A stretch of 35,783 nucleotides of DNA from a virus, in the UHGV virus genome UHGV-0117379; one strand, given 5' to 3'. The translations under genes were made by a program, and so were the position numbers. Positions 1 through 35,783 of the stretch are shown here, one piece after another. The notes under the pieces are model-generated. The model saw nothing but the letters and a program-made list of their open reading frames with translations, had not been told where the DNA came from and did no database searches. How positions within the stretch are numbered: position 1 is the first letter of the stretch; every line of letters begins with the position of its first letter.

Positions 1-49
1 ACAGTAGCAAGTATGTGTACATTTGTACATAAACCGGAAGAGGAAAATC

Positions 50-613
50 ATGGCCCGTAGACCAAACGATCCGCAGCGCCGCGAGCGCATCCTGCAGGCG
101 ACGCTGGATACCATCGCGGCGCATGGCGTCCATGCGGTAACGCACCGTAAAATCGCCACCTGCGCGAATGTGCCGCTGGGGTCACTGACCTACTATTTTA
201 GCGGCATTGAGGCGTTAATTGAGGAGGCGTTCAGCCTGTTTACTGCCGAGATGTCGGCGCACTACCAGCAAGGCTTCGTCGGGGTAACGAATCAGGAGCA
301 AGCCTGTGATGCCATTGCTGAGCTGATTTTCAGCGCCCAGGTGACCACGGCGCGTAATATGAAGCTGATGTACCAGCTGTATGCTTTTTGCAGCAGTCAG
401 CCGGCGCTGAAGGCGGTGATGCAAAACTGGATGCGGCGCAGCCAGCAGACGCTGGAGCAGTGGTTCGCCCCCGATACCGCCCGCGGTCTCGACGCCTTTA
501 TTGAAGGGATGACCTTGCACTTTGTCACCGACCGCGCGCCGCTGTCGAAGGCGGCAATCCGCATGATGGTCGGGCAGCTGGCGGGGGAGAGGGCGCAGGA
601 AGAGGGGCGCTGA
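50..613 (+). CDS. rcdA: TetR-family transcriptional regulator, RcdA/YbjK-like (host flank)
   Basis: ORF track 23..613 begins at a TTG; first ATG at 50 follows a GA-rich RBS. N-terminus [26 protein letters not shown] with a TetR-type HTH; resemblance to E. coli RcdA is from memory, not a search. GC-rich compared with the phage cargo. Confidence 0.7.
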
Positions 614-680
614 AGCGGCGTTTCACCCGGAATGGCTAAACGCAGGCAACAAAAAACCCATTTATGTAAACGGGATAATG

Positions 681-714
681 AAAACAATAAGTTAGATTAA
701 AAACAATAAGTTAG
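681..714. repeat. Two direct copies of AAAACAATAAGTTAG (681-695 and 700-714), 19-bp period, in the AT-rich region next to the integrase 3' end
   Basis: Read directly from the sequence; 15/15 identical. Could be integrase arm-type or IHF-associated sites, or host intergenic sequence. Confidence 0.45.
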
Positions 715-735
715 GTTGGTGGTCAGTGGTGGTTA

Positions 736-1788
736 TTACGGGGTAATGCCAACCGCTGCCGCCACTTTGTCGCCACTTGGCAGCGTTGCCAGAGGATTGA
801 AACGGAGCGCCGTTTCCAGATGATCCGGTGCCAGATGTGCGTAACGCATAGTCATTTTTATATCGTGGTGTCCGAGAATTTTTTGTAAGGCCAGAATGTT
901 TCCACCCGACATCATGAAGTGCGCCGCAAACGTATGGCGCAGAACGTGTGTGAGTTGACCGCGAGGGAGCACGATAGACGTTTTTTCCATCACGGATAAA
1001 AATTGAAAATAGCAGTCTGTGAAGAAATTGAACCCATCAAGCGCCATGATCTCTTCGTAAAGCTCTTTACTGATAGGGATGCTTCTGTTTTTCTTCCCCT
1101 TCGTTCTGACAAAGGTAATTCGGTATTTGGTCACCTGTGAGCGGGTAAGATTTACGGCTTCACGCCAGCGTGCGCCTGTGCTTAAGCATATCTTAACTAC
1201 CAGTGCCAGAATTGGGTCCTGACGTTTGCAATCAGCCAGCAATTCAACAATCTGCTCATGGGTAAGCCATGCCATCTCTTTTTCTGCGATGGTGAATTTT
1301 CGCATGTTCTCCAGTGGGTTCGGATACGACCATTCGCCCAGACGGGATAGTTCGCTAAAAACACTACTTAGATAGCTTTGCTCCAGGTTAATGGTGACCG
1401 GGCTTGCTCCTTTCTTCCATTTCTCGCTGAAGTAGATCTCGCCTGTCAGGCGTTTATCTCGATAGTGGGCAAACATTTTAGAGGTGAGATCGGTTGCAAG
1501 AGGATTGCCTAGAGCGTCAACCATCAGCAGCAATTTGTCATAGACATGCTGTCCAGCAGTCAGAGATTTACCATGTAGTTTGAACCATAGCTCAACCACG
1601 TCTTTCAGGGTTCGACGATCCACTGATTCGCCCAGCCAGGGCTTTGATTCGGTTTCTTCCATCGTGTGACGCTCAAAAGCCAGAGCTTCGCCTTTGGTGG
1701 CGAATTGTTTACGCACACGACGCCCACTTCGTCCGGCGGGGTAACATTCGCAAAGCCATTTCCCTGTGGTGAGTTTTCGTACTGCCAT
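736..1788 (-). CDS. int: Tyrosine integrase (P2 Int family)
   Basis: ORF track 736..1944; N-terminus MAVRKLTTGKW aligns with the P2 Int N-terminus, so start set at ATG 1788 (GGAGGG RBS upstream on the minus strand). C-terminal HxxR...Y catalytic region (LRHTFAAHFMMSGGNILALQKILGHHDIKMTMRYAH). Confidence 0.9.
   Translation of the reverse strand: MAVRKLTTGKWLCECYPAGRSGRRVRKQFATKGEALAFERHTMEETESKPWLGESVDRRTLKDVVELWFKLHGKSLTAGQHVYDKLLLMVDALGNPLATDLTSKMFAHYRDKRLTGEIYFSEKWKKGASPVTINLEQSYLSSVFSELSRLGEWSYPNPLENMRKFTIAEKEMAWLTHEQIVELLADCKRQDPILALVVKICLSTGARWREAVNLTRSQVTKYRITFVRTKGKKNRSIPISKELYEEIMALDGFNFFTDCYFQFLSVMEKTSIVLPRGQLTHVLRHTFAAHFMMSGGNILALQKILGHHDIKMTMRYAHLAPDHLETALRFNPLATLPSGDKVAAAVGITP
756..775. 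other. Candidate attL core (CTGCCGCCACTTTGTCGCCA)
   Basis: 19/20 match to 35736-35755; overlaps the last codons of the integrase gene. Confidence 0.45.
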
Positions 1789-1976
1789 AAAAAATGCCCT
1801 CCAGTAGAGAGCATTTTTACTGTATGTATAACCAGTGTCAATGTATGAAATCCTACGACCATACATCTCACTGAAGCCATAATGAAGTTGGCTATTCTTT
1901 TTGCTATGTGAGCATGTAACTTTTGCGGTTAACCTGCGGCTCATTTTTATTTTAGACGCAGATATAAAAACAAAAG

Positions 1977-2168
1977 TTATCGTGAGTTTTTAGTACAGAT
2001 TTTTTTGGATTTACTAATAGTTCCATCATTGCAAACGAATTTGCCATCTGAGGTACAGTGAGAAACACCTCCCTTTTTCCCTGAGCAGGGATAATTTCTA
2101 GCATAGGTAGTTAGTGGGTTTAATAACAAAGAACATGACAAAACCACAAAAAATACCTTACCAAGCAT
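1977..2168 (-). CDS. Small secreted cysteine-rich protein (63 aa), unknown function
   Basis: ATG at 2168 with GGGAGGA RBS; N-terminal signal-peptide-like hydrophobic stretch [23 protein letters not shown]; mature part has 6 Cys; AT-rich; sits between cI and int on the same strand. Confidence 0.6.
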
Positions 2169-2183
2169 AGTTTCCTCCCGGTA

Positions 2184-2840
2184 CTATTTAACATACTTGA
2201 CTGTTAAACTTATAATTTTACCAATTATTTCAATGTCTTCTATCTTGCATTCGAAGGCTCTGTTTCCACCCTCGACGAAGATTCTTCCACCGGGTAAACG
2301 AGTAATGTCACGGATCGTTATTTCGCCATCAATACTTATTACCCATTTACCATCACGTATATCATCAAATTCTTTATCACAAATAAATTCAGAATTGTTA
2401 TCTGTGATGACAAAAGGTTTTTTAAACGTAGAGGGTAGAAATCCCTTATCAAAAATATAAAAACCGTCTTTCTGCAATGCTCCATCAGACAATAAATATT
2501 TTTCTACTTCTATAGTATTTGTATTTGCTGATGCTTGCTTTGAACCATGCCCTGTTGTTAGCCAATTAAGCGAGGTGCCCGTTTCAAGGGCGCACTGGAT
2601 TACCCAATCTGCTGGAAAAATATCACGCATATAGCGCGTTGCCATGGTGCTCTTAGAAACACCTAAATGATCACAGAGAGCCTGACGAGTACCGAACCCA
2701 TATGCTTCAACTAAACGTTCTATGGCTTTCTTACCGCCGCTATTGAAATCCACAAGTCCTCCAAAGAAATCCAAAATTCGTTGACAGATTCCAAAAGCGA
2801 TCTTAAAGTTGAACCAGAAGTGTTCTTTTGGAGCCTTCAC
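2184..2840 (-). CDS. cI: Phage CI-type repressor (186 CI-like, HTH N-terminal domain)
   Basis: HTH-like segment LGVSKSTMATRYMRD; position and orientation match the P2/186 immunity repressor, divergent from apl. The ORF starts at GTG 2840; true start uncertain. Confidence 0.7.
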   Translation of the reverse strand: MKAPKEHFWFNFKIAFGICQRILDFFGGLVDFNSGGKKAIERLVEAYGFGTRQALCDHLGVSKSTMATRYMRDIFPADWVIQCALETGTSLNWLTTGHGSKQASANTNTIEVEKYLLSDGALQKDGFYIFDKGFLPSTFKKPFVITDNNSEFICDKEFDDIRDGKWVISIDGEITIRDITRLPGGRIFVEGGNRAFECKIEDIEIIGKIISLTVKYVK

Positions 2841-2898
2841 TACTAATCACGACAAACAACGGCTCGCCACAAGCCATATCTAGAAGGAATGTTGCCTT

Positions 2899-3102
2899 AT
2901 GACACCTAACATTTCAATTACTCTGAATACACCACATGTCACAATCGAACGTTATAGCGAACTGACTGGCCTTTCTATTGATACGATTAACGACATGTTG
3001 GCTGATGGCCGACTACCTCGTCATCGTCTTCGTAAAGACAAAAAACGTGAAAAGGTAATGATTAACCTGGCTGCTCTGACTGTTGATGCTTTGTCTGCTT
3101 AA
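2899..3102 (+). CDS. apl: Apl/Cox-type excisionase / regulator
   Basis: 67-aa ORF with ATG 2899 and AAGGA RBS, first gene of the rightward early operon opposite cI. Confidence 0.7.
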
Positions 3103-3166
3103 TAGACGTCTATTTTCGCAATAAGACGCTGAGTTCGATTTTGCGATAAGTTCGGAGTTGAAAACC

Positions 3167-3676
3167 ATGTTTGATTACCAAGTTTCCAAACATCCACATT
3201 TTGATGAAGCCTGTCGTGCATTCGCACTGCGCCACAATCTGGTGCAACTGGCAGAACGTGCGGGCATGAATGTGCAGATTCTGCGGAACAAGCTGAACCC
3301 AGCTCAACCTCATTTATTAACCGCACCAGAAATCTGGCTGCTTACCGATCTGACTGAAGATTCAACGTTGGTAGATGGTTTTCTGGCACAGATTCATTGT
3401 CTGCCATGTGTACCGATTAATGAGGTAGCAAAAGAGAAACTGCCACATTACGTCATGAGTGCAACCGCAGAGATCGGGCGTGTTGCTGCAGGTGCGGTAT
3501 CTGGCGATGTAAAAACCAGTGCAGGTCGTCGTGATGCTATCAGCAGCATTAACTCTGTAACACGACTGATGGCGCTGGCGGCTGTTTCATTGCAGGCCCG
3601 TTTACAGGCTAATCCTGCGATGGCGAGTGCAGTTGATACCGTGACTGGCCTCGGTGCTTCATTCGGTTTGCTGTGA
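3167..3676 (+). CDS. cII: Phage CII-type regulator (186 CII-like)
   Basis: Track ORF starts at TTG 3158; ATG 3167 (GGAG RBS) gives 169 aa beginning [20 protein letters not shown], which I remember as closely matching 186 CII. Confidence 0.8.
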
Positions 3677-3683
3677 GGTGCTT

Positions 3684-3980
3684 ATGCTGACGAAAGAACC
3701 ATCATTTGCATCGCTGCTGGTAAAACAAAGCCCGGCAATGCACTACGGTCACGGCTGGATCATGGGTGAGGATGGTAAACGCTGGCATCCGTGCCGTTCA
3801 CAAGATGAATTGCTGTCTGAATTGACCACGGGGAAACGGAGAAAGTCAAAATGTATGCAGCGGAAAGTGAAGTGGTTTATCAGTTTCGTTACAGAGGGGA
3901 GAGTTATTCAGTACCTGAAGATGATTTGCTCTGTTGTTATCCGTCGTTGTCGGGCGATGGCAGTTACTTTTTCACGCTAA
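3684..3980 (+). CDS. Hypothetical early protein
   Basis: ATG 3684 follows GAGGTG RBS directly after the cII stop. The second half of this frame is Cys/Arg-rich and low in complexity and overlaps ORF 3851..4075, so the 3' extent is uncertain. Confidence 0.4.
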   Translation: MLTKEPSFASLLVKQSPAMHYGHGWIMGEDGKRWHPCRSQDELLSELTTGKRRKSKCMQRKVKWFISFVTEGRVIQYLKMICSVVIRRCRAMAVTFSR

Positions 3981-4075
3981 AGGATGGGACGTTTTTACGG
4001 GGAGAGCAGGTTAAAGAGACGATACGAAAAAATGTATCTCCTCTTGAACGTTACCGTAAGAGCAAAGAACGATAG
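3851..4075 (+). CDS. Hypothetical early protein (74 aa)
   Basis: ATG 3851; protein-like composition (MYAAESEVVYQFRYRGESYSVPEDD...); overlaps the previous ORF by about 130 nt in another frame. Confidence 0.5.
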   Translation: MYAAESEVVYQFRYRGESYSVPEDDLLCCYPSLSGDGSYFFTLKDGTFLRGEQVKETIRKNVSPLERYRKSKER

Positions 4076-4097
4076 TTGCGTTTTGGGGATATGAATT

Positions 4098-4439
4098 ATG
4101 GCAATTAATGGCGCTGCGGCGACTGTTCCATTAAGCCCCGGTGAACGCCTGAATGGACTTAATCACATTGCGGAGTTAAGGGCGAAAGTTTTTGGCCTGA
4201 ATATTGAGTCAGAGCTTGAGCGGTTTATTAAAGATATGCGTGATCCACGGGATATCAATAGCGAACAAAATAAACGGGCACTGGCTGCCATATTCTTTAT
4301 GGCAAAAATTCCAGCTGAACGTCATAGCATCAGCATTAATGAGCTGACCACTGACGAAAAGCGGGAGTTGATTAAAGCAATGAATCATTTTCGTGCAGTG
4401 GTGAGCTTATTTCCCAGACGGCTAACCATGCCGAATTAA
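4098..4439 (+). CDS. Hypothetical phage early protein (113 aa)
   Basis: ATG 4098 with GGGGA RBS; sits within the early operon. Confidence 0.65.
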   Translation: MAINGAAATVPLSPGERLNGLNHIAELRAKVFGLNIESELERFIKDMRDPRDINSEQNKRALAAIFFMAKIPAERHSISINELTTDEKRELIKAMNHFRAVVSLFPRRLTMPN

Positions 4440-4506
4440 CCAGCTAATGAAATTAATGGCGTAAACCCGCCGGGCATCCCTTTATCTAAATTCAGGAGAA
4501 TTGATT

Positions 4507-4740
4507 ATGCGTAATATTGAAACCCTCACGACTAAAACCGGACCGGATGACGCAGGGCTTAATATTTTACTGACAGAGGCTCGTCTGGAAGAACGCCGGG
4601 CAAGGGCTGAAGCAATGGCTGCCCGCCTTGATAGTCTTGCGTGTCATATCACATCCCGCCAGCTAAACCACGTCGAAGCGGCAGAACTGCTGCGTGTGAC
4701 CGCTGAAGCAATCCAGAACGAAGCGCAGGAGATCCACTAA
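4507..4740 (+). CDS. Hypothetical phage early protein (77 aa)
   Basis: Track ORF starts at TTG 4501; ATG 4507 follows CAGGAGA RBS; stop overlaps the next start (TAATG). Confidence 0.6.
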   Translation: MRNIETLTTKTGPDDAGLNILLTEARLEERRARAEAMAARLDSLACHITSRQLNHVEAAELLRVTAEAIQNEAQEIH

Positions 4741-4967
4741 TGGCTGATGCAATGGATCTCGTACAGCAGCGCGTTGAAGAAGAACGCCAGCGCCATATCC
4801 GTGCTGCCCGTGCCAAAACACCGGGCGTGTCTCGCGTGCTTTGCATTGAATGTGAAGCGCCAATTCCGCCAGCACGCCGCCGCGCCATTCCAGGAGTGCA
4901 GCTTTGCATTACCTGTCAGGAAATCGCAGAGCTGAAAGGCAAACATTACAACGGAGGTGCTGTATGA
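4740..4967 (+). CDS. TraR/DksA-family C4 zinc-finger protein
   Basis: CIECEAPIP...CITCQ four-cysteine motif; short protein in the P2-like early operon. Confidence 0.7.
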
Positions 4968-5266
4968 CAGGGGCTGTGCGTATCCATCAATTAAAAATTG
5001 CACCTAAGTATTTCAACGCTGTGGTTGCAGGTCAAAAGACGGCTGAACTTCGTAAAGACGATCGTGGCTATAAAGTTGGTGATGTTCTTTCTCTTTGCGA
5101 ATGGAAGCATGGCGTATTTACGGGTAGGGAATGGGCCGCGGTTATCTCTCATGTGCTTCCGGTTAATGACGTCATGGCAGTTTCAGAACAATGGGTGATG
5201 CTATCAATTCGCTCATTAACCCCATTAGAAGCTTTAGGATATGTTATTGCAGGAGGTGCTGTATGA
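4964..5266 (+). CDS. DUF3850/ASCH-like small protein
   Basis: ATG 4964 overlaps the previous stop (ATGA) with GGAGGTG RBS; the family assignment is from memory of the sequence pattern. Confidence 0.55.
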
Positions 5267-6120
5267 GCACCATCCTGAAATGGGCGGGTAATAAAACCAC
5301 CATTATGTCCGAACTGAAAAAATACCTTCCTGCTGGCACGCGACTGGTTGAACCTTTCGCGGGTTCTTGTGCTGTGATGATGGAGACGGATTACCCCAGC
5401 TATCTGGTTGCGGATATTAATCCTGATTTAATCAACCTCTATAAAAAGGTTGCTGCTGATTGTGAGGCGTTTATATCTCGTGCCAGAGCTTTATTTGAGG
5501 AAGCAAACAGAGAGGTGGCTTATTACAACATAAGGCAGGAGTTTAATTACTCCACTGAAATTACTGATTTCATGAAAGCGGTATATTTTCTGTATCTCAA
5601 TCGTCATGGTTACCGTGGGCTATGTCGCTATAACAAGAGCGGGTATTTCAACATTCCCTACGGTAATTATAAAAATCCGTATTTCCCTGAAAAAGAAATT
5701 CGCGCATTTGCAGAGAAAGCCCAGCGGGCAACGTTTATCTGCGCCAGCTTTGATGAAACGCTGGCGATGTTGAAGGCGGGGGATGTGGTGTATTGCGATC
5801 CGCCTTATGACGGTACGTTTTCCGGCTATCACACTGATGGCTTCACTGAAGATGACCAGTATCACCTGGCATCCGTTCTTGAACATCGATCATCTGAAGG
5901 TCATCCGGTCATTGTTTCTAACAGTGACACATCCCTGATCCGTTCGCTGTATCGCAATTTTACTCACCACTACATCAAGGCAAAACGCAGCATCGGCGTG
6001 GCAGCTGGTGAGAGTAAATCTGCAACAGAAATCATCGCTGTTTCCGGGCCGCGCTGCTGGGTAGGATTTGATCCTTCGCGTGGCGTGGATTGTTCCGTCG
6101 TGTACGGAGTGCGTGCATGA
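5263..6120 (+). CDS. dam: DNA adenine methyltransferase (Dam family, N6-adenine)
   Basis: N-terminal LKWAGNK...PFAGS AdoMet motif and catalytic DPPY motif ([10 protein letters not shown]); ATG 5263 overlaps the previous stop; AGGAGGTG RBS. Confidence 0.85.
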
Positions 6121-8531
6121 GCCATGCTGATATGAACAACTGCAGCGGCTTTAACGAGGTCGCCGCAGCATTCTCATGGAACAGCCCGAAAAAGGCCATT
6201 AACCCTTATCTGGACCCGGCGGAAGTTGCGCCGGTTTCTGCGCTTTCAAACCTGATCACTCTGTACGCTGCCGATAACGAGCAGGAACAACTGCGCCGCG
6301 AGGCACTGAGTGATCAGGTCTGGGAGCGTTATTTCTTTAATGAATCCCGTGATCCTGTCCAACGCGAAATGGAGCAGGATAAGCTAATTAGCCGGGCAAA
6401 GCTGGCGCATGAGCAGCAGCGTTTTAATCCAGACATGGCCATTCTGGCGGACGTCAACGCCCAGCCTTCCCATATCAGCAAGCCGCTGATGCAACGTATT
6501 AAATACTTCAGCAGCCTGGGCAGGCCAAAGGCTTATTCCCGCTATTTGCGTGAGACGATTAAGCCATGCCTGGAACGACTGGAGCATGTACGCGACAGTC
6601 AGCTATCCACTTCTTTTCGCTTTATGGCAAGCCATGAAGGGCTGGACGGCCTGCTGATCCTGCCTGAAATGAGTCAGGATCAGGTGAAACGCCTGTCCAC
6701 CTTGGTAGCTGCGCATATGAGCATGTGCCTTGATACAGCTTGTGGCGATTTGTATGCCACCGATGATGTTACGCCAGAAGAAATCCGCAAGACATGGGAA
6801 AAGGTGGCAGCGGAAACCCTGCGTCTGGATGTTATCCCGCCTGCGTTTGAGCAACTCCGTCGGAAAAGAAACCGCCGTAAACCCGTGCCTTATGAACTCA
6901 TTCCTGGTTCGCTGGCGCGTATGTTATGCGCCGACTGGTGGTATCGGAAATTATGGAAGATGCGTTGCGAATGGCGGGAAGAGCAGTTGCGTGCTGTTTG
7001 CCTGGTCAGCAAAAAAGCATCTCCCTATGTCAGCTATGAAGCCGTGATGCATAAACGTGAGCAGCGCCGTAAGTCGCTGGAGTTTTTCCGTTCTCATGAA
7101 CTGGTGAACGAAGACGGCGACACGCTGGATATGGAAGACGTGGTAAACGCCAGCAGCAGCAACCCTGCGCATCGCCGCAATGAGATGATGGCCTGTGTTA
7201 AAGGTCTGGAGCTTATCGCGGAAATGCGCGGTGACTGCGCCGTTTTCTACACCATCACCTGTCCGTCACGTTTCCATTCCACGCTAAATAACGGCAGGCC
7301 CAACCCGACCTGGACAAATGCGACGGTAAGACAAAGCAGTGATTATCTGGTCGGTATGTTTGCTGCATTTCGTAAGGCGATGCACAAAGCCGGATTACGC
7401 TGGTATGGCGTGCGGGTGGCTGAGCCGCATCATGACGGTACAGTTCACTGGCACCTGTTGTGTTTTATGCGCAAAAAAGATCGCCGCGCCATTACTGCTT
7501 TGTTGCGTAAGTTTGCCATTCGTGAAGACCGCGAGGAGCTGGGTAATAACACGGAACCACGCTTTAAGTCTGAGCTGATAAACCCGCGCAAAGGTACGCC
7601 AACAAGCTACATCGCGAAATACATCAGTAAGAACATTGACGGGCGTGGTCTGGCTGGCGAGATCAGCAAGGAAACGGGTAAATCCCTGCGTGATAACGCC
7701 GAATACGTTAATGCCTGGGCGTCTCTGCATCGTGTTCAGCAATTCCGCTTCTTTGGCATTCCGGGGCGTCAGGCTTACCGTGAACTGCGATTGCTGGCTG
7801 GTCAGGCGGCAAGGCAACAGGGGGACAAAAAAGCAGGTGCGCCGGTACTGGATAACCCGCGCCTTGATGCCATCCTGGCTGCCGCTGATGCTGGCTGTTT
7901 TGCCACCTACATCATGAAGCAGGGCGGCGTACTGGTTCCCCGCAAATATCACCTCATCAGAACCGCTTATGAAATCAACGAAGAGCCGACCGCCTATGGC
8001 GATCACGGTATTCGTATTTATGGCATCTGGTCACCCATTGCAGAGGGCAAGATCTGCACTCATGCGGTGAAGTGGAAAATGGTTCGTAAGGCCGTTGACA
8101 TTCAGGAGGCGGCAGCCGACCAGGGCGCTTGCGCCCCTTGGACTCGTGGCAATAACTGTCCCCTTGCTGAAAATTTGAACCAACAAGGGAAAGACAAATC
8201 AGCTGATGGGGATACCAGAACGGAGATCACCCGCATGGATGACAAGGAGTTGCACGATTACCTGCACAGTATGAGCAAAAAAGAGCGCCGGGAACTGGCA
8301 GCAAGGTTACGCCTGGTGAAACCGAAATGGCGTAAAGACTACAAACAGCGAATTACAGAGCATCAGCGTCAGCAGCTCGTCTATGAACTGAAGTCCAGAG
8401 GATTTGATGGCAGCGAGAAAGAGGTCGATCTGCTCCTTCGCGGTGGCAGTATTCCGTCAGGAGCAGGCCTGCGTATCTTCTATCGGAACCAGCGTTTGCA
8501 GGAAGATGATAAGTGGCGGAACCTGTATTAA
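6117..8531 (+). CDS. A: Replication initiation endonuclease (P2 gpA-like, rolling-circle HUH type)
   Basis: ATG 6117 overlaps the dam stop; HUH-like motif HWHLLCF and paired-tyrosine motif [10 protein letters not shown]; about 800 aa, at the P2 gpA position. Confidence 0.85.
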
Positions 8532-8623
8532 TTACGCGGGTTAACAATTCGTGCTCTTAATAATACCAGGCATATCAGGCTGATGAACGTAAAAAAACGT
8601 TTTACATCAGTAAGATTATTATA

Positions 8624-8643
8624 TACTGTAAATATAAACAGTG
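8624..8643 (+). promoter_or_regulatory. LexA (SOS) box TACTGTAAATATAAACAGTG overlapping a putative promoter
   Basis: CTGT-N8-ACAG with AT-rich spacer at 8626-8641; about 45 bp upstream of the ATG at 8685; candidate -35 TTTTAC (8600-8605) and -10 TATACT (8622-8627). Confidence 0.6.
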
Positions 8644-8684
8644 GCTATACATACAGTGTTGCGTGTGGTGTCATAGGAGGAAAG

Positions 8685-8873
8685 ATGCAGGACTATTTTT
8701 TGGAGTCTTTGAAGCTCCAGCGCATTGATTTTTTTCTTAAGCTTGTAGCGGCTAGTGAGTGTAGTGATGAAGAGAAGGGGCTGGCTTTGCAATGGGTTTC
8801 TGAACTGACAGATGAACTCATGGCAAAAATCAGAACCCACGAATACAACCGCTCAATGGATGTCATCAGCTGA
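8685..8873 (+). CDS. Hypothetical small protein (62 aa), first gene of the LexA-box unit
   Basis: ATG 8685 with AGGAGG RBS (track ORF starts upstream at 8583). Confidence 0.5.
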   Translation: MQDYFLESLKLQRIDFFLKLVAASECSDEEKGLALQWVSELTDELMAKIRTHEYNRSMDVIS

Positions 8874-8883
8874 GGTGACTTTT

Positions 8884-9117
8884 ATGCGCATTGAAATAAT
8901 GATCGATAAAGAGCAGAAGATTAGCCAGTCTACCCTGGACGCCCTTGAATCCGAGCTTTACCGCAATCTGCGCCCCCTGTATCCCAAGACGGCGATCCGC
9001 ATTCGCAAAGGCAGTGCCAACGGTATCGAGTTGACCGGCTTAAAACTTGATGAGGATAAGCAGCGGGTAATGGAAATTATGCAGCAGGTCTGGGAAGACG
9101 ACAGCTGGCTGCATTAG
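8884..9117 (+). CDS. DinI-family protein (Tum-like SOS module)
   Basis: ATG 8884 with GAGGTGA RBS; MRIEIMID...KQRVMEIMQQVWEDDSW resembles E. coli DinI (MRIEVTIAK...KQRISEILQETWE), recalled from memory. Confidence 0.75.
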   Translation: MRIEIMIDKEQKISQSTLDALESELYRNLRPLYPKTAIRIRKGSANGIELTGLKLDEDKQRVMEIMQQVWEDDSWLH

Positions 9118-9403
9118 CGAACGTTGCGGACGATAAAACTGGCTTTTACCGTCCGCAAGGTTGAACAACGAGCCGTGCGAGGCGTTAGAAATTGCCTTTG
9201 TTAGTGCCTGCTTCTCATAAGAGGCACTATATATGCTAAATGCAGTGGTTTAAGGCAGAAACATCTTGCGCGATTAGGGGCAATGAACTTAAGTTAAGTA
9301 ACGCAACCAACAGTTAAAACGGTTGTCTTAGTTATAAGGAACTTGCTGTTGTGGTTGCTGGTGACGAAGTGTACACTTCCGCGCCGTATAAGAAGGAGGG
9401 GTT

Positions 9404-9622
9404 ATGTCAAGTATCGCCGCATTGAAGCTGGGTAATCCAGTTGAACGTTTGGCACGGGTTCTGAAAGAGAACCAGGACAAGCTCAATCTGAGTAAAGATG
9501 GTTTTGTGTCCGTAGATTTGTCCAACGAAGAAGCTATGAAAGCCATCCGAGATCAGATGGATAAGCTTGAAGGCATCAAAACGAGCACTGTTAAAGCAAA
9601 ATATTATTACAGAACCCGATAA
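9404..9622 (+). CDS. Hypothetical small soluble protein (72 aa)
   Basis: ATG 9404 with AAGGAGGGG RBS; stop overlaps the next start (TAATG). Confidence 0.6.
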   Translation: MSSIAALKLGNPVERLARVLKENQDKLNLSKDGFVSVDLSNEEAMKAIRDQMDKLEGIKTSTVKAKYYYRTR

Positions 9623-10464
9623 TGGCAACATTACTTTTAGCAGTGATTTTGGTTAGTGGTTTTATATATGTAAACCTATCACTTTCAACACGTTATAGAT
9701 ATAAGCGTTCCAATGGCTGGGACGCTTATTTTTTTGTGGCTGCATGGGGAATTGTCTTTTTCCTCGCTGGCGGCTTCCTTACCTTCGCTCTTAACATCAG
9801 CGGTGGGTTTCGCTGGTTTTCTAATGCGCTGAATCTGACTCCAGACAGCTTTAACGGGATGTTATCCACCACAACCGATAAACCGCAGCGCATCAATGAA
9901 ATTAAGCAAATCGCGTGGGTTGTGATTTCAATAGTTCTCGCGGCGCTGTTCGGTTGGCTAAACAAACGCCGTACTTCAAAAGGGGATCGCCGTTGGGATG
10001 CACTGGCAAAGGCAGTGGGAAACAATGCTTTTGAATCGCTGCTCATGGAAGCATCAGCTCGCCAGTTTCCTATCATTGCTACACTTTCATCACGCAAAAT
10101 CTATGTAGGGCTGGTGACTTGCCCTGCGTTGGAAAATGGATTGTCGGAACACCTTGAAATTCTCCCCTTGCTGAGCGGATATCGTGATAAAGACGACCTA
10201 ACGATAAATATCACGACAAACTATCATCAGCACTATCTTGATAGCGGTGTTATCAATGGGATGTCGCGCCTGAATATCCAGGATTTCCGTGTGCTTCTCC
10301 CTAAAGATGAAGTTGAAACCATCTCGTTTTTTGATACTGAAACGTATAACAAATTTAAAGAAAACGAAGCGCGTGACCGGAAAGACTGCCGCAAGTTGGG
10401 TGGTAAAAAGCCATCCGCACGCAGGAGAAAGACTGCTGGCGACGCAGAGCAGGGTAGTGCATGA
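9622..10464 (+). CDS. Membrane protein with three predicted N-terminal TM helices, unknown function
   Basis: Hydrophobic segments LLLAVILVSGFIYV, AYFFVAAWGIVFFLAGGFLTFAL and IAWVVISIVLAALFGWL, then a roughly 170-aa soluble domain; AT-rich. Confidence 0.65.
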   Translation: MATLLLAVILVSGFIYVNLSLSTRYRYKRSNGWDAYFFVAAWGIVFFLAGGFLTFALNISGGFRWFSNALNLTPDSFNGMLSTTTDKPQRINEIKQIAWVVISIVLAALFGWLNKRRTSKGDRRWDALAKAVGNNAFESLLMEASARQFPIIATLSSRKIYVGLVTCPALENGLSEHLEILPLLSGYRDKDDLTINITTNYHQHYLDSGVINGMSRLNIQDFRVLLPKDEVETISFFDTETYNKFKENEARDRKDCRKLGGKKPSARRRKTAGDAEQGSA

Positions 10465-10512
10465 CTATGCTGCATGAATTTGCATGATCGTTTGAGGATC
10501 GTTTTAGCTCCG

Positions 10513-10537
10513 GCCCGCCAGTTCAGGCGGGCTTTTT
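10513..10537 (+). terminator. Rho-independent terminator (GCCCGC-loop-GCGGGC followed by TTTTT)
   Basis: Read directly: stem 10513-10518/10527-10532, T-run 10533-10537, about 50 nt after the membrane-protein stop. Confidence 0.6.
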
Positions 10538-10581
10538 CATATCTCATGCAGGTGCATGAAAACCACTACACAAAGCGGGCA

Positions 10582-10600
10582 GGCGTGGCGGGGATACGAG
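10582..10600. other. Putative cos cohesive-end sequence GGCGTGGCGGGGATACGAG
   Basis: First 13 nt identical to the P2/186 cohesive-end consensus GGCG(A/T)GGCGGGGAAAGCA as I remember it (15/19 to 186). Preceded by five copies of TGCATGA. Confidence 0.4.
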
Positions 10601-10665
10601 CGCGCGCTCATTACTTTTATAATTCTAGGGTTATAATACAGGGCTATCTTTCTAGGAGAAAACAC

Positions 10666-12318
10666 ATGTCCTTAGAGTTTATCAAAGAACAGTTGTCAGA
10701 TTTTATCTCATCTACAGAACCAGAAGTAATGGCTATACAGGGTGAATGGGGAATTGGTAAAACCTATACTTGGAATACGTTCCTAAAAGATAATAAAGAT
10801 AAGGTTGCATTTAATAGATATAGTTATGTCTCTCTTTTTGGTATAAATTCACTAGATTCTTTAAAGTATTCTATTTTTGAGAATGCAATTACAAAGGAAT
10901 ATATTGGAAATAAACCTGATTTGGAGACAGCAACAACAAACGCAAGTGGACTTTTTGAATCGTTTTCTCGAAAAGCCGCAGGTTTGTTAAAAGAAGCTCC
11001 TGTTGTAAAAAACTTCTCTACGACACTTGAAGCAATGTCATTTCTGACCGTTTCTAAAATGATTGTAGTAATAGATGACTTAGAAAGGCGTGGCAAAAAC
11101 TTAGATGTTAAAGATGTTTTAGGGCTAGTATCTCTATTAAAGGAGCAGAAGGATTGTAAGGTGGTTCTATTGCTTAACAATGGCACAGCTAGTATGGAGG
11201 ATTATTCTACTTATAAAGAAAAGGTCATTGATAGAGATATCACTTACAATCCAACACCAGAAGAATGCGCAGATATAGCCTATAAAGGTGATTTTCATGT
11301 TTATAACTTGTTAAGTAAATATTCCATTTCTTTAGGTATCAAGAATATTCGAATCTTAAAAAAGATAGAACGTTTTTTCGTGTCCTTAACACCAAATATT
11401 ATAGGTGATGTTGAGACAATTTCAAATGAAGTTGCGCATTCATTAACTCTGTATTGTTGGAGCCATTACGGATTTTCTCCAGAGGGAGATGTGCCATCAC
11501 TAGAATATATTAGGGGAGTGAGGAATATATATACTTATAATGACAAGGAAGAAGGCCATGAGAAAGTCTGGCTTAATACCTTGCTTAAATATGGATATAG
11601 AAAAACGAATGATCTTGATGAGGTTCTTATTGATATGGTTAGATATGGCTATCTTGATAAGAGCAGTTTCCAAAGACAAATAAGCCTAAGGAATGAGGAG
11701 ATTACGCGTGATAATAAACGAGGTTCCTTATCTGAGGCATGGCAGTTCTTTCATAATTCATTTGATGACAATCAAAATCAGGTTGTTGACAAGCTATATC
11801 AAGCGGTGGTTGATGGGATGAAGTATGTGACTCCAAGTGATTTAGATAATGTTGTCGGACTATATAGGGATTTCGGAGAGAATGCTAAGGCGAGTGAATT
11901 GATTGAACAGTTTATTAATTATGGTAACGATGCTCTAAAGGAATATGTTCAATCTATTTATGTGAATGTTCATCCCGTAAGAGATGCTGAGTTGTTGTCA
12001 AAAATTCAAGCCTATTCTAATATTATAAATATTGATGGTTCAATATATGATGTTCTTAAGAAATTATCAGGTCAGAATGGTTGGTCTGATAGACATGAGG
12101 AAATATTGGATGCTGCTTCAGTAGATGACTACTATCAATTATTTAAAAATGTCATTCTTGATGGTGGTGATTCAATAATAGCTACGGCGCTTAAATTCGG
12201 AAATTATAGTAATGGTTCTGATAGAATGAATCGTATAGGGAAAAAGGCAAGGGATGCCTTGATAAGAATTGGAGATGAATCGGCGATTAATAAAATACGT
12301 GTAAGGCGATTTTTGTGA
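10666..12318 (+). CDS. KAP-family P-loop NTPase (candidate defence cargo)
   Basis: ATG 10666 with AGGAG RBS (track ORF starts at 10474). Walker A GEWGIGKT and KAP-type Walker B VVIDDLERR; AT-rich; own TATAAT boxes (10618-10623, 10632-10637) and a downstream terminator. Confidence 0.75.
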   Translation: MSLEFIKEQLSDFISSTEPEVMAIQGEWGIGKTYTWNTFLKDNKDKVAFNRYSYVSLFGINSLDSLKYSIFENAITKEYIGNKPDLETATTNASGLFESFSRKAAGLLKEAPVVKNFSTTLEAMSFLTVSKMIVVIDDLERRGKNLDVKDVLGLVSLLKEQKDCKVVLLLNNGTASMEDYSTYKEKVIDRDITYNPTPEECADIAYKGDFHVYNLLSKYSISLGIKNIRILKKIERFFVSLTPNIIGDVETISNEVAHSLTLYCWSHYGFSPEGDVPSLEYIRGVRNIYTYNDKEEGHEKVWLNTLLKYGYRKTNDLDEVLIDMVRYGYLDKSSFQRQISLRNEEITRDNKRGSLSEAWQFFHNSFDDNQNQVVDKLYQAVVDGMKYVTPSDLDNVVGLYRDFGENAKASELIEQFINYGNDALKEYVQSIYVNVHPVRDAELLSKIQAYSNIINIDGSIYDVLKKLSGQNGWSDRHEEILDAASVDDYYQLFKNVILDGGDSIIATALKFGNYSNGSDRMNRIGKKARDALIRIGDESAINKIRVRRFL

Positions 12319-12325
12319 TTTTTAT

Positions 12326-12347
12326 AGGGGTGATTAACCCCTTTTTA
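12326..12347 (+). terminator. Stem-loop (GGGG-TGATTAA-CCCC) plus T-run between the convergent NTPase and portal genes
   Basis: Read directly from the sequence; short stem, so moderate confidence. Confidence 0.5.
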
Positions 12348-12348
12348 T

Positions 12349-13377
12349 CTAATTTAATGAGTAATCATTAAATGCTATGATTTTTTCATTTAGCCAAGTA
12401 TTAATTTCTATAAGCCTTTTTTGTAACGGAATTAATTCATTTCGGACAAAGACTTTACTAGCCTTTTCCACATCCCCAAACCCCCCAACATTATTCGGCA
12501 TTATCCCCATCATTTGCGGCGGCACGCGGTGTGCCGCCATCATGTCGTCCCGGCTCACGTTCTTAATATTCAAAAACTCATCCTTCGCTGCGACCTCTGA
12601 CAACGGGATAATCTGAAGCCCGTCCTTTTTGCCGTTAGGCGAGTACATAAACAGGTTGCGGAAGTTGCCCGGACCTTTGGCGCTTTTCATCGCATTGCGG
12701 AGGTTGTTCACATCTTCCTGGTTCTGCGCGGCATCGGTCATGTACATGATGAAGCCTGCATGACTGCCGTTAATGTAATACTTCCGGCGGAACAGCGTGG
12801 CGGACTCGTTGAGCAGGGCTGACGGAATGGCAGAAAGATAACCTGGCAGGCCGTAGATCTCCTGGTTGATGTCCGGTTCCATCAGATGAAAAATGCTGCC
12901 TTTCGTGAACTGATACTGCTGGGTTGTAATACCATATTGCACAAACCAGTAGGTATCCAGGTCTAATCCGCGTCGGGTGTATTTTGCCAGCGCAGGTTCA
13001 AGGGCGATAACTTCACCGAAGCGGTTCGTGCGTTTCTCCAGGTAGGCGTTACCAAATACCAGATAGTCCTGCACAAAACGTGAAAAAGCCTGCTGGCTGA
13101 GCAGCGGGTGAGGGATATAGGTGCTGGTCAGAATATTGCACTTTACTGCAATCGGTGAGCTGTGATGCACGGCGGCGCGGAAGGCTCGCGCCAGTCCGTC
13201 AAAACTCACTGGCGGCTCATACCAGCGATCTGTCTGTACGCATTCCACATAGTCCAGTCGTTCGCGGCGATCCAGTACTGGAATGGGATCGCCGAAGCTG
13301 AATGCTTCGGCTGAAGTCTGGCTTTTATGCTGGGTCTGGTTCTGCGACGCAGCGCGGTTCTTCTTACTCTTTCCCAT
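12349..13377 (-). CDS. Q: Portal protein (P2 gpQ-like)
   Basis: 342 aa from ATG 13377 (track ORF begins at a TTG one codon earlier); size and position match P2 Q; start overlaps the P stop. Confidence 0.85.
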   Translation of the reverse strand: MGKSKKNRAASQNQTQHKSQTSAEAFSFGDPIPVLDRRERLDYVECVQTDRWYEPPVSFDGLARAFRAAVHHSSPIAVKCNILTSTYIPHPLLSQQAFSRFVQDYLVFGNAYLEKRTNRFGEVIALEPALAKYTRRGLDLDTYWFVQYGITTQQYQFTKGSIFHLMEPDINQEIYGLPGYLSAIPSALLNESATLFRRKYYINGSHAGFIMYMTDAAQNQEDVNNLRNAMKSAKGPGNFRNLFMYSPNGKKDGLQIIPLSEVAAKDEFLNIKNVSRDDMMAAHRVPPQMMGIMPNNVGGFGDVEKASKVFVRNELIPLQKRLIEINTWLNEKIIAFNDYSLN

Positions 13378-15143
13378 CAAAAAATCTCCACAATATTACT
13401 GGTATTGGCGGACTCGCCCTGCAGTGGTTCGTTAAACAGTGCGTGCATTGTTGCCCACGCCAGATCGGCGTGGCTGGTTTCTTCGCTGCGGCTGGCTTCA
13501 TACGTCGGGCGGTTGCCACTGGCGGTGGTGGCGCGACGGATTGCCATGAATGACTGCGCAATGTCGGTGTGCCCGGCGTCAAACTCCAGACGGCGGTGGC
13601 TGATAATGTCGTAGGCCTTGAGTACCAGAGCGTTTTTAACGTTGGGGTTGTAGACAAACTCCCGGACGGCAGGAAAAAACGCTTTCACGTTCTCGTAAAC
13701 CCCGTGACCGACGCCGGTTGAGTCGATACCGATGTATGTCACGTTGTACTGTTCAGTCAGTTTTTTGATGGCGTCAGCCTGGGCGCGGAAGTCCATCCCG
13801 CGCCACTGGTGACGCTCAAGAATGCGGAACTTACCGCCCGGCACGGCTGGCGGTGCCACCACCACGCACCCGGCGCTGTCGCCGTTTTGCGTACCTTTTG
13901 CCGGGTCATAACCGATCCACACTTCGCGCCAGCCAAACGGGCGCAGGGCCAGTGCATGAAAGTCGGTCCAGACTTCCCAGCTGTCCACCATGCACGCCTG
14001 CAGCTCGCTGAGCGGAAACACGGACGCGAGATCGTCCACAAACTCGCACATCAGCAGGTTCTGGTATTCGTCCGGGCTGTACTCCATGCGCAACTGGTCG
14101 AGATCGAACAGGTTACATCCGCCGCGCACAGCATCTTCCACGGTGACTATCTGGCGGTATTGCCCGTCTGCGCACAGCAGGCCGGGGGCCAGATTGCTGT
14201 GGGACAGGTCGATGTCCACCTTATCGGCTTTGTTGCGCCCACGGTTGAACAGCGCACCGGACCAGAACGGATAAGCACTGTGTGTCAGGCTGGATGGTGT
14301 GGAAAAATAGGTTTGTCGCCATTTTTTGTGAATAGCCATACCGGAAGCCACTTTGCGCAGCTCCTGGAATTTCGGTATCCAGAAATATTCATCCAGATAC
14401 AGGTTGCCGTGGTAACTCTGGGCCGTGCGGGCATTGGTGCCGAGGAAGTAAAGCGTAGCCCCGTTAGGAAGCACCATCGGATCGCCTTTCAGCTCCACTT
14501 CCACTTCTTTGGCGAAGTCGATGATGTACTGTTTAAAGACGTGGGCCTGTGCCTTACTGGCGGAAAGGAAAATCTGGTTACGTCCGGTAAGCAGGGCGTC
14601 AATCAGGGCTTCACGGGCAAAGTAAAAGGTCGCGCCGATCTGGCGTGACTTCAGCAGGTTGCGGATGCGGTTGGTTTTTCCGGCTTCCCACCAGTGGCGC
14701 TGGTAGTTGAACATGGAGGAATGGAAGATTTCTTCCAGCTTCGCAATCTGTTCATCGGTGAAAACGTTCTTTTCCGGCTGACGACGCGGGCCTTTGTTGC
14801 GGTTGGCGACGTTAGGGTTTAAGTCGGCTTCGTTGCCGCCATTGTTAAACTTGCCGATCCGCGCGTGGCGCTCCGACTGGCGCGCCAGCAGGTCAATCTC
14901 TTTGAAATCTTTCCCTTCTTTGTGCTCCTTCATGATGAGCTGGCAGTAGCGTGCGGCGGTGGTGAGCTGCATCTGATCCAGCGGCCCATAGTCACCCCAC
15001 TTGTCGCGTTTCTTCCAGCTGTGAACGGTTGCAACTTTCTCGCCCAGCATTTCAGCAATGCGGGCTACGCGATATCCCTGAAAGTACAGCAGCATGGCCT
15101 GCCGACGGGGATCGAGATCTGCGGATGTCAGTGTGGTGTTCAT
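13377..15143 (-). CDS. P: Terminase large (ATPase) subunit (P2 gpP-like)
   Basis: 588 aa, ATG 15143; immediately upstream of Q on the same strand and divergent from the O operon, as in P2. Confidence 0.85.
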   Translation of the reverse strand: MNTTLTSADLDPRRQAMLLYFQGYRVARIAEMLGEKVATVHSWKKRDKWGDYGPLDQMQLTTAARYCQLIMKEHKEGKDFKEIDLLARQSERHARIGKFNNGGNEADLNPNVANRNKGPRRQPEKNVFTDEQIAKLEEIFHSSMFNYQRHWWEAGKTNRIRNLLKSRQIGATFYFAREALIDALLTGRNQIFLSASKAQAHVFKQYIIDFAKEVEVELKGDPMVLPNGATLYFLGTNARTAQSYHGNLYLDEYFWIPKFQELRKVASGMAIHKKWRQTYFSTPSSLTHSAYPFWSGALFNRGRNKADKVDIDLSHSNLAPGLLCADGQYRQIVTVEDAVRGGCNLFDLDQLRMEYSPDEYQNLLMCEFVDDLASVFPLSELQACMVDSWEVWTDFHALALRPFGWREVWIGYDPAKGTQNGDSAGCVVVAPPAVPGGKFRILERHQWRGMDFRAQADAIKKLTEQYNVTYIGIDSTGVGHGVYENVKAFFPAVREFVYNPNVKNALVLKAYDIISHRRLEFDAGHTDIAQSFMAIRRATTASGNRPTYEASRSEETSHADLAWATMHALFNEPLQGESANTSNIVEIF

Positions 15144-15189
15144 GGCACAAACCTACAGCCTTGAATGAAGGCTTTCCCCGCCTGCGGTT

Positions 15190-15207
15190 TGTGTGGTTGT
15201 CGGTACA
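15190..15207. promoter_or_regulatory. Ogr-type late-promoter dyad TGT-N12-ACA in the P/O divergent region
   Basis: TGTgtggttgtcggtACA read directly; centre about 87 bp upstream of the O start codon. Confidence 0.5.
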
Positions 15208-15285
15208 AATACCGCGCATTGTTTCACTGCCCTCATCACCGCAACCATAAGGCTCCAGTAAGTTTTTTCTAACGGAGCACGGCTC

Positions 15286-16119
15286 ATGACAGTGAAAGCA
15301 AAGCGTTTTCGCATCGGGGTGGAAGGTGCCACCACCGACGGACGCGAAATCCAGCGTGAATGGCTGGAACAGATGGCAGCCAGCTACAACCCGGCAGTGT
15401 ATACCGCGCTGATTAACCTTGAGCACATCAAGTCTTATCTGCCGGACAGCACCTTTAACCGCTACGGCAAGGTAACGGCGCTGTTTGCTGAAGAAATCAC
15501 GGAAGGTCCGCTGGCAGGCAAGATGGCGCTGTATGCCGACGTTGAGCCAACGGAGTCCCTGGTGGAGCTGGTGAAAAAAGGCCAGAAATTATTCACTTCT
15601 ATGGAAGTCAGCCCGAAGTTCGCTGATACGGGCAAAGCCTACCTGGTTGGCCTGGCTGCCACTGATGATCCAGCCAGTCTGGGTACGGAAATGCTGACAT
15701 TCAGCGCCAGTGCAGCCCATAACCCGCTGGCAAACCGCAAGCAGAATCCCGCCAATCTCTTTACCGCCGCAGAGGAAACGGTGATCGAACTGGAAGAAAT
15801 CCAGGAGGACAAGCCGTCCCTGTTTGCCCGCGTCACGGCGCTGTTCACCAAAAAAGAGCAGTCCGACGATGCCCGGTTCTCTGATGTGCATAAGGCCGTG
15901 GAGCTGGTCGCCACTGAGCAGCAAAACCTGAGCGCACGCACCGAAAAATCCCTGTCTGAGCAGGAAGAACGCCTGTCTGAGCTGGAGACAGCCCTGCAGG
16001 CACAACAGGCCGCCTTTAACGAACTGGTGGACAAGCTGAGCCATGAGGACTGCCGCCAGGACTACCGCCAGCGTGCAACAGGCGGCAACGCCCCCGCTGA
16101 CACTCTGACCAATTGCTGA
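15286..16119 (+). CDS. O: Capsid scaffolding protein (P2 gpO-like)
   Basis: 277 aa, ATG 15286 with GGAG RBS; position and size match P2 O. Confidence 0.8.
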   Translation: MTVKAKRFRIGVEGATTDGREIQREWLEQMAASYNPAVYTALINLEHIKSYLPDSTFNRYGKVTALFAEEITEGPLAGKMALYADVEPTESLVELVKKGQKLFTSMEVSPKFADTGKAYLVGLAATDDPASLGTEMLTFSASAAHNPLANRKQNPANLFTAAEETVIELEEIQEDKPSLFARVTALFTKKEQSDDARFSDVHKAVELVATEQQNLSARTEKSLSEQEERLSELETALQAQQAAFNELVDKLSHEDCRQDYRQRATGGNAPADTLTNC

Positions 16120-16135
16120 TGGAGCATAAAACCCG

Positions 16136-17191
16136 ATGAAGAAGAATACCCGCTTTGCTTTTAACGCTTACCTGCAGCAGCTGGCGCGTCTGAACGGTGT
16201 GGCAGTTGAAGAACTGTCCAGCAAGTTCACCGTGGAGCCGTCTGTACAGCAGACGCTGGAAGACCAGATCCAGCAGTCCGCCGCTTTCCTGACGCTGATT
16301 AACGTCACGCCAGTGACTGAGCAGTCCGGTCAGCTGCTGGGGCTGGGTGTTGGCAGCACCATTGCCGGAACCACTGACACCACCGCGAAAGAGCGTGAAC
16401 CTGTCGATCCGACGCTGATGGTCGATGTGGAATACAAATGCGAACAGACCAACTTTGACACGGTGCTGACCTACGCGAAGCTGGACCTGTGGGCGAAGTT
16501 TCAGGATTTCCAGGTGCGTATCCGTAACGCCATCGTGAAACGTCAGGCACTGGACCGCATCATGATCGGCTTTAACGGCGTGAAGCGTGCGAAAACCTCC
16601 AACCGTAGCGAAAACCCGCTGCTGCAGGATGTGAACAAAGGCTGGCTGCAGAAAATCCGTGAGGATGCACCGGATCACGTCATGGGCAGCACCACCACGG
16701 GCGGTGAAACCACACCGGGTGCGGTGAAAGTCGGGAAAGGTGGCGAATATGCCAACCTGGACGCCGTGGTGATGGATGCGGTCAATGAGCTTATCGACGT
16801 GGTCTACCAGGACGATGACGATCTGGTGGTGATTTGCGGTCGTGAGCTGCTGTCTGACAAGTATTTCCCGCTGGTCAACAAAGACCAGGAAAACAGTGAA
16901 AAACTGGCTGCCGATATGATCATCAGTCAGAAACGCATGGGTGGCCTGCAGGCCGTGCGTGCGCCGTTCTTCCCGCCGAATGCGCTGCTGATCACCCGTC
17001 TGGATAACCTGTCCATTTACTGGCAGGAGGACACCCGCCGCCGTTCGGTTATCGACAACCCGAAACGTGACCGGATTGAAAACTTTGAATCAGTTAACGA
17101 AGCCTATGTGGTTGAGGACTACCGCTGCGCAGCACTGGTGGAAAACATCCAGATTGGTGACTTCAGCGCCGCCGCAGAAGCCGGAGCATAA
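16136..17191 (+). CDS. N: Major capsid protein (P2 gpN-like)
   Basis: 351 aa; position and size match P2 N. Confidence 0.85.
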   Translation: MKKNTRFAFNAYLQQLARLNGVAVEELSSKFTVEPSVQQTLEDQIQQSAAFLTLINVTPVTEQSGQLLGLGVGSTIAGTTDTTAKEREPVDPTLMVDVEYKCEQTNFDTVLTYAKLDLWAKFQDFQVRIRNAIVKRQALDRIMIGFNGVKRAKTSNRSENPLLQDVNKGWLQKIREDAPDHVMGSTTTGGETTPGAVKVGKGGEYANLDAVVMDAVNELIDVVYQDDDDLVVICGRELLSDKYFPLVNKDQENSEKLAADMIISQKRMGGLQAVRAPFFPPNALLITRLDNLSIYWQEDTRRRSVIDNPKRDRIENFESVNEAYVVEDYRCAALVENIQIGDFSAAAEAGA

Positions 17192-17194
17192 ACC

Positions 17195-17845
17195 ATGAGC
17201 CTGAGTCCCGCACGGCAGCATCGCCTGCGCGTTCAGGCTGAACAGGCCGCCCGCGAGGGCGGCAGTGTTCGCCACGCGTCGGGCTATGACCTGATGCTGC
17301 TGCAACTGGCGGAAGACCGCCGCCGTCTCAAGGGCGTTCAGTCCACGGTGAAAAAAGCGGAAATTAAGGTGGAGCTGCTGCCGAAGTACGCCGCCTGGGC
17401 AGAGGGTGTCCTGACTGCCGGAGGCGCACAGCAGGATGACGTGCTGATGTACGTGATGCTGTGGCGCATTGATGCCGGAGATTATGCCGGGGCGCTGGAG
17501 ATCGGGCGTCATGCCCTGCGTCATGGCTGGGTGATGCCGCTGGGTAACCGCAATGTGCAGACCGTGCTGGCAGAGGAAATGGCAGACGCGGCGCAGAGCG
17601 CAATGCTTGCCGCCACCGGCTTTGATGCCGATCTGTTGTTGCAGACGCTGGAGCTGACAGACGGTCTGGATATGCCGGACCAGTCACGAGCGCGTCTGCA
17701 TAAAGCGATTGGCGCTGTCCTGAGTGAAAGCAATCCGGCTTCTGCCCTTAACCATCTCAACCATGCGTTACAGCTCGATCCCCGCTGTGGCGTGAAAAAA
17801 GACAAACAGCAGCTGGAGCGCAGACTGCGCAATGACAGCCGCTGA
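17195..17845 (+). CDS. M: Terminase small / endonuclease subunit (P2 gpM-like)
   Basis: 216 aa following N, as in P2. Confidence 0.8.
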   Translation: MSLSPARQHRLRVQAEQAAREGGSVRHASGYDLMLLQLAEDRRRLKGVQSTVKKAEIKVELLPKYAAWAEGVLTAGGAQQDDVLMYVMLWRIDAGDYAGALEIGRHALRHGWVMPLGNRNVQTVLAEEMADAAQSAMLAATGFDADLLLQTLELTDGLDMPDQSRARLHKAIGAVLSESNPASALNHLNHALQLDPRCGVKKDKQQLERRLRNDSR

Positions 17846-17940
17846 CAGAACGTGCCCCCGCGCACGGGCGGCACGGGGTGGCGAAAGGCATAGCCACATC
17901 AAAATCCCGTCCACCGCCCTCTATTTCAGGAGAAAGCAGC

Positions 17941-18405
17941 ATGAAGTTTGTTGCGCCAGAACAGGCACCGGAACAGGCGGAAATCATCAGAAATACGCCG
18001 TTCTGGCCTGATGTGGACCTGTCGGAGTTTCGCAGCGTGATGCGCACTGACGGCACGGTGACGCAGCCGCGTTTAAAGCAGGTTGCCCTGTCGGCAATTT
18101 CGGAGGTCAACGCAGAGCTGTATGAGTTTCGCAGACGTCAGCAGATGCTGGGATATGTGTCGCTGGCTGAGGTTCCGGCGGAACAGCTGGACGGCAAAAG
18201 TGAGCGCATTCAGCACTATTTCAACGCGGTTTACTGCTGGGCACGCGCCATGCTCAACGAACGATACCAGGACTATGACGCCACGGCATCCGGTGTGAAG
18301 CGAGGCGAGGAACTGGCGGAATCCAGCGGTGATTTGTGGCGTGACGCCCGCTGGGCCATCAGCCGGGTGCAGGATGCGCCGCACTGCACAGTGGAGCTTA
18401 TCTGA
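17941..18405 (+). CDS. L: Head completion/stabilisation protein (P2 gpL-like)
   Basis: ATG 17941 with AGGAG RBS (track ORF starts at 17878); 154 aa. Confidence 0.8.
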   Translation: MKFVAPEQAPEQAEIIRNTPFWPDVDLSEFRSVMRTDGTVTQPRLKQVALSAISEVNAELYEFRRRQQMLGYVSLAEVPAEQLDGKSERIQHYFNAVYCWARAMLNERYQDYDATASGVKRGEELAESSGDLWRDARWAISRVQDAPHCTVELI

Positions 18406-18608
18406 TGAAAGTGCGTGCGCATCAGTATGACACGGTGGACGCGCTTTGCTGGCGTCATTACGGGCGCACGCAGGGTGTCACGGAGCAGGTACTGAAGACA
18501 AATCCGGGGCTTGCCGAATACGGCCCCTTTTTACCTCACGGGCTGCAGGTGGAGCTGCCGGACATTCCGACAACCACCACCGTGCAGACCGTCCAGCTAT
18601 GGGACTGA
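18405..18608 (+). CDS. X: Tail protein X (P2 gpX-like)
   Basis: 67 aa, start overlaps the L stop; at the P2 X position. Confidence 0.75.
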   Translation: MKVRAHQYDTVDALCWRHYGRTQGVTEQVLKTNPGLAEYGPFLPHGLQVELPDIPTTTTVQTVQLWD

Positions 18609-18611
18609 ATT

Positions 18612-18827
18612 ATGACGCTTGAGCGAATCAGCGCCTTTATCACGTATTGCATCGCCGTCGTGCTGGCCTGGCTGGGCGATTTGTCCATCAAGGATGCCTC
18701 AACGCTGGGCGGCCTGATGATCGGTGTGCTGATGCTGGCTATCAACTGGTACTACAAACACAAAGCCTACCAGCTTCTGCGCGACGGACAGATCTCGCGG
18801 GAGGATTATGAATCCATCAATCGTTAA
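18612..18827 (+). CDS. Putative holin (two hydrophobic segments)
   Basis: 71 aa with hydrophobic stretches ISAFITYCIAVVLAWLG and LGGLMIGVLMLAI; directly upstream of the lysozyme. Confidence 0.6.
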   Translation: MTLERISAFITYCIAVVLAWLGDLSIKDASTLGGLMIGVLMLAINWYYKHKAYQLLRDGQISREDYESINR

Positions 18828-19323
18828 ACGCTGCCTTGTCGGGGCCGTGCTGGCTATTGCTGCCACGCTGCCGGGTTTTCAGCAGCTTCACACCTCCGTG
18901 GAGGGGCTGAAACTGATTGCCGATTACGAAGGCTGTCGTCTGCAGCCGTATCAGTGCAGCGCGGGTGTATGGACCGATGGCATTGGTAATACGTCGGGCG
19001 TCATTCCCGGCAAAACCATTACGGAACGACAGGCAGCAGAAGGACTGATTTCCAACGTTATACGTGTGGAGCAGGCGCTGGAAAGGTGTGTGAAGCAACA
19101 GCCGCCGCAGAAGGTGTATGACGCGGTGGTGTCGTTTGCCTTCAACGTGGGAACGGGCAATGCCTGCAGTTCCACGCTGGTGAAATTGCTCAACCAGCGG
19201 CGCTGGGCGGATGCGTGCCGACAGTTGCCGCGCTGGGTTTATGTGAAAGGTGTGTTTAATCAGGGGCTGGATAACCGCCGTGTGCGGGAGATGGCCTGGT
19301 GCCTTAAAGGCGCTGGACTATGA
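18808..19323 (+). CDS. Endolysin (lysozyme family) with hydrophobic N-terminal signal-anchor segment
   Basis: 171 aa at the P2 K position; N-terminal CLVGAVLAIAATLPGF suggests a SAR-type endolysin; lysozyme family assigned by position and general similarity. Confidence 0.8.
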   Translation: MNPSIVKRCLVGAVLAIAATLPGFQQLHTSVEGLKLIADYEGCRLQPYQCSAGVWTDGIGNTSGVIPGKTITERQAAEGLISNVIRVEQALERCVKQQPPQKVYDAVVSFAFNVGTGNACSSTLVKLLNQRRWADACRQLPRWVYVKGVFNQGLDNRRVREMAWCLKGAGL

Positions 19324-19748
19324 CGCGTGCGCTGGCAGTAGTGGTGGCACTGGCACTCGTTGCGCTGGGCTGGCAGTCGTGGCGGCTTAACAGCGCCAGC
19401 CACACCATCGAAACGCAGCGCGCGGCGCTGAAAAGTAAAGCGCAGGAACTGACGAAGAAAAACAGCCAGCTGATCGGTCTATCCATTCTGGCTGAAACCA
19501 ACAACCGGGAGCAGGCGCGGCTCTACGCCGAAGCAGAACAGACCAGTACACTGCTGAGACAACGACAACGCCGGATCGAGGAACTGAAACGTGAGAACGA
19601 GGATTTACGCCGCTGGGCTGATACTCCTTTGCCTGCTGACATTATCCGGCTGCGGGAACGTCCGGCACTTACCGGAGGTGCAGCTTACCGTCAGTGGTTG
19701 TCCGCGAGTGACGCCGTGTCGGCTGGAGCAGGCTGCGCCGCGCACTAA
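19320..19748 (+). CDS. lysB: Inner-membrane spanin (P2 LysB / Rz-like)
   Basis: N-terminal TM segment ALAVVVALALVALGW followed by a charged coiled-coil-like region. Confidence 0.7.
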   Translation: MTRALAVVVALALVALGWQSWRLNSASHTIETQRAALKSKAQELTKKNSQLIGLSILAETNNREQARLYAEAEQTSTLLRQRQRRIEELKRENEDLRRWADTPLPADIIRLRERPALTGGAAYRQWLSASDAVSAGAGCAAH

Positions 19749-19881
19749 CGGTGATCTGAACGCATTGCTGGATGAAACGGAGGCCGCCTGGGCGGTCTGT
19801 GCAGACAAAGTGGACATGATTATTGCGTGTCAGGAGCGAAACAGTGAACAAACCACAGTCCCTGCGCCACGCCATCAATAA
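19591..19881 (+). CDS. lysC: Outer-membrane lipoprotein spanin (P2 LysC / Rz1-like), embedded in lysB in another frame
   Basis: GTG start with GAGGA RBS; lipobox LTLSGC; overlaps the lysB 3' end. Confidence 0.6.
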   Translation: MRTRIYAAGLILLCLLTLSGCGNVRHLPEVQLTVSGCPRVTPCRLEQAAPRTNGDLNALLDETEAAWAVCADKVDMIIACQERNSEQTTVPAPRHQ

Positions 19882-20275
19882 AGCAGTGCCTTATGTCCGC
19901 AATAACCCGGACAAACTGCATCTGTTTGTGGATAACGGTTCGCTGGTTGCCACGGGGGCCAGCTCCATGTCATGGGAGTACCGCTATACCCTGAACGTGG
20001 TGATAGAGGATTTCAGCGGCGACCAAAATTTGCTGATGGCCCCGGTTTTACTGTGGCTGCGGGATAACCAGCCCGATGCCATCAATAACCCGGCGTTACG
20101 GGAAAAGCTATTCACCTTTGAGGTGGATATTCTGCGCAACGATGTCTGTGATATCAGCCTTAACCTGCAACTGACGGAACGTGTGCTGGTCAGCACTAAC
20201 GGCAGTGTGTCGAGCGTTGAAGCTATAGCGGAACCTGATGAACCTGAAGAAATGTGGACGGTGAAACGTGGCTGA
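19844..20275 (+). CDS. R: Tail completion protein R (P2 gpR-like)
   Basis: Track ORF starts at TTG 19823; GTG 19844 follows CAGGAGC RBS and aligns with the P2 R N-terminus as I recall it. Confidence 0.75.
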   Translation: MNKPQSLRHAINKAVPYVRNNPDKLHLFVDNGSLVATGASSMSWEYRYTLNVVIEDFSGDQNLLMAPVLLWLRDNQPDAINNPALREKLFTFEVDILRNDVCDISLNLQLTERVLVSTNGSVSSVEAIAEPDEPEEMWTVKRG

Positions 20276-20732
20276 ATTGCAGAAAGTGGACGACTGGCTG
20301 AGTGCCTTGCTGGCGAATCTGGAACCAGCCGCCAGAAGCCGCATGATGCGCCAGCTGGCGCAGGAACTGCGCCGGACACAGCAGCAGAATATCAGGATGC
20401 AACGCAATCCTGATGGCAGCAGCTATGAACCGAGGCGAGTAACAGCACGCAGTAAAAAAGGCCGCATCAAACGGCAGATGTTTACAAAACTTCGCACCAC
20501 AAAATACCTGAAAACCGCCGCCAGCGCGGATTCTGCCAGCGTACAGTTTGAAGGTAAGGTGCAGCGCATCGCCCGCGTTCACCTTTACGGCCTGCGTGAT
20601 CGCGTCAGTCGAAAAGGACCGGAGGTCCGTTATGCAGAGCGTCGTTTGTTAGGCATTGCTGAAAAAGAACAAAGTTTTATATTTTACACATTAATCAGTT
20701 GGTTACAGGAAAAGGGAGGGTTGCATAAGTGA
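20268..20732 (+). CDS. S: Tail completion / virion morphogenesis protein S (P2 gpS-like); C-terminus possibly chimeric
   Basis: GTG start overlapping the R stop; the last 25 or so codons are AT-rich like the adjacent moron. Confidence 0.75.
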   Translation: MAELQKVDDWLSALLANLEPAARSRMMRQLAQELRRTQQQNIRMQRNPDGSSYEPRRVTARSKKGRIKRQMFTKLRTTKYLKTAASADSASVQFEGKVQRIARVHLYGLRDRVSRKGPEVRYAERRLLGIAEKEQSFIFYTLISWLQEKGGLHK

Positions 20733-20782
20733 GTTTATTTTACTTCAATGAAAATATAAAATCTGCTATATATAAAAACATT

Positions 20783-20791
20783 TGTTATAAT
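20783..20791 (+). promoter_or_regulatory. Extended -10 element TGTTATAAT for the moron NTPase gene
   Basis: TG-N-TATAAT read directly, about 30 bp upstream of ATG 20820; weak -35. Confidence 0.45.
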
Positions 20792-20819
20792 GATATGATT
20801 TTCTTAAGGATAGGATGTT

Positions 20820-22331
20820 ATGCGCCCCAAAATTGGTGATTTTGAATTTGGTGAGGTTTATGGAGAGAATGAGGTATTATTTCTCGATAATTACTCGAAA
20901 TATTTTTATGATATAAATAATTCATTAAGTAAACTTGATAGAAAAAATAAAATGCTCGTAATTGGCAGGAAGGGGACGGGTAAGACATTGCTTGTTAATG
21001 TCTACTGTAACGCCAAGCGAAAAAATAATTATATTGCAGTTGTGGAATCATTAAAAGATTTTGTTTTTCATGAACTTACTCACTTTCAGGGGCAGGATGT
21101 GTCTTCCACAAAATATGTACCAATTTTCAAGTGGATGATATTGGTCAATCTTGCTAAGAATATTGTAAGTAATAAAAAAGGATTTAGTGAGGATAAAATA
21201 GTTCATTTGGAAAGTTTTTTACGTTCTTTTGGCCATGTCGCGGGCGAGTTAAGGCCTGAGCAAACAGTTGAAATAACTAGGGAGTACCAAGCGTCGGGTG
21301 AGGTTGGTATCGGATTTAGATTCCCAGTATTACGTGGTGAAGCCAAAGCAAAAGATGGTGAGGTCGAGAAAACAAAAGAAACAAAAAAGAATTATTTGGA
21401 ATGTATGGAATCTTTGCAGTGTTTTATTGTTGACATGCTAAAAGAGAGTAATAAAAAAATATATGTATTTTATGATGAGTTAGATGATAAGTTTGATGCA
21501 ACAGTTGAATATAAAAATGCAATGATAAGTTTTTTAAATGCTGTTGTGTCAATTAATAAAACTCTAATGCAAAATAAAATAGATGCTAAAATTGGTGCAG
21601 TTATTCGTCATGATATAATAAATACTTTTTCATCGCCGAATATTAATAAAATCATTGAAGATAACTCTGTTACACTTGATTGGTGTTCTGCTGGAGAACG
21701 AGCAAGTGATTCTGAGATTTTTGATATGATTGCTTTTAAGATCAAAAACTCCACTGATTATTATAATGATTTAAATGGTTCTAATTTGTTCGGGAAAATT
21801 TTCACTGAGAGAGTTGCAGGTGAGCATAGCTCTATTTATATTTTACATAGAACTCTAGGTCGCCCAAGAGATGCCGTTAGGATGCTAACTTATATTCAAG
21901 ATGAATATGGAGAAAATACTGAAAGATTTGAAAGTTCCATGTTTACAAAGATTTCTAAAAAATACTCATCTTATCTTTTACGTGAAATTAGATCTGAGCT
22001 TGCGGGACATTTAAGTGATTCAGAAATAGATGACAGTTTTTCTCTTTTACGTTCAGTAAAAAAAAGAGGTTTCACTCCACATTTAATCAAGGAAAAATTT
22101 GAAGAATTGAAGTTAGGAGATGGTACATTAACGCTTAATAAAATACTGAGTTGTTTATTTAAAGTCGGTGCTATCGGGAATGTACTCAGGAGATCTAAAA
22201 CAGATGGCGGAGATGTTTATTTGTGGTCATTTAATGATGAAGATTTAGAAATGGACCCAACGTTGAATTTTGAAATACACTGTGGTTTGTGGGATGCACT
22301 AGGAATTATCAAGCCTAAACTTAGGCAATAA
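20820..22331 (+). CDS. P-loop NTPase (503 aa), candidate single-gene defence moron
   Basis: Walker A GRKGTGKT and Walker B IYVFYDELDD; AT-rich; own promoter and a perfect terminator; inserted between S and V. Confidence 0.8.
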   Translation: MRPKIGDFEFGEVYGENEVLFLDNYSKYFYDINNSLSKLDRKNKMLVIGRKGTGKTLLVNVYCNAKRKNNYIAVVESLKDFVFHELTHFQGQDVSSTKYVPIFKWMILVNLAKNIVSNKKGFSEDKIVHLESFLRSFGHVAGELRPEQTVEITREYQASGEVGIGFRFPVLRGEAKAKDGEVEKTKETKKNYLECMESLQCFIVDMLKESNKKIYVFYDELDDKFDATVEYKNAMISFLNAVVSINKTLMQNKIDAKIGAVIRHDIINTFSSPNINKIIEDNSVTLDWCSAGERASDSEIFDMIAFKIKNSTDYYNDLNGSNLFGKIFTERVAGEHSSIYILHRTLGRPRDAVRMLTYIQDEYGENTERFESSMFTKISKKYSSYLLREIRSELAGHLSDSEIDDSFSLLRSVKKRGFTPHLIKEKFEELKLGDGTLTLNKILSCLFKVGAIGNVLRRSKTDGGDVYLWSFNDEDLEMDPTLNFEIHCGLWDALGIIKPKLRQ

Positions 22332-22332
22332 T

Positions 22333-22359
22333 AAAAACGCCCTTTAATAGGGCGTTTTT
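22333..22359 (+). terminator. Rho-independent terminator, perfect 11-bp stem AAAAACGCCCT/AGGGCGTTTTT
   Basis: Read directly; 5-nt loop TTAAT; begins 2 nt after the moron stop codon. Confidence 0.75.
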
Positions 22360-22393
22360 ATTTAAAGTTGTCATTCTTTCTTTAAATTATCAT

Positions 22394-22411
22394 TGTGCCA
22401 AATCTCTTACA
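22394..22411. promoter_or_regulatory. Ogr-type late-promoter dyad TGT-N12-ACA upstream of V
   Basis: TGTgccaaatctcttACA read directly; its centre is about 55 bp from the V ATG, which is tight for a -55 element. Confidence 0.4.
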
Positions 22412-22457
22412 ATTCTAAATAGATGAATTAGTCTTTGTTCTGTTTGATAATTTGGAA

Positions 22458-23036
22458 ATGAATACACAACTGACAGAAATCATGCGCCTTATCACCAACC
22501 TGATCCGCACTGGTGTAGTCACCGAAGTGGACAGGGAAAACTGGCTTTGCCGGGTGAAAACAGGCGACTTAGAAACCAACTGGATCAGCTGGCTGACCCT
22601 GCGTGCCGGGAATGCCCGGACATGGTGGCGACCATCGGAAGGTGAGCAGGTGGTGCTGCTGAGTCTGGGCGGCAATCTGGAGACCGCCTTTGCGCTGCCC
22701 GCTGTCTATTCGAATCAGTTCGCACCACCGTCGACGTCGGCGGACGCCTGCGTGACAGAACATCCTGACGGTGGCTGGTTTGAATACGAACCCGCCACCG
22801 GGCGCTGGTATGTCAGGGGCATCAAATCCATGGTTATTGAGGCTGCCGACAATATCACCCTGAAAACCAGTGAGTTTGTGCTGGAGGCTGACCGCACGCG
22901 TATTAATAGTGAAGTAGTGATCAATGGCGGCGTTACCCAGGGCGGCGGTGCGATGAGTTCTAACGGAATTGTGGTTGATGCACATCAGCATACTGGCGTC
23001 CTGAAAGGCGGCGACACAACCGGAGGCCCGGTATGA
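22458..23036 (+). CDS. V: Baseplate assembly protein V (spike; P2 gpV-like)
   Basis: ATG 22458 (track ORF starts at TTG 22452); size and position match P2 V. Confidence 0.8.
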   Translation: MNTQLTEIMRLITNLIRTGVVTEVDRENWLCRVKTGDLETNWISWLTLRAGNARTWWRPSEGEQVVLLSLGGNLETAFALPAVYSNQFAPPSTSADACVTEHPDGGWFEYEPATGRWYVRGIKSMVIEAADNITLKTSEFVLEADRTRINSEVVINGGVTQGGGAMSSNGIVVDAHQHTGVLKGGDTTGGPV

Positions 23037-23392
23037 CGCTTTATAGCGGGATGAACAATACCAGCGGCAAAGCTATTACTGATATTGACCATCTGCGCCA
23101 GTCGGTGCGGGACATTCTGCTGACACCGCAGGGTAGCCGCATTGCCCGCCGGGAATATGGTTCCCTGCTGTCGGCACTGATAGACCAGCCACAAAATCCG
23201 GCGTTACGCCTGCAGGTCATGTCGGCAGTGTATGTGGCGCTGAGTCGCTGGGAGCCACGGCTGACGCTGGATTCCATCACCATCAACAGCAACTTTGACG
23301 GTTCTATGGTGGTGGAGCTGACCGGGCGGCGGAATAACGGTGTGCCTGTGTCCCTTTCCGTATCAACAGGAGCAGAGAATGGCAGTGATTGA
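23033..23392 (+). CDS. W: Baseplate protein W (P2 gpW-like)
   Basis: 119 aa, start overlaps the V stop. Confidence 0.8.
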   Translation: MTLYSGMNNTSGKAITDIDHLRQSVRDILLTPQGSRIARREYGSLLSALIDQPQNPALRLQVMSAVYVALSRWEPRLTLDSITINSNFDGSMVVELTGRRNNGVPVSLSVSTGAENGSD

Positions 23393-24287
23393 CCTTTCGC
23401 AGTTGCCTGCGCCGCAGATTGTGGATGTGCCGGACTTTGAGACGCTGCTTACCGAACGCAAGGCAGAATTTGTGGCGCTTCATCCGAAAGATGAGCAGGA
23501 AGCAGTGATCCGCACGCTGGAACTGGAATCTGAACCCGTCACCAAATTGTTGCAGGAGAATGCTTACCGTGAGTTGCTTCTGCGCCAGCGCATTAACGAA
23601 GCCGCGCAGGCTGTGATGGTGGCTTACGCGATGGGCGGCGATCTTGACCAGCTCGCTGCCAACTACAACGTGAAACGCCTGACGGTGACGCCTGCTGATA
23701 ATGACGCTGTGCCGCCCGTTGCGGCTGTGATGGAAAGCGATGAAGCGTTACGCCTGCGTGTGCCCGCAGCCTTTGAAGGGCTTTCAGTTGCGGGGCCAAC
23801 TGCAGCTTATGAATTTCATGCACGAAGCGCCGACGGTCGGGTGGCGGATGCCAGTGCAACCAGCCCGGCACCTGCAGAGGTGGTGCTGACTGTTCTTAGC
23901 CGCGAAGGCGATGGAACTGCAGAAAAAGACCTGCTGGACGTGGTGGAAAAAGCTCTGAACAGTGAGAACGTCCGCCCGGTGGCTGACCGTCTGACGGTTC
24001 GCAGCGCAGAAATCATCCCGTACCGCGTGGAAGCCACCATTTTTCTCTATCCGGGACCGGAAGCAGAGCCGGTAATGGCAGCGGCAAAAGCCAGTCTGCA
24101 GAAGTATATCGCCAGTCAGACGCGTCTTGGCCGGGATATTCGCCGTAGCGCCATCTTTGCCGCCCTGCATGTTGAGGGTGTGCAGCGTGTGGAGCTGGCT
24201 TCGCCGCTGGCGGATGTGGTCCTGAACAAAACACAGGCGGCATCATGTACGCAGTGGAGCGTAACCAACGGAGGAACGGATGAATAG
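23379..24287 (+). CDS. J: Baseplate protein J (P2 gpJ-like)
   Basis: ATG 23379 (MAVIDLSQLPAPQIV...), resembling the P2 J N-terminus as I recall it; track ORF starts earlier at 23340. Confidence 0.8.
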   Translation: MAVIDLSQLPAPQIVDVPDFETLLTERKAEFVALHPKDEQEAVIRTLELESEPVTKLLQENAYRELLLRQRINEAAQAVMVAYAMGGDLDQLAANYNVKRLTVTPADNDAVPPVAAVMESDEALRLRVPAAFEGLSVAGPTAAYEFHARSADGRVADASATSPAPAEVVLTVLSREGDGTAEKDLLDVVEKALNSENVRPVADRLTVRSAEIIPYRVEATIFLYPGPEAEPVMAAAKASLQKYIASQTRLGRDIRRSAIFAALHVEGVQRVELASPLADVVLNKTQAASCTQWSVTNGGTDE

Positions 24288-24885
24288 TCTGCTGCCACCG
24301 GGTTCAACACCACTGGAGCGCCGACTGGCGCAAACCTGCAGCGGGATTTCTGATCTGCAGGTGCCGCTGCGTGACTTGTGGAATCCGGCAACCTGTCCGG
24401 TCAGTTTCCTGCCTTATCTCGCCTGGGCGTTCTCTGTGGATCGCTGGGACGAGGGCTGGACAGAAAGCGTCAAGCGCCAGGTGGTGAAGGATGCTTTTTA
24501 TATTCATCAGCATAAAGGGACCACCAGTGCCGTGCGGCGGGTGGTGGAGCCGTTCGGCTTTCTGATCCGCATTATTGAGTGGTGGCAGACCGGAGAGGCA
24601 CCGGGCACGTTTCGCCTGGATATCGGCGTGCAGGACCAGGGCATCACTGAAGATACCTATCTGGAACTTGAGCGACTGATAAGCGATGCCAAACCATGTA
24701 GCCGTCACATGATCGGCATGTCCATCAATCTGCAGACCAGCGGCCCGCATTGGGTGGGAGCCGCCAGCTATCTTGGCGAAGAAATCACGATCTATCCGTA
24801 TATCAACGAAACAATTATTTCCGGCGGCACCGCGCATGAAGGCGGGGCGGTCCATGTTATTGACACAATGAGAGTGAATCCATGA
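24280..24885 (+). CDS. I: Baseplate protein I (P2 gpI-like)
   Basis: 201 aa between J and H. Confidence 0.75.
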   Translation: MNSLLPPGSTPLERRLAQTCSGISDLQVPLRDLWNPATCPVSFLPYLAWAFSVDRWDEGWTESVKRQVVKDAFYIHQHKGTTSAVRRVVEPFGFLIRIIEWWQTGEAPGTFRLDIGVQDQGITEDTYLELERLISDAKPCSRHMIGMSINLQTSGPHWVGAASYLGEEITIYPYINETIISGGTAHEGGAVHVIDTMRVNP

Positions 24886-26435
24886 GCACAAAATTTTATA
24901 CCCTGCTGACGGATATTGGCGCGGCGAAACTTGCCAGCGCCGCCGCGCTCGGTGTGCCTTTAAAAATTACCCATATGGCGGTCGGCGATGGCGGCGGAAC
25001 ATTACCAACGCCGGACGCAAAGCAGACAGCACTGGTAAATGAGAAACGCCGGGCTGCGCTGAATATGCTCTATATCGACCCGCAGAACAGCAGCCAGATT
25101 ATTGCTGAACAGGTGATCCCTGAAAACGAGGGCGGTTGGTGGATACGTGAAGTGGGCCTGTTTGATGAGTCCGGGGCATTGATTGCCGTGGGCAACTGCC
25201 CGGAAAGCTATAAGCCGCAACTGGCTGAAGGCAGCGGGCGTACCCAGACCGTGCGTATGGTGTTGATTACCAGCAGCACGGACAATATCACCCTGAAAAT
25301 CGACCCTGCCGTAGTGCTGGCAACCCGCAAGTATGTGGATGATAAGGTACTGGAGCTGAAGGTGTACGCGGATGATCAGATGGCAAAACATCTTGCCGCA
25401 CCGGACCCGCATTCACAGTATGCACAGAAAGAAAGTCCTACGTTTACCGGGACACCCAAAGCGCCAACGCCAGCGGCGGGGAATAACACCACGCAGGTTG
25501 CGACCACCGCGTTTGTTCAGGAGGCACTGACGGCTCTTATTAATGGTGCGCCAGCCACGCTGGACACGCTGAAAGAAATAGCCGTAGCCATTAACAATGA
25601 TCCGAAATTCAGTACCACCATTAACAATGCGCTGGCACTGAAAGCGCCGCTGTCGAGTCCGGCACTCACCGGAACGCCAACAGCCCCCACGGCGGCGCAG
25701 TCGGTCAACAATACACAGATTGCCACCACGGCTTTTGTGAAATCGGCGATTGCGGCAATGGTGGGTTCTGCACCTGCGGCACTGGATACACTGAACGAAC
25801 TGGCGGCGGCGCTGGGGAATGACCCGAACTTTGCCACGACAATGCTTAATGCACTGGCAGGTAAACAACCGCTGGACAATACGCTGACTAATTTGAGTGG
25901 AAAGGATGTTGCTGGTCTTCTCGCATACCTTGGTTTGGGAGAAGGCTCTGCATTACCTGTTGGTGTCCCTGTTCCGTGGCCTTTAGCAACTCCGCCAACA
26001 GGCTGGTTGAAATGCAACGGTGCGCCATTTATCGCCTCCCAATATCCGAAGCTTGCTCTCGCTTACCCCGGTCTTTTGCTGCCAGACCTGCGCGGTGAAT
26101 TTATTCGTGGATGGGATGATGGGCGAGGGGTTGATCCAGGGCGTTCGATAGGGTCTAGCCAGGGATGGTCTCCAGGATCGCACGTCCACGGCTTGGAAAT
26201 TTGGACATCGGCTAGCGGCAGCATCCCAACTAGTACAACTGTACCATCGCAGAACGGTAGGGAGTTAGGGCCAGCAGCGACAGCAGGCGACGGCGGCGTT
26301 ATCCGATCACTTGGCGGCAGCGGCGGGACAAACAACAACTCTGCTACTTCTGTGACTACGCAGAGCCCCACCTTTGGAAACCAAGAAGGTTACCCGCGCA
26401 ACGTCGCATTTAACTATATCGTGAGGGCAGCCTGA
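24882..26435 (+). CDS. H: Tail fibre protein H; C-terminal segment lies inside the invertible region
   Basis: 517 aa at the P2 H position; crossover site at 25918-25943 lies within the coding sequence. Confidence 0.8.
   Translation: MSTKFYTLLTDIGAAKLASAAALGVPLKITHMAVGDGGGTLPTPDAKQTALVNEKRRAALNMLYIDPQNSSQIIAEQVIPENEGGWWIREVGLFDESGALIAVGNCPESYKPQLAEGSGRTQTVRMVLITSSTDNITLKIDPAVVLATRKYVDDKVLELKVYADDQMAKHLAAPDPHSQYAQKESPTFTGTPKAPTPAAGNNTTQVATTAFVQEALTALINGAPATLDTLKEIAVAINNDPKFSTTINNALALKAPLSSPALTGTPTAPTAAQSVNNTQIATTAFVKSAIAAMVGSAPAALDTLNELAAALGNDPNFATTMLNALAGKQPLDNTLTNLSGKDVAGLLAYLGLGEGSALPVGVPVPWPLATPPTGWLKCNGAPFIASQYPKLALAYPGLLLPDLRGEFIRGWDDGRGVDPGRSIGSSQGWSPGSHVHGLEIWTSASGSIPTSTTVPSQNGRELGPAATAGDGGVIRSLGGSGGTNNNSATSVTTQSPTFGNQEGYPRNVAFNYIVRAA
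25918..25943. repeat. Invertase crossover site (hix/gix-like, left), inside H
   Basis: TTCTCGCATACCTTGGTTTGGGAGAA; its 3' 14 nt are the exact reverse complement of part of the right site; central dinucleotide TT. Confidence 0.6.
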
Positions 26436-27037
26436 TGAATAAAGCCGTATTAAATAGCGAACTCATTACTACAAAGGCAGGAAACATTACCGTTTATAAT
26501 TTTGATGCTGAGACGAAGGAATATCTTTCCACATCAACCGAATACCTTGCTGTGGGTGTCGGTATTCCGGCGTATTCATGCTTAGATGCACCAGGTACAC
26601 ATAAAGCCGGTTATGCAATCTGCCGCTCTGCAGATTTTAACTCATGGGAATATGTGCCAGACCATCGCGGTGAAATCATCTATAGCACCGAAACAGGAGA
26701 ATCGAAAGAAATCACATCTCTGGGTGATTACCCTGAAAATACAACCACTATCGCCCCGTTAACGCCATATGATAAATGGGATGGTGAGAAATGGGTGACG
26801 GATACTGAGGCACAGCATAGCGCCGCAGTAGAAGCGGCAGAAGCACAGCGCCAGTCACTGATTGATGCAGCAATGTCTTCCATCAGTCTGATTCAACTGA
26901 AATTACAGGCCGGACGGAAGCTGACGCAGGCAGAAACAACCCGACTTAACGCTGTGCTGGATTATATTGACGCGGTGACGGCAACAGATACCAGCACCGC
27001 GCCTGATGTCATCTGGCCTGAACTGCCGGAGGCGTAG
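26435..27037 (+). CDS. G: Tail fibre assembly protein (P2 gpG-like)
   Basis: 200 aa immediately after H; start overlaps the H stop. Confidence 0.75.
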   Translation: MNKAVLNSELITTKAGNITVYNFDAETKEYLSTSTEYLAVGVGIPAYSCLDAPGTHKAGYAICRSADFNSWEYVPDHRGEIIYSTETGESKEITSLGDYPENTTTIAPLTPYDKWDGEKWVTDTEAQHSAAVEAAEAQRQSLIDAAMSSISLIQLKLQAGRKLTQAETTRLNAVLDYIDAVTATDTSTAPDVIWPELPEA

Positions 27038-27449
27038 GCCATTCAATATCTGGCGCACCGGAAGTATCGACCAGTTCCAGTGCGTCCAGATAATCCAGCC
27101 ACAAATTATATTGCACCAGTTCCTCACCTTTCAGGCGACCAATCGCCGCTTTACCAGGCCATTGCTTACTGTTTATGTATTCGTTGACCTGATTAATCAA
27201 TTGCTGCTTTTTCAGTTCGGCTGCGGCAATTTGTTCCTCATGAGTTGGCGGTGGAATATCAATCCATGCAGGCATTCCGTCGATGACACCTCTGTATTTT
27301 CCTTCTGGTGCTTCCTTCATAAATTCGGCAGCAACAGTGTCGTCAATTTCGATTCCATCATCGGGCCATTCGCCGGATTCCTGATAAGCGATTTTAAGCT
27401 CCACAGGGAAAAACGCATTTTTATCGGCACTGAAAATATATTTCTGCAT
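27009..27449 (-). CDS. Alternative tail fibre assembly protein (inverted orientation)
   Basis: 146 aa, convergent with and overlapping G by 29 nt; C-terminus VDTSGAPDIEWP parallels the G C-terminus TDTSTAPDVIWP. Confidence 0.7.
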   Translation of the reverse strand: MQKYIFSADKNAFFPVELKIAYQESGEWPDDGIEIDDTVAAEFMKEAPEGKYRGVIDGMPAWIDIPPPTHEEQIAAAELKKQQLINQVNEYINSKQWPGKAAIGRLKGEELVQYNLWLDYLDALELVDTSGAPDIEWPTPPAVQAR

Positions 27450-27451
27450 TT

Positions 27452-27811
27452 CTACCGTCCTATCGAAATATAACTGAATCTGTATTGCTGTGAGATATCA
27501 CTGGTTGCCACACGCCACGCTGAATTACTGATATGTTCAAAATTTACAGACAAAACCTGCGGGGCAGGAATCGACGGGTCTGACTGAACGGCATCAGACA
27601 TAACACTGACTGAAACCATCGGCTGATTAGGGAATGGTATAGGGAAGTGTCCACTGATAAAGCGGGTCGTGTTTCCTGAAAAAGTGCCAAACTGAACAAT
27701 ATATCCACCTGGTAGCCTGAACCATCCCGAACCAGAAGCGAATGCTCCCATATCCGGTATCTGATTATCTCCTGTGCCCACATCCCTTTTCGCCGCTTCT
27801 CCCAAACCAAC
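27452..27811 (-). CDS. Alternative tail-fibre C-terminal cassette (promoterless; fuses to H after inversion)
   Basis: Minus-strand frame shares GLGE with H at the crossover and is in the same codon phase relative to the central TT/AA dinucleotide; track ORF 27452..27850 adds a spurious N-terminus. Confidence 0.6.
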   Translation of the reverse strand, partial: VGLGEAAKRDVGTGDNQIPDMGAFASGSGWFRLPGGYIVQFGTFSGNTTRFISGHFPIPFPNQPMVSVSVMSDAVQSDPSIPAPQVLSVNFEHISNSAWRVATSDISQQYRFSYISIGR

Positions 27812-27822
27812 GTTTAAGAAAA
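27797..27822. repeat. Invertase crossover site (hix/gix-like, right), next to the invertase gene
   Basis: TTCTCCCAAACCAACGTTTAAGAAAA resembles the Hin/Gin 26-bp site as I remember it (TTCTTGAAAACCAAGGTTTTTGATAA); central AA. Confidence 0.6.
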
Positions 27823-27877
27823 TGCAGAGGTAACAGCTAACTGGCATCATCTCCGGTTTTTATTCAGGGGGATGATC

Positions 27878-28444
27878 ATGCTTATTGGCTATGTACGCGT
27901 GTCAACAAATGACCAGAACACCGATTTGCAACGTAATGCACTGAACTGCGCGGGATGTGAGCGGATTTTTGAGGACAAAATCAGTGGCACTAAGTCCGAC
28001 AGACCGGGGCTGAAAAAACTACTCAGGACACTATCGGCAGGAGACACGCTGGTTGTCTGGAAGCTGGACAGGTTGGGGCGCAGTATGCGGCATCTTGTTA
28101 CGCTGATAGAAGAGTTGCGCCAGCGTGGTGTGAATTTCAGAAGCCTGACTGACAGTATTGATACCAGTACCCCAATGGGCCGTTTCTTTTTTCATGTCAT
28201 GGGTGCCCTAGCTGAAATGGAACGCGAACTGATAGTTGAACGTACCAGGGCGGGGCTGGCTGCAGCTCGTGATAAAGGCAGAGTAGGTGGACGCCGTCCT
28301 AAGTTGACCACCGAACAGTGGGCACAGATTGGACGCTTACTCGAGGCCGGAGAATCAAGACAGCGTATTGCACTGATTTTTGATGTGGGTGTTTCCACAA
28401 TTTATAGAAAATTTCCGGCAAATAAGAGTAATGAATCCCCCTGA
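27878..28444 (+). CDS. Serine recombinase DNA invertase (Hin/Gin/Cin/Pin family)
   Basis: MLIGYVRVSTNDQNTDLQRNAL... is near-identical in pattern to the Gin/Hin N-terminus including the catalytic Ser region; ATG 27878 preferred over 27872 on RBS spacing. Confidence 0.9.
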   Translation: MLIGYVRVSTNDQNTDLQRNALNCAGCERIFEDKISGTKSDRPGLKKLLRTLSAGDTLVVWKLDRLGRSMRHLVTLIEELRQRGVNFRSLTDSIDTSTPMGRFFFHVMGALAEMERELIVERTRAGLAAARDKGRVGGRRPKLTTEQWAQIGRLLEAGESRQRIALIFDVGVSTIYRKFPANKSNESP

Positions 28445-28492
28445 ATCAGCATTATGTTGATTATCCCTGCAAGCAGACAAATACCGTTATTT

Positions 28493-28510
28493 TGTGTGAA
28501 TAACGACACA
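28493..28510. promoter_or_regulatory. Ogr-type late-promoter dyad TGT-N12-ACA upstream of FI
   Basis: TGTgtgaataacgacACA read directly; centre about 85 bp upstream of the FI ATG. Confidence 0.5.
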
Positions 28511-28586
28511 ACTGCGCTTAGCTGTTTGTCAGGCACAATCACTTCAACATAGGGCGAAGCCTAATCCAATCAGGAGGTTCGCCACT

Positions 28587-29759
28587 ATGGCTCAGGATTA
28601 CCACCACGGGGTGCGCGTTGTTGAAGTCAACGAAGGCACCCGATCTATTACCACGGTGAGCACCGCCATCGTGGGTATGGTCTGCACGGGCGATGATGCC
28701 GATGCAAAAATGTTTCCTCTTAATAAACCCGTGCTGATCACTGATGTGCTGACTGCCAGCGGTAAAGCGGGTGAGTCCGGTACTCTGGCCCGTTCGCTGG
28801 ATGCCATCGCTGACCAGGCAAAACCCGTGACCATTGTTGTGCGTGTGCCGCAGGGTGAAACGGAAGACGAAACCACGACCAATATCATCGGCGCAGTGAC
28901 TGCTGAAGGTAAAAAAACAGGTATGAAAGCCCTGTTATCTGCCCAGTCACAGCTCGGCGTTAAACCGCGCATTCTCGGCGTGCCAGGCCACGACACCAAG
29001 GCGGTAGCTACTGAGTTGCTGAGCGTGGCGCAAAGCCTGCGTGGATTTGCTTACCTGTCAGCGTATGGCTGCAAGACAGTGCAGGAGGCGATCACTTACC
29101 GCGAAAACTTCAGCCAGCGCGAAGGGATGCTGATCTGGCCTGACTTTACTGGCTGGGACACGGTGCTGAATGCCGAAGCAACGGCATATGCCACCGCCCG
29201 TGCGCTTGGTCTGCGCGCCAAAATTGACGAGCAGACCGGATGGCACAAAAGCCTGTCCAATGTGGGCGTGAACGGTGTCACCGGAATTTCTGCAGATGTG
29301 TTCTGGGATCTGCAGGACCCGGCAACCGATGCAGGTCTGCTGAACCAGAACGACGTCACCACGCTTGTGCGTAAAGACGGTTTCCGCTTCTGGGGGTCCC
29401 GCTGCCTGAGTGATGACCCGCTCTTTGCCTTCGAAAACTACACCCGCACGGCGCAGGTGCTGACGGACACGATGGCAGAAGCACACATGTGGGCGGTGGA
29501 TAAACCGCTTAACCCGTCGCTGGCCCGCGACATTATCGAAGGTATCCGCGCCAAAATGCGCAGACTGGTCAGTCAGGGCTATCTCATTGGTGGTGATTGC
29601 TGGCTGGATGAGTCGGTGAACGACAAAGACACGCTGAAAGCCGGAAAACTCACCATCGACTACGACTACACGCCAGTGCCGCCACTTGAAAACCTGATGC
29701 TGCGTCAGCGCATCACCGATCAGTACCTGGTGAATTTCGCCAGCCAGGTCAGCGCGTAA
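28587..29759 (+). CDS. FI: Tail sheath protein (P2 gpFI-like)
   Basis: 390 aa, CAGGAGG RBS; position and size match P2 FI. Confidence 0.85.
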
Positions 29760-29768
29760 GGGGACAAC

Positions 29769-30284
29769 ATGGCTTTACCACGCAAATTAAAACACCTGAA
29801 CCTGTTTAACGACGGGAACAACTGGCAGGGGATCGTTGAGTCGCTGACGCTGCCGAAATTTACCCGCAAATATGAGAAGTATCGCGGCGGCGGAATGCCG
29901 GGTGCGGTGGATGTGGATCTGGGGCTTGATGACAGTGCGCTGGACACAGAATTTTCCATTGGTGGTACTGAATTGCTGCTGTTTAAACAGATGGGTAAAG
30001 CCACGGTGGATGGCATCCAGCTGCGCTTTACCGGCTCTATTCAGCGTGACGATACCGGGGAAGTGCAGGCCGTGGAGCTTGTCGTGCGTGGACGTCACAA
30101 AGAAGTGGATTCCGGCGAGTGGAAGACGGGCGAAAGCAACACCACCAAAGTGACCAGTACCAACAGCTACGCGAAGCTGACCATCAATGGTGAGGTGCTC
30201 TATGAAGTGGACCTTATCAACATGGTGGAAATTGTGGACGGTGTGGACCTGATGGAAGCGCACCGCAACGCCCTCGGCCTCTGA
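29769..30284 (+). CDS. FII: Tail tube protein (P2 gpFII-like)
   Basis: 171 aa directly after the sheath gene. Confidence 0.85.
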   Translation: MALPRKLKHLNLFNDGNNWQGIVESLTLPKFTRKYEKYRGGGMPGAVDVDLGLDDSALDTEFSIGGTELLLFKQMGKATVDGIQLRFTGSIQRDDTGEVQAVELVVRGRHKEVDSGEWKTGESNTTKVTSTNSYAKLTINGEVLYEVDLINMVEIVDGVDLMEAHRNALGL

Positions 30285-30338
30285 TATATCTGAACGGCGC
30301 GGGATACCGCGCCAGAACCCAATTGACAGGACAGCAAA

Positions 30339-30641
30339 ATGAGCGATAAGCAGACTGAAAAGACCATTCAACTGGATACCCCCATCAAGCGCGGTAAAAC
30401 AGAAATCACCGAAATTGTGCTGCGTAAACCGCAGTCCGGTGCGCTGCGCGGTACACGCCTGCAGGCCATTATGGATATGGATGTAAACGCGATGATGACC
30501 GTGATCCCCCGCATCTCCAGTCCGGCACTGACTGCACAGGAAATTGCAGAGATGGACCCGGCAGATCTCACTGCCATGTCGGTTGAGGTTGTCACTTTTT
30601 TGTTGAAGAAGTCGGTGCTTGCCGGTTTACCGACAGCCTGA
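30339..30641 (+). CDS. E: Tail assembly chaperone E (P2 gpE-like)
   Basis: 100 aa; slippery TTTTTTG near the 3' end. Confidence 0.75.
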   Translation: MSDKQTEKTIQLDTPIKRGKTEITEIVLRKPQSGALRGTRLQAIMDMDVNAMMTVIPRISSPALTAQEIAEMDPADLTAMSVEVVTFLLKKSVLAGLPTA

Positions 30642-30775
30642 CGGTTGACGATCTGGTGGCAGATATCGCCACCATTTTTCACTGGCCGCCATCCGTTACT
30701 GACGTTATGCCGCTGACCGAAGTGCTGGAATGGCGGTATAAAGCGATTCAGAGAAGCGGGGCCAACGATGAGTGA
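30339..30775 (+). CDS. E+E' product of a -1 programmed frameshift at TTTTTTG (30596-30602)
   Basis: The -1 frame is open from the slip site to TGA at 30773-30775, overlapping the T start (ATG 30768), as in P2 E/E'. Confidence 0.55.
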
Positions 30776-33700
30776 TAACAACCTGCGTCTGCAGGTCATT
30801 CTTAATGCGGTTGACAAGCTCACCCGCCCATTTCGATCTGCGCAGGCCAGTTCAAGAGAACTGGCTGCTGCTGTCAAAAAATCCCGCGATGCAATAAAGC
30901 AGCTTGATCAGGCCGGGAGCAGTCTGGACAGCTTCCGAAAGCTGCAGGCAGAAAATCAGAAATTAGGCGACAGGCTGAACTATGCCCGCCAGCGTGCAAA
31001 TTTGCTCAGTCAGGAACTGGGAGCGATGGGGCCGCCTTCGCAACGTCAGGTTGTTGCTCTGGGCCGTCAACGGCTGGCTGTTCAGCGCCTGGAAGAACGC
31101 CAGAAAAAGCTGCAGCAGCAGACGGCGCTTGTGCGTGCTGAACTGTACCGGGCGGGAATTTCTGCGAAAGACGATGCGGGAGCAACTGCCCGTTTAGCCC
31201 GTGAAACATCACGTTATAACCAGGAACTTTCGAAACAGGAGGCGCGGCTGAAGCGACTGGGGGAAGCTCAGCGCAGGATGAATGCAGCGCGTGCCAGTTA
31301 TGCCCGTTCGCTGGAGGTGCGTGATCGTATTGCAGGTGCCGGAGCCACCACCACGGCTGCAGGGCTGGCAATGGGTGCGCCAGTGATGGCGGCAGTAAAA
31401 AGCTATACCAGCATGGAAGATGCCATGAAAGGTGTGGCAAAGCAGGTCAATGGTCTGCGTGACGATAATGGCAACCGCACTGCACGTTTTTATGAAATGC
31501 AGGATGCCATCAAGGCTGCCAGCGAACAGTTGCCGATGGAAAACGGTGCGGTGGACTTCGCTGCACTGGTTGAAGGTGGTGCGCGCATGAACGTCGCAAA
31601 CCCTGACGACAGCTGGGAAGATCAGAAACGTGACCTGCTGGCCTTCGCCAGTACGGCAGCAAAGGCGGCAACAGCCTTTGAGCTGCCAGCGGATGAACTG
31701 TCAGAAAGTCTGGGGAAAATCGCCCAGCTCTACAAAATCCCCACCCGCAATATTGAACAGCTCGGTGATGCGCTGAACTATCTGGATGATAACGCCATGT
31801 CGAAAGGGGCAGACATCATTGATGTGATGCAACGTCTGGGCGGTGTGGCTGACCGTCTGGATTATCGTAAAGCGGCGGCGCTGGGTTCCACCTTCCTGAC
31901 ACTGGGCGCTGCGCCAGAGGTTGCAGCCAGTGCAGCAAACGCGATGGTGCGTGAATTGTCCATTGCCACCATGCAAAGCAAGAGTTTCTTTGAAGGGATG
32001 AATCTGCTGAAACTCAATCCTGAAGTGATTGAAAAGCAGATGACGAAGGATGCGATGGGAACCATCCAGCGCGTGCTGGAGAAGGTAAACGCGCTGCCGC
32101 AGGACAAGCGCCTGTCTGCCATGACTATGTTGTTTGGTAAAGAGTTTGGCGATGACGCGGCGAAACTGGCAAACAACCTGCCGGAACTGCAGCGTCAGTT
32201 AAAACTGACAGCGGGCAATGATGCGCTCGGCTCCATGCAGAAAGAATCCGACATTAACAAGGATTCACTTTCTGCGCAGTGGTTGCTGGTCAAAACCGGA
32301 GCGCAGAACACCTTCAGCAGCCTGGGCGAAACGCTGCGCCAGCCGCTGATGGATATTCTGTACACGGTGAAAAGCGTCACGGGGGCGTTGCGTCGCTGGG
32401 TGGAAGCTAACCCGGAACTGACAGGCACACTGATGAAAGCATCGGCTGTTGTGGCTGCGGTTACCGTCGGCCTCGGCACCTTAGCGGTGGCGCTGGCTGC
32501 AGTGCTGGGGCCGCTGGCAGTGATCCGTCTGGGATTCTCTGTGTTGGGTATCAAAACGTTATCTTCCGTTACGGCAGCAGTAACTCGAACCAGCAGCGCG
32601 TTGTCCTGGCTGGCTGGCGCACCACTGGCACTGCTGCGACGCGGGCTTGCTTCATCGGGCAACGCCGCAGGTTTACTTACTGCGCCGTTGTCGTCTTTGC
32701 GCCGCACGGCATCACTGACGGGAAATGTCCTGAAAACTGTAGCAGGTGCGCCGGTTGCACTTTTGCGGTCTGGATTATCCGGTTTACGTGCTGTTGCTGT
32801 GATGTTTATGAATCCTCTGGCGGTACTGCGCGGTGGACTGGCCGCCGCAGGCACGGTGCTGCGAGTACTGGCATCTGGTCCACTGGCGATGCTGCGCGTT
32901 GCCCTGTATGCCATATCTGGTCTGTTAGGTGCTCTGCTCAGTCCGATAGGTCTTGTGGTTACTGCACTGGCGGGCGTGGCGCTGGTTGTCTGGAAATACT
33001 GGCAACCCATCACCGCATTTCTCGGTGGCGTGGTGGAAGGATTCAAAGCGGCGGCAGGTCCCATCAGTGCAGCGTTCGAACCGCTTAAGCCCGTGTTCCA
33101 GTGGATTGGCGACAAAGTGCAGGCGCTGTGGGGCTGGTTTACTGATCTGCTGACGCCCGTTAAGTCGACCTCTGCCGAACTGCAGAGCGCAGCGGCAATG
33201 GGGCGGCGATTCGGGGAGGCACTGGCGGAAGGGCTGAATATGGTCATGCATCCGCTGGACTCCCTGAAATCCGGCGTTTCCTGGTTGCTGGAGAAGCTCG
33301 GCATTGTCAGTAAAGAGGCCGCAAAGGCAAAACTGCCGGAAAGCGTGACGCGTCAGCAACCTGCGACGGTGAATGCAGACGGTAAAGTGATGATGCCATC
33401 GGGTGGTTTTCCATCATGGGGATATGGCTTTGCGGGGATGTATGACAGCGGCGGGTATATCCCGCGCGGGCAGTTTGGCATCGTCGGTGAAAACGGGCCG
33501 GAAATTGTTAACGGCCCGGCAAATGTGACCAGCCGGAGAAATACAGCTGCACTGGCTGCCGTTGTTGCCGGAATGATGGGCGTTGCTGCCGCGCCAGCAG
33601 AGCTTCCACCGTTGCACCCTTTGGCACTTCCCGCGAAAGGTGGAGAAGCAATTGTGAGTCGCGCAGCCACTGTGCCGCTCGTTCAACGGATTGAGGCACC

Positions 33701-33845
33701 GACGCAGATCATCATTCAGACGCAGCCAGGACAAAGTGCGCAGGATATTGCGCGGGAGGTGGAACGCCAGCTTGATGAACGTGAACGCAGGCTGAAGGCA
33801 AAAGCCAGGAGTAACTACAGCGATCAGGGGGGATACGACGCATGA
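30768..33845 (+). CDS. T: Tail tape measure protein (P2 gpT-like)
   Basis: 1025 aa, coiled-coil-rich N-terminus and Ala/Leu/Gly-rich repeats. Confidence 0.85.
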   Translation: MSDNNLRLQVILNAVDKLTRPFRSAQASSRELAAAVKKSRDAIKQLDQAGSSLDSFRKLQAENQKLGDRLNYARQRANLLSQELGAMGPPSQRQVVALGRQRLAVQRLEERQKKLQQQTALVRAELYRAGISAKDDAGATARLARETSRYNQELSKQEARLKRLGEAQRRMNAARASYARSLEVRDRIAGAGATTTAAGLAMGAPVMAAVKSYTSMEDAMKGVAKQVNGLRDDNGNRTARFYEMQDAIKAASEQLPMENGAVDFAALVEGGARMNVANPDDSWEDQKRDLLAFASTAAKAATAFELPADELSESLGKIAQLYKIPTRNIEQLGDALNYLDDNAMSKGADIIDVMQRLGGVADRLDYRKAAALGSTFLTLGAAPEVAASAANAMVRELSIATMQSKSFFEGMNLLKLNPEVIEKQMTKDAMGTIQRVLEKVNALPQDKRLSAMTMLFGKEFGDDAAKLANNLPELQRQLKLTAGNDALGSMQKESDINKDSLSAQWLLVKTGAQNTFSSLGETLRQPLMDILYTVKSVTGALRRWVEANPELTGTLMKASAVVAAVTVGLGTLAVALAAVLGPLAVIRLGFSVLGIKTLSSVTAAVTRTSSALSWLAGAPLALLRRGLASSGNAAGLLTAPLSSLRRTASLTGNVLKTVAGAPVALLRSGLSGLRAVAVMFMNPLAVLRGGLAAAGTVLRVLASGPLAMLRVALYAISGLLGALLSPIGLVVTALAGVALVVWKYWQPITAFLGGVVEGFKAAAGPISAAFEPLKPVFQWIGDKVQALWGWFTDLLTPVKSTSAELQSAAAMGRRFGEALAEGLNMVMHPLDSLKSGVSWLLEKLGIVSKEAAKAKLPESVTRQQPATVNADGKVMMPSGGFPSWGYGFAGMYDSGGYIPRGQFGIVGENGPEIVNGPANVTSRRNTAALAAVVAGMMGVAAAPAELPPLHPLALPAKGGEAIVSRAATVPLVQRIEAPTQIIIQTQPGQSAQDIAREVERQLDERERRLKAKARSNYSDQGGYDA

Positions 33846-34327
33846 TGATGGTGCTGGGATTGTACGTGTTTATGCTGCGCACCGTTCCGTATCAGGAACT
33901 GCAGTATCAACGCAGCTGGCGACATGCGGCAAACAGTCGGGTAAACCGACGTCCGTCCACGCAGTTTCTGGGACCGGAAAACGACATGCTGACGCTTTCC
34001 GGTGTTCTTATGCCGGAAATAACAGGCGGCAGGCTGTCGTTGCTGGCACTGGAGCAGATGGCAGAACAGGGGAAAGCATGGCCCCTGATTGAAGGCAGCG
34101 GCACGATTTACGGCATGTATGTGATTGAGGGACTGAATCAGACTAAAACGGAGTTTTTCCGCGATGGTATGCCGCGCCGGATTGAGTTCACCCTGTCGCT
34201 CAAACGGGTGGATGAATCCCTGTCCGATATGTTCGGTGATCTCAGTGCGCAGCTGAATAATTTGCAGGATACGACAACGTCTGCCTTAAGCGATATCAGT
34301 AAAACGGTGGGAGGGCTGCTGTCGTGA
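33842..34327 (+). CDS. U: Tail protein U (P2 gpU-like)
   Basis: 161 aa, start overlaps the T stop. Confidence 0.8.
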   Translation: MMMVLGLYVFMLRTVPYQELQYQRSWRHAANSRVNRRPSTQFLGPENDMLTLSGVLMPEITGGRLSLLALEQMAEQGKAWPLIEGSGTIYGMYVIEGLNQTKTEFFRDGMPRRIEFTLSLKRVDESLSDMFGDLSAQLNNLQDTTTSALSDISKTVGGLLS

Positions 34328-35424
34328 ATTTCAGCTCTGAACTGCTTAACAAAGGCAACAAAACTCCGGCATTCAGCATCAGTATTGAGGGTAAGGATAT
34401 CACCACTGTGCTGGATAATCGCCTGATGAGTCTGACGCTGACGGACAATCGGGGCTTTGAAGCGGACCAGCTTGATCTGGAGCTGGACGACGCCGACGGA
34501 AAAATCGTGCTGCCGCGCCGTGGTGCGGTCATTACGCTGGCGTTGGGCTGGAAGGGGCAGTCGCTTTTCCCGAAAGGAGCATTCACGGTGGACGAGATTG
34601 AACACACTGGCGCACCGGACCGCCTGACTATCCGGGCGCGAAGTGCTGATTTTCGTGAAACCCTGAATACCCGCCGTGAAAAATCGTGGCACAAGACCAC
34701 CGTTGGGGAAGTGGTGAAGGAAATAGCTGCGCGGCACAAACTGAAGATGGCATTGGGTGAAGACCTGTCGGATAAACCTGTGGAGCATATAGACCAGACC
34801 AATGAGAGTGACGGCAGTTTTCTGATGCGGCTGGCGCGCCAGTACGGTGCTATTGCGTCGGTGAAAAATGGCAATCTGTTATTCATCCGGCAGGGACAGG
34901 GTAAAAGCGCCAGCGGTAAACCACTACCGGTTATCACTATCACACGTAAGGACGGCGACAGTCACCGCTTTACCCTGGCAGATCGCGGAGCCTACACGGG
35001 CGTAATTGCCAGCTGGTTGCATACCCGCGAACCCGCGAAGAAAGAAAGCACCACGGTGAAGCGTAAGCGCAGGACTAAGAAGCAGAAGAAAGAGCCGGAA
35101 GCGAAGCAGTGCGATTACCTGGTGGGTACAGATGAAAACGTGCTGGTACTTAATCACACCTATGCCAACCGGAGCAACGCCGAACGGGCGGCGAAAATGC
35201 AGTGGGAACGCCTGCAACGTGGCGTTGCGTCATTCTCGCTACAACTGGCAGAAGGTCGGGCGGATCTCTACACGGAAATGCCAGTGAAAGTCAGAGGCTT
35301 TAAACAGCCGATAGATGATGCGGAATGGACTATTACCACCCTGACGCATACTGTCAATCCGGATAACGGTTTTACGACCAGTCTGGAGCTTGAAGTGAAG
35401 ATTAATGATTTCGAAATGGAATGA
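34324..35424 (+). CDS. D: Tail protein D (P2 gpD-like)
   Basis: 366 aa, GTG start overlapping the U stop; last gene of the tail operon. Confidence 0.8.
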   Translation: MNFSSELLNKGNKTPAFSISIEGKDITTVLDNRLMSLTLTDNRGFEADQLDLELDDADGKIVLPRRGAVITLALGWKGQSLFPKGAFTVDEIEHTGAPDRLTIRARSADFRETLNTRREKSWHKTTVGEVVKEIAARHKLKMALGEDLSDKPVEHIDQTNESDGSFLMRLARQYGAIASVKNGNLLFIRQGQGKSASGKPLPVITITRKDGDSHRFTLADRGAYTGVIASWLHTREPAKKESTTVKRKRRTKKQKKEPEAKQCDYLVGTDENVLVLNHTYANRSNAERAAKMQWERLQRGVASFSLQLAEGRADLYTEMPVKVRGFKQPIDDAEWTITTLTHTVNPDNGFTTSLELEVKINDFEME

Positions 35425-35514
35425 TTCTTCGTAATAGAGAACTTTTAAGTTTTCAAAATGGAATAATGCGGTATCATTATTGTGAATTTAGCAAAAATGG
35501 GGAGAACTCGAAAA

Positions 35515-35733
35515 ATGATGATTTGCCCACTGTGTGGAAGTGCCGCCCATACTCGCAGCAGTTTTCAGGTATCTTCATTGACCAAAGAGCGTTACAACCA
35601 GTGCCAGAACATTAACTGCAGCCATACTTTTGTTACCCATGAAACTTTTGTTCGTTCGATTGCAACGCCAAAAGAGTCAAATCCGGTTCAGCCGCATCCA
35701 ATGAAATCAGGACAGGTGGCGCTCTCTCTTTGA
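35515..35733 (+). CDS. ogr: Ogr/Delta-family zinc-finger late-gene activator
   Basis: MMICPLCGSAAH...CQNINC matches the P2 Ogr CxxC...CxxC pattern; ATG 35515 follows GGGGAGA RBS (track ORF starts at GTG 35482). Confidence 0.8.
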   Translation: MMICPLCGSAAHTRSSFQVSSLTKERYNQCQNINCSHTFVTHETFVRSIATPKESNPVQPHPMKSGQVALSL

Positions 35734-35735
35734 CT

Positions 35736-35755
35736 CTGCCGCCAATTTGTCGCCA
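35736..35755. other. Candidate attR core (CTGCCGCCAATTTGTCGCCA)
   Basis: 19/20 match to 756-775; starts 2 nt after the ogr stop; only 28 nt of flank remain in the window. Confidence 0.45.
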
Positions 35756-35783
35756 TCGTTAAAAAACAGTGCTTCTAACATCA

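What the first reader, a model, noticed from the sequence alone, without database searches (positions are those of the whole stretch)
1977..2168. Small secreted cysteine-rich protein encoded between cI and int: possible lysogenic-conversion factor
A 63-aa ORF with a strong RBS, a signal-peptide-like N-terminus and 6 cysteines in the 40-aa mature part. It is AT-rich and lies on the lysogenic transcript strand between repressor and integrase, a slot that is usually empty. Lysogen-expressed secreted peptides can be toxins, immunity factors or receptor blockers.
Basis: inference. Interest (0 to 1): 0.5.

Follow-up and report, generated by a model that had tools for sequence, protein, structure and literature searches.

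The report
Prophage-borne YdcA-family periplasmic mini-protein
The ORF is a real, strongly conserved gene for a tiny exported, disulfide-bonded protein of the already-annotated but functionally unknown YdcA family, carried as cargo between the repressor and integrase genes of a 186-like E. coli prophage; it is related to a subunit of the Legionella type IV secretion machine and may act at the cell envelope, but its function has not been tested.

Summary
The 63-aa ORF at 1977-2168(-) is real. It passes the curated cut-off of NCBIfam NF007463 ('YdcA family protein'), matches phrog_6000, and is under strong purifying selection (pN/pS 0.03-0.06). It occurs in 628 of 5,426 complete E. coli genomes, including BL21.

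The 40-aa mature peptide has 4 conserved Cys, not 6; a fifth, unconserved Cys lies in the signal peptide.

The gene starts 15 nt after the cI stop, has its own GGGAGG RBS, and no terminator is predicted before int. It therefore probably rides the lysogenic transcript. The cI-int slot is a variable cargo site:
- empty in 186, RE-2010 and ESSI2_ev129;
- PD-Lambda-1 (a defence gene) in sister phages with the same int;
- the periplasmic exclusion protein Glo in Vibrio K139;
- a YdcA homologue again in Yersinia prophages and, unannotated, in Haemophilus HP2/S2.

New here: the domain is homologous to each lobe of Dis2, an outer-membrane-cap subunit of the Legionella Dot/Icm T4SS that its describers called species-specific (hhalign 95%). 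It also occurs as an N-terminal module on periplasmic nucleases of three superfamilies and on a T6SS VasL domain.

Best guess: a non-catalytic periplasmic binding module that changes the lysogen's envelope, most plausibly for entry exclusion. This is inferred, not shown.

The parts
1977..2168 (-). ydcA-like CDS (63 aa plus stop): [63 protein letters not shown]
   Evidence: ORF list. NCBIfam NF007463 115.8 bits, above its cut-off of 93. phrog_6000 E=2e-34. PGAP names the identical protein WP_000900883.1 'YdcA family protein'. pN/pS 0.03-0.06.
2100..2168 (-). Signal-peptide coding part (residues 1-23; predicted SPase I cleavage after T-Y-A23)
   Evidence: Rule-based reading of the sequence. Homologues have variable hydrophobic N-termini that always end in an AxA-type site directly before the conserved [KRA]-N-Y-P-C. 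In the homologue Dis2 the modelled chain begins just after the equivalent site. No SignalP run was possible.
1980..2099 (-). Mature 40-aa peptide: 4.29 kDa, pI 9.7, 9 K/R against 2 D/E, 4 conserved Cys (probably two disulfides); the YdcA/Dis2-lobe domain
   Evidence: AF2 model pLDDT 81, beta-hairpin mini-domain. hhalign against Dis2 lobes 95.4%. Disulfide pairing is inferred from the periplasmic location and from the disulfides seen in Dis2.
2174..2179 (-). Shine-Dalgarno GGGAGG, 5 nt upstream of the ATG
   Evidence: Sequence; invariant in the window, BL21 and APEC alleles.
2184..2753 (-). CI-type immunity repressor, first gene of the presumed lysogenic operon; its stop codon is 15 nt before the ydcA-like ATG
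   Evidence: Pfam Phage_CI_repr 3e-31 and Phage_CI_C 5e-29; PGAP coordinates.
1789..1976 (-). 188-nt AT-rich spacer between the ydcA-like stop and the int start. No minus-strand terminator is predicted. It holds a promoter-like TTGACA-17-AAAAAT at 1841->1813 that could serve int.
   Evidence: Consensus scan only; conserved in three alleles; GC 36.2%.
736..1788 (-). P2-type tyrosine integrase, last gene of the presumed lysogenic operon
   Evidence: Pfam Int_N 3e-32 and Phage_integrase 7e-22; PGAP.
1849..2862 (.). Mosaic module (cI + ydcA-like + spacer) bounded by homology breakpoints against other phages
   Evidence: Phages with the same int allele (813R9, KP12, 4LV2017) align only up to window 1848. 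Klebsiella phages align only from window 2863 onwards.

Best explanation
What it is (well supported): a prophage-borne member of the YdcA family.
- The 63-aa precursor carries a Sec/SPase I signal peptide.
- The product is a 40-aa, 4.3-kDa, strongly basic periplasmic mini-protein with four conserved cysteines, probably forming two disulfides.
- It is a cargo gene in the variable slot between cI and int of a 186-like prophage.
- It starts 15 nt after the cI stop, has its own strong RBS, and no terminator is predicted before int. It is therefore most likely made continuously in lysogens from the lysogenic promoter, together with CI and Int (inferred from layout and from the phage 186 and K139 operon maps).

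How it most likely works (inferred):
- The domain has no catalytic features.
- It is homologous to each lobe of Dis2, a soluble periplasmic subunit that docks on outer-membrane lipoproteins (DotC, DotD, DotK) of the Legionella Dot/Icm T4SS.
- In other bacteria the same domain is the N-terminal module of periplasmic or secreted nucleases of three unrelated superfamilies, and of a T6SS VasL-domain protein.
- I therefore read it as a small binding or docking module for a conserved target at the periplasmic face of the outer membrane. That target could be an envelope-spanning translocation apparatus or the polyanion (DNA) passing through it.
- The free-standing prophage copy would act by occupancy. 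It would change the lysogen's envelope so that entry of foreign DNA (superinfecting phage, possibly conjugation) is hindered. This would parallel the non-homologous periplasmic exclusion protein Glo, encoded at the same position in K139.
For: Identity and constraint:
- NF007463 above its cut-off, and phrog_6000.
- pN/pS 0.03-0.06.
- 628 of 5,426 E. coli genomes carry it, and it is intact in the decayed BL21 remnant.
- Strongly conserved mature motif with variable signal peptides.

Operon layout:
-.
- Phage 186 and K139 annotate a single lysogenic operon running from cI through int.

Cargo slot:
- Empty in 186, RE-2010 and ESSI2_ev129.
- PD-Lambda-1, E=3e-120, in 813R9 and KP12, which have the same int and att site.
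- Glo, 'periplasmic protein; involved in phage exclusion', in K139.
- Published cI-int / int-primase defence hotspots.

Recurrence of the YdcA gene in the same slot in diverged phages:
- HP2/S2, where it is unannotated.
- Three Yersinia species, with int about 47% and cI about 37% identical to the window's.
- Two E. coli CI alleles only 86% identical.

Dis2 homology:
- Best PDB hit by profile.
- Foldseek ranks 1 and 2 of 350,542 chains, TM 0.62, 36-39% identity.
- hhalign 95.4%, E=2e-8.
- Dis2 orthologues carry the same precomputed PF27300 domain.
- Dis2 biology from PMC8486379 and PMC12716638.

Fusions:
- SNase, Endonuclease_NS (three members) and PLDc_2.
- VasL.
- A copy adjacent to T6SS tssJ-tssE.
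Against: - No experiment links any YdcA-family protein to phage exclusion, DNA binding or envelope docking.
- There is no PADLOC hit.
- Hotspot location is only guilt by association, and such slots also carry non-defence genes.
- The chromosomal E. coli YdcA has only been linked to acid induction and 3-hydroxypropionate sensitivity, which fits a stress role as well.
- Genomic neighbourhoods are heterogeneous, with no conserved partner.
- Loss of Dis2 has only subtle effects.
- E. coli has no Dot/Icm system, so the docking target here is unknown.
- Transcription from the lysogenic promoter, export and disulfide formation are all inferred.
Confidence: 0.4

Rival explanations
1. Host-fitness (lysogenic-conversion) factor. 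The prophage copy does what the chromosomal YdcA does, contributing to envelope or acid/organic-acid stress tolerance, and benefits the lysogen without acting on other phages or on incoming DNA.
For: - E. coli ydcA is reported as YdcI-regulated and acid-induced, and its deletion made E. coli W sensitive to 300 mM 3-hydroxypropionate (PMC7642389).
- The family is mostly chromosomal, spread over alpha-, beta- and gamma-proteobacteria in varied contexts.
- The gene is kept intact in the decayed BL21 prophage remnant.
- No defence-database hit.
Against: - The window protein fails the model I take to be the K-12 YdcA equivalog (NF007462, 68.5 bits against a cut-off of 118), so it is a distinct paralogue.
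- The stress phenotype is a single report with no mechanism.
- This reading does not explain the recurrent fusion to nucleases, the link to secretion-machine components, or the repeated capture into the cI-int slot of diverged phages.
Confidence: 0.25
2. Neutral or selfish passenger with no present function for phage or host. It would simply be carried along with one immunity module (cI + ydcA-like) that spreads by recombination.
For: - The gene is bounded by mosaic breakpoints and travels with cI.
- Many relatives do without it.
- The module is AT-rich and looks foreign.
Against: - Strong purifying selection: 10-11 synonymous against 1-2 non-synonymous changes.
- Near-invariant mature motif from Enterobacterales to Moraxella, Haemophilus, Brucella and Comamonas.
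- It is retained while neighbouring prophage genes decay in BL21.
- The same slot is occupied in phages whose cI and int have diverged to 37-47% identity.
Confidence: 0.1
3. Periplasmic metal-binding or redox mini-protein. The four Cys plus the conserved His/Asp would bind Cu or Zn instead of forming structural disulfides.
For: - Conserved C, H and D residues.
- A DUF2946 protein lies immediately downstream in 6 of 76 species-level loci. That DUF2946 is copper-associated is my recollection only and was not checked.
- Weak sub-threshold hits to zinc-ribbon or TerY_C metal-binding profiles in tandem members.
Against: - In the homologue Dis2 all cysteines are seen as disulfides in a 2.8 A map.
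- The periplasm is oxidising.
- All metal-domain hits are far below their thresholds.
- No metal-homeostasis genes lie near the prophage copy.
Confidence: 0.07
4. Released antimicrobial or toxin-like cationic peptide (bacteriocin- or defensin-like) that acts on competitors.
For: It is small, cationic (pI 9.7) and disulfide-rich.
Against: - It has only a Sec signal peptide and no adjacent export, lysis or immunity gene.
- The family includes a chromosomal gene shared across Escherichia species genomes.
- Homologues are structural or targeting modules inside the periplasm (Dis2, nuclease fusions).
Confidence: 0.05

Closest known systems
YdcA family (E. coli K-12 YdcA; NCBIfam PRK10040 models NF007462/NF007463; PF27300 as precomputed by the search tool; PHROG 6000)
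   Same: Same architecture and motif: signal peptide followed by [12 protein letters not shown]...FVCNDG-x-S-x-SKK-x-C. It passes the curated NF007463 cut-off, and PGAP gives the identical protein this name.
   Different: It is not the chromosomal cybB-ydcA-trg type: NF007462 scores 68.5 bits against a cut-off of 118, and I take that model to be the K-12 equivalog. It is carried by a prophage in the lysogenic operon. The family has no established function.
[quoted passage not shown]
   Same: Each Dis2 lobe shares the motif order CC-x3-GG[VI]-x-x-[C/Y]-x3-G-x-[LV]VCN[DN]G-x-x-S. hhalign gives 95.4% (E=2e-8). Dis2 chains are the top two Foldseek hits. Both proteins have a Sec signal peptide and are periplasmic.
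   Different: Dis2 has two lobes and five disulfides and is a stoichiometric part of a T4SS, contacting DotC, DotD and DotK. The prophage protein is a single lobe with four Cys in a genome context without any T4SS. Dis2's own function is unknown and its loss has only subtle effects.
Glo of Vibrio phage K139 (periplasmic protein involved in phage exclusion)
   Same: Same position (between cI and int on the lysogenic PL operon of a P2/HP1-related phage), same predicted compartment, similarly small size.
   Different: No sequence relationship (hhalign probability 0.1%). Glo is 137 aa with a different composition. Exclusion is documented for Glo but not for any YdcA-family protein.
PD-Lambda-1 and other defence cargo of P2-like prophage hotspots
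   Same: It occupies exactly the same cI-int slot in prophages with the same int allele and att site next to rcdA. Published work lists cI-int and int-primase as defence hotspots.
   Different: PD-Lambda-1 is a 558-aa cytoplasmic DUF4041/T5orf172 protein. The YdcA-like protein is a 40-aa periplasmic peptide with no PADLOC match.

Membership tests
YdcA family (NCBIfam NF007463, PRK10040.1-2) | Whole-protein score above the curated cut-off of the equivalog model | tested here: met
   115.8 bits against a cut-off of 93, residues 5-63 on model positions 1-58 of 58.
YdcA family (NCBIfam NF007463, PRK10040.1-2) | N-terminal Sec signal peptide followed by the conserved four-Cys motif [12 protein letters not shown]...FVCNDG...SKSKK-C | tested here: met
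   Alignments A1-A3: C5, C15, C23 and C35 of the mature peptide are invariant or nearly so, and Ala at -1 is present in at least 90% of sequences.
Chromosomal E. coli K-12 YdcA type (NF007462, PRK10040.1-1; assignment to K-12 YdcA is my reading) | Score above the cut-off of that model, and the cybB-ydcA-trg chromosomal context | tested here: not met
   68.5 bits against a cut-off of 118. The context here is cI-ydcA-int in a prophage, whereas Escherichia species loci have a cytochrome b561 gene upstream and an MCP/Tar gene downstream.
Dis2 (Lpg0823)-type T4BSS outer-membrane-cap subunit | Sequence and fold homology of the lobe domain | tested here: met
   [not shown]
Dis2 (Lpg0823)-type T4BSS outer-membrane-cap subunit | Two tandem lobes pinned by five disulfides | tested here: not met
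   The window protein has one lobe and four mature Cys. Dis2 is described with two lobes and five disulfides.
Dis2 (Lpg0823)-type T4BSS outer-membrane-cap subunit | Physical or genomic association with a Dot/Icm-type secretion system | tested here: not met
   No T4SS gene was seen in the annotation of near-identical prophages or in the window's ORF layout. Physical association cannot be tested with these tools.
Glo-type periplasmic exclusion protein of K139-like phages | Encoded between cI and int on the lysogenic operon, with a signal peptide | tested here: met
   Layout, compared with the K139 record.
Glo-type periplasmic exclusion protein of K139-like phages | Sequence homology to Glo | tested here: not met
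   hhalign probability 0.1%.
Glo-type periplasmic exclusion protein of K139-like phages | Superinfection-exclusion phenotype | not testable with these tools
   Needs plating assays on strains with and without the gene.
Known anti-phage defence systems (PADLOC-DB v2) | Match to a defence-protein model | tested here: not met
   No family at E<=0.01.
Lipoprotein-type exclusion factors (Cor/Llp-like) | Lipobox with an invariant Cys at the signal-peptidase II site | tested here: not met
   C12 (V-L-S-C) lies only 12 residues from the N-terminus and is not conserved among homologues. The family instead ends its signal peptides in AxA. This was read by rule; no LipoP or SignalP was run.

The most novel reading that the evidence does not exclude
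The YdcA/Dis2-lobe domain is a previously unrecognised periplasmic module that recognises DNA, or the outer-membrane side of DNA/protein-translocating machines. That would explain why it sits on three kinds of periplasmic nuclease, in a T4SS cap and on a T6SS protein. The free-standing copy that P2-like prophages of E. coli, Yersinia and Haemophilus express next to their repressor would then be a new, minimal (40-aa) class of entry-exclusion factor against phage, conjugative or transforming DNA. Dis2, so far called Legionellales-specific, would be a duplicated member of this widespread family.
Probability: 0.25. Interest if true: 0.7.

Novelty: new member of a known kind. Interest (0 to 1): 0.45.

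Why it matters
The gene is common: about 12% of complete E. coli genomes carry it, including the laboratory workhorse BL21, and 520 IMG/VR viral stretches encode a relative. It is tiny and easy to test, yet its family has no assigned function.

If it is an exclusion or envelope factor, it would add a 40-residue periplasmic protein to the list of prophage-encoded defences. It would also mark the cI-int slot of enterobacterial 186-like phages as a useful place to look for more.

Independently of that, the link to Dis2 gives a first evolutionary context for a Dot/Icm component that its describers found to have no structural relatives. The nuclease and VasL fusions suggest a concrete, testable biochemical role (binding or docking) for the whole family, including E. 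coli YdcA.

Tried and rejected
- The local Pfam copy has no family for the protein. PF27300 appears only as a precomputed label in the search tool.
- Literature on 'ydcA': the plasmid pS88 ydcA (a putative adenine methylase) and the gonococcal island ydcA share the gene name only, with no indication that they belong to this family. The UniRef name 'Conjugal transfer protein' for the cluster could not be traced to any evidence.
- Acinetobacter plasmid copies lie among accessory hypothetical genes, not in T4SS operons.
- PADLOC gives no hit.
- DUF3761 circular-permutation idea (from memory): no hit even at E<=10 for a permuted construct or for natural tandem members. Dropped.
- Lipoprotein reading of C12: rejected, because the Cys is not conserved and lies too near the N-terminus.
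- K139 Glo is not homologous.
- The IMG/VR locus fetch returned only 80 identical E. coli prophage ends, so it added counts but no diversity.
- I first mapped the whole window onto strain C51. That was wrong outside 700-3700, because the window is a different mosaic, so passing notes were redone with the window's own ORFs.
- The first, full-length HMM E-value for Dis2 (3e-5) was partly due to signal-peptide alignment. It was re-tested with a mature-only profile (E=0.068) and then with profile-profile comparison.
- My first lobe alignment padded two truncated orthologues with L. pneumophila residues. I repeated it with observed sequence only and the result was the same.

Full report
**Setting**

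The window begins in the E. coli gene rcdA (TetR family, 50-613). It then runs into a 186-like (P2-family) prophage. On the minus strand lie int (736-1788), the ORF in question (1977-2168) and a CI-type repressor (2184-2753). On the plus strand follow an Apl/Cox-like gene (2899-3102), cII (3167-3676) and the early genes. Stretches that are 99-100% identical over 700-3700 occur in many E. coli chromosomes at the same site next to rcdA.

**The observation**

- A GGGAGG Shine-Dalgarno lies 5 nt upstream of the ATG and is invariant in three alleles.
- The cI stop codon is only 15 nt upstream.
- The N-terminus ([23 protein letters not shown]) has the charge, hydrophobic core and small-x-small ending of a Sec/SPase I signal peptide. 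I could not run SignalP.
- In 28-44 homologues the N-termini vary freely but always end in an AxA-type site directly before a near-invariant [K/R/A]-N-Y-P-C.
- The ORF has 35.4% GC, against 49% for int and 50.8% for the window. The neighbouring cI is also AT-rich at 38%.
- One detail is wrong. There are five cysteines in all. Four are in the 40-aa mature part and are conserved. One is in the signal peptide and is not conserved.

**Is it a real gene?**

Yes.
- It scores 115.8 bits on NCBIfam NF007463 (cut-off 93) and matches phrog_6000 at 2e-34.
- PGAP names the identical protein WP_000900883.1 'YdcA family protein'.
- Between the two E. coli allele groups (about 94% DNA identity) there are 10-11 synonymous and only 1-2 non-synonymous differences, giving pN/pS 0.03-0.06.
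- It occurs in 628 of 5,426 complete E. coli genomes.
- In BL21, the prophage has lost most of its genes (truncated cII and replication gene), yet this ORF is intact.
- 520 stretches in IMG/VR encode a relative, as do 385 loci among 185,579 species genomes. These cover alpha-, beta- and gamma-proteobacteria and Myxococcota.
- A profile search of 1.84 billion representatives finds 434 clusters.

**The slot**

In phage 186 the cI stop and the int start abut, and the record annotates one lysogenic operon from pL with its terminator beyond int. Here about 390 bp are inserted. They comprise the ORF plus a 188-nt AT-rich spacer. The spacer has no predicted minus-strand terminator and holds a conserved promoter-like element upstream of int. 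Co-transcription with cI is therefore likely, but it is inferred.

Homology to other phages breaks at window 1848 and 2863, so cI + ydcA-like behaves as one mosaic module.

A sample of relatives shows the slot is variable:

| Phage(s) | cI-int slot |
|---|---|
| 186, Salmonella RE-2010, ESSI2_ev129 | empty |
| vB_EcoM-813R9, Klebsiella KP12 (same int allele; 813R9 at the same att site) | 558-aa protein that is PD-Lambda-1 (PADLOC 3e-120; DUF4041 + T5orf172) |
| Klebsiella 4LV2017 | unknown 349-aa protein |
| Vibrio K139 | orf2 and glo ('periplasmic protein; involved in phage exclusion') |

In E. coli genomes the int allele occurs in 1,135 genomes, the ydcA-like gene in 628 and the PD-Lambda-1 gene in 164. 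I did not check that every copy lies in this slot. Rousset et al. 2022 describe a defence hotspot between cI and int in K139-like Vibrio phages. A 2026 survey places 8% of P2 defence systems between integrase and primase.

**The same gene in the same slot elsewhere**

- Haemophilus phages HP2 and S2 carry a 60-aa homologue ([60 protein letters not shown]). Its ATG overlaps the cI stop, and it precedes orf1(S) and int. It is not annotated in those records.
- Three Yersinia species have repressor (203 aa), YdcA (58 aa) and integrase (343-345 aa) in a row. Their int is about 47% and their CI about 37% identical to the window's.
- Within E. coli the 98%-identical protein is paired with CI alleles that are only 86% identical. 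They differ mainly in the N-terminal half.
- In Moraxella and Acinetobacter siphophages the gene instead lies in the head-tail module, like a moron.
- The Escherichia chromosomal gene is a different locus (cybB-ydcA-trg). The window protein fails the corresponding model, NF007462.

**The protein**

The mature peptide ([40 protein letters not shown]) is 4.29 kDa with pI 9.7. AlphaFold2, given 44 homologues, produces a small beta-hairpin domain with pLDDT 81.

*Dis2 homology.*
- A family profile finds one solved relative, chain AN of 7MUC/7MUD. This is Dis2 (Lpg0823) of the Legionella Dot/Icm T4SS outer-membrane cap.
- Part of that score came from aligned signal peptides. With a mature-only profile Dis2 is still the best PDB hit, but at E=0.068.
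- Independent tests support the link. Foldseek ranks Dis2 chains first and second of 350,542 chains (TM 0.62, 36-39% identity, probability 0.8).
- Dis2 orthologues carry the same precomputed PF27300 domain as the YdcA family.
- A profile-profile comparison of Dis2 lobes 1 and 2 with the mature YdcA profile gives 95.4% probability, E=2e-8 and 46% identity over 26 columns (the padded version is).

*What is known of Dis2.* It has two similar lobes with five disulfides and sits near the outer membrane. It contacts DotK, DotC and DotD but not the central channel. It is dispensable for complex stability and for growth in macrophages. It is described as not generally conserved outside Legionellales. 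The present result places it in a much wider family.

*Domain architectures.*
- Many family members have two or three tandem copies of the domain.
- Of 30 long members, three add an Endonuclease_NS domain (8e-33), one an SNase domain (5e-24) and one a PLD-like domain (5e-19). In each case the YdcA domain lies directly after the signal peptide.
- One member adds the C-terminal domain of T6SS VasL (4e-18).
- On a Citrobacter plasmid, a 133-aa member follows tssJ-tssE of a T6SS cluster.
- Beta-proteobacterial and Stenotrophomonas members add a second Cys module, C-x-C...CTGPRGGxYC...G-x-K-S-Y. It hits PBCV_basic_adap weakly, below that model's cut-off.

**Interpretation**

The following are shown or strongly supported:
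- family membership;
- purifying constraint;
- cargo status;
- the variable slot;
- Dis2 homology;
- the fusion partners.

The following are inferred:
- transcription from the lysogenic promoter;
- export and signal-peptide cleavage;
- disulfide formation;
- function.

The domain has no catalytic signature. It is repeatedly attached to periplasmic enzymes that act on DNA and to parts of envelope-spanning secretion machines. I therefore read it as a binding or docking module. For the free-standing, lysogen-expressed prophage copy, the most economical model is envelope modification by occupancy, with entry exclusion as the likeliest benefit. This fits its slot-mates PD-Lambda-1 and Glo.

I put about 0.4 on this overall. 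Identity and localisation are far more secure than the exclusion function. The main rival (0.25) is a host-fitness role like the one hinted at for chromosomal ydcA, which is acid-induced and whose deletion causes 3-hydroxypropionate sensitivity. Passenger, metal-binding and toxin readings are less likely, for the reasons given under the rivals.

**Novelty and score**

The protein and its family are already annotated, so the object itself is not new. The function is unknown. The useful additions are:
- the corrected description of the protein;
- the demonstration that the cI-int slot of enterobacterial 186-like prophages is a cargo and defence site;
- recurrence of this gene in that slot in E. 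coli, Yersinia and Haemophilus phages, unannotated in HP2/S2;
- the homology to Dis2;
- the nuclease and VasL fusions.

Interest is moderate at 0.45. The gene is ordinary by annotation, but it is common, cheap to test, and linked to an open question about Dot/Icm accessory subunits.

Noticed in passing
[not shown]
   Followed up: partly
L007 4172-5848 (-) (Escherichia phage vB_EcoM-813R9) and L093 3673-5349 (-) (Klebsiella phage KP12): The gene annotated 'chromosome segregation ATPase' between cI and int is PD-Lambda-1 in 813R9 (PADLOC 3e-120; DUF4041 + T5orf172). KP12 carries a gene of the same size and annotation in the same slot, which I did not scan. The 813R9 gene is found in 164 of 5,426 E. 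coli genomes.
   Followed up: partly
window 9622-10464 (+) and 10474-12318 (+): The classical P2 hotspot between the replication gene/DinI and the portal gene holds a 280-aa hypothetical protein and a 'P-loop NTPase fold protein' (PGAP start near 10666). Only 4 of 5,426 genomes share at least 80% of this stretch, so this is rare candidate defence cargo.
   Followed up: partly
window 20820-22331 (+): A 503-aa ORF lies between the virion-morphogenesis gene and baseplate gene V. From memory this is the position of P2 orf30. PGAP calls it 'P-loop ATPase, Sll1717 family'. It is present in only 9 of 5,426 genomes, including ATCC 8739.
   Followed up: partly
window 2188-2216 (+): A near-consensus sigma-70 promoter-like site (TTAACA-17-TATAAT, 11 of 12) points rightwards, antisense into the 3' end of cI, just upstream of the ydcA-like start region. 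It may be an artefact of AT-rich DNA.
   Followed up: no
L011 5926-6327 (+) (Citrobacter sp. TSA-1 plasmid NZ_CP053574) and protein P0121: YdcA-domain proteins are linked to type VI secretion. A 133-aa member lies directly after tssJ-tssE, and a 176-aa member is fused to the VasL C-terminal domain.
   Followed up: partly
L006 (E. coli BL21 NZ_CP053601, about 842.5-848.4 kb): BL21 keeps a decayed remnant of this prophage next to rcdA (int, ydcA-like, cI, truncated cII and truncated replication gene), followed by a retron St85 family effector gene. The ydcA-like gene is intact there.
   Followed up: partly
loci L149, L151, L153, L157, L158, L163, L165, L172-L175 (Stenotrophomonas, Comamonas, Variovorax, Herbaspirillum and others): A common two-module form of about 105-120 aa: the YdcA domain plus a second Cys-rich module, C-x-C...CTGPRGGxYC...G-x-K-S-Y. 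The second module weakly resembles the PBCV-specific basic adaptor domain (below the Pfam cut-off). In 6 of 76 species-level loci the next gene downstream is a DUF2946 protein.
   Followed up: no
window about 3684-3839 (+): In strains identical over 700-3700, the Fil (filamentation) family gene after cII is annotated as a truncated pseudogene.
   Followed up: no

Follow-up and report, generated by a model that had tools for sequence, protein, structure and literature searches.

The 15-bp repeat belongs to the early operon of an E. coli prophage that resembles P2 and 186 (Felsduovirus-like), and a 1.8-kb stretch around it in the window (the whole 35,783-nt stretch of DNA that was analysed) was 100% identical to E. 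coli C51. Two copies of the repeat bracket a small gene of the DUF3850/ASCH family, which stands between a gene for a TraR/DksA-type zinc-finger protein and one for a Dam-type DNA adenine methylase (Table 1). The DUF3850 product also matched PDB 3iuw (E=8e-10) and phrog_986, annotated as 'RNA-binding protein', and contains an ASCH/PUA-like domain. No promoter-like site and no convincing terminator-like site was found on the + strand around 4900-5300, and a search of the DUF3850 segment for inverted repeats at its ends and for an attC-like palindrome was negative. A literature search on DUF3850 returned nothing on this locus.

Table 1. Genes, repeat copies and predicted structure of the early operon around the DUF3850 gene
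Feature	Position	Strand	Remarks
DUF2732 gene	4501-4740		
TraR/DksA-type zinc-finger gene, 75 aa, P2 orf82-like	4740-4967	+	PF01258 (zf-dskA_traR) E=3e-11; phrog_54; ends ...NGGAV*
Left 15-mer copy	4953-4967	+	GGAV* end of the DksA-like gene (four codons plus stop), SD, ATG of the DUF3850 gene
DUF3850/ASCH gene, 303 bp, 100 aa	4964-5266	+	PF12961 E=1e-23; ASCH E=2e-5; ends ...AGGAV*
Segment missing in 'empty' relatives, 299 bp	4968-5266, equally 4953-5251	+	Edge ambiguous within the repeat
Predicted SD-hiding hairpin	5250-5277	+	5250-5260 (CAGGAGGUGCU) pairs with 5266-5277 (AGCACC-A-UCCUG, A5272 bulged)
Right 15-mer copy	5252-5266	+	Last four codons and stop of the DUF3850 gene (GGAV*), SD, ATG of Dam
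Dam-type (D12) DNA adenine methylase gene	5263-6120	+	PF02086 E=2e-76
Dam-to-gpA junction GGAGTGCGTGCATGA	6106-6120	+	Ends GVRA*; SD and ATGA overlap as in the 15-mer, other sequence
Replication protein gpA gene	ends 8531		

A scan of the whole 35.8-kb window placed exact + strand matches of the 15-mer, GGAGGTGCTGTATGA, at 4953-4967 and 5252-5266, that is, at the start and end of the 303-bp gene, where the initial annotation had located them; the distance from start to start is 299 bp. The bases beside the copies are aac/gca on the left and cag/gca on the right and, because these flanks diverge immediately on both sides, the repeat is exactly 15 bp long. When up to two mismatches were allowed, three matches were seen against 0.11 expected by chance, a number that was reached in none of 100 shuffles. 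The third of them, at 30191 with 2 mismatches, falls within a late gene and was set aside as a chance match. A degenerate form of the motif, GGNGGNGYNNNATGA, was found in the window at both repeat sites only.

Each copy carries a Shine-Dalgarno (SD) sequence, GGAGG(TG), a 6-nt spacer to the ATG and an ATGA overlap between the TGA of the upstream gene and the ATG of the next one (4964-4967 and 5263-5266), in agreement with the earlier reading of the 15-mer as a ribosome binding site, an ATG and an overlapping TGA. Because the 15-mer is read in frame as Gly-Gly-Ala-Val, the upstream protein must end in these four residues, and the translations (NGGAV* and AGGAV*) confirmed that the upstream and the bracketed proteins both end in GGAV. 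Synonymous changes of the GGTGGCGCAGTTTGA type in one repeat would still keep GGAV and a start codon. The ATGA stop/start overlap is the classical arrangement for translational coupling in operons and, judged from the sequence, where the signal is plain, the 15-mer is a putative translational-coupling junction. As in classical ATGA coupling, GGAGG is located 6 nt before the AUG and within the last codons of the upstream gene. Unlike in the classical case, the identical 15-nt junction is used here at two successive gene boundaries, and four unrelated gene families end in a degenerate version of it.

The initial annotation had suggested a cassette between short repeats and had proposed to compare related prophages for sites that lack the gene and keep a single copy of the 15-mer. 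Such sites were abundant among close relatives with 95-97% identical flanks. In 43 phage records, 94-97% identical to the window and including Salmonella RE2010, Klebsiella 4LV2017 and Escherichia Cartapus, both flanks aligned, exactly 299 bp were absent and one 15-mer was retained; the RE2010 junction, cattacaacGGAGGTGCTGTATGAgcaccatcc, consists of the left flank, a single 15-mer and the right flank. We then considered a set of 80 loci from IMG/VR in which the DksA-like protein matches that of the window at 100% identity. Sixty-three of them had 15 nt between the flanks (empty) and the remaining 17 had 314 nt (filled). The 15-mer bounded the flanks in all states, with a one-base variant in 2 of the 63 empty loci, and the left and right copies of the 17 filled loci were identical to each other. 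At one IMG/VR empty site the junction reads GGAGGTGCTGTTTGA: the DksA-like protein still ends in GGAV*, and the Dam start is changed from ATG to TTG. Among 5426 complete E. coli genomes, about 1248 carried the locus and 76 of these had the DUF3850 body; exactly 299 bp were missing and one 15-mer was kept in approximately 94% of the genomes with the locus. A scan of GTDB genomes with a DUF3850 alignment provided three useful enterobacterial loci, the other 70 being distant genes of Firmicutes and Collinsella in contexts unrelated to this operon.

The gene content of this part of the operon was surveyed in 215 P2-like loci, over the stretch between the DUF2732 gene and gpA. About 30 gene orders were found, built from DksA-like, exonuclease, orf78, DUF3850 and Dam genes and, in addition, five or more unknown genes that encode 90-334 aa. 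The motif GGNGGNG(C/T)NNNATGA ended the DksA-like, exonuclease, orf78 and DUF3850 genes, each family with its own version, and was absent from the fixed genes upstream (DUF5347 ends in TMPN*, DUF2732 in QEIH*). With a degenerate form ending four unrelated gene families of the slot, the other proposal of the initial annotation, a reusable translational-coupling junction, was also borne out, and its two alternatives are not mutually exclusive. It had further been considered that a widely conserved junction would speak against a cassette; the motif proved to be widely reused, which did not refute the cassette, since the motif is the substrate of the cassette polymorphism. A 4-nt ATGA or GTGA overlap was present at nearly every junction of the chain, also at those that lack the GGNGGTGC core. 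The first codons of each downstream gene remained constant whatever gene precedes it, which places the module boundaries exactly at the ATGA. Accordingly, Dam was preceded in relatives by a DksA, DUF3850, exonuclease or orf78 gene, with an ATGA junction every time. In phage SEN8, for example, a DnaQ-like exonuclease gene with the 3′ end GGTGGTGCTAAATGA (KGGAK*) lies between DksA (GGAAGTGCTTTATGA) and Dam, and contig L088 carries DksA, exonuclease, orf78, DUF3850 and Dam in a row, four consecutive genes ending in GGAx* with ATGA overlaps.

Other arrangements were also seen in the slot. Chain genes of about 58, 90, 92, 157, 282 and 334 aa were present in L249, L252, L253, L255, L202 and L170, and some of the unidentified genes in these loci end in a shifted motif, e.g. 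AAGGCGGCAGCATGA and AAGGGGGTTGCATGA. Dam is absent from some lineages, in which gpA directly follows DUF3850. In L198, L241 and L242 (about 4998-6200), Dam is apparently truncated after 39 codons and is followed by approximately 1 kb of other sequence and then by a second Dam match, which may represent an insertion inside Dam.

The divergence of the DUF3850 gene was compared with that of its neighbours. Nucleotide identity to the MLG42-type operon was 75% for DUF3850, 74% for Dam and 73-78% for DUF2732; because it has diverged as much as Dam and DUF2732, DUF3850 is an old resident of the slot and no recent arrival. The inserts of filled loci differed by up to 4.6%, like their flanks. Filled loci were distributed over at least eight flank haplotypes, several of them with an empty nearest neighbour. 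Linkage decayed within 300 nt, linkage disequilibrium was uniformly low over the region (r2 0.06-0.14), and no flanking SNP tracked the filled or empty status. A query with a synthetic empty site against the 5426 E. coli genomes detected no empty twin at least 99% identical to the window's prophage, the nearest empty locus in E. coli being 97.9% identical, and hence no recent deletion or insertion in situ was caught. Two filled/empty pairs, each the best of many, showed similarity that breaks close to the repeat: L008 and L054 differed at 6 positions over 2698 nt to the right, and on the left from position -37 onwards, and L020 and L046 were identical over 763 nt on the left and differed on the right from position +59. 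These breaks would fit crossovers in the repeats or tens of bases from them. In E. coli 2012EL-2448 and STEC2018-553 (NZ_CP027586, NZ_CP075665), the DUF3850 body was 100% identical to that of the window over 284 nt and the surrounding 1.8-2.5 kb were 96.7-96.9% identical, and from this difference in identity the insert and flanks of these two strains have different histories.

The two copies in the window are identical at all 15 positions, and we compared the junctions of other lineages with this in mind. Of about 195 DksA-like genes surveyed, 132 end in GGAGGTGCTGTATGA, which is thus the usual 3′ end of this gene. DUF3850 genes of the window's type carried the exact DksA version of the junction in 19 of 19 cases. 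In the remaining DUF3850 lineages of the slot, the 3′ junction is GGGGGAGCTATATGA (phage MLG42 type), GGGGGTGTTCAATGA, GGGGGTGGGGAATGA or another version, and these clades differ from the exact DksA version at 3-6 positions; the exact duplicate in the window's lineage therefore needs a recombination event. A perfectly matched pair of copies is not a general feature of DUF3850 loci. One and the same Dam allele follows at least five other junction versions (GGTGGTGCTAAATGA, GGCGGTGCAAAATGA, GGGGGTGTTCAATGA, GGGGGTGGGGAATGA and GGGGGTGTTGAATGA), and therefore the 15/15 identity is not forced by function. A second, independent parallel was found in L273, where GGTGGTGCTGTATGA and GGGGGTGCTGTATGA stand on either side of the exonuclease gene. 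On comparison of these sequences, the identical copies point to a crossover or conversion that ended at the motif, not to convergence.

At the right copy, the junction is also predicted to fold. Dam codons 2-4 (AGCACC-A-UCC), similar to the 16S anti-SD sequence, are complementary to the SD portion of the junction, and in the resulting hairpin the Dam AUG is located in a 5-nt loop. The predicted structure had z=-3.5 at the right copy of the window and z=-2.5 at the empty site of RE2010, and no significant local RNA structure was found at the left copy (z=+0.6). The same hairpin was also predicted in L001 (about 2050-2080). Its pairing was retained in 84% of cells over 40 distinct junctions, whichever gene lies upstream. 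A covariation test on the 40 junctions gave 0 compensatory pairs and did not exceed the shuffle control, the substitutions being one-sided and wobble-compatible only. The predicted fold is consistent with a coupling in which the ribosome binding site of Dam may be unmasked. A ribosome that stops at the UGA would reinitiate at the overlapping AUG and, at the right copy, the terminating ribosome would also open the hairpin that hides the Dam ribosome site. Dam synthesis would thereby depend on the translation of whichever gene is upstream. Dam expression in these prophages is probably linked to translation of the preceding gene.

We propose that a duplicated coupling junction brackets an optional DUF3850/ASCH gene, and we assign a probability of roughly 0.7 to this reading, including the coupling just described and the following history. 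DUF3850 would be an old occupant of the slot. Recombination with a genome of the DksA-junction-Dam ('empty') type would have swapped DUF3850's own 3′ junction for the DksA-type one, through a crossover or conversion tract that ran through the homologous 5′ end of Dam and ended with the homology at the left edge of the motif. The perfect 15-bp direct repeats would then permit precise loss of the gene via slippage or unequal crossing-over, and the filled and empty states would spread between backgrounds via ordinary homologous recombination in the 95-97% identical flanks. Because the gene body lies between two perfect copies, gain or removal of DUF3850 leaves the frames and the coupling signal unchanged.

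Slipped misalignment or unequal crossing-over between short direct repeats is a well-known source of RecA-independent deletion in E. coli. The locus shares with such deletions the perfect repeats, here 299 bp apart, a dispensable segment and a colinear one-copy allele. It differs from them in that the repeat is both translation signal and coding sequence, and in that the neighbours and the coupling survive either way. The clean boundaries could alternatively reflect selection on rare illegitimate recombinants. All in all, the pattern fits known phage gene shuffling, ordinary in kind, rather than a new mechanism.

A stronger claim would be that the Gly-Gly-Ala-X-stop/ATGA junction is a true recombination linker of the Botstein type with single-gene resolution, at which P2-like early operons exchange the cassettes of an array that lacks a recombinase, and that short-homology exchange between co-infecting phages and resident prophages gives rise to the gene orders. 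We consider this possible and rather doubtful. The motif is common to four unrelated families, many gene combinations, some with changes of order, keep the same boundaries, and in the two filled/empty pairs the similarity ends no more than about 40-60 nt from the cassette edges. In addition, the DksA-type junction has apparently been transferred both to DUF3850 in the lineage of the window and to the L273 exonuclease gene. Against a dedicated linker, a linkage scan for a hotspot gave r2 of 0.079 at the junction versus 0.06-0.14 elsewhere, with no dip and hence no excess of recombination at the junction, and neither tandem duplications nor other reciprocal products were found among the relatives. 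Furthermore, 15 bp is a very short homology for RecA-dependent exchange, and between families the match is often imperfect. No gene for a phage recombinase was noticed in the part of the early region covered here. If the claim were nevertheless true, out-of-register crossovers between short homologies would insert, delete or rearrange DksA-like, exonuclease, orf78, ASCH/DUF3850 and several unknown genes, each shuffled product being automatically in frame and coupled. The junction would then correspond, at the level of single genes and of translation, to Botstein's linkers and to the PeSL elements of T4-type phages, and the locus a tractable test case for phage mosaicism at short conserved boundaries versus random illegitimate joining. 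Lambdoid linkers and PeSL elements provide the precedent (PMC2839356).

Less probable still is a functional convergence on an optimal SD and ATGA, combined with illegitimate recombination and selection (Hendrix-type model), in which the repeat as such would have played no role; we regard this as unlikely. The similarity of the motifs may be partly convergence, because an unrelated late-operon junction at 23022-23036, GGAGGCCCGGTATGA, resembles the 15-mer: it matches at 11 of 15 positions, encodes GGPV* with an ATGA overlap, and its in-frame GGAGG and ATGA have arisen independently between unrelated genes. The near ubiquity of ATGA/GTGA overlaps in the chain, even without the GGNGGTGC core, and the failure to detect a recombination hotspot at the junction would also be expected under convergence. 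However, with at least five junction versions before the same Dam allele, the 15 positions are not all fixed by selection. Convergence would also have to account for the exact DksA version in every DUF3850 gene of the window's type, when other clades are 3-6 positions off, and for the retention of exactly one copy in the empty allele.

The 15-mers are very improbable as a mobile-element footprint, i.e. the target-site duplication or att sites of a transposon, integron cassette or homing element: the bare pattern of direct repeats around a small gene, with a single copy at the empty site, is all that recalls such an element, and against it the segment encodes only the 100-aa ASCH/DUF3850 protein and no transposase, integrase or endonuclease, terminal inverted repeats and an attC-like palindrome are absent, every relative has the 'duplicated' sequence as the native 3′ end of its DksA-like gene, where it serves as coding sequence and translation signal, and a genuine IS1 insertion in L022 looks different, with its own 9-bp duplication inside a gene. 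Transposon and integron cassette were accordingly ruled out for want of a recombinase, terminal inverted repeats and attC. L022 is one of the 17 filled loci, and its IS1-like element (IMGVR_UViG_643348545_000015, about 3214-4304) adds approximately 777 bp and interrupts DUF3850, with the short target sequence GGAAGCATG at both ends and both 15-mers intact. What had appeared in this contig as a DUF3850-DUF3850 locus with a 1091-bp 'insert' is thus IS1 inside DUF3850, not another cassette.

The reading of an optional gene between duplicated coupling junctions can be compared with known systems of gene exchange in phages. In the Botstein/Campbell linkers and in PeSLs, conserved regulatory sequences flank shuffled small non-essential genes (PMC2839356), and the T4-type PeSL, composed of a promoter and a terminator stem-loop, isolates each gene transcriptionally (Arbiol et al. 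2010, PMC2839356). As in these systems, related phages differ here by genes inserted, deleted or replaced exactly between short sequences. Unlike a PeSL, the present element consists of a stop/start junction for translation, is internal to a single operon and has neither promoter nor terminator; because the promoter-terminator structure is absent, with no sigma-70 promoter and terminator stem-loop flanking the gene, a PeSL cassette was ruled out. PeSLs are also associated with minicircles and elevated recombination at the element, and in contrast the linkage scan was negative at the present junction. Morons, as described by Hendrix et al. (2000) in the account given in PMC2839356, come with a promoter and a terminator of their own and frequently lie in the opposite orientation. 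DUF3850 resembles a moron in being a single extra accessory gene present in some close relatives and absent from others. Unlike a moron, it is co-oriented, lacks either signal and relies on transcription of the operon and on the predicted coupling; a moron was ruled out because the gene has no promoter and terminator of its own and is ATGA-coupled on both sides. Whether phage genes are exchanged at limited homology or by illegitimate joining followed by selection is still debated (PMC3945230).

The locus represents a very clean natural present/absent gene polymorphism that is bounded by a duplicated translation signal, with the operon intact in both states. It bears on how small accessory genes enter and leave temperate phage operons without promoters of their own, and about 1250 E. 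coli prophages offer abundant natural variants of it. Annotators should be aware that it is the ribosome site of the following gene that imposes the C-terminal GGAV on these proteins.

The ASCH/PUA-like gene lies directly 5′ of Dam and is linked to it by ATGA, and a DnaQ-like exonuclease gene fills the slot in relatives. The ASCH/PUA-like fold is frequently associated with the recognition of modified nucleic acids. A functional link among the ASCH/DUF3850, Dam and exonuclease accessory genes is possible.

Follow-up and report, generated by a model that had tools for sequence, protein, structure and literature searches.

A Dam-family orphan adenine methyltransferase encoded immediately before replication gene A of a P2/186-like prophage, and its probable role in keeping phage DNA methylated

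The window analyzed here, 35,783 nucleotides of the UHGV virus genome UHGV-0117379, is a complete P2/186-like prophage with a host TetR-family gene on its left flank, and the last gene before its replication gene A encodes a Dam-family N6-adenine methyltransferase that has the catalytic and DNA-contact residues of that family and is without a restriction partner. The gene is the orthologue of the dam gene of the retron-Ec67 prophage, in an E. coli prophage of the P2/186-like (Felsduovirus-type) kind. We consider it likely that the enzyme is a GATC-specific orphan Dam which is made only in lytic growth, is coupled to A and keeps phage DNA methylated; an effect on packaging is less certain. The gene as such is already known, being an ordinary prophage gene that was described in 1990 and carries its annotation in thousands of genomes, of which an earlier note on this DNA was unaware.

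The gene, the signals at its two ends and its two principal motifs are as follows.

5263..6120 (stop codon included), plus strand: dam, encoding a 285-aa orphan Dam-family N6-adenine DNA methyltransferase, assigned from profile and structure matches
5251..5256, plus strand: Shine-Dalgarno sequence AGGAGG of dam, read from the sequence, 6 nt before the ATG and within the final codons of the DUF3850 gene
5263..5266, plus strand: ATGA overlap of the DUF3850 stop codon (5264-5266) with the dam start, read from the sequence
6117..6120, plus strand: ATGA overlap of the dam stop codon (6118-6120) with the ATG of A (6117-6119), the presumed site of translational coupling
5356..5370, plus strand: AdoMet-binding motif I, F32-A-G-S-C36, from alignment to E. 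coli Dam, which has FVGAG there
5797..5808, plus strand: catalytic motif IV, DPPY, residues 179-182, from alignment to E. coli Dam

The open reading frame runs from the ATG at 5263-5265 to the TGA at 6118-6120 and specifies 285 amino acids. A longer reading frame from 5191 was considered as the gene and dismissed, because the homologues are 285 amino acids long and the alignment to E. coli Dam begins at residue 4. The junction of dam with A reads GCATGAGCC. The earlier note had placed a methyltransferase with a DPPY motif directly upstream of A, with overlapping stop and start codons, and in this it was right: the coordinates are exact to the base, the overlap is the ATGA at 6117-6120, and the DPPY at residues 179-182 aligns with the DPPY of E. 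coli Dam.

Its assignment of the product to the Dam-type adenine methyltransferases is borne out by profile, structure and PADLOC matches alike. PF02086 is matched along the whole model (positions 1-253 of 253) with 257.3 bits against a cutoff of 22 (E 2.3e-76), and TIGR00571, the NCBIfam Dam subfamily model, with 320.9 bits against a cutoff of 114.85. Residues 4-263 match the E. coli Dam structures 2G1P and 4GOL (E 4e-73), and the best PADLOC model is the one for orphan methyltransferases (oMTase, 6.4e-111). The score against NF008152, the equivalog model for the housekeeping Dam of Enterobacterales, is 287.9 bits and thus lies below the cutoff of 441, which argues that the protein belongs to a paralogous phage lineage and is no copy of the host gene. 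The phage enzyme and the chromosomal Dam of E. coli have their fold family, motif order and DPPY in common, and about half of the residues are identical, as judged by eye, over 260 aligned positions. The two differ in a C-terminal tail of 22 residues, which is unaligned in the phage protein, and in their setting, since the phage enzyme is phage-borne in a lytic operon whereas E. coli Dam is encoded in the host dam operon. The genes that adjoin the phage dam are the DUF3850 gene and A; neither encodes a nuclease, and no gene for a cognate restriction endonuclease is adjacent.

The active site is conserved. D179, P180 and Y182 of motif IV are invariant in the alignment of the clade (alignment A2), and P181 is nearly so. 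Motif I lies N-terminal to motif IV, where EPFAGSC (residues 30-36) pairs with EPFVGAG of E. coli Dam; the motif is invariant among 16 clade members, and so is the cysteine that replaces its last glycine. The residues with which E. coli Dam reads GATC are K9, Y119, N120, L122, R124, P134, Y138 and R249 (PMC4417163). Seven of these eight are identical in the aligned phage protein (K6, Y117, L120, R122, P132, Y136 and R242); six are invariant in the 16 clade members, and R242 was checked in the first sequence only. The exception is N120, which corresponds to R118, and this arginine is invariant across the phage clade. The pattern of contacts strongly suggests that the phage enzyme is specific for GATC.

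Close relatives of the protein are common. One of them, named "retron EC67 DNA adenine methylase", shows 94% identity to it, and the Dam of the Ec67 prophage (M.Eco67Dam; Hsu, Inouye and Inouye 1990) has the same length of 285 residues. A Dam methylase function was reported for the retron Ec67 element by Hsu et al. 1990, as cited in PMC7826664. The exact protein is found on 670 public contigs under the title "MULTISPECIES: DNA adenine methylase [Enterobacteriaceae]", and of 5426 complete E. coli genomes 1244, or about a quarter, contain the 1.7-kb dam-A segment, with a 100% match in strain C51. [quoted passage not shown] The annotated Dam proteins of Fels-2, RE-2010, 4LV2017 and Cartapus are 94-96.5% identical to that of the window. 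When one genome per species was scanned, relatives with 49-100% identity were detected in about 70 species of Enterobacterales; where the contig was long enough, gpA is encoded downstream of dam (75 of 80 loci), and a zinc-finger gene lies upstream in most. From this breadth together with the shared neighbors we conclude that the Dam clade is an old resident of the early operon of the P2 family.

The surroundings of dam contain the following elements.

2781..2809, plus strand: probable early lytic promoter (pR-like), TTGACA-17-TAAAGT, upstream of apl, in a position that matches pR of 186
4740..4967, plus strand: DksA/TraR-type zinc-finger gene (PF01258, E 3e-11), the conserved upstream neighbor of the variable slot, syntenic with P2 orf82 and with 186
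4964..5266, plus strand: DUF3850/ASCH gene (PF12961, E 1.1e-23), an additional cassette that follows the zinc-finger gene and precedes dam
6117..8531, plus strand: gene A, encoding a P2-type rolling-circle replication initiator (PF05840, E 3.2e-128)

The integrase and a 186-type CI repressor are encoded on the minus strand, and the plus strand carries, in order, apl/cox, cII, fil-like, DUF5347, DUF2732, DksA/TraR zinc-finger, DUF3850, dam and A. The order apl-cII-fil-...-zinc-finger-(slot)-A agrees with the annotated pR early lytic operon of 186. The site at 2781-2809 is the only strong promoter-like match (10/12) on the plus strand between 2700 and 10700; no further promoter-like site was found on that strand between 2810 and 8531, and dam is therefore without a predicted promoter of its own. 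The position of dam in the early operon, as claimed in the earlier note, is thus supported both by synteny with the 186 pR operon and by the single strong promoter-like site before apl. We infer that dam is transcribed only in lytic growth, from the repressor-controlled early promoter. No Rfam family was found anywhere in the window.

The zinc-finger gene and A enclose a slot whose content varies within this group of phages. The slot holds a DUF5405 gene in P2, three accessory genes in 186 (exonuclease-like, DUF5405 and PAPS-reductase-like), dam alone in RE-2010, and DUF3850 plus dam in the window; there is no methylase in the slot of either P2 or 186. In Ec67, Fels-2 and RE-2010-type phages dam has the same place between a DksA-like zinc-finger gene and A, with 4-bp overlaps, and the window differs from them in the DUF3850 gene that lies between the zinc-finger gene and dam. 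In 186 (orf84-A) and P2 (orf83-A) the gene that precedes A overlaps the start of A, as in the window, and the slot genes are accessory and non-essential.

The four-base overlap of dam and A is kept in all 80 close relatives taken from IMG/VR, and among 74 prophages of other species at least 35 have it in the form of ATGA or GTGA. ESSI-2 shares the overlap too, though the Dam protein of that phage is only 50% identical. Another open reading frame lies between dam and A in 18 of the 74 species-level prophages, so the adjacency of the two genes is common and not required. According to the 186 record, translation to the end of the gene before A (orf84) appears to be necessary for translation of A. 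The ATGA overlap, its conservation and the 186 record together point to translational coupling of dam and A; of the coupling that the earlier note had claimed, the overlap itself therefore stands as an observed and conserved feature, and the coupling is an inference from conservation and from the analogy with 186. A candidate for a terminator of the 186 tM1 type early in A, a hairpin at about 6212-6238, was rejected, since it is no stabler than shuffled sequence (z = 0.01).

Of the comparisons made, that of the GATC content of these genomes was the most informative. With expectations from a third-order Markov model, GATC has an observed/expected ratio of 0.80 (3.5 per kb) in 80 loci that carry dam, as against 0.33 (1.25 per kb) in 80 loci of the 186-like type that lack dam. 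The gap of 0.47 exceeds that of seven other 4-bp palindromes, for which the two groups differ by at most about 0.25: the differences are 0.14 or less for CATG, GTAC, CTAG, GGCC and AATT, 0.24 for TCGA (0.92 vs 1.16) and 0.18 for ACGT (0.84 vs 1.02). The dam-less phages P2 and Wphi have ratios of 0.20 and 0.23, and 69 Dam-carrying prophages of other species have 0.74-0.82. The contrast extends to homologous sequence, since gene A contains 11 GATC sites in the window, 2 in 186 and 1 in P2. There are exceptions on both sides, ENT90 having 0.61 without dam and ESSI-2 having 0.56 with it. The window itself is neither enriched in GATC nor depleted of it overall: its 113 sites compare with 119.6 +/- 9.7 in dinucleotide shuffles, and its Markov ratio of 0.71 is similar to those of other palindromes. 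In this it is unlike 186 and P2, which lack a methylase in the slot and are both strongly depleted of GATC.

Counterselection of GATC in enterobacteriophages has been described before and has been ascribed to the action of MutH on unmethylated sites (McClelland 1984, Deschavanne and Radman 1991, in the account given in PMC5014478). The same source cites evidence that the DNA of phiX174, a rolling-circle phage, is poorly methylated by host Dam. The correlation reported here suggests that Dam may let these phages retain their GATC sites, with the reservations that it rests on few independent dam-less lineages (186-like and P2/Wphi) and that the direction of cause is not established by it. The simplest reading of the genomes is that a methylase made with the rolling-circle initiator would lift the pressure to purge GATC.

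The mechanism that we favor would operate in the following manner. Ribosomes that finish dam would re-initiate on A, so that the methylase and the rolling-circle initiator would be made together. The additional Dam would keep fast-made phage DNA fully methylated where host Dam falls behind, and the phage would in this way be spared the cost of unmethylated or hemimethylated GATC, namely nicking by MutH, binding by SeqA and restriction of unmethylated GATC. The dam-less relatives would escape the same cost by purging GATC from their genomes. In a second and less certain step, methylation of a pair of GATC sites beside cos, with the arrangement GATC-N7-GATC, would affect packaging. The comparison is between sister lineages with the same replication machinery, in one of which dam goes with a GATC content near background, and in the other of which the absence of dam goes with the loss of two thirds or more of the GATC sites. 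This contrast lends support to the long-standing view that enterobacterial phages pay a price for unmethylated GATC, and it provides a genetically simple system for putting that view to the test.

Two other roles would place the benefit of the enzyme elsewhere. The methylase could serve in anti-restriction by pre-methylating progeny DNA against enzymes that cut unmethylated GATC, or against other defenses that sense unmethylated DNA. Expression from a lytic operon would have the right timing for this purpose, the phage genome has 113 GATC sites in need of protection, and such a role has been proposed in general for phage orphan methylases that are expressed on cell exit (PMC12707154). Full methylation of GATC would, however, make the DNA a substrate for DpnI-type enzymes, which depend on methylation. 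Moreover, Escherichia, Klebsiella, Salmonella and the other Enterobacterales that serve this phage family as hosts already carry Dam, so most of the progeny DNA would be methylated regardless unless replication outruns the host enzyme. To our knowledge, enzymes that cut only unmethylated GATC are also uncommon in these hosts, and we regard anti-restriction as an unlikely main function. The earlier note had further suggested that the enzyme alters host gene expression in the lysogen, which would make it an epigenetic regulator of host genes and a case of lysogenic conversion. Overproduced Dam does alter gene expression in E. coli and Salmonella. Nevertheless, this is the least likely of the roles, and we give it very little credence, because dam lies deep inside a repressor-controlled lytic operon and has no predicted promoter of its own; it is also presumably tied in translation to the replication initiator, which is not expressible in a stable lysogen. 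In addition, GATC is already methylated by the host, and the conversion genes of the family occupy other slots, those from cos to Q and from G to FI.

The remaining suggestion of the earlier note, that the enzyme tunes replication or packaging, is given some substance, as a hypothesis, by the apparent tolerance of GATC and by the conserved GATC pair near cos. With respect to replication, the sequence in A that resembles the nick site of P2 is the following.

8132..8159, plus strand: P2 ori nick-like sequence inside A, found in a blastn comparison with the nick region annotated in P2 (23/28 positions identical, E 0.03)

There is no GATC within this nick-like sequence, and the nearest sites are at 8051 and 8225, so the origin was set aside as a place of GATC control. 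The cos region has these features.

10458..10484, plus strand: three repeats of the TGCATGA type to the left of cos, as also found beside cos in P2, 186 and ENT90
10486..10500, strand not assigned: GATC-N7-GATC element, with sites at 10486 and 10497, 11 bp from center to center, read from the sequence
10510..10537, plus strand: GC-rich hairpin and T-run (terminator-like) between the GATC pair and cos
10582..10600, plus strand: cos cohesive-end sequence GGCGTGGCGGGGATACGAG, agreeing at 13/13 positions with the beginning of the 186 cos

The placement of cos is based on similarity to the cohesive ends of 186 and P2 and on a 150-bp block common to Fels-2, RE-2010 and others, and is supported by the SEN8 record, which terminates at window position 10581. 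The cos at 10582 lies upstream of a cargo gene, whereas the cos of P2 adjoins the portal gene; at the P2 location, between the 614-aa open reading frame and the portal gene, no match with up to 3 mismatches was obtained. The Ec67 prophage is built alike, its cargo lying between cos and the portal gene (PMC7826664, citing Dodd and Egan 1996); the cargo is a P-loop protein in the window and the retron in the Ec67 prophage. With the same citation, that source places retrons of the Ec67 kind in a 186-related prophage, with cos on one side of them and a terminator on the other.

The left flank of cos consists of three TGCATGA-type repeats, the GATC repeat, the hairpin, a further TGCATGA and the cleavage site, and the repeat-hairpin layout is common to P2, 186 and ENT90. 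The two GATC sites that the earlier note had seen in repeats near the putative cos are indeed present: they lie at 10486 and 10497 in an 11-bp direct repeat, GATCGTTTGAG and GATCGTTTTAG, at 10486-10507, that is, 85-96 bp to the left of cos. The spacing alone is unremarkable, since about 4 adjacent GATC pairs at 11 bp or less are expected by chance (Poisson, 113 sites in 35.8 kb), and the pair can be taken as more than chance because it is conserved in relatives. Both sites are invariant in 9 phages, one of which has a different spacer. Of 89 unique type-I cos sequences, 79 contain GATC-N7-GATC, the 7-nt spacer taking 19 different forms, and the element occurs also in two Xenorhabdus prophages (L246 and L251) whose cos is of another type. 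The element was absent from all 74 of the dam-less 186-like loci, and in the 200 bp to the left of cos there is no GATC in P2 or 186 and one in ENT90.

These observations raise the possibility of a gate on packaging, in which terminase or a host protein, for instance SeqA, would read the methylation of GATC-N7-GATC, some 85-96 bp from the site of cos cleavage, and only DNA that was replicated late and is fully methylated would be cut and packaged, as happens at P1 pac. The conservation of both sites through so many spacers, the recurrence of the element at a second type of cos and its absence from dam-less loci speak for such a gate, as does the position of the element, which immediately follows the TGCATGA repeats of the type shared by P2, 186 and ENT90 beside cos. 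P1 provides a precedent, because its pac contains GATC repeats that need Dam methylation and the phage has its own methylase (PMC12707154; PMC10028697). Against a gate, GATC is lacking up to 130 bp from cos in 18 of the 56 prophages of other species that carry dam, and one site of the pair carries a point mutation in four close relatives (L020, L060, L077 and L080). Part of the conservation of the first GATC may be due to a TGCATGA repeat with which it overlaps. Because no dam-less phage with a type-I cos was found, the co-occurrence of dam and the GATC pair is confounded by ancestry, and could reflect the shared descent of few lineages. A gate of this kind is accordingly possible but doubtful, and the protection of replicating phage DNA from the cost of undermethylated GATC is the reading that we prefer.

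The likeness to P1 has definite bounds. P1, with its Dmt, is like the phage in the window a temperate enterobacterial phage with its own GATC methylase and with GATC in the repeats of its packaging site (PMC12707154; PMC10028697). However, P1 packages by the headful from a pac with seven TGATCA/G hexamers, whereas the window has a cos with two GATC sites only, and the dependence of packaging on methylation has been shown for P1 and is hypothetical in the window. We put forward only tentatively that Dam and GATC-N7-GATC might form a methylation switch that times or licenses packaging, as a cos counterpart of P1 pac, with dam-A coupling as an alternative to the purging of GATC. In the searchable literature we found no description, for P2-like phages, of a methylation switch at cos or of dam as an alternative to GATC purging. 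If the GATC pair at cos is in fact read through its methylation, epigenetic control of packaging in the style of P1 would extend to cos phages.

The DUF3850 gene that precedes dam in the window is absent in RE-2010-type relatives. A special link between DUF3850/ASCH genes and dam was considered and rejected, since homologues of the former adjoin A in dam-less phages as well. The cassette is flanked by a 13-bp repeat, AGGTGCTGTATGA, at 4955-4967 and 5254-5266.

The early operon carries an extra insert directly upstream of the Dam-family methyltransferase gene, dam (5263-6120, + strand).

4955-5266: DUF3850/ASCH cassette with its bounding repeats, inserted between the zinc-finger gene and dam

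Copies of a 13-bp direct repeat, AGGTGCTGTATGA, flank the cassette at 4955-4967 and 5254-5266. This repeat is a duplicated junction consisting of a Shine-Dalgarno sequence plus the ATGA coupling overlap, and the duplication accounts for the C-terminal GGAV that is common to the zinc-finger and DUF3850 proteins. The cassette is absent from most relatives. The DUF3850 homologue of P2 and Wphi, orf91, is placed after gene A.

The database cluster to which the Dam of the window belongs, defined at 90% identity, also contains 804-aa gpA proteins, and in some database entries Dam is joined to gpA or gpD (the two kinds together comprise P0122-P0133, P0049, P0054, P0008 and P0009). These are probably not genuine fusion proteins, and they look like artefacts of gene calling or clustering, or else the products of prophage deletions.

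Two further segments lie on either side of cos (10582-10600).

9404-10464: a pair of overlapping ORFs, 72 and 280 aa long, in the interval from the DinI-like gene to cos
10666-12318: cargo gene for a 550-aa P-loop protein matching PADLOC PDC-S49, in the slot between cos and the portal gene

Neither ORF to the left of cos had a match in Pfam, NCBIfam or PADLOC; the 280-aa product is apparently membrane-associated. A Klebsiella Fels-2-like prophage has genes of comparable size at the same position (PMC7826664). The cargo protein matches the candidate defence family PDC-S49 with an E value of 4.5e-28, and in relatives the slot is occupied by an AIPR protein, a retron St85 effector or a TIR protein. 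The mechanical ORF list is misleading here, as it starts the cargo ORF at 10474 and thus makes it span cos.

Smaller compositional differences separate the 80 dam-less 186-like loci (L094-L173) from the 80 Dam-carrying loci (L014-L093): observed/expected ratios were 1.16 versus 0.92 for TCGA and 0.70 versus 0.56 for GGCC, respectively.

Additional GATC sites occur in two other places.

2781-2809: probable early promoter TTGACA-17-TAAAGT, containing GATC
15110-15119: GATC pair, 6 bp apart, within the initial codons of the P terminase gene

The first of these elements is probably an early promoter, and its GATC (2799-2802) lies directly 5′ of the predicted -10 hexamer. The pair in gene P adjoins the divergent P/O late-promoter region.

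Follow-up and report, generated by a model that had tools for sequence, protein, structure and literature searches.

The window, the whole 35,783-nucleotide stretch of DNA that was analysed, is a P2/186-like (Peduoviridae) prophage of 35.8 kb and a close relative of the E. coli HS prophage DuoHS and of Salmonella Fels-2. DuoHS shares 94–97% nucleotide identity with the window across most of its length, and the prophage looks complete, because its late region is 96–97% identical to recorded Klebsiella phages. Directly 3′ of replication gene A (6090–8531) lies a short operon on the plus strand, in a segment (8540–9400) with 99.3% identity to Klebsiella phage ST15-OXA48phi14.1. The promoter has a −35 hexamer TTTACA (8601–8606), located 17 nt upstream of a putative −10 hexamer TACTGT (8624–8629), which is at the same time the left half of an SOS (LexA) box, TACTGTAAATATAAACAGTG (box 1, 8624–8643). 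A second box, CAGTGGCTATACATACAGTG (box 2, 8639–8658), overlaps the first by 5 nt. The first gene, tumA (8685–8873), encodes a protein of 62 residues and has the Shine-Dalgarno sequence AGGAGG (8675–8680) placed 4 nt before its ATG at 8685, an arrangement that is conserved in relatives. The second gene, tumB (8884–9117), encodes a DinI-family protein of 77 residues, is separated from tumA by 10 nt and is read in a different frame; its Shine-Dalgarno sequence GAGGTG (8872–8877), read directly from the sequence, overlaps the tumA stop codon. The 3′ end of the operon is marked by a conserved hairpin (9124–9158, plus strand) and an invariant 30-mer (9159–9188, plus strand). A preliminary description of the locus, made from the sequence alone, had reported a near-consensus SOS box overlapping a promoter, a 62-residue reading frame downstream of it and a 77-residue DinI-like reading frame, and all of these are present.

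The module is found in many enterobacteria. A close copy is carried by 1125 of 5426 complete E. coli genomes (about a fifth), and homologues of tumA were collected from 33 loci in different enterobacterial species, the genera including Escherichia, Citrobacter, Enterobacter, Kluyvera, Raoultella, Serratia, Pantoea, Erwinia and Tatumella. Synteny is kept in 28 intact loci, where tumA is the first gene behind an SOS-box promoter, follows gene A and occurs in a prophage with a 186-type CI repressor. Since tumA is still a "hypothetical protein" in RefSeq, transfer of the name would be useful for annotation.

Both products are related to Tum of phage 186, although to very different degrees. TumB matches the Pfam family DinI (PF06183) over profile positions 1–63 of 63 (E = 1.4e-24; 86.6 bits, cut-off 24.2) and aligns over its full length with residues 71–145 of 186 Tum (about 40–41% identity, E = 1e-24). 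Its start coincides with the internal GTG start in 186 of "truncated Tum", a product annotated as an SOS-induction modulator. The identity of TumB is 86% to PSP3 TumB and 87% to the Fels-2 DinI-family protein. A full-length alignment is also obtained with E. coli DinI (PDB 1GHH, 8.7e-10), including the acidic C-terminal W-E-D-D-S-W region. The score of TumB against NCBIfam NF007893, the equivalog model for chromosomal DinI, is 54.2 bits and lies below the cut-off of 111, so that TumB is a phage DinI-like paralogue and not the host DinI.

TumA is identical at 61 of 62 residues to the E. coli HS tum product (ECHS_RS04495) and, likewise at 61 of 62, to Fels-2 STM2728. BLASTP gave no match between TumA and 186 Tum, whose N-terminal half is about 20% identical to it and is detected by profiles only, and the identity with PSP3 TumA is only about 22%; the case for homology with Tum therefore rests on profiles and synteny. 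TumA matches its own family phrog_698 at 3.6e-38, and the N-terminal half of 186 Tum matches the same profile at 5.9e-6 and in register (residues 6–44 to profile positions 6–44). Two further profiles are shared, phrog_8554 (2.4e-8 for TumA, 3.4e-12 for the Tum N-terminal half) and phrog_1993 (2e-3 and 1.5e-23, respectively). When 29 distinct TumA sequences were combined into a local HMM, it aligned to residues 1–47 of 186 Tum and to a Yersinia "tum protein". By these profile comparisons, TumA appears to be a distant homologue of the N-terminal half of 186 Tum. The single-sequence AlphaFold prediction for TumA is a two-helix hairpin (pLDDT 91.6). The preliminary description had proposed that a Tum-like module is split here over two reading frames, which should be recognizable by alignment to 186 Tum and by profile similarity to Tum or DinI. 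This proposal is borne out, directly for TumB, which corresponds to Tum 71–145, and through the PHROG links for TumA.

The split arrangement of tumA and tumB has already been described in PSP3 and Fels-2, where tum is divided in two and the antirepressor is encoded by the upstream gene (Lemire et al. 2011). The PSP3 record annotates tumA as "similar to 5' end 186 tum; UV induction of prophage" and tumB as "similar to dinI and 3' end of 186 tum". In PSP3 and in Fels-2 (STM2728 and STM2726.1), the two genes are placed under an SOS box after gene A, as in the window. Phage 186 has an operon in the same position directly after gene A, a LexA-repressed promoter (p95) with the −10 hexamer TACTGT inside the LexA box, a CI repressor of the same type and a DinI-like part that is also translated alone from an internal start. 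However, in 186 both parts are fused in one protein of 146 residues, tum is followed by a canonical partial terminator (t95a), and the downstream orf97 is unrelated to the genes found in the window. The Gifsy antirepressors GfoA and GftA follow the same logic, in which a small SOS-induced antirepressor, transcribed together with a dinI homologue, acts against a non-cleavable repressor (Lemire et al. 2011). In those prophages the order is reversed, with dinI first, and the repressors are lambdoid.

The closest counterpart is the module of DuoHS, for which genetic evidence is available. Deletion of its tum gene, or a lexA(Ind-) background, abolishes mitomycin C lysis and virion formation (Phollow study, Nat Microbiol 2025, PMC12055606). 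The DuoHS tum gene encodes 62 residues and lies beside a DinI-like gene in the same gene order as in the window; the promoter and double operator are almost identical, and the CI repressors are 87% identical. DuoHS differs in its host and in the cargo genes downstream of tumB, and it is without the hairpin and the invariant 30-mer after tumB. By analogy with this nearly identical gene, TumA is probably needed for SOS induction of the present prophage, and by proxy of the DuoHS lexA(Ind-) result, its promoter is probably repressed by LexA and derepressed by damage.

The region is thus very probably the SOS operon of a P2/186-like prophage, held by LexA, in which TumA inactivates CI and TumB modulates the SOS response. 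In the lysogen, LexA would occupy the two overlapping boxes (8624–8658), and the tumA promoter would stay shut, its −10 hexamer and the region where transcription starts lying under the boxes. After DNA damage, activated RecA would promote LexA self-cleavage, the promoter would fire and the two small proteins would be made. TumA, with its predicted helical hairpin, would then bind the 186-type CI and block operator binding, and the loss of CI would derepress the early lytic promoter and induce the prophage. TumB would bind RecA filaments and tune the SOS signal, in line with the annotation of the C-terminal portion of 186 Tum that is translated on its own; this action on RecA is proposed here by analogy. 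The interpretation offered in the preliminary description is supported by the analysis, and the arrangement itself was already known.

The presumed target of TumA is the product of cI (2184–2753, minus strand), an immunity repressor that is 33% identical to 186 CI (E = 9e-38) and for which a GTG start at 2753 is presumed from the DuoHS annotation. Direct binding of CI by an antirepressor of this kind has been shown only for 186 Tum (cited in Lemire et al. 2011), and contact between TumA and the present CI would follow that precedent. An alternative is that the module is SOS-regulated and TumA does not act on the resident CI, as a result of a mismatch produced by recombination or because its target is a different one; in that case the effect of the operon would be confined to tuning the SOS response of the host through TumB, without inducing the prophage. 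The comparison of TumA with whole CI sequences is consistent with such a mismatch. Among 28 loci, TumA identity and whole-CI identity are uncorrelated (Spearman −0.055, Mantel p 0.70), and identical TumA proteins are found beside CIs that are only 36% identical. Since TumA identity does not track whole-CI identity, this particular pairing is supported mainly by the close DuoHS pair, which was verified experimentally and is nearly the same (87% identity in CI overall, with residues 150–217 identical).

The missing correlation is partly explained by the different behaviour of the two CI domains. With a single exception, phages with this type of TumA have an N-terminal helix-turn-helix domain of 65 residues that is 61–88% identical to that of the window; in 186 and PSP3 the value is only 40–51%. 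The C-terminal domain is 23–41% identical in nearly all phages with this TumA type. Fels-2 has the same pattern, the identity of its CI being about 71% for the N-terminal and about 25% for the C-terminal domain, with 38% for the whole protein. TumA identity rises with that of the CI N-terminal domain (Spearman 0.30; p about 0.01 in a Mantel test) and is uncorrelated with that of the C-terminal domain (0.01, p 0.43). This N-terminal correlation hints that TumA may contact the DNA-binding domain of CI. The single exception is a Pantoea stewartii locus, in which a window-type TumA (84% identity) is combined with a 186-like CI that shares only 38% identity with the window's in the N-terminal domain; this locus speaks for a mismatch. 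The conservation of the N-terminal domain in every other phage of this TumA type, its correlation with TumA identity and the DuoHS pair nevertheless make a failure of TumA to act on the resident CI of this prophage very improbable, as does the loss of tumB from about a third of the loci that keep tumA. The idea that TumA mimics part of CI was dropped, since BLASTP of TumA against the window's own CI gave nothing useful. Inactivation of CI by TumA remains the preferred reading.

It is also conceivable that induction is brought about by TumB, for example through RecA, and that tumA is an unrelated small leader or accessory gene. Of the two products, TumB alone matches a curated family; for TumA, Pfam, NCBIfam and PADLOC gave none, and no solved relative was found for it in the PDB. 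However, the deletion that abolishes induction of DuoHS removed the 62-residue ECHS_RS04495 and not the DinI-like gene, and in PSP3 it is the upstream gene that is reported to carry the antirepressor activity. The distribution of the genes points the same way. tumB is absent from about 11 of the 33 genome loci that keep tumA, which makes tumA the selected core of the operon, and 5 of 80 viral contigs have the 3′ element immediately behind tumA, without an intervening tumB. TumA is also nearly invariant across genera and under very strong purifying selection. TumB as the effector is therefore a very remote prospect, and the assignment of antirepressor function to TumA is preferred.

The evidence that the operon belongs to the LexA regulon begins with box 1, which has three mismatches to the perfect palindrome TACTGTATATATATACAGTA and intact CTG-N10-CAG cores. 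No other site in the 35.8-kb window comes within three mismatches of the palindromic LexA consensus, and the looser pattern CTGT-N8-ACAG also occurs once in the window, at the box 1 site, with 0.35 occurrences expected by chance. CTG-N10-CAG is present at the equivalent position upstream of the tumA homologue in 30 of 33 loci; the loci without it include one that is cut by a contig end (L008) and a decayed remnant with a truncated tumA (L036). In the record of phage ST15-OXA48phi14.1, the CAG of box 1 is changed to CAT. The promoter was further compared among 26 distinct orthologous sequences, taken from loci that also carry the second SOS box. The −35 hexamer (97% conserved) and the CTGT and ACAG cores are 97–99% conserved, in contrast to 56–64% for the spacer and the downstream leader, which argues that box 1 is under selection and is no chance palindrome. 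The −10 assignment of TACTGT is proposed by likeness to the annotated p95 promoter of 186, which has the same geometry. A generic promoter scan of the area gave a minus-strand site only; the consensus scanner missed the tumA promoter because TACTGT fits only 3 of the 6 positions of TATAAT. A fortuitous palindrome beside a promoter that LexA does not control might be entertained in so AT-rich a region (40% GC) and in view of that scan, but its probability is close to nil, since none of 100 shuffles yielded a comparable site, the CTG and CAG cores are invariant among relatives while the centre of the box varies, the box is degenerate in the very remnant in which tumA is truncated, and lexA(Ind-) blocks induction in DuoHS. 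Near the consensus, overlapping the promoter and conserved in orthologues, 8624–8643 has the sequence properties of an operator of the LexA regulon, and control of the tum promoter by LexA is the reading adopted here.

The second box was overlooked in the preliminary description. Its CAG follows the CAG of box 1 by exactly 15 nt, and its ACAG is 99% conserved in the 26 promoters, compared with 56% for the leader behind it. The left half has GTG in place of CTG, and there are six mismatches to the consensus; occupancy of box 2 would depend on cooperative binding with box 1. The two boxes form a dual operator of the colicin type. A BLAST search with the Fels-2 version of the operator matched 1123 plasmid records, and among the matches listed the identity was 85–91% over ~42 nt; these sites precede colicin E1 (cea) and a tRNase-domain bacteriocin of Klebsiella, with a further one on Yersinia pestis pPCP1. 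The box pair of about 36 nt aligns without gaps and with high identity to these colicin-type operators (cea, the klebicin-type bacteriocin and pPCP1), which share with the window the 15-nt distance between the CAGs, the GTG in the left half of box 2 and the CAGTGG junction. The overlap, the fixed 15-nt offset and the junction are thus all present, and the arrangement is common to the 26 related promoters. The two kinds of promoter differ in that box 1 overlaps the −10 hexamer in the window, while in ColE1 the spacing from TTGACA to the boxes is 12 nt longer, and the genes under the colicin operators are unrelated to the tum genes. The double boxes of colicin promoters bind two LexA dimers cooperatively, which leads to very tight repression (PMC2994835), and by this likeness the phage operator may also bind two dimers, with LexA on both boxes in the present host. 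Only one SOS box is present in phage 186, in PSP3, in a Yersinia phage and in a Pantoea/Erwinia group. No link between tum promoters and colicin-type boxes was found in the literature searched.

The 3′ end of the operon carries a further conserved element. The hairpin (9124–9158) has a fold z of −3.6 and no U-tract behind it, and it is followed by the 30-mer GGTTGAACAACGAG-N4-GCGAGGCGTTAG (9159–9188), in which the bracketing blocks are invariant alignment columns. Among 19 copies, pairing is maintained by two-sided changes at 9 of the 23 predicted pairs, and 76 of 80 viral contigs have a stable hairpin (59 distinct sequences). Exact matches to the 30-mer were found in at least 120 viral contigs, and wherever the flanking matches of a contig were informative, gene A stood on one side of it and the portal gene on the other. 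The 30-mer comes directly after tumB in 51 of the 80 contigs. In 186 the element follows orf97, about 40 nt before t95b; it is present twice in PSP3, and it stands after tumA where tumB is missing. Similarity to many phages stops exactly at 9188, so that the variable cargo region has its left border at the element. No canonical intrinsic terminator was found after tumB, which leaves the extent of the operon uncertain. A search of Rfam gave no family in the window and none for the 3′ element; a minus-strand match to Ysr100 (E = 0.44) was discarded, since it was not recovered at E ≤ 1 in a narrower stretch. A relationship to integron attC sites was also considered and rejected, as its core motifs differ from GTTRRRY/RYYYAAC and the window showed no IntI-type integrase.

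At 9404–10464, downstream of the element, a gene for a 72-residue protein and a gene for a 280-residue membrane protein are closed by a good terminator (10512–10533). The possibility that the operon keeps an equivalent of orf97 was rejected; the 280-residue protein is no homologue of 186 Orf97 or of Fels-2 STM2726, and none of the downstream cargo proteins is related to 186 Orf97. The terminator is followed by an AT-rich island (about 33% GC) which carries the gene for a KAP-family NTPase with a match (5.7e-28) to PDC-S49, a defence candidate of PADLOC.

Because the biology of SOS induction through Tum is established, the present analysis adds no new principle to it; the double operator, the pattern that connects TumA with the N-terminal domain of CI, and the 3′ element are minor additions. 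That TumA is a generic antirepressor for the conserved N-terminal domain of CI and, jointly, that the hairpin and 30-mer are an undescribed cis element is a tentative proposal, which we consider possible rather than probable. If it holds, a single TumA made in the SOS response could also induce other P2-like prophages of different immunity in the same host, the colicin-type double LexA operator would set a high threshold for induction, and the 3′ element could be an RNA 3′-end or processing signal, or a junction site at the left border of a cargo and defence hotspot of P2-like phages. These side observations would bear on induction thresholds, cross-induction and cargo exchange. The module as a whole probably sets when the prophage exits the chromosome after DNA damage, for example under fluoroquinolones or mitomycin C.

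The operator of tumA, the gene for the 62-aa antirepressor homologue, has two overlapping SOS boxes in the colicin-type arrangement (the second at 8639-8658 in the window; alignment A4), which differs from the single SOS box of phages 186 and PSP3. Gap-free, high-identity alignments pair it with the ColE1 cea operator, that of a klebicin-type bacteriocin and the one on pPCP1; the BLAST matches are 85-91% identical over ~42 nt. No paper connecting a tum operator with the colicin-type double box was found in the searchable literature. The counterpart of SOS box 1 (8624-8643 in the window) lies at 7249-7268 in Klebsiella phage ST15-OXA48phi14.1 (L001), where CAT replaces the essential CAG of this box in a record that is otherwise 99.3% identical; this substitution would be expected to weaken the repression of tumA by LexA.

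The presumed target of TumA is the 186-type immunity repressor CI (2184-2753, minus strand), which was compared with the CI genes from 31 related loci. The N-terminal domain of CI is fairly conserved, with 61-88% identity to that of the window in all but one of the phages that have this nearly invariant TumA, and their C-terminal domain is just 23-41% identical to that of the window. The identity of TumA correlates with the N-terminal domain of CI only. An exception is Pantoea stewartii (L027), whose CI is 186-like. Between cI and the integrase gene lies a cysteine-rich ORF of 63 aa whose N-terminus is hydrophobic (1977-2168, minus strand; phrog_6000), and the E. coli HS prophage DuoHS, a close relative, has a small hypothetical gene at this position. 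In the left flank, a TetR-family, RcdA-like regulator is encoded at 23-613; this gene is too diverged to give a blastn match to E. coli HS. Segment 648-779, however, matches the E. coli HS sequence immediately 3' of rcdA, the place of DuoHS integration, and so the two elements seem, from this sequence match, to have a common attachment site.

The gene tumB, which encodes the 77-aa DinI-family protein, is dispensed with in about one third of the related genome loci, which keep tumA and its SOS box (listed as such are L011, L015, L021, L025, L029-L036 and L038), and in 5 of 80 viral contigs. In the window, tumB is followed by a conserved element of ~65 nt (9124-9188), a covarying hairpin with an invariant GGTTGAACAACGAG-N4-GCGAGGCGTTAG, which belongs to no Rfam family. 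One copy is found in phage 186 (L003, ~8345-8412) and two in PSP3 (L005, ~7058-7125 and ~7462-7530), and exact matches occur in at least 120 viral contigs. The element is located after tumB, after orf97 in 186, or after tumA where tumB is missing; in contigs with identifiable flanking genes the order is gene A, element, portal gene. In L020, a deletion truncates tumB and fuses its CCGCAAGG to the identical octamer of the element.

The 3' end of the element is the exact point where similarity between the phages stops. Beyond it, a 72-aa gene (phrog_9843) and a gene for a 280-aa predicted membrane protein (phrog_3630), with coupled stop and start codons, occupy 9404-10464; they are unrelated to 186 orf97. 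As there is no terminator between tumB and this pair, both genes may be transcribed by read-through from the SOS promoter. An AT-rich island (~33% GC) then encodes a KAP-family P-loop NTPase with matches to phrog_4740 and, at 5.7e-28, to PDC-S49, a defence candidate in PADLOC. Since a strong terminator (10512-10533) falls within the long ORF call of 10474-12318, the gene probably starts at the ATG at 10666, and it ends at a terminator (12326-12342) adjoining the portal gene. The same position in ST15-OXA48phi14.1 carries a TIR-domain gene, and the position is a cargo hotspot.

Follow-up and report, generated by a model that had tools for sequence, protein, structure and literature searches.

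A two-gene cargo cassette of P2-like and other temperate phages encodes a small soluble protein and a predicted inner-membrane protein with an Sm-like domain

The window, a 35,783-nucleotide stretch of the virus genome UHGV-0117379, carries two overlapping genes in the interval of a P2-like prophage that extends from the gpA replication gene (6090-8531) to the portal gene (minus strand, 12349-13380). An earlier note, made from the sequence alone, had assigned the pair to the slot in which P2 carries old and tin, and its gpA-to-portal position agrees with this (Rousset 2022, PMC9122126). The pair and its surroundings comprise the following features:

8626..8641, plus strand: LexA box CTGTAAATATAAACAG, upstream of a 62-aa gene and a DinI-like gene
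8685-8873: 62-aa gene, behind the LexA box and before the pair
8884-9117: DinI-like gene, directly preceding the leader of the pair
9118..9392, plus strand: leader or intergenic region before the pair, with aligned blocks conserved from Klebsiella and E. coli to Pectobacterium
9393..9399, plus strand: Shine-Dalgarno sequence AAGGAGG of the small gene, read from the sequence, 4 nt before the ATG at 9404
9404..9622, plus strand: small partner gene, an ORF of 72 aa with ATG start
9622..10464, plus strand: membrane protein gene, an ORF of 280 aa with ATG start
9701..9735, plus strand: intragenic intrinsic-terminator-like element (terminator scan), covering codons 27-38 of the large gene
10512..10539, plus strand: terminator-like hairpin (10512-10533) and T-run after the pair (terminator scan; z = -4.1)

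Both open reading frames and the strong ribosome-binding site described in the earlier note were found in place, as was the proposed translational coupling: the stop codon of the small gene (TAA, 9620-9622) and the start codon of the large gene (ATG, 9622-9624) overlap by one base to give TAATG. The GC content of the pair is 41-48%, compared with ~53% for the backbone. Judged by their sequences, both genes are real and under purifying selection and are not chance ORFs, because dN/dS relative to the E. coli version is 0.19 for the small and 0.05 for the large gene and because homologues are plentiful, with 73 close and ~3,200 distant clusters.

The 72-aa protein contains no hydrophobic segment, in agreement with its earlier description as soluble, and is predicted to fold into a helix, a beta-hairpin and a long helix (AlphaFold2 pLDDT 72). 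It matches phrog_9843, a family of unknown function, at 4.9e-36, and a Pfam search gave no significant match. The NCBI name 'multidrug ABC transporter ATPase' is spurious, an ABC domain being absent, and so is the UniRef name 'HrcA' for one homologue. Of 80 viral loci, 77 have a coupled small ORF ahead of the large gene, and an upstream small ORF accompanies it in nearly all of 21 genome loci that extend from Gammaproteobacteria to cyanobacteria and Acidobacteria. Homology between the partners is traceable by HMM into Betaproteobacteria, such that homologous partners precede the large gene in Gamma- and Betaproteobacteria. One Aeromonas partner has its own TM anchor, which puts that protein at the membrane.

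The 280-aa protein displays three hydrophobic segments in hydropathy analysis, at approximately residues 2-19, 35-58 and 91-113. Its loop 1 and the region following TM3 are rich in K/R, and this charge distribution indicates an N-out/C-in topology in what is predicted to be an inner-membrane protein. An AlphaFold2 model (mean pLDDT 82) agrees, and the three N-terminal TM helices proposed earlier are confirmed at this level of prediction. The structure prediction that the earlier note had called for further places a cytoplasmic Sm-like beta-barrel in the C-terminal part (approximately residues 136-238), in which an N-terminal helix leads into five antiparallel, strongly bent strands, as in the Sm fold; the protein ends in a basic disordered tail. 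The best-conserved regions are the cytoplasmic ones, i.e., loop 1, which carries a GWDAY motif, and the Sm-like barrel, whereas the periplasmic loop is variable and carries indels. Neither protein had been credited with a recognisable motif; this holds at the sequence level, where Pfam, NCBIfam and PADLOC searches gave no significant match for either, but not for the C-terminal domain of the membrane protein once its predicted fold is considered.

Similarity of this domain to Sm, LSm and Hfq proteins amounts to ~10% identity, and the LSM and Hfq Pfam profiles matched neither the window protein nor any of 86 homologues. Unlike those proteins, the barrel is fused to three TM helices and its strands 4 and 5 are separated by an insertion, and the conserved KxYxG and PxxSGYRDK of the membrane protein are not Sm1/Sm2 motifs. 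Channels of the MscS family are built to a comparable plan, with ~280 aa, three TM helices in N-out/C-in orientation and then a small cytoplasmic beta-barrel belonging to the Sm-like class. The likeness is one of plan only (size, TM number and orientation, barrel), and homology to MscS was rejected: the MS_channel Pfam profile matched neither the window protein nor the 86 homologues, and a fold match covering TM3 and the beta domain was not obtained. An hhalign comparison with a Pectobacterium MscK-like protein returned a probability of 0.4%, and TM3 lacks the Gly/Ala-rich pore pattern of MscS. The CBASS effectors Cap15 and S-2TMbeta likewise fuse a membrane anchor to a small cytoplasmic beta-barrel, and S_2TMBeta entries also occur in the P2 hotspot (Rousset Table S5A, PMC9122126). 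They differ in barrel type, however, and the pair has no linked cyclase or signal-generating enzyme, its constant neighbour being the 72-aa protein, and no PADLOC match. Neither the profile libraries nor the full-text literature searched yielded an instance of three TM helices combined with an Sm-like barrel.

Approximately 80 nt into the large gene lies a hairpin (9701-9735) that had escaped the earlier note. It consists of the stem ATAAGCGTTCC / GGGACGCTTAT with 11-12 pairs, a loop of 5-7 nt and a T7 run, and it follows the pattern of an intrinsic terminator, with an upstream A-tract, a GC-rich stem and an immediate U-tract. Its fold energy is -22.2 kcal/mol (z = -6.3). The case for the hairpin is based on comparative evidence, since synonymous shuffling of the window sequence by itself offers modest support (88 of 5,000 shuffled versions were as stable as the real hairpin). 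Across 52 distinct gene versions the synonymous sites at the hairpin are frozen, with a codon entropy of 0.32 vs. 1.40 bits (p = 2e-5), and this constancy extends to both stem and U-tract. Compensatory changes occur at 2 pairs, and 91% of cells are paired, a share that drops to 31-50% if the partner columns are shifted. The stem of Vibrio homologues is a different one with the same end point, and they too have a T-run. The large gene thus appears to embed a conserved putative intrinsic terminator held by selection, which is predicted to favour expression of the upstream small gene. Here an RNA structure inside a coding sequence seems to be kept at the expense of amino-acid changes and so to constrain the protein sequence, and the predicted terminator provides a clean example in which one could test whether an RNA structure fixes the relative amounts of two coupled gene products. 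We also considered programmed -1 frameshifting at the T7 run and discarded it, as the hairpin is located upstream and not downstream of the run and many homologues read TTTTTAT and have no slippery heptamer. In an Rfam search of 8400-12400, the sole match was a sub-threshold sRNA that overlaps the hairpin.

The terminator-like hairpin and T-run after the pair confirm the rho-independent terminator of the earlier note. This element sits in a segment common to P2-like phages that lack the pair: query positions 1157-1261 (window ~10456-10560) match ST13-OXA48phi12.1 and Cartapus, both of which are without it. On the upstream side, the conserved blocks of the leader include the palindrome AACTTAAGTTAAGT at 9286-9299, and its consensus structure is weak. 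No sigma-70 consensus was detected by a promoter scan of the plus strand of 9118-9392; expression of the pair in the lysogen is therefore putative. A search for LexA boxes directly upstream of the pair found none, the sole nearby box being the one that precedes the DinI operon, from which the pair may be read through. The same arrangement of LexA box, DinI and pair is present in E. coli P2-likes and on a Pectobacterium chromosome.

The pair was identified in 52 of 5,426 complete E. coli genomes (~1%) and on 231 IMG/VR contigs. Similar P2-like phages differ in having or not having it; among 54 P2-like viral contigs, no further cargo separates it from the portal gene in 20, and varying systems follow it in the remaining 34. 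Elsewhere, it occurs next to hokD in the nin region of a lambdoid prophage, in a Vibrio lambdoid prophage, between int and attP of phage phiES15, next to the repressor of phage C5a and, in siphophages of Aeromonas and others, between the major tail and tape-measure genes. Carried at moron or hotspot sites by temperate phages of at least five distinct architectures, the pair is an extra, self-contained unit, variable among relatives and found in unrelated phages, i.e., an autonomous two-gene cargo cassette (moron) of temperate phages. The assignment to a cargo region in the earlier note is thereby borne out.

The siphophage position could be taken to indicate a structural or assembly accessory such as a tail assembly chaperone, an idea to which we give almost no credence and which was rejected. 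The protein has three TM helices, and the Aeromonas siphophage copy is flanked by its own promoter-like site (10/12) and terminator inside the tail operon. In several siphophage contigs, moreover, the cassette is separated from the tape-measure-sized ORF by two ORFs of 119-157 aa that lack individual annotation and are themselves candidates for the tail assembly chaperones. P2-likes carry the pair at a great distance from their tail genes, which retain their own E/E' genes, and non-phage chromosomal copies exist. Homology to phage structural or replication accessory proteins, which the earlier note had named as evidence against its reading, was not found in Pfam, PHROGs or PDB profile searches.

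The same siphophage position brings to mind a different precedent. HK97 gp15 and P22 SieA block the entry of incoming phage DNA at the inner membrane. The pair resembles the gp15 moron as a self-contained cassette in phage operons, which in siphophages precedes the tape-measure gene within the tail operon, with a predicted inner-membrane product and many non-phage chromosomal homologues. Gp15 is an inner-membrane exclusion protein with chromosomal homologues, encoded by a moron that lies between the gene for the tail assembly chaperone and that for the tape measure (PMC3594210). However, gp15 (YebO-like) has no sequence or fold relation to the pair and is one small protein, whereas the present cassette comprises two genes, one of which contains a terminator-like hairpin and encodes three TM helices together with a large, conserved Sm-like domain on the cytoplasmic side. 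Non-lethal superinfection exclusion, in which the membrane protein would block DNA entry at the inner membrane and the small protein would serve as an assembly or stability factor, would suit the predicted location, the tail-operon position and the many chromosomal homologues. We nevertheless consider it unlikely: conservation of the cytoplasmic parts and variability of the periplasmic loop are easier to reconcile with sensing or gating in the cytoplasm than with contact to an incoming tail tip, and the dose limit implied by the intragenic terminator would be unusual for a harmless blocker.

The gene layout, two small, overlapping, co-transcribed genes with the putative antidote upstream and presumably in excess, also matches that of a toxin-antitoxin module that would stabilise a prophage or genomic island by addiction without excluding phages. 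Predicted attenuation of the second gene points in the same direction, as do the adjacency of hokD in the lambdoid prophage and one E. coli strain in which the large gene is frameshifted and the adjacent small gene intact. Yet neither protein is similar to known TA families, integrated prophages do not need segregational stabilisation, and P0070, a distant homologue of the large protein, occurs without an upstream partner; a pure addiction role is accordingly improbable in our estimation.

Copies outside phages have to be weighed as well. Many of these are found in ordinary chromosomal neighbourhoods, and in five Pseudomonas species the pair occupies one syntenic chromosomal site adjoining dienoyl-CoA-reductase-like and OMP genes, which suggests a general cellular role. 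No enrichment for defence genes was observed among the neighbours of non-phage copies. It is a very large family of 3,199 clusters at 50% identity, mostly uniform in length and architecture, and the strong purifying selection on the large gene (dN/dS 0.05) does not resemble arms-race-like diversification. In P2-likes and Pectobacterium, the pair directly follows the LexA-box-controlled DinI operon. All of this could be explained by a general membrane or stress-physiology module, such as a regulated channel or a factor in membrane homeostasis, that would benefit the lysogen or phage development, for instance upon SOS induction, without targeting phages. We regard such a role as a real possibility, though one clearly short of even, given that the pair recurs at moron and hotspot sites of diverse temperate phages, that it competes with validated defence systems for one slot and that the DinI linkage is missing in diverged P2-likes and all other phage types.

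Anti-phage systems have been demonstrated in the gpA-Q hotspot of P2-like phages, which serves as a reservoir for them (Rousset 2022, PMC9122126); old, tin and other systems of the hotspot share the slot with the pair and are unrelated proteins. Our preferred reading, held tentatively and with slightly less than even confidence, is that the pair constitutes a putative lysogen-expressed, membrane-acting exclusion or abortive-infection module in which the dose of the membrane protein is tightly limited. Such tight control, as expected for a harmful effector, is suggested by the evidence for the intragenic terminator and by the strain with the frameshifted large gene. The Sm-like domains would assemble the membrane protein into a ring, as in Sm and Hfq proteins, which would bring 18-21 TM helices together in a complex that could disturb the inner membrane. 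The small partner would be made first and in excess, given that translation of the second gene would depend on coupling and many transcripts would stop at the intragenic terminator, and would bind the cytoplasmic face of the complex and hold it inactive. In a lysogen, the pair would then act against an incoming phage. The more likely route would be displacement or depletion of the partner, upon which the membrane would be opened or depolarised in a toxin-antitoxin-like form of abortive infection, as for RexAB; alternatively, genome entry would be obstructed at the inner membrane.

Lambda RexA/RexB is comparable to the pair in that a prophage encodes a soluble protein and a polytopic inner-membrane protein in one operon, and we propose by analogy that cytoplasmic control over a membrane effector may operate in both. 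The two systems are not homologous, their sizes are reversed, the partner here having 72 aa, and RexB has 4 TM helices and no Sm-like domain. Several observations argue against exclusion or abortive infection, the role that the earlier note had suggested, namely the absence of homology to any known defence protein, with PADLOC v2 negative, the common non-phage homologues whose neighbours show no defence enrichment, the partnerless P0070 and the lack of a detected sigma-70 promoter ahead of the pair.

A more speculative variant, which we regard as a long shot, is a putative RNA-gated membrane abortive-infection system that follows type-III-toxin-antitoxin logic with a pore as the toxin. It builds on the predicted Sm fold, the selected U-tailed hairpin and the translational coupling. 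The membrane-anchored Sm-like ring would act as a tethered Hfq and bind the U-tailed short transcript released at the terminator within its own gene; this labile RNA, possibly together with the 72-aa protein, would keep the ring-shaped multi-TM effector closed. Upon host transcription shut-off or RNA degradation by a phage, the ligand would be lost and the membrane complex would open.

Should the exclusion or abortive-infection reading apply and the pair exclude phages, it would represent a widespread new defence family on prophages of Klebsiella, Salmonella, Enterobacter and E. coli, and would matter for host range in phage therapy. Should it not exclude phages, it would be a conserved bacterial membrane module repeatedly borrowed by temperate phages. 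In either case, a recurrent hotspot occupant has so far had no name and no Pfam or NCBIfam model despite its very large family. The pair is listed as 'hypothetical + hypothetical' (WP_000094764 + WP_000212611) in Table S5A of Rousset 2022, and the tables of cloned systems do not contain its motif, indicating that it was not tested there (PMC9122126). No paper naming the E. coli or Klebsiella phage accessions of the pair was found, and literature searches on Sm-like domains with TM helices and defence, and on newer P2-hotspot work, returned nothing relevant.

A profile search against PDB sequences yielded no match, and PHROGs matches of both proteins were confined to unknown-function families, phrog_3630 in the case of the membrane protein. 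Against PADLOC-DB v2, the pair had no match and 77 distant members matched no defence model, apart from one stray weak pAgo match (E = 0.0022). DUF6338, for which no functional literature was found, was matched weakly by 6 of the 77 distant members, the best at 4.6e-5 and below the gathering threshold. A Binatia homologue scored 16.4 bits (cut-off 26.5) over its N-terminal 133 residues, and a distant relation to DUF6338 is thus possible by sequence, although uninformative. Among the BFVD viral structures, all matches were weak and confined to small Sm-like or uncharacterised phage proteins.

The pair lies in the cargo slot of a P2-like prophage, between gpA and the portal gene and with a terminator-like hairpin 3' of it, which agrees with its earlier placement. 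From gpA to portal the order is LexA box, 62-aa gene, DinI-like gene, pair, terminator-like hairpin and KAP NTPase gene:

6090-8531, gpA replication gene
8626-8641, perfect LexA box CTGTAAATATAAACAG, overlapping a -10-like TATACT
8685-8873, 62-aa gene (phrog_698), 3' of the LexA box
8884-9117, DinI-like gene, 77 aa (Pfam DinI, 2.7e-24)
9124-9158, hairpin after the DinI stop codon, 9-bp GC-rich stem TTGCGGACG...CGTCCGCAA, without U-tract
9204-9227, second leader hairpin, GTGCCT...AGGCAC
9286-9303 region, palindrome AACTTAAGTTAAGTAACG, a leader block together with CAACAG...CTGTTG and CTTCCGCGCC
9404-9622, + strand, small gene of the pair (72 aa)
9622-10464, + strand, large gene of the pair (280 aa)
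9701-9729 plus T-run, + strand, terminator-like hairpin 80 nt into the large ORF (terminator scan)
10666-12318, KAP-family P-loop NTPase gene, 550 aa, phrog_4740 (Pfam 5.5e-7; PADLOC candidate PDC-S49, 4.5e-28)
from 12349, - strand, portal and terminase genes, with capsid and tail genes further on

The SOS-controlled unit of LexA box, 62-aa gene and DinI-like gene (8601-9117) resembles the tum region of phage 186. [quoted passage not shown] On the other side of the pair, the segment 10456-10560, terminator included, is 85-97% identical to P2-like phages that do not carry the pair, namely Klebsiella ST13-OXA48phi12.1 and Escherichia phage Cartapus; in the latter it is located at the extreme genome end, adjoining cos. 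The segment resembles a backbone junction where cargo cassettes are swapped. The KAP gene is inserted between this segment and the portal gene, and its GC content of ~33%, against ~53% for the backbone, marks it as a separate and probably defensive cargo gene. A longer KAP ORF from 10474 crosses the terminator; the ATG at 10666 has an RBS before it, and 10474 is probably not the real start.

Both ORFs of the pair are genes rather than chance ORFs, since both are under purifying selection relative to the E. coli version (dN/dS of 0.19 for the small and 0.05 for the large gene). The strong RBS claimed for the 72-aa ORF is present (AAGGAGG precedes the start), and the proposed TAATG coupling is borne out, the TAA stop of the small ORF overlapping the large ORF's ATG by one base. 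Hydropathy likewise upholds three TM segments in the 280-aa protein and a soluble 72-aa protein, in which no hydrophobic segment was found. For the large protein an N-out/C-in topology is indicated by loop 1 and the stretch after TM3, both rich in K/R. In line with the earlier note, which recognised no motifs, searches of Pfam, NCBIfam and PADLOC gave no significant match to either protein; in PHROGs they belong to phrog_9843 (small) and phrog_3630 (large), both function-unknown families. The label "multidrug ABC transporter ATPase", which NCBI gives to many 72-aa copies (P0075, P0081 and other homologues of 9404-9622), and the UniRef label "HrcA" on one homologue of the large protein have no domain support and were rejected as propagated mis-annotations.

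The AlphaFold2 model of the large protein (mean pLDDT 82, 54 homologues in the alignment) places the TM helices at ~2-29, 33-60 and 87-119. It also has two short helices, a beta-rich domain spanning 151-236 and, at the C terminus, a helix and a disordered, basic tail. The small protein is modelled with moderate confidence as a helix, a beta-hairpin and a long helix. The large protein shares its fold with Sm/Hfq proteins but not their sequence family, and has the body plan of MscS (an Sm-like beta domain joined to three TM helices) without homology to it; MscS homology was tested and not found.

A word-indexed search returned 73 relatives in Enterobacterales, Aeromonas and Vibrio, and a full profile search 3,199 clusters at 50% identity (E <= 0.001), nearly all of 215-340 aa and matched end to end. 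Conservation is highest at G13, G32, Y36 and G43 (TM1, cytoplasmic loop 1, TM2) and, within the barrel, at K159, Y161, G163, P182, S185, G186, Y187, R188, Y201 and F237. All of these except G13 and G43, which are glycines of TM helices, are on the cytoplasmic side; the periplasmic loop is variable. An ORF of 58-88 aa abuts or overlaps the large-gene start almost everywhere (21 loci; one-genome-per-species contigs), as far as Pseudomonas, Betaproteobacteria, a cyanobacterium, Binatia and Acidobacteria, and in IMG/VR 77 of 80 loci have the partner by tblastn. By HMM iteration the partners are homologous across Gamma- and Betaproteobacteria, and beyond these they are positional analogues only. 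In one Aeromonas MAG (locus L020, 5728-5994) the small partner has its own N-terminal TM helix, so that at least one lineage has a membrane-tethered partner. The large gene is frameshifted or truncated beside an intact small gene at 3716-4557 of locus L014 (E. coli MIN9) and in P0257, P0259 and P0263; the reverse was not seen in the loci examined.

The hairpin inside the large gene comprises an A-tract, GCGTTCC, a loop, GGGACGC and TTATTTTTTT, in a region coding for KRSxGWDAYFF, and its 51-nt segment folds at -22.2 kcal/mol (z = -6.3). Across 52 distinct large-gene versions, with protein identities as low as ~42%, codons of the stem and U-tract hardly change (AAG 52/52, CGT 49/52, TCC 46/50, GAC 49/51, GCT 50/50, TAT 51/52, TTT 52/52), unlike the loop glycine codon, which varies. 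Mean codon entropy is 0.32 bits in the hairpin vs 1.40 bits in the other 84 conserved-amino-acid columns (Mann-Whitney p = 2e-5). In three lineages pairing is kept by double changes that also alter the protein: CGT to CGC with Asp to Gly, CGC with Asp to Ser, and Ser to Ala with Asp to His. In a 37-sequence alignment 91% of cells pair, compared with 31-50% when partner columns are slid, and two pairs have changes on both sides. Given the frozen codons and compensatory changes, a covariation basis of three independent events plus synonymous-site conservation, selection on RNA or DNA structure at 9701-9729 is well supported. From its canonical form we infer that the hairpin may terminate transcription. 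Vibrio homologues lack this stem and have another stable one ending at the same nucleotide, followed by a U-run (z = -4.0, -5.1); no comparable element was found in the more distant homologues of Pseudomonas, Hafnia, phiES15 and C5a.

Upstream, conserved blocks of the leader (9118-9392) extend to Pectobacterium and, in part, to Vibrio. RNAalifold gives weak structure support (2 compensatory pairs in 3 sequences), and neither an Rfam match for the leader nor a sigma-70 consensus 5' of the pair in the window was found. Transcripts may reach the pair by read-through from the LexA-controlled DinI operon.

The small gene comes first and is translationally coupled to the large one, and with a probable attenuator many transcripts would encode the small protein alone. 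The Sm-like fold normally builds hexameric or heptameric rings. The large protein could form a potentially harmful ring-shaped membrane complex, restrained by an excess of its small cytoplasmic partner; coupling, attenuator, cytoplasmic conserved surfaces, ring-building fold and one strain in which the large gene is frameshifted and the small one intact together fit such a model. In layout the pair resembles RexAB, HK97 gp15 and Cap15-type TM-plus-barrel effectors and is a member of none; pair architecture and intragenic terminator have no precedent in the profile libraries or literature searched here. We would describe the pair as prophage cargo for a putative membrane-acting two-gene module of an uncharacterised family.

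The pair is an autonomous cargo cassette. At 99.5% identity it occurs in Klebsiella phage ST15-OXA48phi14.1, with a SEFIR-domain gene 3' of it, and a ~80%-identity version is present in 52 of 5,426 complete E. coli genomes, in P2-like prophages, in every case 3' of DinI and followed by differing genes (AAA ATPase plus HNH; hypothetical plus TIR; sets of hypotheticals). Among 54 P2-like IMG/VR contigs with both pair and portal gene, 20 have the pair as the last gene before portal, and in 34 other cargo of 0.6-3 kb comes after it; the pair also occurs in P2-like phages with gpA at 33-40% identity and no DinI. Rousset et al. list it in hotspot loci as "hypothetical + hypothetical", and it is absent from their cloned systems. 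Outside Peduoviridae it is found in an E. coli lambdoid prophage (nin region, adjoining hokD), a Vibrio lambdoid prophage, Cronobacter phage phiES15 (between integrase and attP), Pseudoalteromonas phage C5a (adjoining the repressor) and, repeatedly, siphophages, between major tail protein and tape-measure genes.

Because of this repeated carriage at lysogenic-conversion and hotspot sites, we tentatively suggest that the pair may protect the lysogen against other phages; abortive infection or a TA-like mode would be likelier than a pure entry block, as the conserved parts face the cytoplasm. The main rival, a general membrane or stress function borrowed by phages, seems to us somewhat less likely; in its favour are the large chromosomal distribution of the family, the strength of purifying selection and, in P2-like phages, the neighbouring SOS operon. 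Non-phage copies include a LexA-box/DinI/pair island adjoining a tRNA gene in Pectobacterium, a syntenic chromosomal locus common to five Pseudomonas species, and others with metabolic neighbours; no defence-gene enrichment was found among neighbours of non-phage copies (context statistics cover ~120 loci).

Relative to the E. coli version (L002), dS across 8685-10464 is 0.03 in the 62-aa gene, 0.63 in DinI, 0.51 in the small and 1.8 in the large gene, a strong mosaic that suggests recombination breakpoints within this stretch, possibly between the pair's two genes. The siphophage tail-operon cases (compared loci L008/L009, 4785-5771, L094, L108, L111, L114, L115 and L117, in Aeromonas and other siphophage contigs) suggest a recurrent insertion hotspot, and the Aeromonas copy carries a terminator of its own besides a 10/12 promoter-like site. 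The HK97 gp15 moron occupies this same tail-operon region, flanked by the genes for tail assembly chaperone and tape measure; gp15 itself, a superinfection-exclusion protein of the inner membrane, has chromosomal homologues as well (PMC3594210).

Follow-up and report, generated by a model that had tools for sequence, protein, structure and literature searches.

A predicted P2-family cos site with position-conserved upstream YGCAT boxes in a Fels-2-like prophage

The region 10456-10607 of the 35,783-nucleotide stretch of DNA analysed here (UHGV virus genome UHGV-0117379, hereafter the window) is very probably a P2-family cos site that would be recognised through a compact core together with a set of boxes lying further upstream, and this is the explanation that best accounts for the evidence as a whole. 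Homology identifies it as an ordinary packaging site of a prophage of the P2/Fels-2 type, with the predicted cohesive end at 10582-10600; the P2-family cos is itself an already known and already annotated kind of element. Worth keeping, beyond the identification, are the family-wide, position-locked YGCAT boxes outside the 55-bp core and a pair of GATC sites that is specific to one lineage. In what follows, positions carrying a sign are counted from the predicted top-strand nick, placed between 10581 and 10582; the features are collected in Table 1.

Table 1. Features of the cos region and of its gene context in the window; signed positions are relative to the predicted top-strand nick.
Feature	Position	Strand	Remarks
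Host TetR-family gene	23-613
Integrase	736-1944	-
CI repressor	2184-2840	-
Dam-type methylase	5191-6120		phage-encoded
Replication protein gpA	6090-8531
DinI	8812-9117
280-aa ORF of unknown function	9622-10464		upstream of cos
Conserved cos unit	10456-10607	+	-126 to +26; conservation in 35 same-subtype IMG/VR loci, BLAST
Distal box 3	10458-10464	+	TGCATGA, YGCAT at -124; overlaps TGA stop of the 280-aa ORF
Distal box 2	10471-10477	+	YGCAT at -111
Distal box 1	10481-10487	+	YGCAT at -101
Two GATCGTTT repeats	10486-10504	+	11 bp apart, starts at 10486 and 10497; GATC at -96 and -85
GC-rich hairpin with T run	10512-10538	+	intrinsic-terminator-like for rightward transcripts; inverted repeat centred at -59.5
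Inverted box	10544-10550	-	TCATGCA, ATGCA at -36
55-bp cos core	10553-10607	+	proximal box (-29) to GCGCGC (+21 to +26)
Predicted 19-nt 5'-protruding cohesive end	10582-10600	+	GGCGTGGCGGGGATACGAG; by homology
KAP-family P-loop NTPase, 553 aa	10657-12318	+	Pfam KAP_NTPase, PADLOC PDC-S49
Portal protein, P2 gpQ homologue	12349-13380	-	Pfam Phage_portal
Terminase large subunit, P2 gpP homologue	13377-15143	-	Pfam Terminase_5, Terminase_6N, Terminase_6C
Scaffold and capsid genes			after the terminase large subunit
Terminase small subunit, P2 gpM homologue	17195-17845	+	Pfam Phage_term_smal (PF05944), E 5e-40
Tail genes			after gpM

The cos core and its predicted ends

The G+C-rich 19-mer GGCGTGGCGGGGATACGAG has the family form GGCG(A/T)GGCGGGG... 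and can be aligned gap-free with the cohesive ends, also 19 nt long, that are annotated for P2, 186, PSP3 and P4. By this homology the nicks are predicted at 10581|10582 on the top strand and at 10600|10601 on the bottom strand. The anchored, gap-free alignment of the window with these four elements spans about -38 to +26, the identity to P2, P4 and 186 being 71-76% over -38 to -1 and 77-81% over +1 to +26 and dropping to 15-43% when the spacer and the flanks further out are compared; for what lies beyond the aligned stretch the range is 15-35%. The records of 186 and PSP3 begin with GGCGTGGCGGGGAAAGCAT, annotated as cohesive ends, that of P2 begins with GGCGAGGCGGGGAAAGCAC, annotated as cosL, and the start of the P4 record is P2-like. 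A preliminary description of this DNA had given the 13-mer GGCGTGGCGGGGA, whose sole exact match in the window is at 10582, as the beginning of the P2/186 cohesive end; this proved exact for 186 (13/13, as for PSP3) but not for P2 (12/13, as for P4). Its tentative assignment of a cos end is upheld by the gap-free alignment, by the identity of the 19-mer with the annotated cos of Salmonella phage SEN8, and by the P2-like gene context. Within the overhang, a difference is found at positions 14-19, where the window reads ATACGAG and 186 and P2 read AAAGCAT and AAAGCAC, respectively.

The published 55-bp cos core, which two later papers (PMC3931495, PMC5694545) attribute to Ziermann and Calendar 1990, fits the segment 10553-10607, of which the proximal box forms the first 5 bp. 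The G+C-rich word GCGSGC stands right before each predicted nick, with AGCGGGCA^GGCG on the top strand and AGCGCGCG^CTCG on the bottom strand (^ marking the predicted nick), which gives the surroundings of the cut a partial two-fold symmetry. A scan of IMG/VR for GGGCRGGCGWGGCGGGG yielded 119 cos loci, and the GCGCGC at +21 to +26, which was no part of the search pattern, is strongly conserved among them.

The gene order of the window (gpA, DinI, the 280-aa ORF, cos, the KAP cargo gene, and then Q and P, both on the minus strand) places the site at the P2 map position, i.e. with the accessory genes of the gpA side before it and, after it, the genes of the portal and the terminase in antisense orientation. 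A cognate terminase of the P2 type is encoded on the same element, as gpP with its Terminase_5, 6N and 6C domains and gpM with its PF05944 domain. Taken together, the window apparently holds a complete prophage of the P2 family (Fels-2-like, Peduoviridae), the source of which is probably Klebsiella. The cos sites of P2, 186, PSP3 and P4 share with the site in the window the map place and orientation, the distances of the boxes and the GCGCGC at +21 to +26.

According to BLAST searches, 56 phage records of GenBank carry the block 10454-10611 with an identity of 86-100%, and 37 more carry part of it (93 in total), mostly from Peduoviridae of Klebsiella, Yersinia, Salmonella and Escherichia. The 'putative cos site' annotated in the SEN8 record (NC_047753) is identical to GGCGTGGCGGGGATACGAG at 19 of 19 positions; on the right that record stops at the very base that corresponds to 10581, and on the left it opens with the same 19-mer. 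This site was annotated by homology, from the sequence (PMC5427200), and within the searchable literature the exact 19-mer occurs in the SEN8 announcement only. The record of Escherichia phage Cartapus (OV696611) carries a 59-bp 'putative cos site' (1..59) that corresponds to -32 to +27 of the window and so agrees in extent with the 55-bp core. The annotation of the Cartapus site is likewise based on homology, in this case to the cos of P2. SEN8 and Cartapus have in common with the window not only the 19-mer but a near-identical block from -126 to +26, the GATCGTTT pair included, and differ from it in that some of their boxes read CGCAT and not TGCAT. Among the 119 IMG/VR loci the 19-mer of the window defines the commonest subtype of cos (the ATACGAG subtype, 35 loci). 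A precise position for cos defines where the packaged genome begins and ends and how its genes are ordered.

YGCAT boxes at fixed distances from the cut

All coordinates given in the preliminary description for five copies of TGCATGA upstream of the putative end, four of them direct (10458, 10471, 10481 and 10553) and one inverted (10544), are exact. Over the window as a whole the heptamer occurs 10 times against 8.8 expected, so that it is not over-represented; five of these ten copies, however, fall within 102 bp and form the densest heptamer cluster of the window, and five copies of any heptamer within 102 bp arose in 1 of 200 dinucleotide-preserving shuffles. As judged from the aligned loci, the conserved unit is the pentamer YGCAT rather than TGCATGA, and several Fels-2-like phages have CGCAT instead of TGCAT at some of the boxes.

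Across the 119 loci, YGCAT is found at -124 in 63% (75 loci), at -111 in 76% (91), at -101 in 81% (96) and at -29 in 97% (115), whereas in the flanks its frequency is 0.25% per position. The number of loci with every one of the four boxes precisely in place is 71, and 91 have three or more in place. The same four positions are occupied in P4, in 186 and in the window. In P2 and PSP3 the outermost box is shifted, to -123 (by 1 bp) and to -120 (by 4 bp), respectively, and the other three are in the same place. The inverted copy is conserved as ATGCR at -36 in 68% of the 119 loci and is present in 186, PSP3 and Fels-2-like phages and absent from P2 and P4. Between lineages the conservation is confined to two islands, -126 to -97 (50-83% identity) and -38 to +26, which are separated by a spacer of about 58 bp whose identity is at the random level in comparisons with P2 (17-26%) and whose length is invariant. 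A short word is present in several copies, all on the same side of the nick site, with constant spacings that are conserved among relatives. As to helical phasing, these spacings are not clean multiples of 10.5 bp.

The distal triplet is outside the published 55-bp core, at the edge of which lies the proximal box. It is retained by the satellites: in all seven P4-like satellites among the loci, identified by a homologue of Psu, the four boxes are at their exact positions. P2 and P4 are said, in PMC9122126 and PMC9594776, to share cos only, and the P2/P4 cosmid papers quote the 55-bp cos as the only homology between the two; in the present comparison three more boxes, 100-125 bp upstream, hold their positions in phages as well as in satellites. 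The triplet is not universal in the family, since, for any one of the distal positions, 10-14% of the 119 loci lack a YGCAT at a distance of up to 6 bp and since other repeats are found in Aeromonas phage LPM4, which has three GGATC words where the distal YGCAT boxes would be, and in phage phiCTX (see below). A P2-like phage of Ralstonia keeps YGCAT at -110, -100 and -29.

From their positional conservation and their retention in P4 satellites, the boxes can reasonably be taken to be putative binding sites of the terminase. They could be bound by gpM or by the N-terminus of gpP, which carries the HTH-like Terminase_5 domain and a weak Sigma70_r4_2/HTH match at residues 13-46. In the searchable literature, to which the primary cos paper of 1990 does not belong, no paper combines TGCAT with a P2-like cos, and no footprint, EMSA or other binding data are reported there for gpM or gpP on the boxes.

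This silence of the literature on binding by the terminase counts in favour of a different reading, which accepts the cos and supposes that the boxes are the target of a phage regulator or a host nucleoid protein, or that neighbouring accessory genes use them as promoter elements. It draws some weight from P2, in which the region of the outermost box overlaps a plausible -35 element of the leftward old-tin promoter; the annotation puts the starts of its transcript at 149-151 bp upstream of cos. The distance of the boxes is constant, however, with respect to the cut site and to no gene, and the flanking genes are wholly different in P2 (old), P4 (psu), 186 (orf97), SEN8 and the window. Moreover, the P4 satellites have only cos in common with their helpers (PMC9122126) and yet all keep the boxes. 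Such a non-terminase role is for these reasons considered unlikely.

It is very unlikely that the site is the inactive relic of a cryptic prophage, frequent as the decay of prophages is. The collection does contain an example of a decayed cos of this very subtype, locus L017, which has a mutated core and in which neither the boxes nor the two GATC sites are left. In the window, on the other hand, the subtype consensus is preserved at every conserved position, the cos block shows, over 154 bp, 100% identity with its counterpart in Klebsiella phage ST15-OXA48phi14.1, and the phage gene set, comprising integrase, CI, gpA, portal protein, both terminase subunits, tail and gpD-like ORFs, is free of obvious truncation. 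The comparison is also of practical use: the four YGCAT boxes and the core give prophage annotation a simple signature by which intact cos sites are found and decayed ones set apart.

It is hardly credible that coding sequence, or chance, produced the heptamers as a side effect: TGCATGA does contain both ATG and TGA, one copy supplying the stop of the 280-aa ORF and another the start of an ORF (10474-12318) that is open across the whole region, and GenBank records annotate small hypothetical CDSs over the same block, but the region holds a terminator and the cos core, alignments of the KAP family fit a start at 10657 with an AGGAG upstream, conservation between lineages is limited to the boxes with a spacer at the random level, which is not the pattern of a coding sequence, and a cluster of this size was seen in a single shuffle of the 200. 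Decisive against chance are the conservation of the block in relatives and the equal distance of the boxes from the cut in distant ones.

A two-module model and comparison with other packaging sites

P2 packages circular monomers. In the model that we favour, the terminase of the prophage, composed of gpM and gpP, would recognise the region of about 150 bp after replication and would nick the top strand at 10581|10582 and the bottom strand at 10600|10601, the product being a linear genome whose 5' ends protrude by 19 nt with the sequence GGCGTGGCGGGGATACGAG, upon which packaging would follow. Recognition would require two modules, the 55-bp core (10553-10607) with its proximal YGCAT box and a distal module made of the three YGCAT boxes, which lie 72, 82 and 95 bp further upstream of the proximal one. 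The spacer between them is free in sequence and fixed in length, which points to a single protein assembly that touches both modules across bent or looped DNA, in the manner in which the lambda terminase uses the R sites of cosB.

The cos of lambda consists of cosQ, cosN and cosB, with R sites for gpNu1 and the IHF site I1. Its likeness to the site in the window lies in a staggered nick, a partial two-fold symmetry and short repeats at fixed spacing on one side; the two have no sequence similarity, the overhang is 12 nt long in lambda and 19 nt in the window, and in the window, unlike in lambda, the repeats lie towards the right end of the mature genome. The analogy is also incomplete because the spacer of the window has no IHF-consensus site, a search with the consensus WATCARNNNNTTR at up to 1 mismatch having returned no match inside 10454-10610.

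A cos site homologous in its nick-site core (GGCGTGGCGGGG...GCGCGC) is found in phage phiCTX (NC_003278), the record of which annotates 21-nt cosL and cosR, the repeats R3-R6 and IHF sites, and which has the ctx toxin gene beside cosL. Like the window, phiCTX has short repeats upstream of the nick site and cargo right after the left end. It differs in that its repeats are CGCAGAAAG-like in place of YGCAT, and in its annotated IHF sites, where the cos block of the window has no match to the consensus.

An experimental hint that the flanks have a function comes from P4 cosmids, of which those with longer cos flanks were transduced more than 1000-fold better than a short-cos cosmid (PMC9594776). 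The three distal boxes may be the explanation of why longer cos fragments are packaged so much better.

Compared with P2, the spacer of which is unrelated in sequence, the lineage of the window has added two elements between the modules, a pair of GATC sites and a terminator hairpin. The two GATCGTTT copies with Dam sites that had been noted earlier were indeed found, at 10486 and 10497. GATC is present at both -96 and -85 in 33 of the 35 loci of the ATACGAG subtype and in 47 of all 119, as well as in half of a sister subtype, and the pair is absent from P2, P4, 186 and PSP3. By these comparisons, the pair is an addition specific to the Fels-2-like lineage, within which only GATC is strongly conserved, the GATC cores being kept more strictly than the GTTT tails of GATCGTTT.

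Cleavage at the pac site of P1 depends on Dam methylation. The window resembles that system in having GATC inside its putative packaging-recognition region and in belonging to a phage with a Dam-type methylase of its own, and differs from it in that there are two GATC sites only, located 85-96 bp from the cut and specific to the lineage. A phage Dam gene accompanies the GATC pair in 12 of 16 loci and is found in 3 of 23 loci that lack the pair; these counts are real but confounded by shared ancestry, and the association is for that reason not used here as evidence. The full reading, according to which the distal triplet with its fixed-length spacer is a second terminase module that P4 satellites must copy and the GATC pair in addition couples packaging to the phage Dam methylase in a P1 pac-like fashion, is quite unlikely to hold in both its parts. 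The part that concerns the second module, taken by itself and with no coupling to Dam, is considerably more likely, and may already be contained in the 1990 paper.

The hairpin (stem-loop 10512-10533) has an 8-bp stem with 7 G-C pairs and a T5 tail, and was scored as an intrinsic terminator of rightward transcription. Inverted repeats rich in GC, with their centre at -60 +/- 1, are present in 49 of the 119 loci and, with different sequences, in P4, 186 and PSP3. P2 has none, so that the element cannot be essential for the P2 terminase, and the terminator hairpin is best described as another lineage-specific addition, which probably halts read-through from the upstream accessory operon. A scan with Rfam from 10000 to 11000 (E<=1) returned two matches at chance level only and no known RNA element.

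The cargo slot between cos and the portal gene

The conservation of the cos block ends at +26, and from +27 on the window continues as an AT-rich cassette with a promoter-like GGGTTATAAT, in which the ATG of the KAP gene is at +76. The GC content of the gene is about 0.33, in comparison with about 0.52 for the backbone. A sigma-70 promoter scan of 10200-10800 returned no promoter, the TATAAT-like words before the KAP gene being below the criteria. As had been anticipated in the preliminary description on the condition that the site is cos, the linear genome would begin with the gene of the KAP NTPase, which follows from the P2 map convention and the predicted left end. The longer ORF 10474-12318 was considered as an N-terminally extended version of the KAP protein and rejected, as the Pfam and PHROG alignments set in at residues 4-11 of the shorter, 553-aa form that starts at 10657.

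The same junction between cos and cassette is found in two further loci (L039 and L135), the KAP proteins of which are 78% identical, and KAP homologues occupy the same slot in these two and in the decayed locus L017. In contrast to P2 and 186, in which cos is followed by about 170 bp before the terminator of the portal gene, cargo in the window begins directly after +26. Cargo at this place is common: in 47 of 76 loci cos and the portal gene are more than 245 bp apart, and in the others about 200 bp. Both the position between cosL and Q and the wider interval from gpA to gpQ are published hotspots (PMC5694545, PMC9122126, PMC13586616). The KAP NTPase is to be viewed as a candidate defence gene in the cargo slot between cos and portal, carried on a cassette that starts 27 bp from the cut. 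SEN8 and Cartapus also have cargo in this slot, although of another kind: where the window has the KAP NTPase, SEN8 encodes a hypothetical protein and an HNH endonuclease, and Cartapus a DUF4145 protein. Elsewhere, the slot holds a SEFIR-domain protein in ST15-OXA48phi14.1, an ATPase together with an RloB-domain protein in ST13-OXA48phi12.1, and a 566-aa protein in Fels-2.

Proposed recognition repeats and other elements upstream of the cut

At the place where the window has its distal YGCAT boxes, the Aeromonas phage LPM4 (L140) differs in carrying GGATC, at -127, -108 and -96 from the predicted cut, while phiCTX (loci L141 and L142) has CGCAGAAAG-like repeats together with annotated IHF sites. 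Because these two phages carry other words at this place, the sequence comparison suggests that recognition repeats in the Peduoviridae are lineage-specific, with a conserved nick-site core beside them.

Centred at -59.5 from the cut, about halfway from the distal to the proximal boxes, lies a GC-rich inverted repeat, which is present in 49 of the 119 sampled IMG/VR cos loci with differing sequences, often GCCAGnnCTGGC-like. P4, 186 and PSP3 likewise have such a repeat there; P2 does not. A terminator, a bend and a protein site are candidate roles for it.

Also in the cos spacer is a conserved pair of GATC sites at a spacing of 11 bp. A Dam gene accompanies the pair in 12 of 16 related loci, versus 3 of the 23 loci without it, the lineages in this comparison not being independent.

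Locations of the features discussed (window coordinates unless a compared locus is named)
Feature	Location	Strand	Remark
AAAACAATAAGTTAG pair	681-714		
D12-class Dam-type methylase gene	5191-6120		overlaps start of gpA
GATC pair	10486-10504		
GC-rich inverted repeat	10513-10532		
KAP NTPase cassette	10608-12318		
503-aa protein gene, second AT-rich island	20820-22331		GC about 0.30-0.34 vs about 0.52
Tail-fibre region	24882-28444		
H-like fibre and tail-fibre assembly genes	within 24882-28444	+	
Second tail-fibre assembly gene and fibre C-terminal segment	27009-27850	-	
Hin-type serine invertase gene	27872-28444		after the - strand fibre segment
CDS over cos	L005 5175-5384		MK433578 9099..9308
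CDS over cos	L006 3021-3164		PP599993 29937..30080
CDS over cos	L015 3019-3189		MK422453 30992..31162

Decay of cos and gene calls across it

An example of an inactive cos is provided by the IMG/VR contig IMGVR_UViG_3300011921_000023 (L017), a decayed copy of the window's cos subtype. Mutations there affect the GCGCGC core, the pair of GATC sites, and the inverted as well as the distal boxes; downstream of this cos comes a KAP homologue (42% identical). In the GenBank records of related phages, small CDSs annotated as "hypothetical protein" span the cut site together with the cos boxes; the three tabulated are probably false gene calls.

Cargo and possible cargo genes, tail fibres and the prophage boundary

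The AT-rich KAP cassette meets the backbone at exactly +27 from the cut, and two IMG/VR loci (L039 and L135) share this junction. The protein it encodes, a KAP-family NTPase, has matches to PDC-S49 (E 3e-28), listed as a defence candidate in PADLOC, and to phrog_4740; among GenBank phages no close homologue was found, the best being 27% identical.

The 503-aa protein, whose gene is flanked by P2 S-like and V-like tail genes, in the classical orf30 slot, has no Pfam match and is assigned to phrog_13260, labelled by PHROG as of unknown function; it may represent a further cargo or defence gene. The tail-fibre region appears to be invertible.

AAAACAATAAGTTAG occurs twice in direct orientation, at a spacing of 19 bp, in the stretch that separates the TetR-family gene of the host from the 3' end of the integrase gene. 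These copies probably represent IHF-type sites or part of an attachment-site arm at the edge of the prophage.

Follow-up and report, generated by a model that had tools for sequence, protein, structure and literature searches.

The mode of action of KAP NTPases in immunity is largely unexplained, and few members of the family have been tested, namely, PifA, EF_KAP, and Reve. PifA, the founding member, is a protein without transmembrane helices (PMC13001434). Defense by enterococcal KAP proteins (EF_KAP and relatives) depends on an intact Walker B motif, and that by EF_KAP did not behave as abortive infection; an effector or specificity role was proposed for a region of ~300 amino acids (aa) in these proteins (PMC12632615). 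Reve (UnknownSys7; plasmid pFD425) is a single-gene KAP defense system from a P4-satellite hotspot that cuts the plaquing of Drexlerviridae by up to ~10^6-fold (bioRxiv 10.64898/2026.02.27.708500). It is the closest experimentally tested relative that we found of the KAP protein described here; no experiment on this protein or on a close homologue was found in the literature searched.

The interval between gpA and gpQ of P2-like phages has already been described as a defense hotspot (PMC9122126; PMC9519451). Among the entries examined in Table S5 of Rousset et al., at least 69 entries for this hotspot are KAP_NTPase genes, and the protein studied here (WP_038431152.1) is not among the entries examined; KAP was not one of the systems tested by those authors (PMC9122126) and is not mentioned by Vassallo et al. 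(PMC9519451). The P2 tin/old locus and hotspot occupy the same A-to-Q interval near cos, with highly variable defense cargo; in P2 itself, however, tin and old are located to the A side of cos, whereas the cassette reported here lies on the Q side and starts at cos+7 nucleotides (nt).

The window analyzed in this study, the whole stretch of 35,783 nt of DNA (UHGV virus genome UHGV-0117379), carries gene A (positions 6090 to 8531), a putative cos site, the KAP gene, and the portal gene Q, in that order (Table 1). The slot that holds the KAP gene lies on the Q side of cos and belongs to the P2 gpA-gpQ hotspot already in the literature. The insertion is not an oddity: the slot was already known as a defense hotspot, a point that the first-pass annotation of this DNA had missed.

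The Walker A motif of the KAP protein (GEWGIGKT, residues 26 to 33) fits the pattern GxWGxGK[ST], including the conserved Trp, and its Walker B motif (VVIDDLERR, residues 134 to 142) fits hhhhDDL(D/E)R, including the conserved Arg; these family criteria were drawn from Pfam, from PifA itself, and from statements in two publications (PMC13001434 and PMC12632615). Core motif residues were invariant in homologues as distant as 41 to 42% identity, and N171 and N227-I-R229 were also invariant in the 36 sequences compared. The protein matched the Pfam family KAP_NTPase (PF07693) with 29.6 bits, above the gathering threshold of 20 (residues 8 to 193 on profile positions 6 to 224 of 293) and phrog_4740 over its full length (E value, 4.9e-124; residues 1 to 550 on profile positions 1 to 624 of 627). 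The best PADLOC match, PDC-S49 (E value, 4.5e-28; 96.5 bits), was partial, with residues 6 to 429 on positions 9 to 441 of a 624-position profile that has no curated cutoff; both are single-gene, but the C-terminal end differs. PDC-S49 is a computational candidate defense system only, and no mention of it was found in the literature searched. A search of NCBIfam yielded no family match, a PDB sequence search with the family profile yielded nothing relevant, and the BFVD viral fold library returned generic AAA+ proteins only.

The KAP protein differs from Avs and other STAND proteins, since it has no N-terminal effector domain and its scores for STAND-type Pfam families were all below the cutoffs (NB-ARC, 14.5 bits; NACHT, 11.5 bits; AAA_16, 17.9 bits). 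KAP, not STAND, is the best family assignment. On this sequence evidence, the protein is assigned to the KAP-family P-loop NTPases and, within them, to a phrog_4740/PDC-S49-like group. The profile and defense database searches thus bear out the first-pass annotation, which had called the product a KAP-family NTPase and had put it forward as a defense candidate; the latter suggestion gains from the partial PDC-S49 match and from the homology of the NTPase module to the tested protein Reve.

The AlphaFold model of the protein was confident. The best structural matches of the predicted N-terminal part were ORC/Cdc6, TnsC, MuB, and NLR-type ATPases, a likeness that does not extend beyond the core and lid generic to such ATPases. 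Structure comparison recognized no enzymatic or effector fold in the C-terminal ~300 aa. This C-terminal domain diverges faster than the NTPase core and is colinear and moderately conserved across Gammaproteobacteria; it is less variable than many phage-sensing domains. No transmembrane segment was detected, the top 19-residue Kyte-Doolittle mean being 1.35, at the strand before Walker B, and the two or four transmembrane helices typical of the KAP family are absent. The first-pass annotation had noted this absence, correctly, and had considered it atypical for the family; the latter view is too strong, because PifA also lacks such helices, which are therefore not strictly defining for KAP proteins.

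The NTPase module and lid of the KAP protein are homologous to those of Reve (BLASTP E value, 2e-12; hhalign probability, 97.8%), with 26% identity over 227 aligned positions. Pairwise, the two proteins align only within the N-terminal 245 residues, and the C-terminal ~300 residues of Reve gave no pairwise alignment with the KAP protein. Motifs common to the two are Y(I/V)S(V/L)xGxNSL, EKVI, and NIRI; Reve also matches PDC-S49 and phrog_4740, and both proteins cover phrog_4740 nearly end to end. Each is a soluble KAP NTPase (586 aa in Reve and 550 aa here) with ORC as its best fold match, encoded by a single AT-rich gene (30% GC in Reve and 34% here) that adjoins cos at a cos+CGCGCG junction. 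However, the carrier of Reve is a P4-like satellite, and the Reve gene points towards cos, whereas the KAP gene is carried by a P2-like helper phage and points away from cos. Reve is best regarded as a relative, not an orthologue, of the KAP protein, and its specificity, or even its activity, may not transfer.

PifA resembles the KAP protein in its Walker signatures, GxWGxGKT and DDL(D/E)R (GAWGSGKT and DDLDR in PifA), in its lack of transmembrane helices (Kyte-Doolittle maximum, 1.27), and in being a single-protein phage exclusion factor on a mobile element (the F plasmid, acting on T7), which is the role proposed below for the KAP protein. Homology to PifA beyond the P-loop motifs was not found by BLASTP (E value, 0.007 over 22 residues) or hhalign (probability, 20.8%); moreover, PifA has 741 aa and an unrelated C-terminal region and is cotranscribed with the repressor gene pifC. 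EF_KAP, which was compared by its description, shares the layout of a KAP NTPase domain followed by ~300 aa without a known domain, but it has two N-terminal transmembrane helices, whereas the KAP protein has none.

An open reading frame of the window spans positions 10474 to 12318 on the plus strand. Its true start codon, the ATG at 10666, yields the 550-aa product that RefSeq also annotates as WP_038431152.1; the same Met-Ser start residues were seen in 35 of 35 aligned homologues. A 614-aa reading from the ATG at 10474 was rejected because the upstream terminator and the cos site lie inside the extension, and the start at 10666 is the one used in RefSeq and by all homologues. The 614-aa form persists in some database entries.

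Table 1. Features of the cos-portal slot and of the KAP gene within the window
Feature	Position	Strand	Basis or remark
Terminator-like hairpin, upstream: GGCCCGCC...GGCGGGCT, then T-run	10512..10533	+	Terminator scan
Putative 19-nt cos site, 186-type: GGCGTGGCGGGGATACGAG	10582..10600	+	Same in 19/19 loci (window and 18 relatives)
Conserved CGCGCGC junction	10601..10607	+	Alignment of slot starts; homology among relatives ends here
Variable cargo cassette (promoter region, KAP gene, terminator)	10608..12348	+	Replaced by unrelated defense cassettes in relatives
Second TATAAT	10618..10623	+	Not conserved
TATAAT, candidate -10 element	10632..10637	+	Kept in the 80%-identical allele L015; putative promoter function
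Shine-Dalgarno sequence AGGAG	10654..10658	+	7 nt 5' of the ATG
KAP NTPase coding sequence, 550 aa, soluble	10666..12318	+	Open reading frame, Pfam, phrog_4740, RefSeq, alignment, dN/dS
NTPase core and helical lid, residues 1 to 245	10666..11400	+	AAA+/STAND-like, ORC/Cdc6 type
Walker A codons	10741..10764	+	G26, W28, G29, G31, K32, and T33 invariant in 36 sequences
Walker B codons	11065..11091	+	I136, D137, D138, E140, and R141 invariant in 36 sequences
All-alpha C-terminal domain, residues 246 to 550	11401..12315	+	Generic helical repeats
Terminator-like hairpin, downstream: AGGGGTGATTAACCCCT, then T-run	12326..12342	+	Between the KAP and portal stop codons
Portal gene, gpQ homologue	12349..13380	-	Bounds the slot on the right; orientation convergent with that of the KAP gene

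The KAP gene has a GC content of 34.1% (GC3, 26.7%), compared with 50.8% for the whole window, and a dN/dS ratio of 0.13; it is under purifying selection. Its AT-rich composition, its place between a putative cos site and the portal gene, and its flanking terminator-like hairpins had all been reported in the first-pass annotation and were recovered here. The upstream hairpin closes the accessory genes on the gpA side, DinI, orf72, and orf280. As for the TATAAT promoter elements claimed for the gene, two such hexamers are indeed present, but both have poor -35 elements, a consensus promoter scan called neither, and promoter-like sites in the region were not above the shuffle expectation. As possible partners of the KAP gene, orf72 and orf280 were discarded, since they stay constant while the cos-Q cargo changes; the neighbors of KAP homologues differ among P2-like, lambdoid, island, and chromosomal contexts. 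The KAP gene is a stand-alone gene without a partner.

The cos site was located by eye and by its 186-type motif. Its opening 13 nt match the cos site of phage 186 (GGCGTGGCGGGGAAAGCAT) exactly, and no match to the 19-mer of P2 cos was found when as many as 3 mismatches were allowed. In P2 and 186, only ~170 nt separate cos from the portal stop codon, and the Q side of cos in P2 measures only 167 nt; the interval is thus nearly empty in P2, as the first-pass annotation had stated. The break in homology falls exactly 7 nt past cos, and matches in 1246 genomes end at approximately window position 10607. Fragments of P4 satellites show the same order of cos, CGCGCG(C), and then unrelated cargo, at cos+6/7 nt. 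The junction at cos+7 nt could be a recombination point for the exchange of cassettes between helper and satellite.

When the cos-portal interval was compared across 76 close relatives (portal at least 92% identical), it ranged from 177 to 3518 bp and comprised 43 gene arrangements and 70 protein clusters, one relative having an empty slot of 177 bp. The cargo of these relatives includes ShosTA, PDC-M03, PDC-S06, IetAS, retron II-A, Lamassu, AbiU, and retron I-C, with PADLOC matches in at least 31 of the 76 loci, and a SEFIR-domain protein occupies the slot in a Klebsiella phage. The KAP gene itself is present in only 4 of the 76 relatives and in 128 of 5426 complete E. coli genomes, compared with 1246 that have the cos flank; therefore, it is not a conserved morphogenetic gene, which the first-pass annotation had weighed as a reason to doubt its reading.

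The exact protein is encoded on 394 Klebsiella and E. coli contigs, and there are more than 1000 homologues among the 8000 candidates listed. Alleles from Salmonella and E. coli (42% and 77% identity, respectively) occupy the same slot. Elsewhere, a copy in Cronobacter is part of a lambdoid prophage and has an AbiJ-like gene beside it, one in Pseudomonas belongs to an integrase island, and one in Vibrio stands alone in the chromosome. Deposited phage genomes contained no close homologue; the full-length phage relatives, which are from Burkholderia phages and Escherichia phage CMS-2020a (a 109-kb record), are only ~26% identical.

On balance, we consider it probable that the KAP gene is lysogenic-conversion cargo, that is, a single-gene anti-phage (superinfection-exclusion) system of a P2-like (Peduoviridae) prophage. 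We infer a scheme in which the prophage would express the KAP protein constitutively from its own weak promoter, and the faster-evolving C-terminal helical domain would recognize a phage-derived trigger. This trigger would flip the N-terminal ORC/STAND-like ATPase, whereupon ATP would be bound or hydrolyzed and the protein would probably oligomerize; phage replication would then be blocked or the cell sacrificed. Since the protein has no recognizable enzymatic effector, either the ATPase or oligomer itself or a host partner would have to carry out the killing or blocking step. The likeliest function is that of a nucleotide-switch sensor giving phage exclusion. As a tentative extension, the protein may represent an "effector-less" immune ATPase, whose soluble KAP/ORC-like oligomer would, once activated, act as the effector and whose C-terminal helices would set the phage that is recognized. 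It can be imagined that such an oligomer might be loaded onto the DNA of an incoming phage or coat it, by analogy with ORC/Cdc6, TnsC, and MuB, or else that it might consume ATP in amounts relevant to the cell.

Abortive infection at the membrane, as for PifA, is a rather unlikely explanation. In that case, the protein would be peripherally bound to the inner membrane, perhaps via the insert of poor order that separates Walker A from Walker B, and sensing of a phage protein would lead to leakage or depolarization and loss of nucleotides. The KAP signature and the lack of transmembrane helices are common to both proteins, PifA has a membrane phenotype against T7 (PMC13001434), the YobI family member Tmn bears transmembrane helices between its Walker A and Walker B motifs (PMC13001434), and the insert (residues 96 to 119) is of low model confidence. 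However, this insert shows no conspicuous membrane segment of a strongly hydrophobic or amphipathic kind, the similarity to PifA is at the level of motifs, the C-terminal domains are unrelated, and EF_KAP, a tested KAP defense protein, was not abortive infection-like (PMC12632615). The absence of a KAP gene from most close relatives, one of which has an empty slot, bears on a different proposal, that an ORC/Cdc6-like ATPase encoded beside cos might assist the prophage in replication or packaging. Although the top structural matches are DNA-bound ATPases of the initiator clade (Cdc6/ORC, TnsC, and MuB) and the gene starts 66 nt from cos, P2 and 186 carry nothing at this position, the base composition is foreign, homologues occur outside phages as well, and the structural likeness is generic; such an accessory role is most improbable.

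The gene may also be cargo with no antiviral purpose, serving host fitness, regulation, or addiction, or it may be aimed at the P4 satellite or at the life cycle of the phage itself. The hotspot also holds partition systems and toxins, including cytolethal distending toxin, and only about one-third of the systems cloned from it were active on the panel used, most being inactive (Rousset et al., PMC9122126). PDC-S49, moreover, has candidate status only, and a cos-adjacent junction common to P4 would suit a conflict between P2 and P4. Against this, the homologous NTPase module in Reve protects strongly against phage, members of the family lie beside other defense genes in prophages of several types, and the missing partner gene speaks against an addiction pair of the toxin-antitoxin kind; we therefore hold a nonantiviral role to be doubtful and retain phage exclusion as the preferred reading.

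In conclusion, the KAP gene is, to judge from its sequence and surroundings, very probably an anti-phage defense gene. Its product, which is compact, soluble, and widespread, is a convenient model for a KAP ATPase without an obvious effector, and the different C-terminal half of Reve invites domain-swap work on specificity. For phage therapy directed at Klebsiella and E. coli, the gene is one more prophage-borne candidate resistance determinant. These results also sharpen the anatomy of the hotspot, in which the cassette begins at cos+7 nt on the portal side and P4 satellites use the same junction; this junction bears on the trade in defense genes between helper phages and satellites and on the minimal cos flank on the portal side.

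We have shown that this P2-like (Peduoviridae) prophage, which is found also in E. coli and Klebsiella, carries a genuine KAP gene that is under selection and encodes a soluble KAP NTPase, and that this gene is exchangeable cargo in the cos-portal (cos-Q) interval, a slot next to cos that is rich in defence systems. The family assignment made from the Walker motifs in the first-pass annotation held in profile searches: the protein scored 29.6 bits against Pfam KAP_NTPase (cut-off, 20), the Pfam families ATPase_2, AAA_16, NB-ARC and NACHT all stayed below threshold, and NCBIfam gave no match. It matched phrog_4740 end to end (E 4.9e-124) and, among defence models, the computational candidate PADLOC PDC-S49 (E 4.5e-28), over residues 6-429 only (profile positions 9-441 of 624). 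Among 8000 candidates, the most that were scored, more than 1000 proved to be homologues that are colinear over their full length (550-560 aa), with hosts in Enterobacteriaceae, Vibrio, Shewanella, Pseudoalteromonas, Pseudomonas and Aeromonas. Contigs with the exact protein number 394, from Klebsiella and E. coli, and the name "KAP family P-loop domain" is already given to it by some sources. The dN/dS against the 77%-identical E. coli allele was 0.13. Invariant in an alignment of 36 sequences were Walker A (G26, W28, G29, G31, K32, T33), a family motif around Y52-S-Y-x-S-L-F-G59, Walker B (I136-D-D-x-E-R141), N171 (candidate sensor 1) and N227-I-R229 (candidate sensor 2 or arginine finger).

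In an AlphaFold2 model built from an alignment (mean pLDDT, 82.6), the sole poorly modelled stretch was residues 96-119, between Walker A and Walker B. The protein has no effector fold and no transmembrane segment; the latter had been called atypical for the family, but it is not exceptional, since PifA of the F plasmid also lacks transmembrane helices (PMC13001434). Identity among distant homologues is 33-37% in the C-terminal domain, compared with 60-63% in the ATPase core, the pattern that a specificity domain would show.

Features of the window discussed in the text
Feature	Position	Strand	Remark
Replication gene A	6090-8531
Small hypothetical gene, DinI, orf72, orf280			In that order after gene A
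orf72 and orf280	9404-10464		Between DinI and cos
Open ORF containing the KAP gene	10474-12318	+
Terminator-like hairpin, strong	10512-10533		Upstream of the KAP gene
Putative cos	10582-10600		GGCGTGGCGGGGATACGAG
TATAAT, first	10618-10623
TATAAT, second	10632-10637
KAP gene	10666-12318	+	550 aa
Hairpin then T-run	12326-12342		Between KAP gene and convergent portal gene
Portal gene	12349-13380	minus
Terminase gene	13377-15143	minus
gpS-like tail-completion gene	20268-20732		PF05069
Second AT-rich island	20750-22400		30-38% GC
503-aa ORF	20820-22331	+	Single ORF of the island
Putative late-gene ORF	22452-23036

The real start of the KAP gene is the ATG at 10666, which has AGGAG 7 nt 5' of it; the same 550-aa product is in RefSeq (WP_038431152.1, "P-loop NTPase fold protein"), and the Met-Ser N terminus is the same in 35 of 35 aligned homologues. 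A 614-aa form beginning at ATG 10474 (WP_234299956.1, WP_122633483.1 and others) is probably a start-codon mis-call, because it would run over the strong upstream hairpin and the cos site. As first described, the gene is strongly AT-rich (34.1% GC and 26.7% GC3, against 50.8% GC for the window and 50-57% for adjoining phage genes), and hairpins do flank it. The proposal of its own TATAAT promoter fared less well: both boxes exist; however, their -35 elements are poor, a consensus promoter scan called neither, and promoter-like sites around the gene were in no excess over shuffle expectation. An 80%-identical allele retains the second box but not the first.

In P2 and 186, only about 170 nt separate cos from the portal stop codon, and P2 tin and old lie on the opposite, A side of cos; the claim that P2 has almost nothing at this position is therefore correct. 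Among 80 IMG/VR loci fetched with portal proteins at least 92% identical, cos and the portal stop codon were both located in 76, where the interval ranged from 177 bp to 3518 bp and held 43 gene arrangements drawn from 70 protein clusters, almost all of them encoded on the strand of the KAP gene. A close relative, locus L048 (IMGVR_UViG_3300029212_000210), has an empty slot of 177 bp, a length like that of P2 and 186, which may be the ancestral state. PADLOC models, run on representatives of the commonest cargo clusters, recognized ShosTA (6 loci), PDC-M03 (5 loci), retron II-A (3-4 loci), PDC-S06 and IetAS (3 loci each), and Lamassu LmuAB, AbiU and retron I-C (2 loci each); with the KAP cassette counted, a recognized system or candidate is present in at least 31 of the 76. 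In a Klebsiella phage whose cos flank is identical, the slot holds a SEFIR-domain protein, and the A side of cos varies too among relatives. The slot is the gpA-gpQ hotspot of Rousset et al. 2022 (PMC9122126) and Vassallo et al. 2022 (PMC9519451). Within Table S5 of Rousset et al. (PMC9122126), KAP_NTPase is entered at least 69 times among hotspot arrangements; the systems that they cloned include no KAP_NTPase.

The P2 cos 19-mer is absent from the window, and the first 13 nt of the putative cos match the phage 186 cohesive end exactly. The 19-nt cos and the following CGCGCG are kept in 18 representative relatives, among which similarity ends abruptly 6-7 nt past cos (window 10607). The break recurs in complete E. 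coli genomes, where the first ~158 nt of the query were matched in 1246 of 5426 and the KAP gene in 128 of 5426. In P4 fragments (supplement of 10.64898/2026.02.27.708500), cargo likewise begins directly after cos plus CGCGCG(C). The shared sequence suggests that cos plus CGCGCG(C) is a recombination junction common to the P2-like lineage and P4 satellites, and that cos may need very little adjoining Q-side sequence.

The family to which the KAP gene belongs acts as a mobile gene that travels alone. In other 186-like prophages, the same slot holds alleles 42% (Salmonella) and 77% (E. coli) identical; a Pseudomonas homologue is in an integrase/AlpA island, a Vibrio homologue is a chromosomal singleton, and Burkholderia phages and Escherichia phage CMS-2020a (109-kb record) carry full-length relatives of ~26% identity. 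A Cronobacter homologue adjoins an AbiJ-like gene within a lambdoid prophage's accessory region; in loci L095-L097 it lies between pentapeptide-repeat and AbiJ_NTD4-like proteins (about 5425-6234 and 8911-9804), an arrangement that resembles a small defence cluster. In E. coli W137 (NZ_CP163067.1 3084960-3088238; hit H27), an IS2 insertion lies within the match to the KAP gene and its flanks.

The neighbouring orf72 (phrog_9843) and orf280 (phrog_3630; hydrophobic N terminus), which have no Pfam or PADLOC match, were rejected as partners of the KAP gene because they do not vary with the cos-Q cargo, being kept in Klebsiella, E. coli and Salmonella relatives. The 503-aa ORF, directly after the gpS-like gene and before a putative late-gene ORF, likewise gave no match in Pfam or PADLOC, and its sole match was phrog_13260 (unknown function). 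It is probably further cargo, in a slot of the late operon that differs from the classical Z/fun position.

Reve (UnknownSys7), a single-gene KAP system of the P4 hotspot, gives strong protection against Drexlerviridae, with efficiencies of plaquing down to 2.5e-6 (10.64898/2026.02.27.708500). Its sequence (586 aa, 30% GC) was translated from the synthetic fragment Syst.19_UnknownSys7 in the supplement of that paper. Homology to the KAP protein covers the first ~240 residues of Reve (BLASTP E 2e-12 with 26% identity; hhalign E 7.7e-13 with a probability of 97.8%), and family-specific motifs besides Walker A and B are common to both. PDC-S49 (E 2.5e-11) and, over nearly its full length, phrog_4740 (E 2.7e-17) are matched by Reve as well. 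The C-terminal halves gave no pairwise alignment. Judged by this homology, the NTPase module is shared with a validated defence protein. Enterococcal KAP proteins with a ~300-aa unannotated tail confer Walker B-dependent defence (PMC12632615).

We postulate that the KAP protein shields the lysogen from other phages: the C-terminal helical domain would sense a phage product, and the ATPase would act as a switch, probably by oligomerizing, like related AAA+/STAND proteins. That it instead causes a PifA-like membrane lesion is unlikely; PifA also has no hydrophobic segment, but its likeness (GAWGSGKT and DDLDR) is confined to the motifs (BLASTP E 0.007; hhalign probability, 21%). That the gene is an accessory with a non-antiviral or anti-satellite function is similarly doubtful, and a packaging or replication helper is very unlikely, since the gene is only sporadically present.

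The original observation of this gene was correct, and its interpretation as cos-adjacent defence cargo essentially right. Earlier catalogues include both the location and the class of gene, and one of its distant relatives is validated; of continuing interest are the lack of an effector fold, the ready comparison that Reve offers, and the exact cassette junction, cos plus 7 nt, common to the window and P4.

Follow-up and report, generated by a model that had tools for sequence, protein, structure and literature searches.

A TGT-N12-ACA dyad between the divergent late genes P and O of a P2-like prophage as a probable shared Ogr-type activating site

How are the divergent late genes P and O of a P2-like prophage switched on, and does a single activator site serve both of them? 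The window examined here (UHGV-0117379; the whole stretch of viral DNA, 35,783 nucleotides) is a P2-like prophage, in which P, O, N, V, and FI as well as a gene for an Ogr_Delta zinc-finger protein were recognized by Pfam. Its P/O region is 100% identical to that of Klebsiella phage KP12 (1,001 bases compared) and 99.7 to 99.9% identical to that of dozens of K. pneumoniae prophages, after which the Salmonella Felsduovirus phages SEN8 and RE2010 are the nearest relatives. The gap of 142 bp between P (minus strand) and O (plus strand) holds, midway between both promoters, a perfect TGT-N12-ACA dyad (Table 1). This dyad had been pointed out in an earlier, sequence-only reading of the window, and an exact motif scan found it at the very same place. 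Full-text literature searches returned no study of the late promoters of Klebsiella or Felsduovirus phages, start-site, footprint, or reporter data for this phage or its close relatives were not found in the sources searched, and promoter annotation is missing from the related phage records that were examined.

Ogr-family proteins bind a dyad near −55 and activate weak sigma-70 promoters via the C-terminal domain of the alpha subunit (alpha-CTD), as is known from P2, 186, and P4. The alpha-CTD contact reportedly shows in the rpoA109 phenotype (Christie, Calendar, Egan and colleagues). The Ogr homologue of the window is 51% identical to P2 Ogr across all 72 residues and is presumed to be the activator that reads the dyads. 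In P2, the four late promoters carry TGT-N12-ACA and require Ogr (PMC3931495). The P2 record (NC_001895) lists one activator binding site (3057-3087) for the "pO, pP promoters", with operon starts at 3016 for P (minus strand) and at 3127 for O; the site itself, TGTGTCAGTGATAAGCCA, is a TGT-N12-CCA sequence (centre 3071.5) located exactly 55.5 bp from each start. Likewise, the record of 186 (NC_001317) lists a B protein site (3798-3817) for the "activation of pV and p12" promoters. In the P2 record, position 10308 is both the start of the V operon and the first base of V itself, which makes V leaderless, and the review-like introduction of PMC4633059 names P2 as one of the few cases of leaderless mRNAs in E. 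coli, crediting Christie and Calendar 1985.

Table 1. Coordinates of the late-promoter features in the window; promoter elements and starts are predictions
Feature	Position	Strand	Description
TGT-N12-ACA dyad, TGTGTGGTTGTCGGTACA	15190..15207		Extended form TTGT-N12-ACAA 15189-15208; centre 15198.5; proposed Ogr site common to PP and PO
Gene P, terminase large subunit	13377..15143	−	First gene of leftward P-Q; Pfam Terminase_6N, Terminase_6C, Terminase_5
Gene O, capsid scaffold/protease	15286..16119	+	First gene of rightward late operon; Pfam Phage_GPO, E = 7e-113
Predicted PP −10, TAGGTT	15150..15155	−	Putative; TATGTT in most relatives
Predicted PP start, A of P start codon	15143	−	55.5 bp from dyad centre
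Predicted PO −35-like element, TTGTTT	15219..15224	+	17-18 bp upstream of −10-like element
Predicted PO −10, CAACCA or AACCAT	15242..15248	+	Same offset as P2 PO GAAACT
Predicted PO start	15254..15256	+	+55.5 to +57.5 from centre; geometry from P2 (55.5) and 186 (~56.5)
Second perfect TGT-N12-ACA, TGTGGTGTTCATGGCACA	15132-15149		Straddles P start codon; 58 bp left of 15190 site
Other perfect matches	9947, 15132, 29803, 31798		Three within coding DNA; 15132 overlaps P start codon
PV dyad, TGTGCCAAATCTCTTACA	22394..22411		Centre 55.5 bp from V ATG 22458 (predicted leaderless start)
PV −10, GATAAT	22446-22451		−12 to −7 from A of V ATG
PF dyad, TGTGTGAATAACGACACA	28493..28510		FI ATG 28587
PF −35-like element, CTGTTT	28522-28527
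PF −10, CAACAT	28545-28550
PF predicted start, A	28557		+55.5
PF Shine-Dalgarno (SD), AGGAGG	28572-28577
ogr homologue	35515..35733	+	72 aa, CX2CX22CX4C; Pfam Ogr_Delta, E = 6.7e-22

The conservation of the dyad was assessed across related prophages. A scan of IMG/VR with the O protein gave 80 loci that were all at least 99% identical and hence useless for this purpose; it was replaced by a scan with one genome per species and O-protein alignment, which yielded 80 prophage loci with 45 to 99% identity over the whole of O. The resulting alignment comprises 51 distinct P/O intergenic sequences, taken from 52 related prophage loci and the window. Each of them has one conserved dyad. Among the 54 closest loci, 52 carry a single perfect dyad, with precisely 55.5 bp between its centre and the A of the P ATG, and the distance from the centre to the O ATG varies between 81.5 and 100.5 bp. 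All 51 distinct sequences have the same dyad ends, TTGT and ACAA (2.0 bits), while the 12 bases between them occur in 27 forms with a mean of 1.03 bits, which does not exceed the 1.17 bits of the remaining intergenic region (51 sequences). Invariant ends combined with a drifting spacer are the signature of a dyad that is contacted by a protein and not of a hairpin or of a hitch-hiking sequence. Purifying selection is thus seen on the six TGT/ACA bases, all at 2.0 bits, and not on the spacer (51 sequences). The interior of the right half-site in the window deviates from the consensus of the group (GTCGGT versus ACCGC), and the affinity may therefore be lower than in the relatives.

The same pattern extends to the other late operons. 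The sequence-only reading had noted dyads upstream of V and FI as well, which are both present, and had counted three of three expected late-operon locations, a count that holds in the window and also in six other complete genomes (KP12, SEN8, RE2010, ST15-OXA48phi14.1, ST13-OXA48phi12.1, and ST258-KPC3phi16.1). In all seven, perfect dyads with differing spacers are found at P/O, V, and FI, and the distance from the dyad centre to the P ATG is always 55.5 bp. The corresponding distances to the other start codons are 55.5 to 57.5 bp for V, 78.5 to 85.5 bp for FI, and 85.5 to 94.5 bp for O.

A motif with six defined bases will also occur by chance, and the sequence-only reading had expected about nine random matches across the window. 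Dinucleotide-preserving shuffles of the window agree with this figure (9.61 ± 3.04), and 84 of 100 shuffles contain at least as many perfect matches as the seven that are seen; the window-wide count consequently carries no information. Placement does: the probability of a perfect dyad in the shuffled 130-bp upstream region is 0.024 for O, 0.035 for V, and 0.034 for FI, which gives a joint chance of 2.9e-5 for all three and substantiates the view that the three placements are improbable as coincidences. The evidence for the dyad is its position and its conservation, not the number of matches.

Of the four other perfect matches in the window, those at 15132 and 29803 are disrupted in the more distant alignable relatives, and those at 9947 and 31798 are alignable only to closer relatives, where they are retained. 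The match at 15132-15149 was weighed as a PP site of its own and rejected, as it overlaps the start codon of P, is on the wrong side for P, and does not survive in most relatives. Just 11 of the 54 closest loci (12 with the window) have it intact, and it is disrupted in SEN8 and RE2010 as well as in the three Klebsiella phages that are more distant; it is evidently a fortuitous match built partly from the first codons of P. An imperfect TGT-N12-ATC sequence at 15220-15237 was likewise turned down as a further PP site: its TTGT is more readily understood as the −35 element of PO, and the required position lacks a conserved −10 element.

On the leftward side, the window carries the hexamers GGGAAA and TAGGTT in the predicted PP. 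In the latter hexamer, T at −12, A at −11, and T at −7 are invariant (51 sequences), and it is the sole conserved −10-like element on the P side. When the window and P2 are both anchored on their dyad centres, TAGGTT is in register with TAGCCT of the P2 promoter PP. The A of the P start codon is the seventh base after the hexamer, which is the same spacing as that from TAGCCT to the mapped P2 start G3016. There is no in-frame start codon upstream of 15143, and tblastn similarity to the P protein of the window starts at residue 1 in the best 8 loci listed. A conserved block is further found at 15172-15179 (plus strand CTTTCCCC; consensus cTTTCc, with two nearly invariant T's) in the predicted −35 region of PP. 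Read on the P strand it is GGGAAA and unlike a −35 hexamer; it could be an extra contact for a protein or for the alpha-CTD.

A predicted transcription start that coincides with the start codon raises the question of how P would be translated. A conserved SD sequence upstream of P is absent (consensus CCGTATGTTTGTGCCATG), with most relatives having no SD-like sequence at all. The mean duplex energy with the anti-SD sequence is −3.8 kcal/mol upstream of P, where it is more variable, compared to −5.7 kcal/mol upstream of O. As the pairing on the P side is weaker yet not absent, the anti-SD test lends the leaderless reading no more than mild support. The fixed distance of 55.5 bp, the −10 element in register, the universal ATG, and the lack of a conserved SD sequence together predict a leaderless P mRNA. 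We consider it slightly more probable than the opposite that P is leaderless in the P2-like lineage of Enterobacterales that includes Felsduovirus and related genera; P would then be, after V, the second late gene without a leader.

In more distant prophages whose P/O spacers measure about 140 bp, from Serratia, Rahnella, Pectobacterium, and Yersinia, TAGCCT stands 7 to 8 nt before the P ATG, a leaderless-like arrangement. A leader of 23 to 28 nt with an SD sequence follows the same hexamer in P2/186-type prophages and in two Yersinia loci among the closest 54, and a hairpin in the P leader is found in the P2/186-type loci. This distribution suggests that leaderless terminase mRNAs may be widespread in P2-like prophages of Enterobacterales. 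Literature searches found no paper that describes a leaderless P in such prophages.

On the rightward side, the predicted PO consists of the hexamers TTGTTT and CAACCA. All 51 sequences share the TTGT at +20.5 to +23.5, counted from the dyad centre, and within the −10 region an A is found at +44.5 in all 51, an A at +45.5 in 48, and a T at +49.5 in 45. The −10 element is poor and can be read in two ways, which makes the start of PO uncertain by 1 to 3 bp. The predicted leader measures approximately 31 nt and contains the SD sequence GGAG (15274-15277). The two predicted starts, 15143 and ~15254, are 111 bp apart, as in P2 (3016 and 3127). A direct alignment of the P2 PO core (GCCGACATGTGACTCC) with the window (GCAACCATAAGGCTCC) was tried and discarded, as the comparison anchored on the dyad gives GAAACT (3115-3120) as the −10 element of P2 and G3127 as its start. 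Similarity between the right arms of P2 and the window is weak, and the start of PO was therefore placed by geometry and conservation within the group only. A consensus scan found no consensus sigma-70 promoter in 15050-15350, as is expected of activator-dependent promoters.

The promoter of FI repeats the layout of PO, with its CAACAT occupying the same offset as the −10 region of PO. The predicted promoter of V, with GATAAT just ahead of a start on the V ATG, agrees with the mapped leaderless V of P2. In the window, the 3′ end of S and the S-V spacer known from KP12 have given way to a foreign, AT-rich cassette, which supplies its own PV dyad. KP12 has a quite different perfect palindrome at PV (TGTATCAGCACTGATACA), also 55.5 bp from the V ATG. 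The motif and its distance are thus kept in two unrelated sequences, which is strong evidence of a function.

Taken together, the dyad between P and O is very probably an Ogr-family upstream activating sequence shared by the divergent promoters PP and PO, in a reading in which the dyads of V and FI act alike and P would be leaderless. The arrangement is the textbook one of P2 and 186 and no new sort of element. The sequence-only reading had positioned the dyad for the O-N-M-L operon. This part is borne out by the position equivalent to that in P2 and 186 and by the conservation; it was incomplete in that the site is, by geometry, shared with the leftward P-Q genes, which it almost certainly serves besides O. 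By the same geometry, three Ogr sites (P/O shared, V, and FI) would cover four late promoters. The sequence, placement, conservation, and geometry of the dyad and the presence of the activator gene were observed directly; from homology and geometry, we infer how the site may work. Ogr would bind at the dyad, about 55 bp upstream of each start and between two weak divergent sigma-70 promoters, and, by analogy with P2 and 186, the bound protein would recruit RNA polymerase through the alpha-CTD. Rightward transcription from PO, starting at about 15254-15256, would then deliver O-N-M-L and the lysis and tail-completion genes. Leftward transcription from PP, which would begin at the A of the P ATG, would deliver P-Q, with P being translated from a leaderless mRNA like gene V of P2. 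The dyads at V and FI would do the same job for their operons.

The most serious alternative is that the dyad activates PO only and that P-Q is transcribed from another start or element with a short leader, for example, from a start near 15157 in a class-II-like arrangement. Such a start could be served by the hexamer TTCATT (15169-15164), and a short leader would fit with the AGG located 9 to 11 nt upstream of the P ATG in the window, a weak candidate ribosome binding site, and with the moderate anti-SD complementarity upstream of P in some relatives (down to −7.8 kcal/mol). However, SD-like sequences are absent there in most relatives, and the stretch that would have to provide the alternative −10 element is among the least conserved parts of the P/O spacer, while the TA..T bases at −12, −11, and −7 are invariant. 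Furthermore, 52 of 54 loci keep the distance of 55.5 bp to the P ATG while the O side drifts, which is hard to explain unless the P ATG is constrained relative to the dyad. Since P2 and 186 also use one site for both promoters, we regard activation of PO alone as unlikely and the shared site as the preferred reading.

It is also conceivable that a different regulator recognizes the shared site in place of Ogr, for example, a global regulator of the host or a phage protein of the CI or Cox/Apl type. The TGTG...CACA ends superficially resemble CRP half-sites, and TGT-N12-ACA is also the consensus of PpsR/CrtJ in purple bacteria. The CRP site is TGTGA-N6-TCACA, with a spacing of 6 instead of the 12 of the dyad, and PpsR/CrtJ controls photosynthesis genes of purple bacteria and is, to our knowledge, not expected in Klebsiella. 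Moreover, the conserved sites occur only before late operons, at the positions annotated for Ogr and B in P2 and 186, and the cognate activator gene is present in the window; a different regulator is thus very improbable. A match without any regulatory role is less probable still. It is true that fewer matches are seen in the window than shuffling predicts and that a second, evidently fortuitous one lies just 58 bp off. Yet the eight end bases of the dyad are invariant over 51 distinct sequences despite 27 different spacers, its position is fixed, and the pattern recurs at V and FI in seven of seven genomes with the low joint positional probability given above. The comparative data exclude pure chance, and the Ogr-type site shared by PP and PO stands as the reading to be preferred.

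Some of the neighbouring DNA deserves mention in its own right. The AT-rich cassette between the tail gene S and V spans 20733-22390 and is absent from KP12, and just one other phage record (Kp4865-2) has it. Its open reading frame (20820-22331, plus strand) encodes a protein of 503 aa that matches the NCBIfam model "P-loop ATPase, Sll1717 family" (1.2e-80) and, weakly, a model of an anti-phage protein (DS41_1); no Pfam or PADLOC match was found for it. An AT-rich stretch containing TATAAT precedes the reading frame and a terminator-like hairpin (~22334-22362) follows it. The cassette is a candidate defence moron, and the same position is occupied by orf30 in P2 and by an FRG-domain gene in SEN8. 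A second region of cargo (9622-12318) is flanked by the replication/DinI region and the portal gene Q, in the place where P2 has old and tin. The product of one reading frame (10474-12318, plus strand; 614 aa) contains a P-loop NTPase domain of the KAP family and matches the PADLOC candidate defence model PDC-S49 (5.7e-28), and no family match was found for its partner of 280 aa (9622-10464, plus strand). The stretch around 9947, as compared, is also present in Klebsiella phage ST15-OXA48phi14.1.

The immunity repressor (2184-2840, minus strand) is of the 186 CI type (Phage_CI_repr and Phage_CI_C) and not of the P2 C type, so that ogr may be under direct control of CI, as is B in 186. Just upstream of PF and beside the tail-fibre genes, a DNA invertase of the Hin/Gin type (Resolvase and HTH_7) is encoded at 27872-28444 (plus strand). 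In the KP12 record, convergent tail-fibre assembly genes are annotated at this place. An invertase next to tail-fibre genes implies an invertible host-range segment.

For a prophage family that is very common in Klebsiella, Salmonella, and Escherichia, the analysis provides a map of late transcription with predicted starts. It also offers a simple, portable rule by which the late promoters of P2-like prophages can be located, namely TTGT-N12-ACAA at 55.5 bp from the P ATG and at 55.5 to 57.5 bp from the V ATG. If P is indeed leaderless, the lineage of the window and the P2/186 type, which has a leader, would form a natural pair for one essential gene. This would be of modest wider interest, as enterobacteria have few leaderless mRNAs, and these are poorly understood.

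Related systems are known from satellites and from more distant phages. The delta-responsive promoters of P4 (Psid and PLL), Pag of PSP3, and delta of phiR73 belong to the Ogr_Delta family of systems, with TGT-N12-ACA near −55. The delta protein of P4 is a tandem duplication of the Ogr fold, and these are satellite or other helper elements, unlike the window. The TGT-N12-ACA consensus of delta-type systems is cited in PMC3931495. In the Ralstonia phages phiRSA1 and phiRSY1, TGTTGT-N13-ACAACA is found upstream of four late operons, 50 to 90 bp from the start codons and without a sigma-70 consensus promoter (PMC5694545). Those dyads differ from that of the window by their longer arms and their 13-bp spacer, and both the host and the phage lineage are distant.

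The closest parallels are P2 and 186. P2 likewise has a single, partially dyad-symmetric site between the divergent genes P and O and two more sites upstream of V and FI, its V is leaderless, and its activator also has 72 aa with the CX2CX22CX4C arrangement. In contrast to the three perfect dyads of the window, P2 has imperfect sites (TGT-N12-CCA) at P/O and FI and, at V, no match within one mismatch; P of P2 has a leader of 23 nt with an SD sequence, whereas in the window the P ATG falls on the predicted start. DNA similarity between the two is below blastn detection, and identity over the first 150 residues of P and O amounts to about 55 to 58%. Phage 186 resembles the window in using one site for both divergent promoters (TGT-N12-CCA, ~55 to 57 bp from the promoter ends) and in its CI-type repressor; it differs in that its site is one mismatch from the consensus and in that orf12, the homologue of P, is preceded by a leader of some 23 nt (78.5 bp from the dyad centre to the ATG). 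What appears to set the window apart from P2 and 186 is thus the perfect consensus, the diverged DNA lineage, and a gene P that apparently has no leader.
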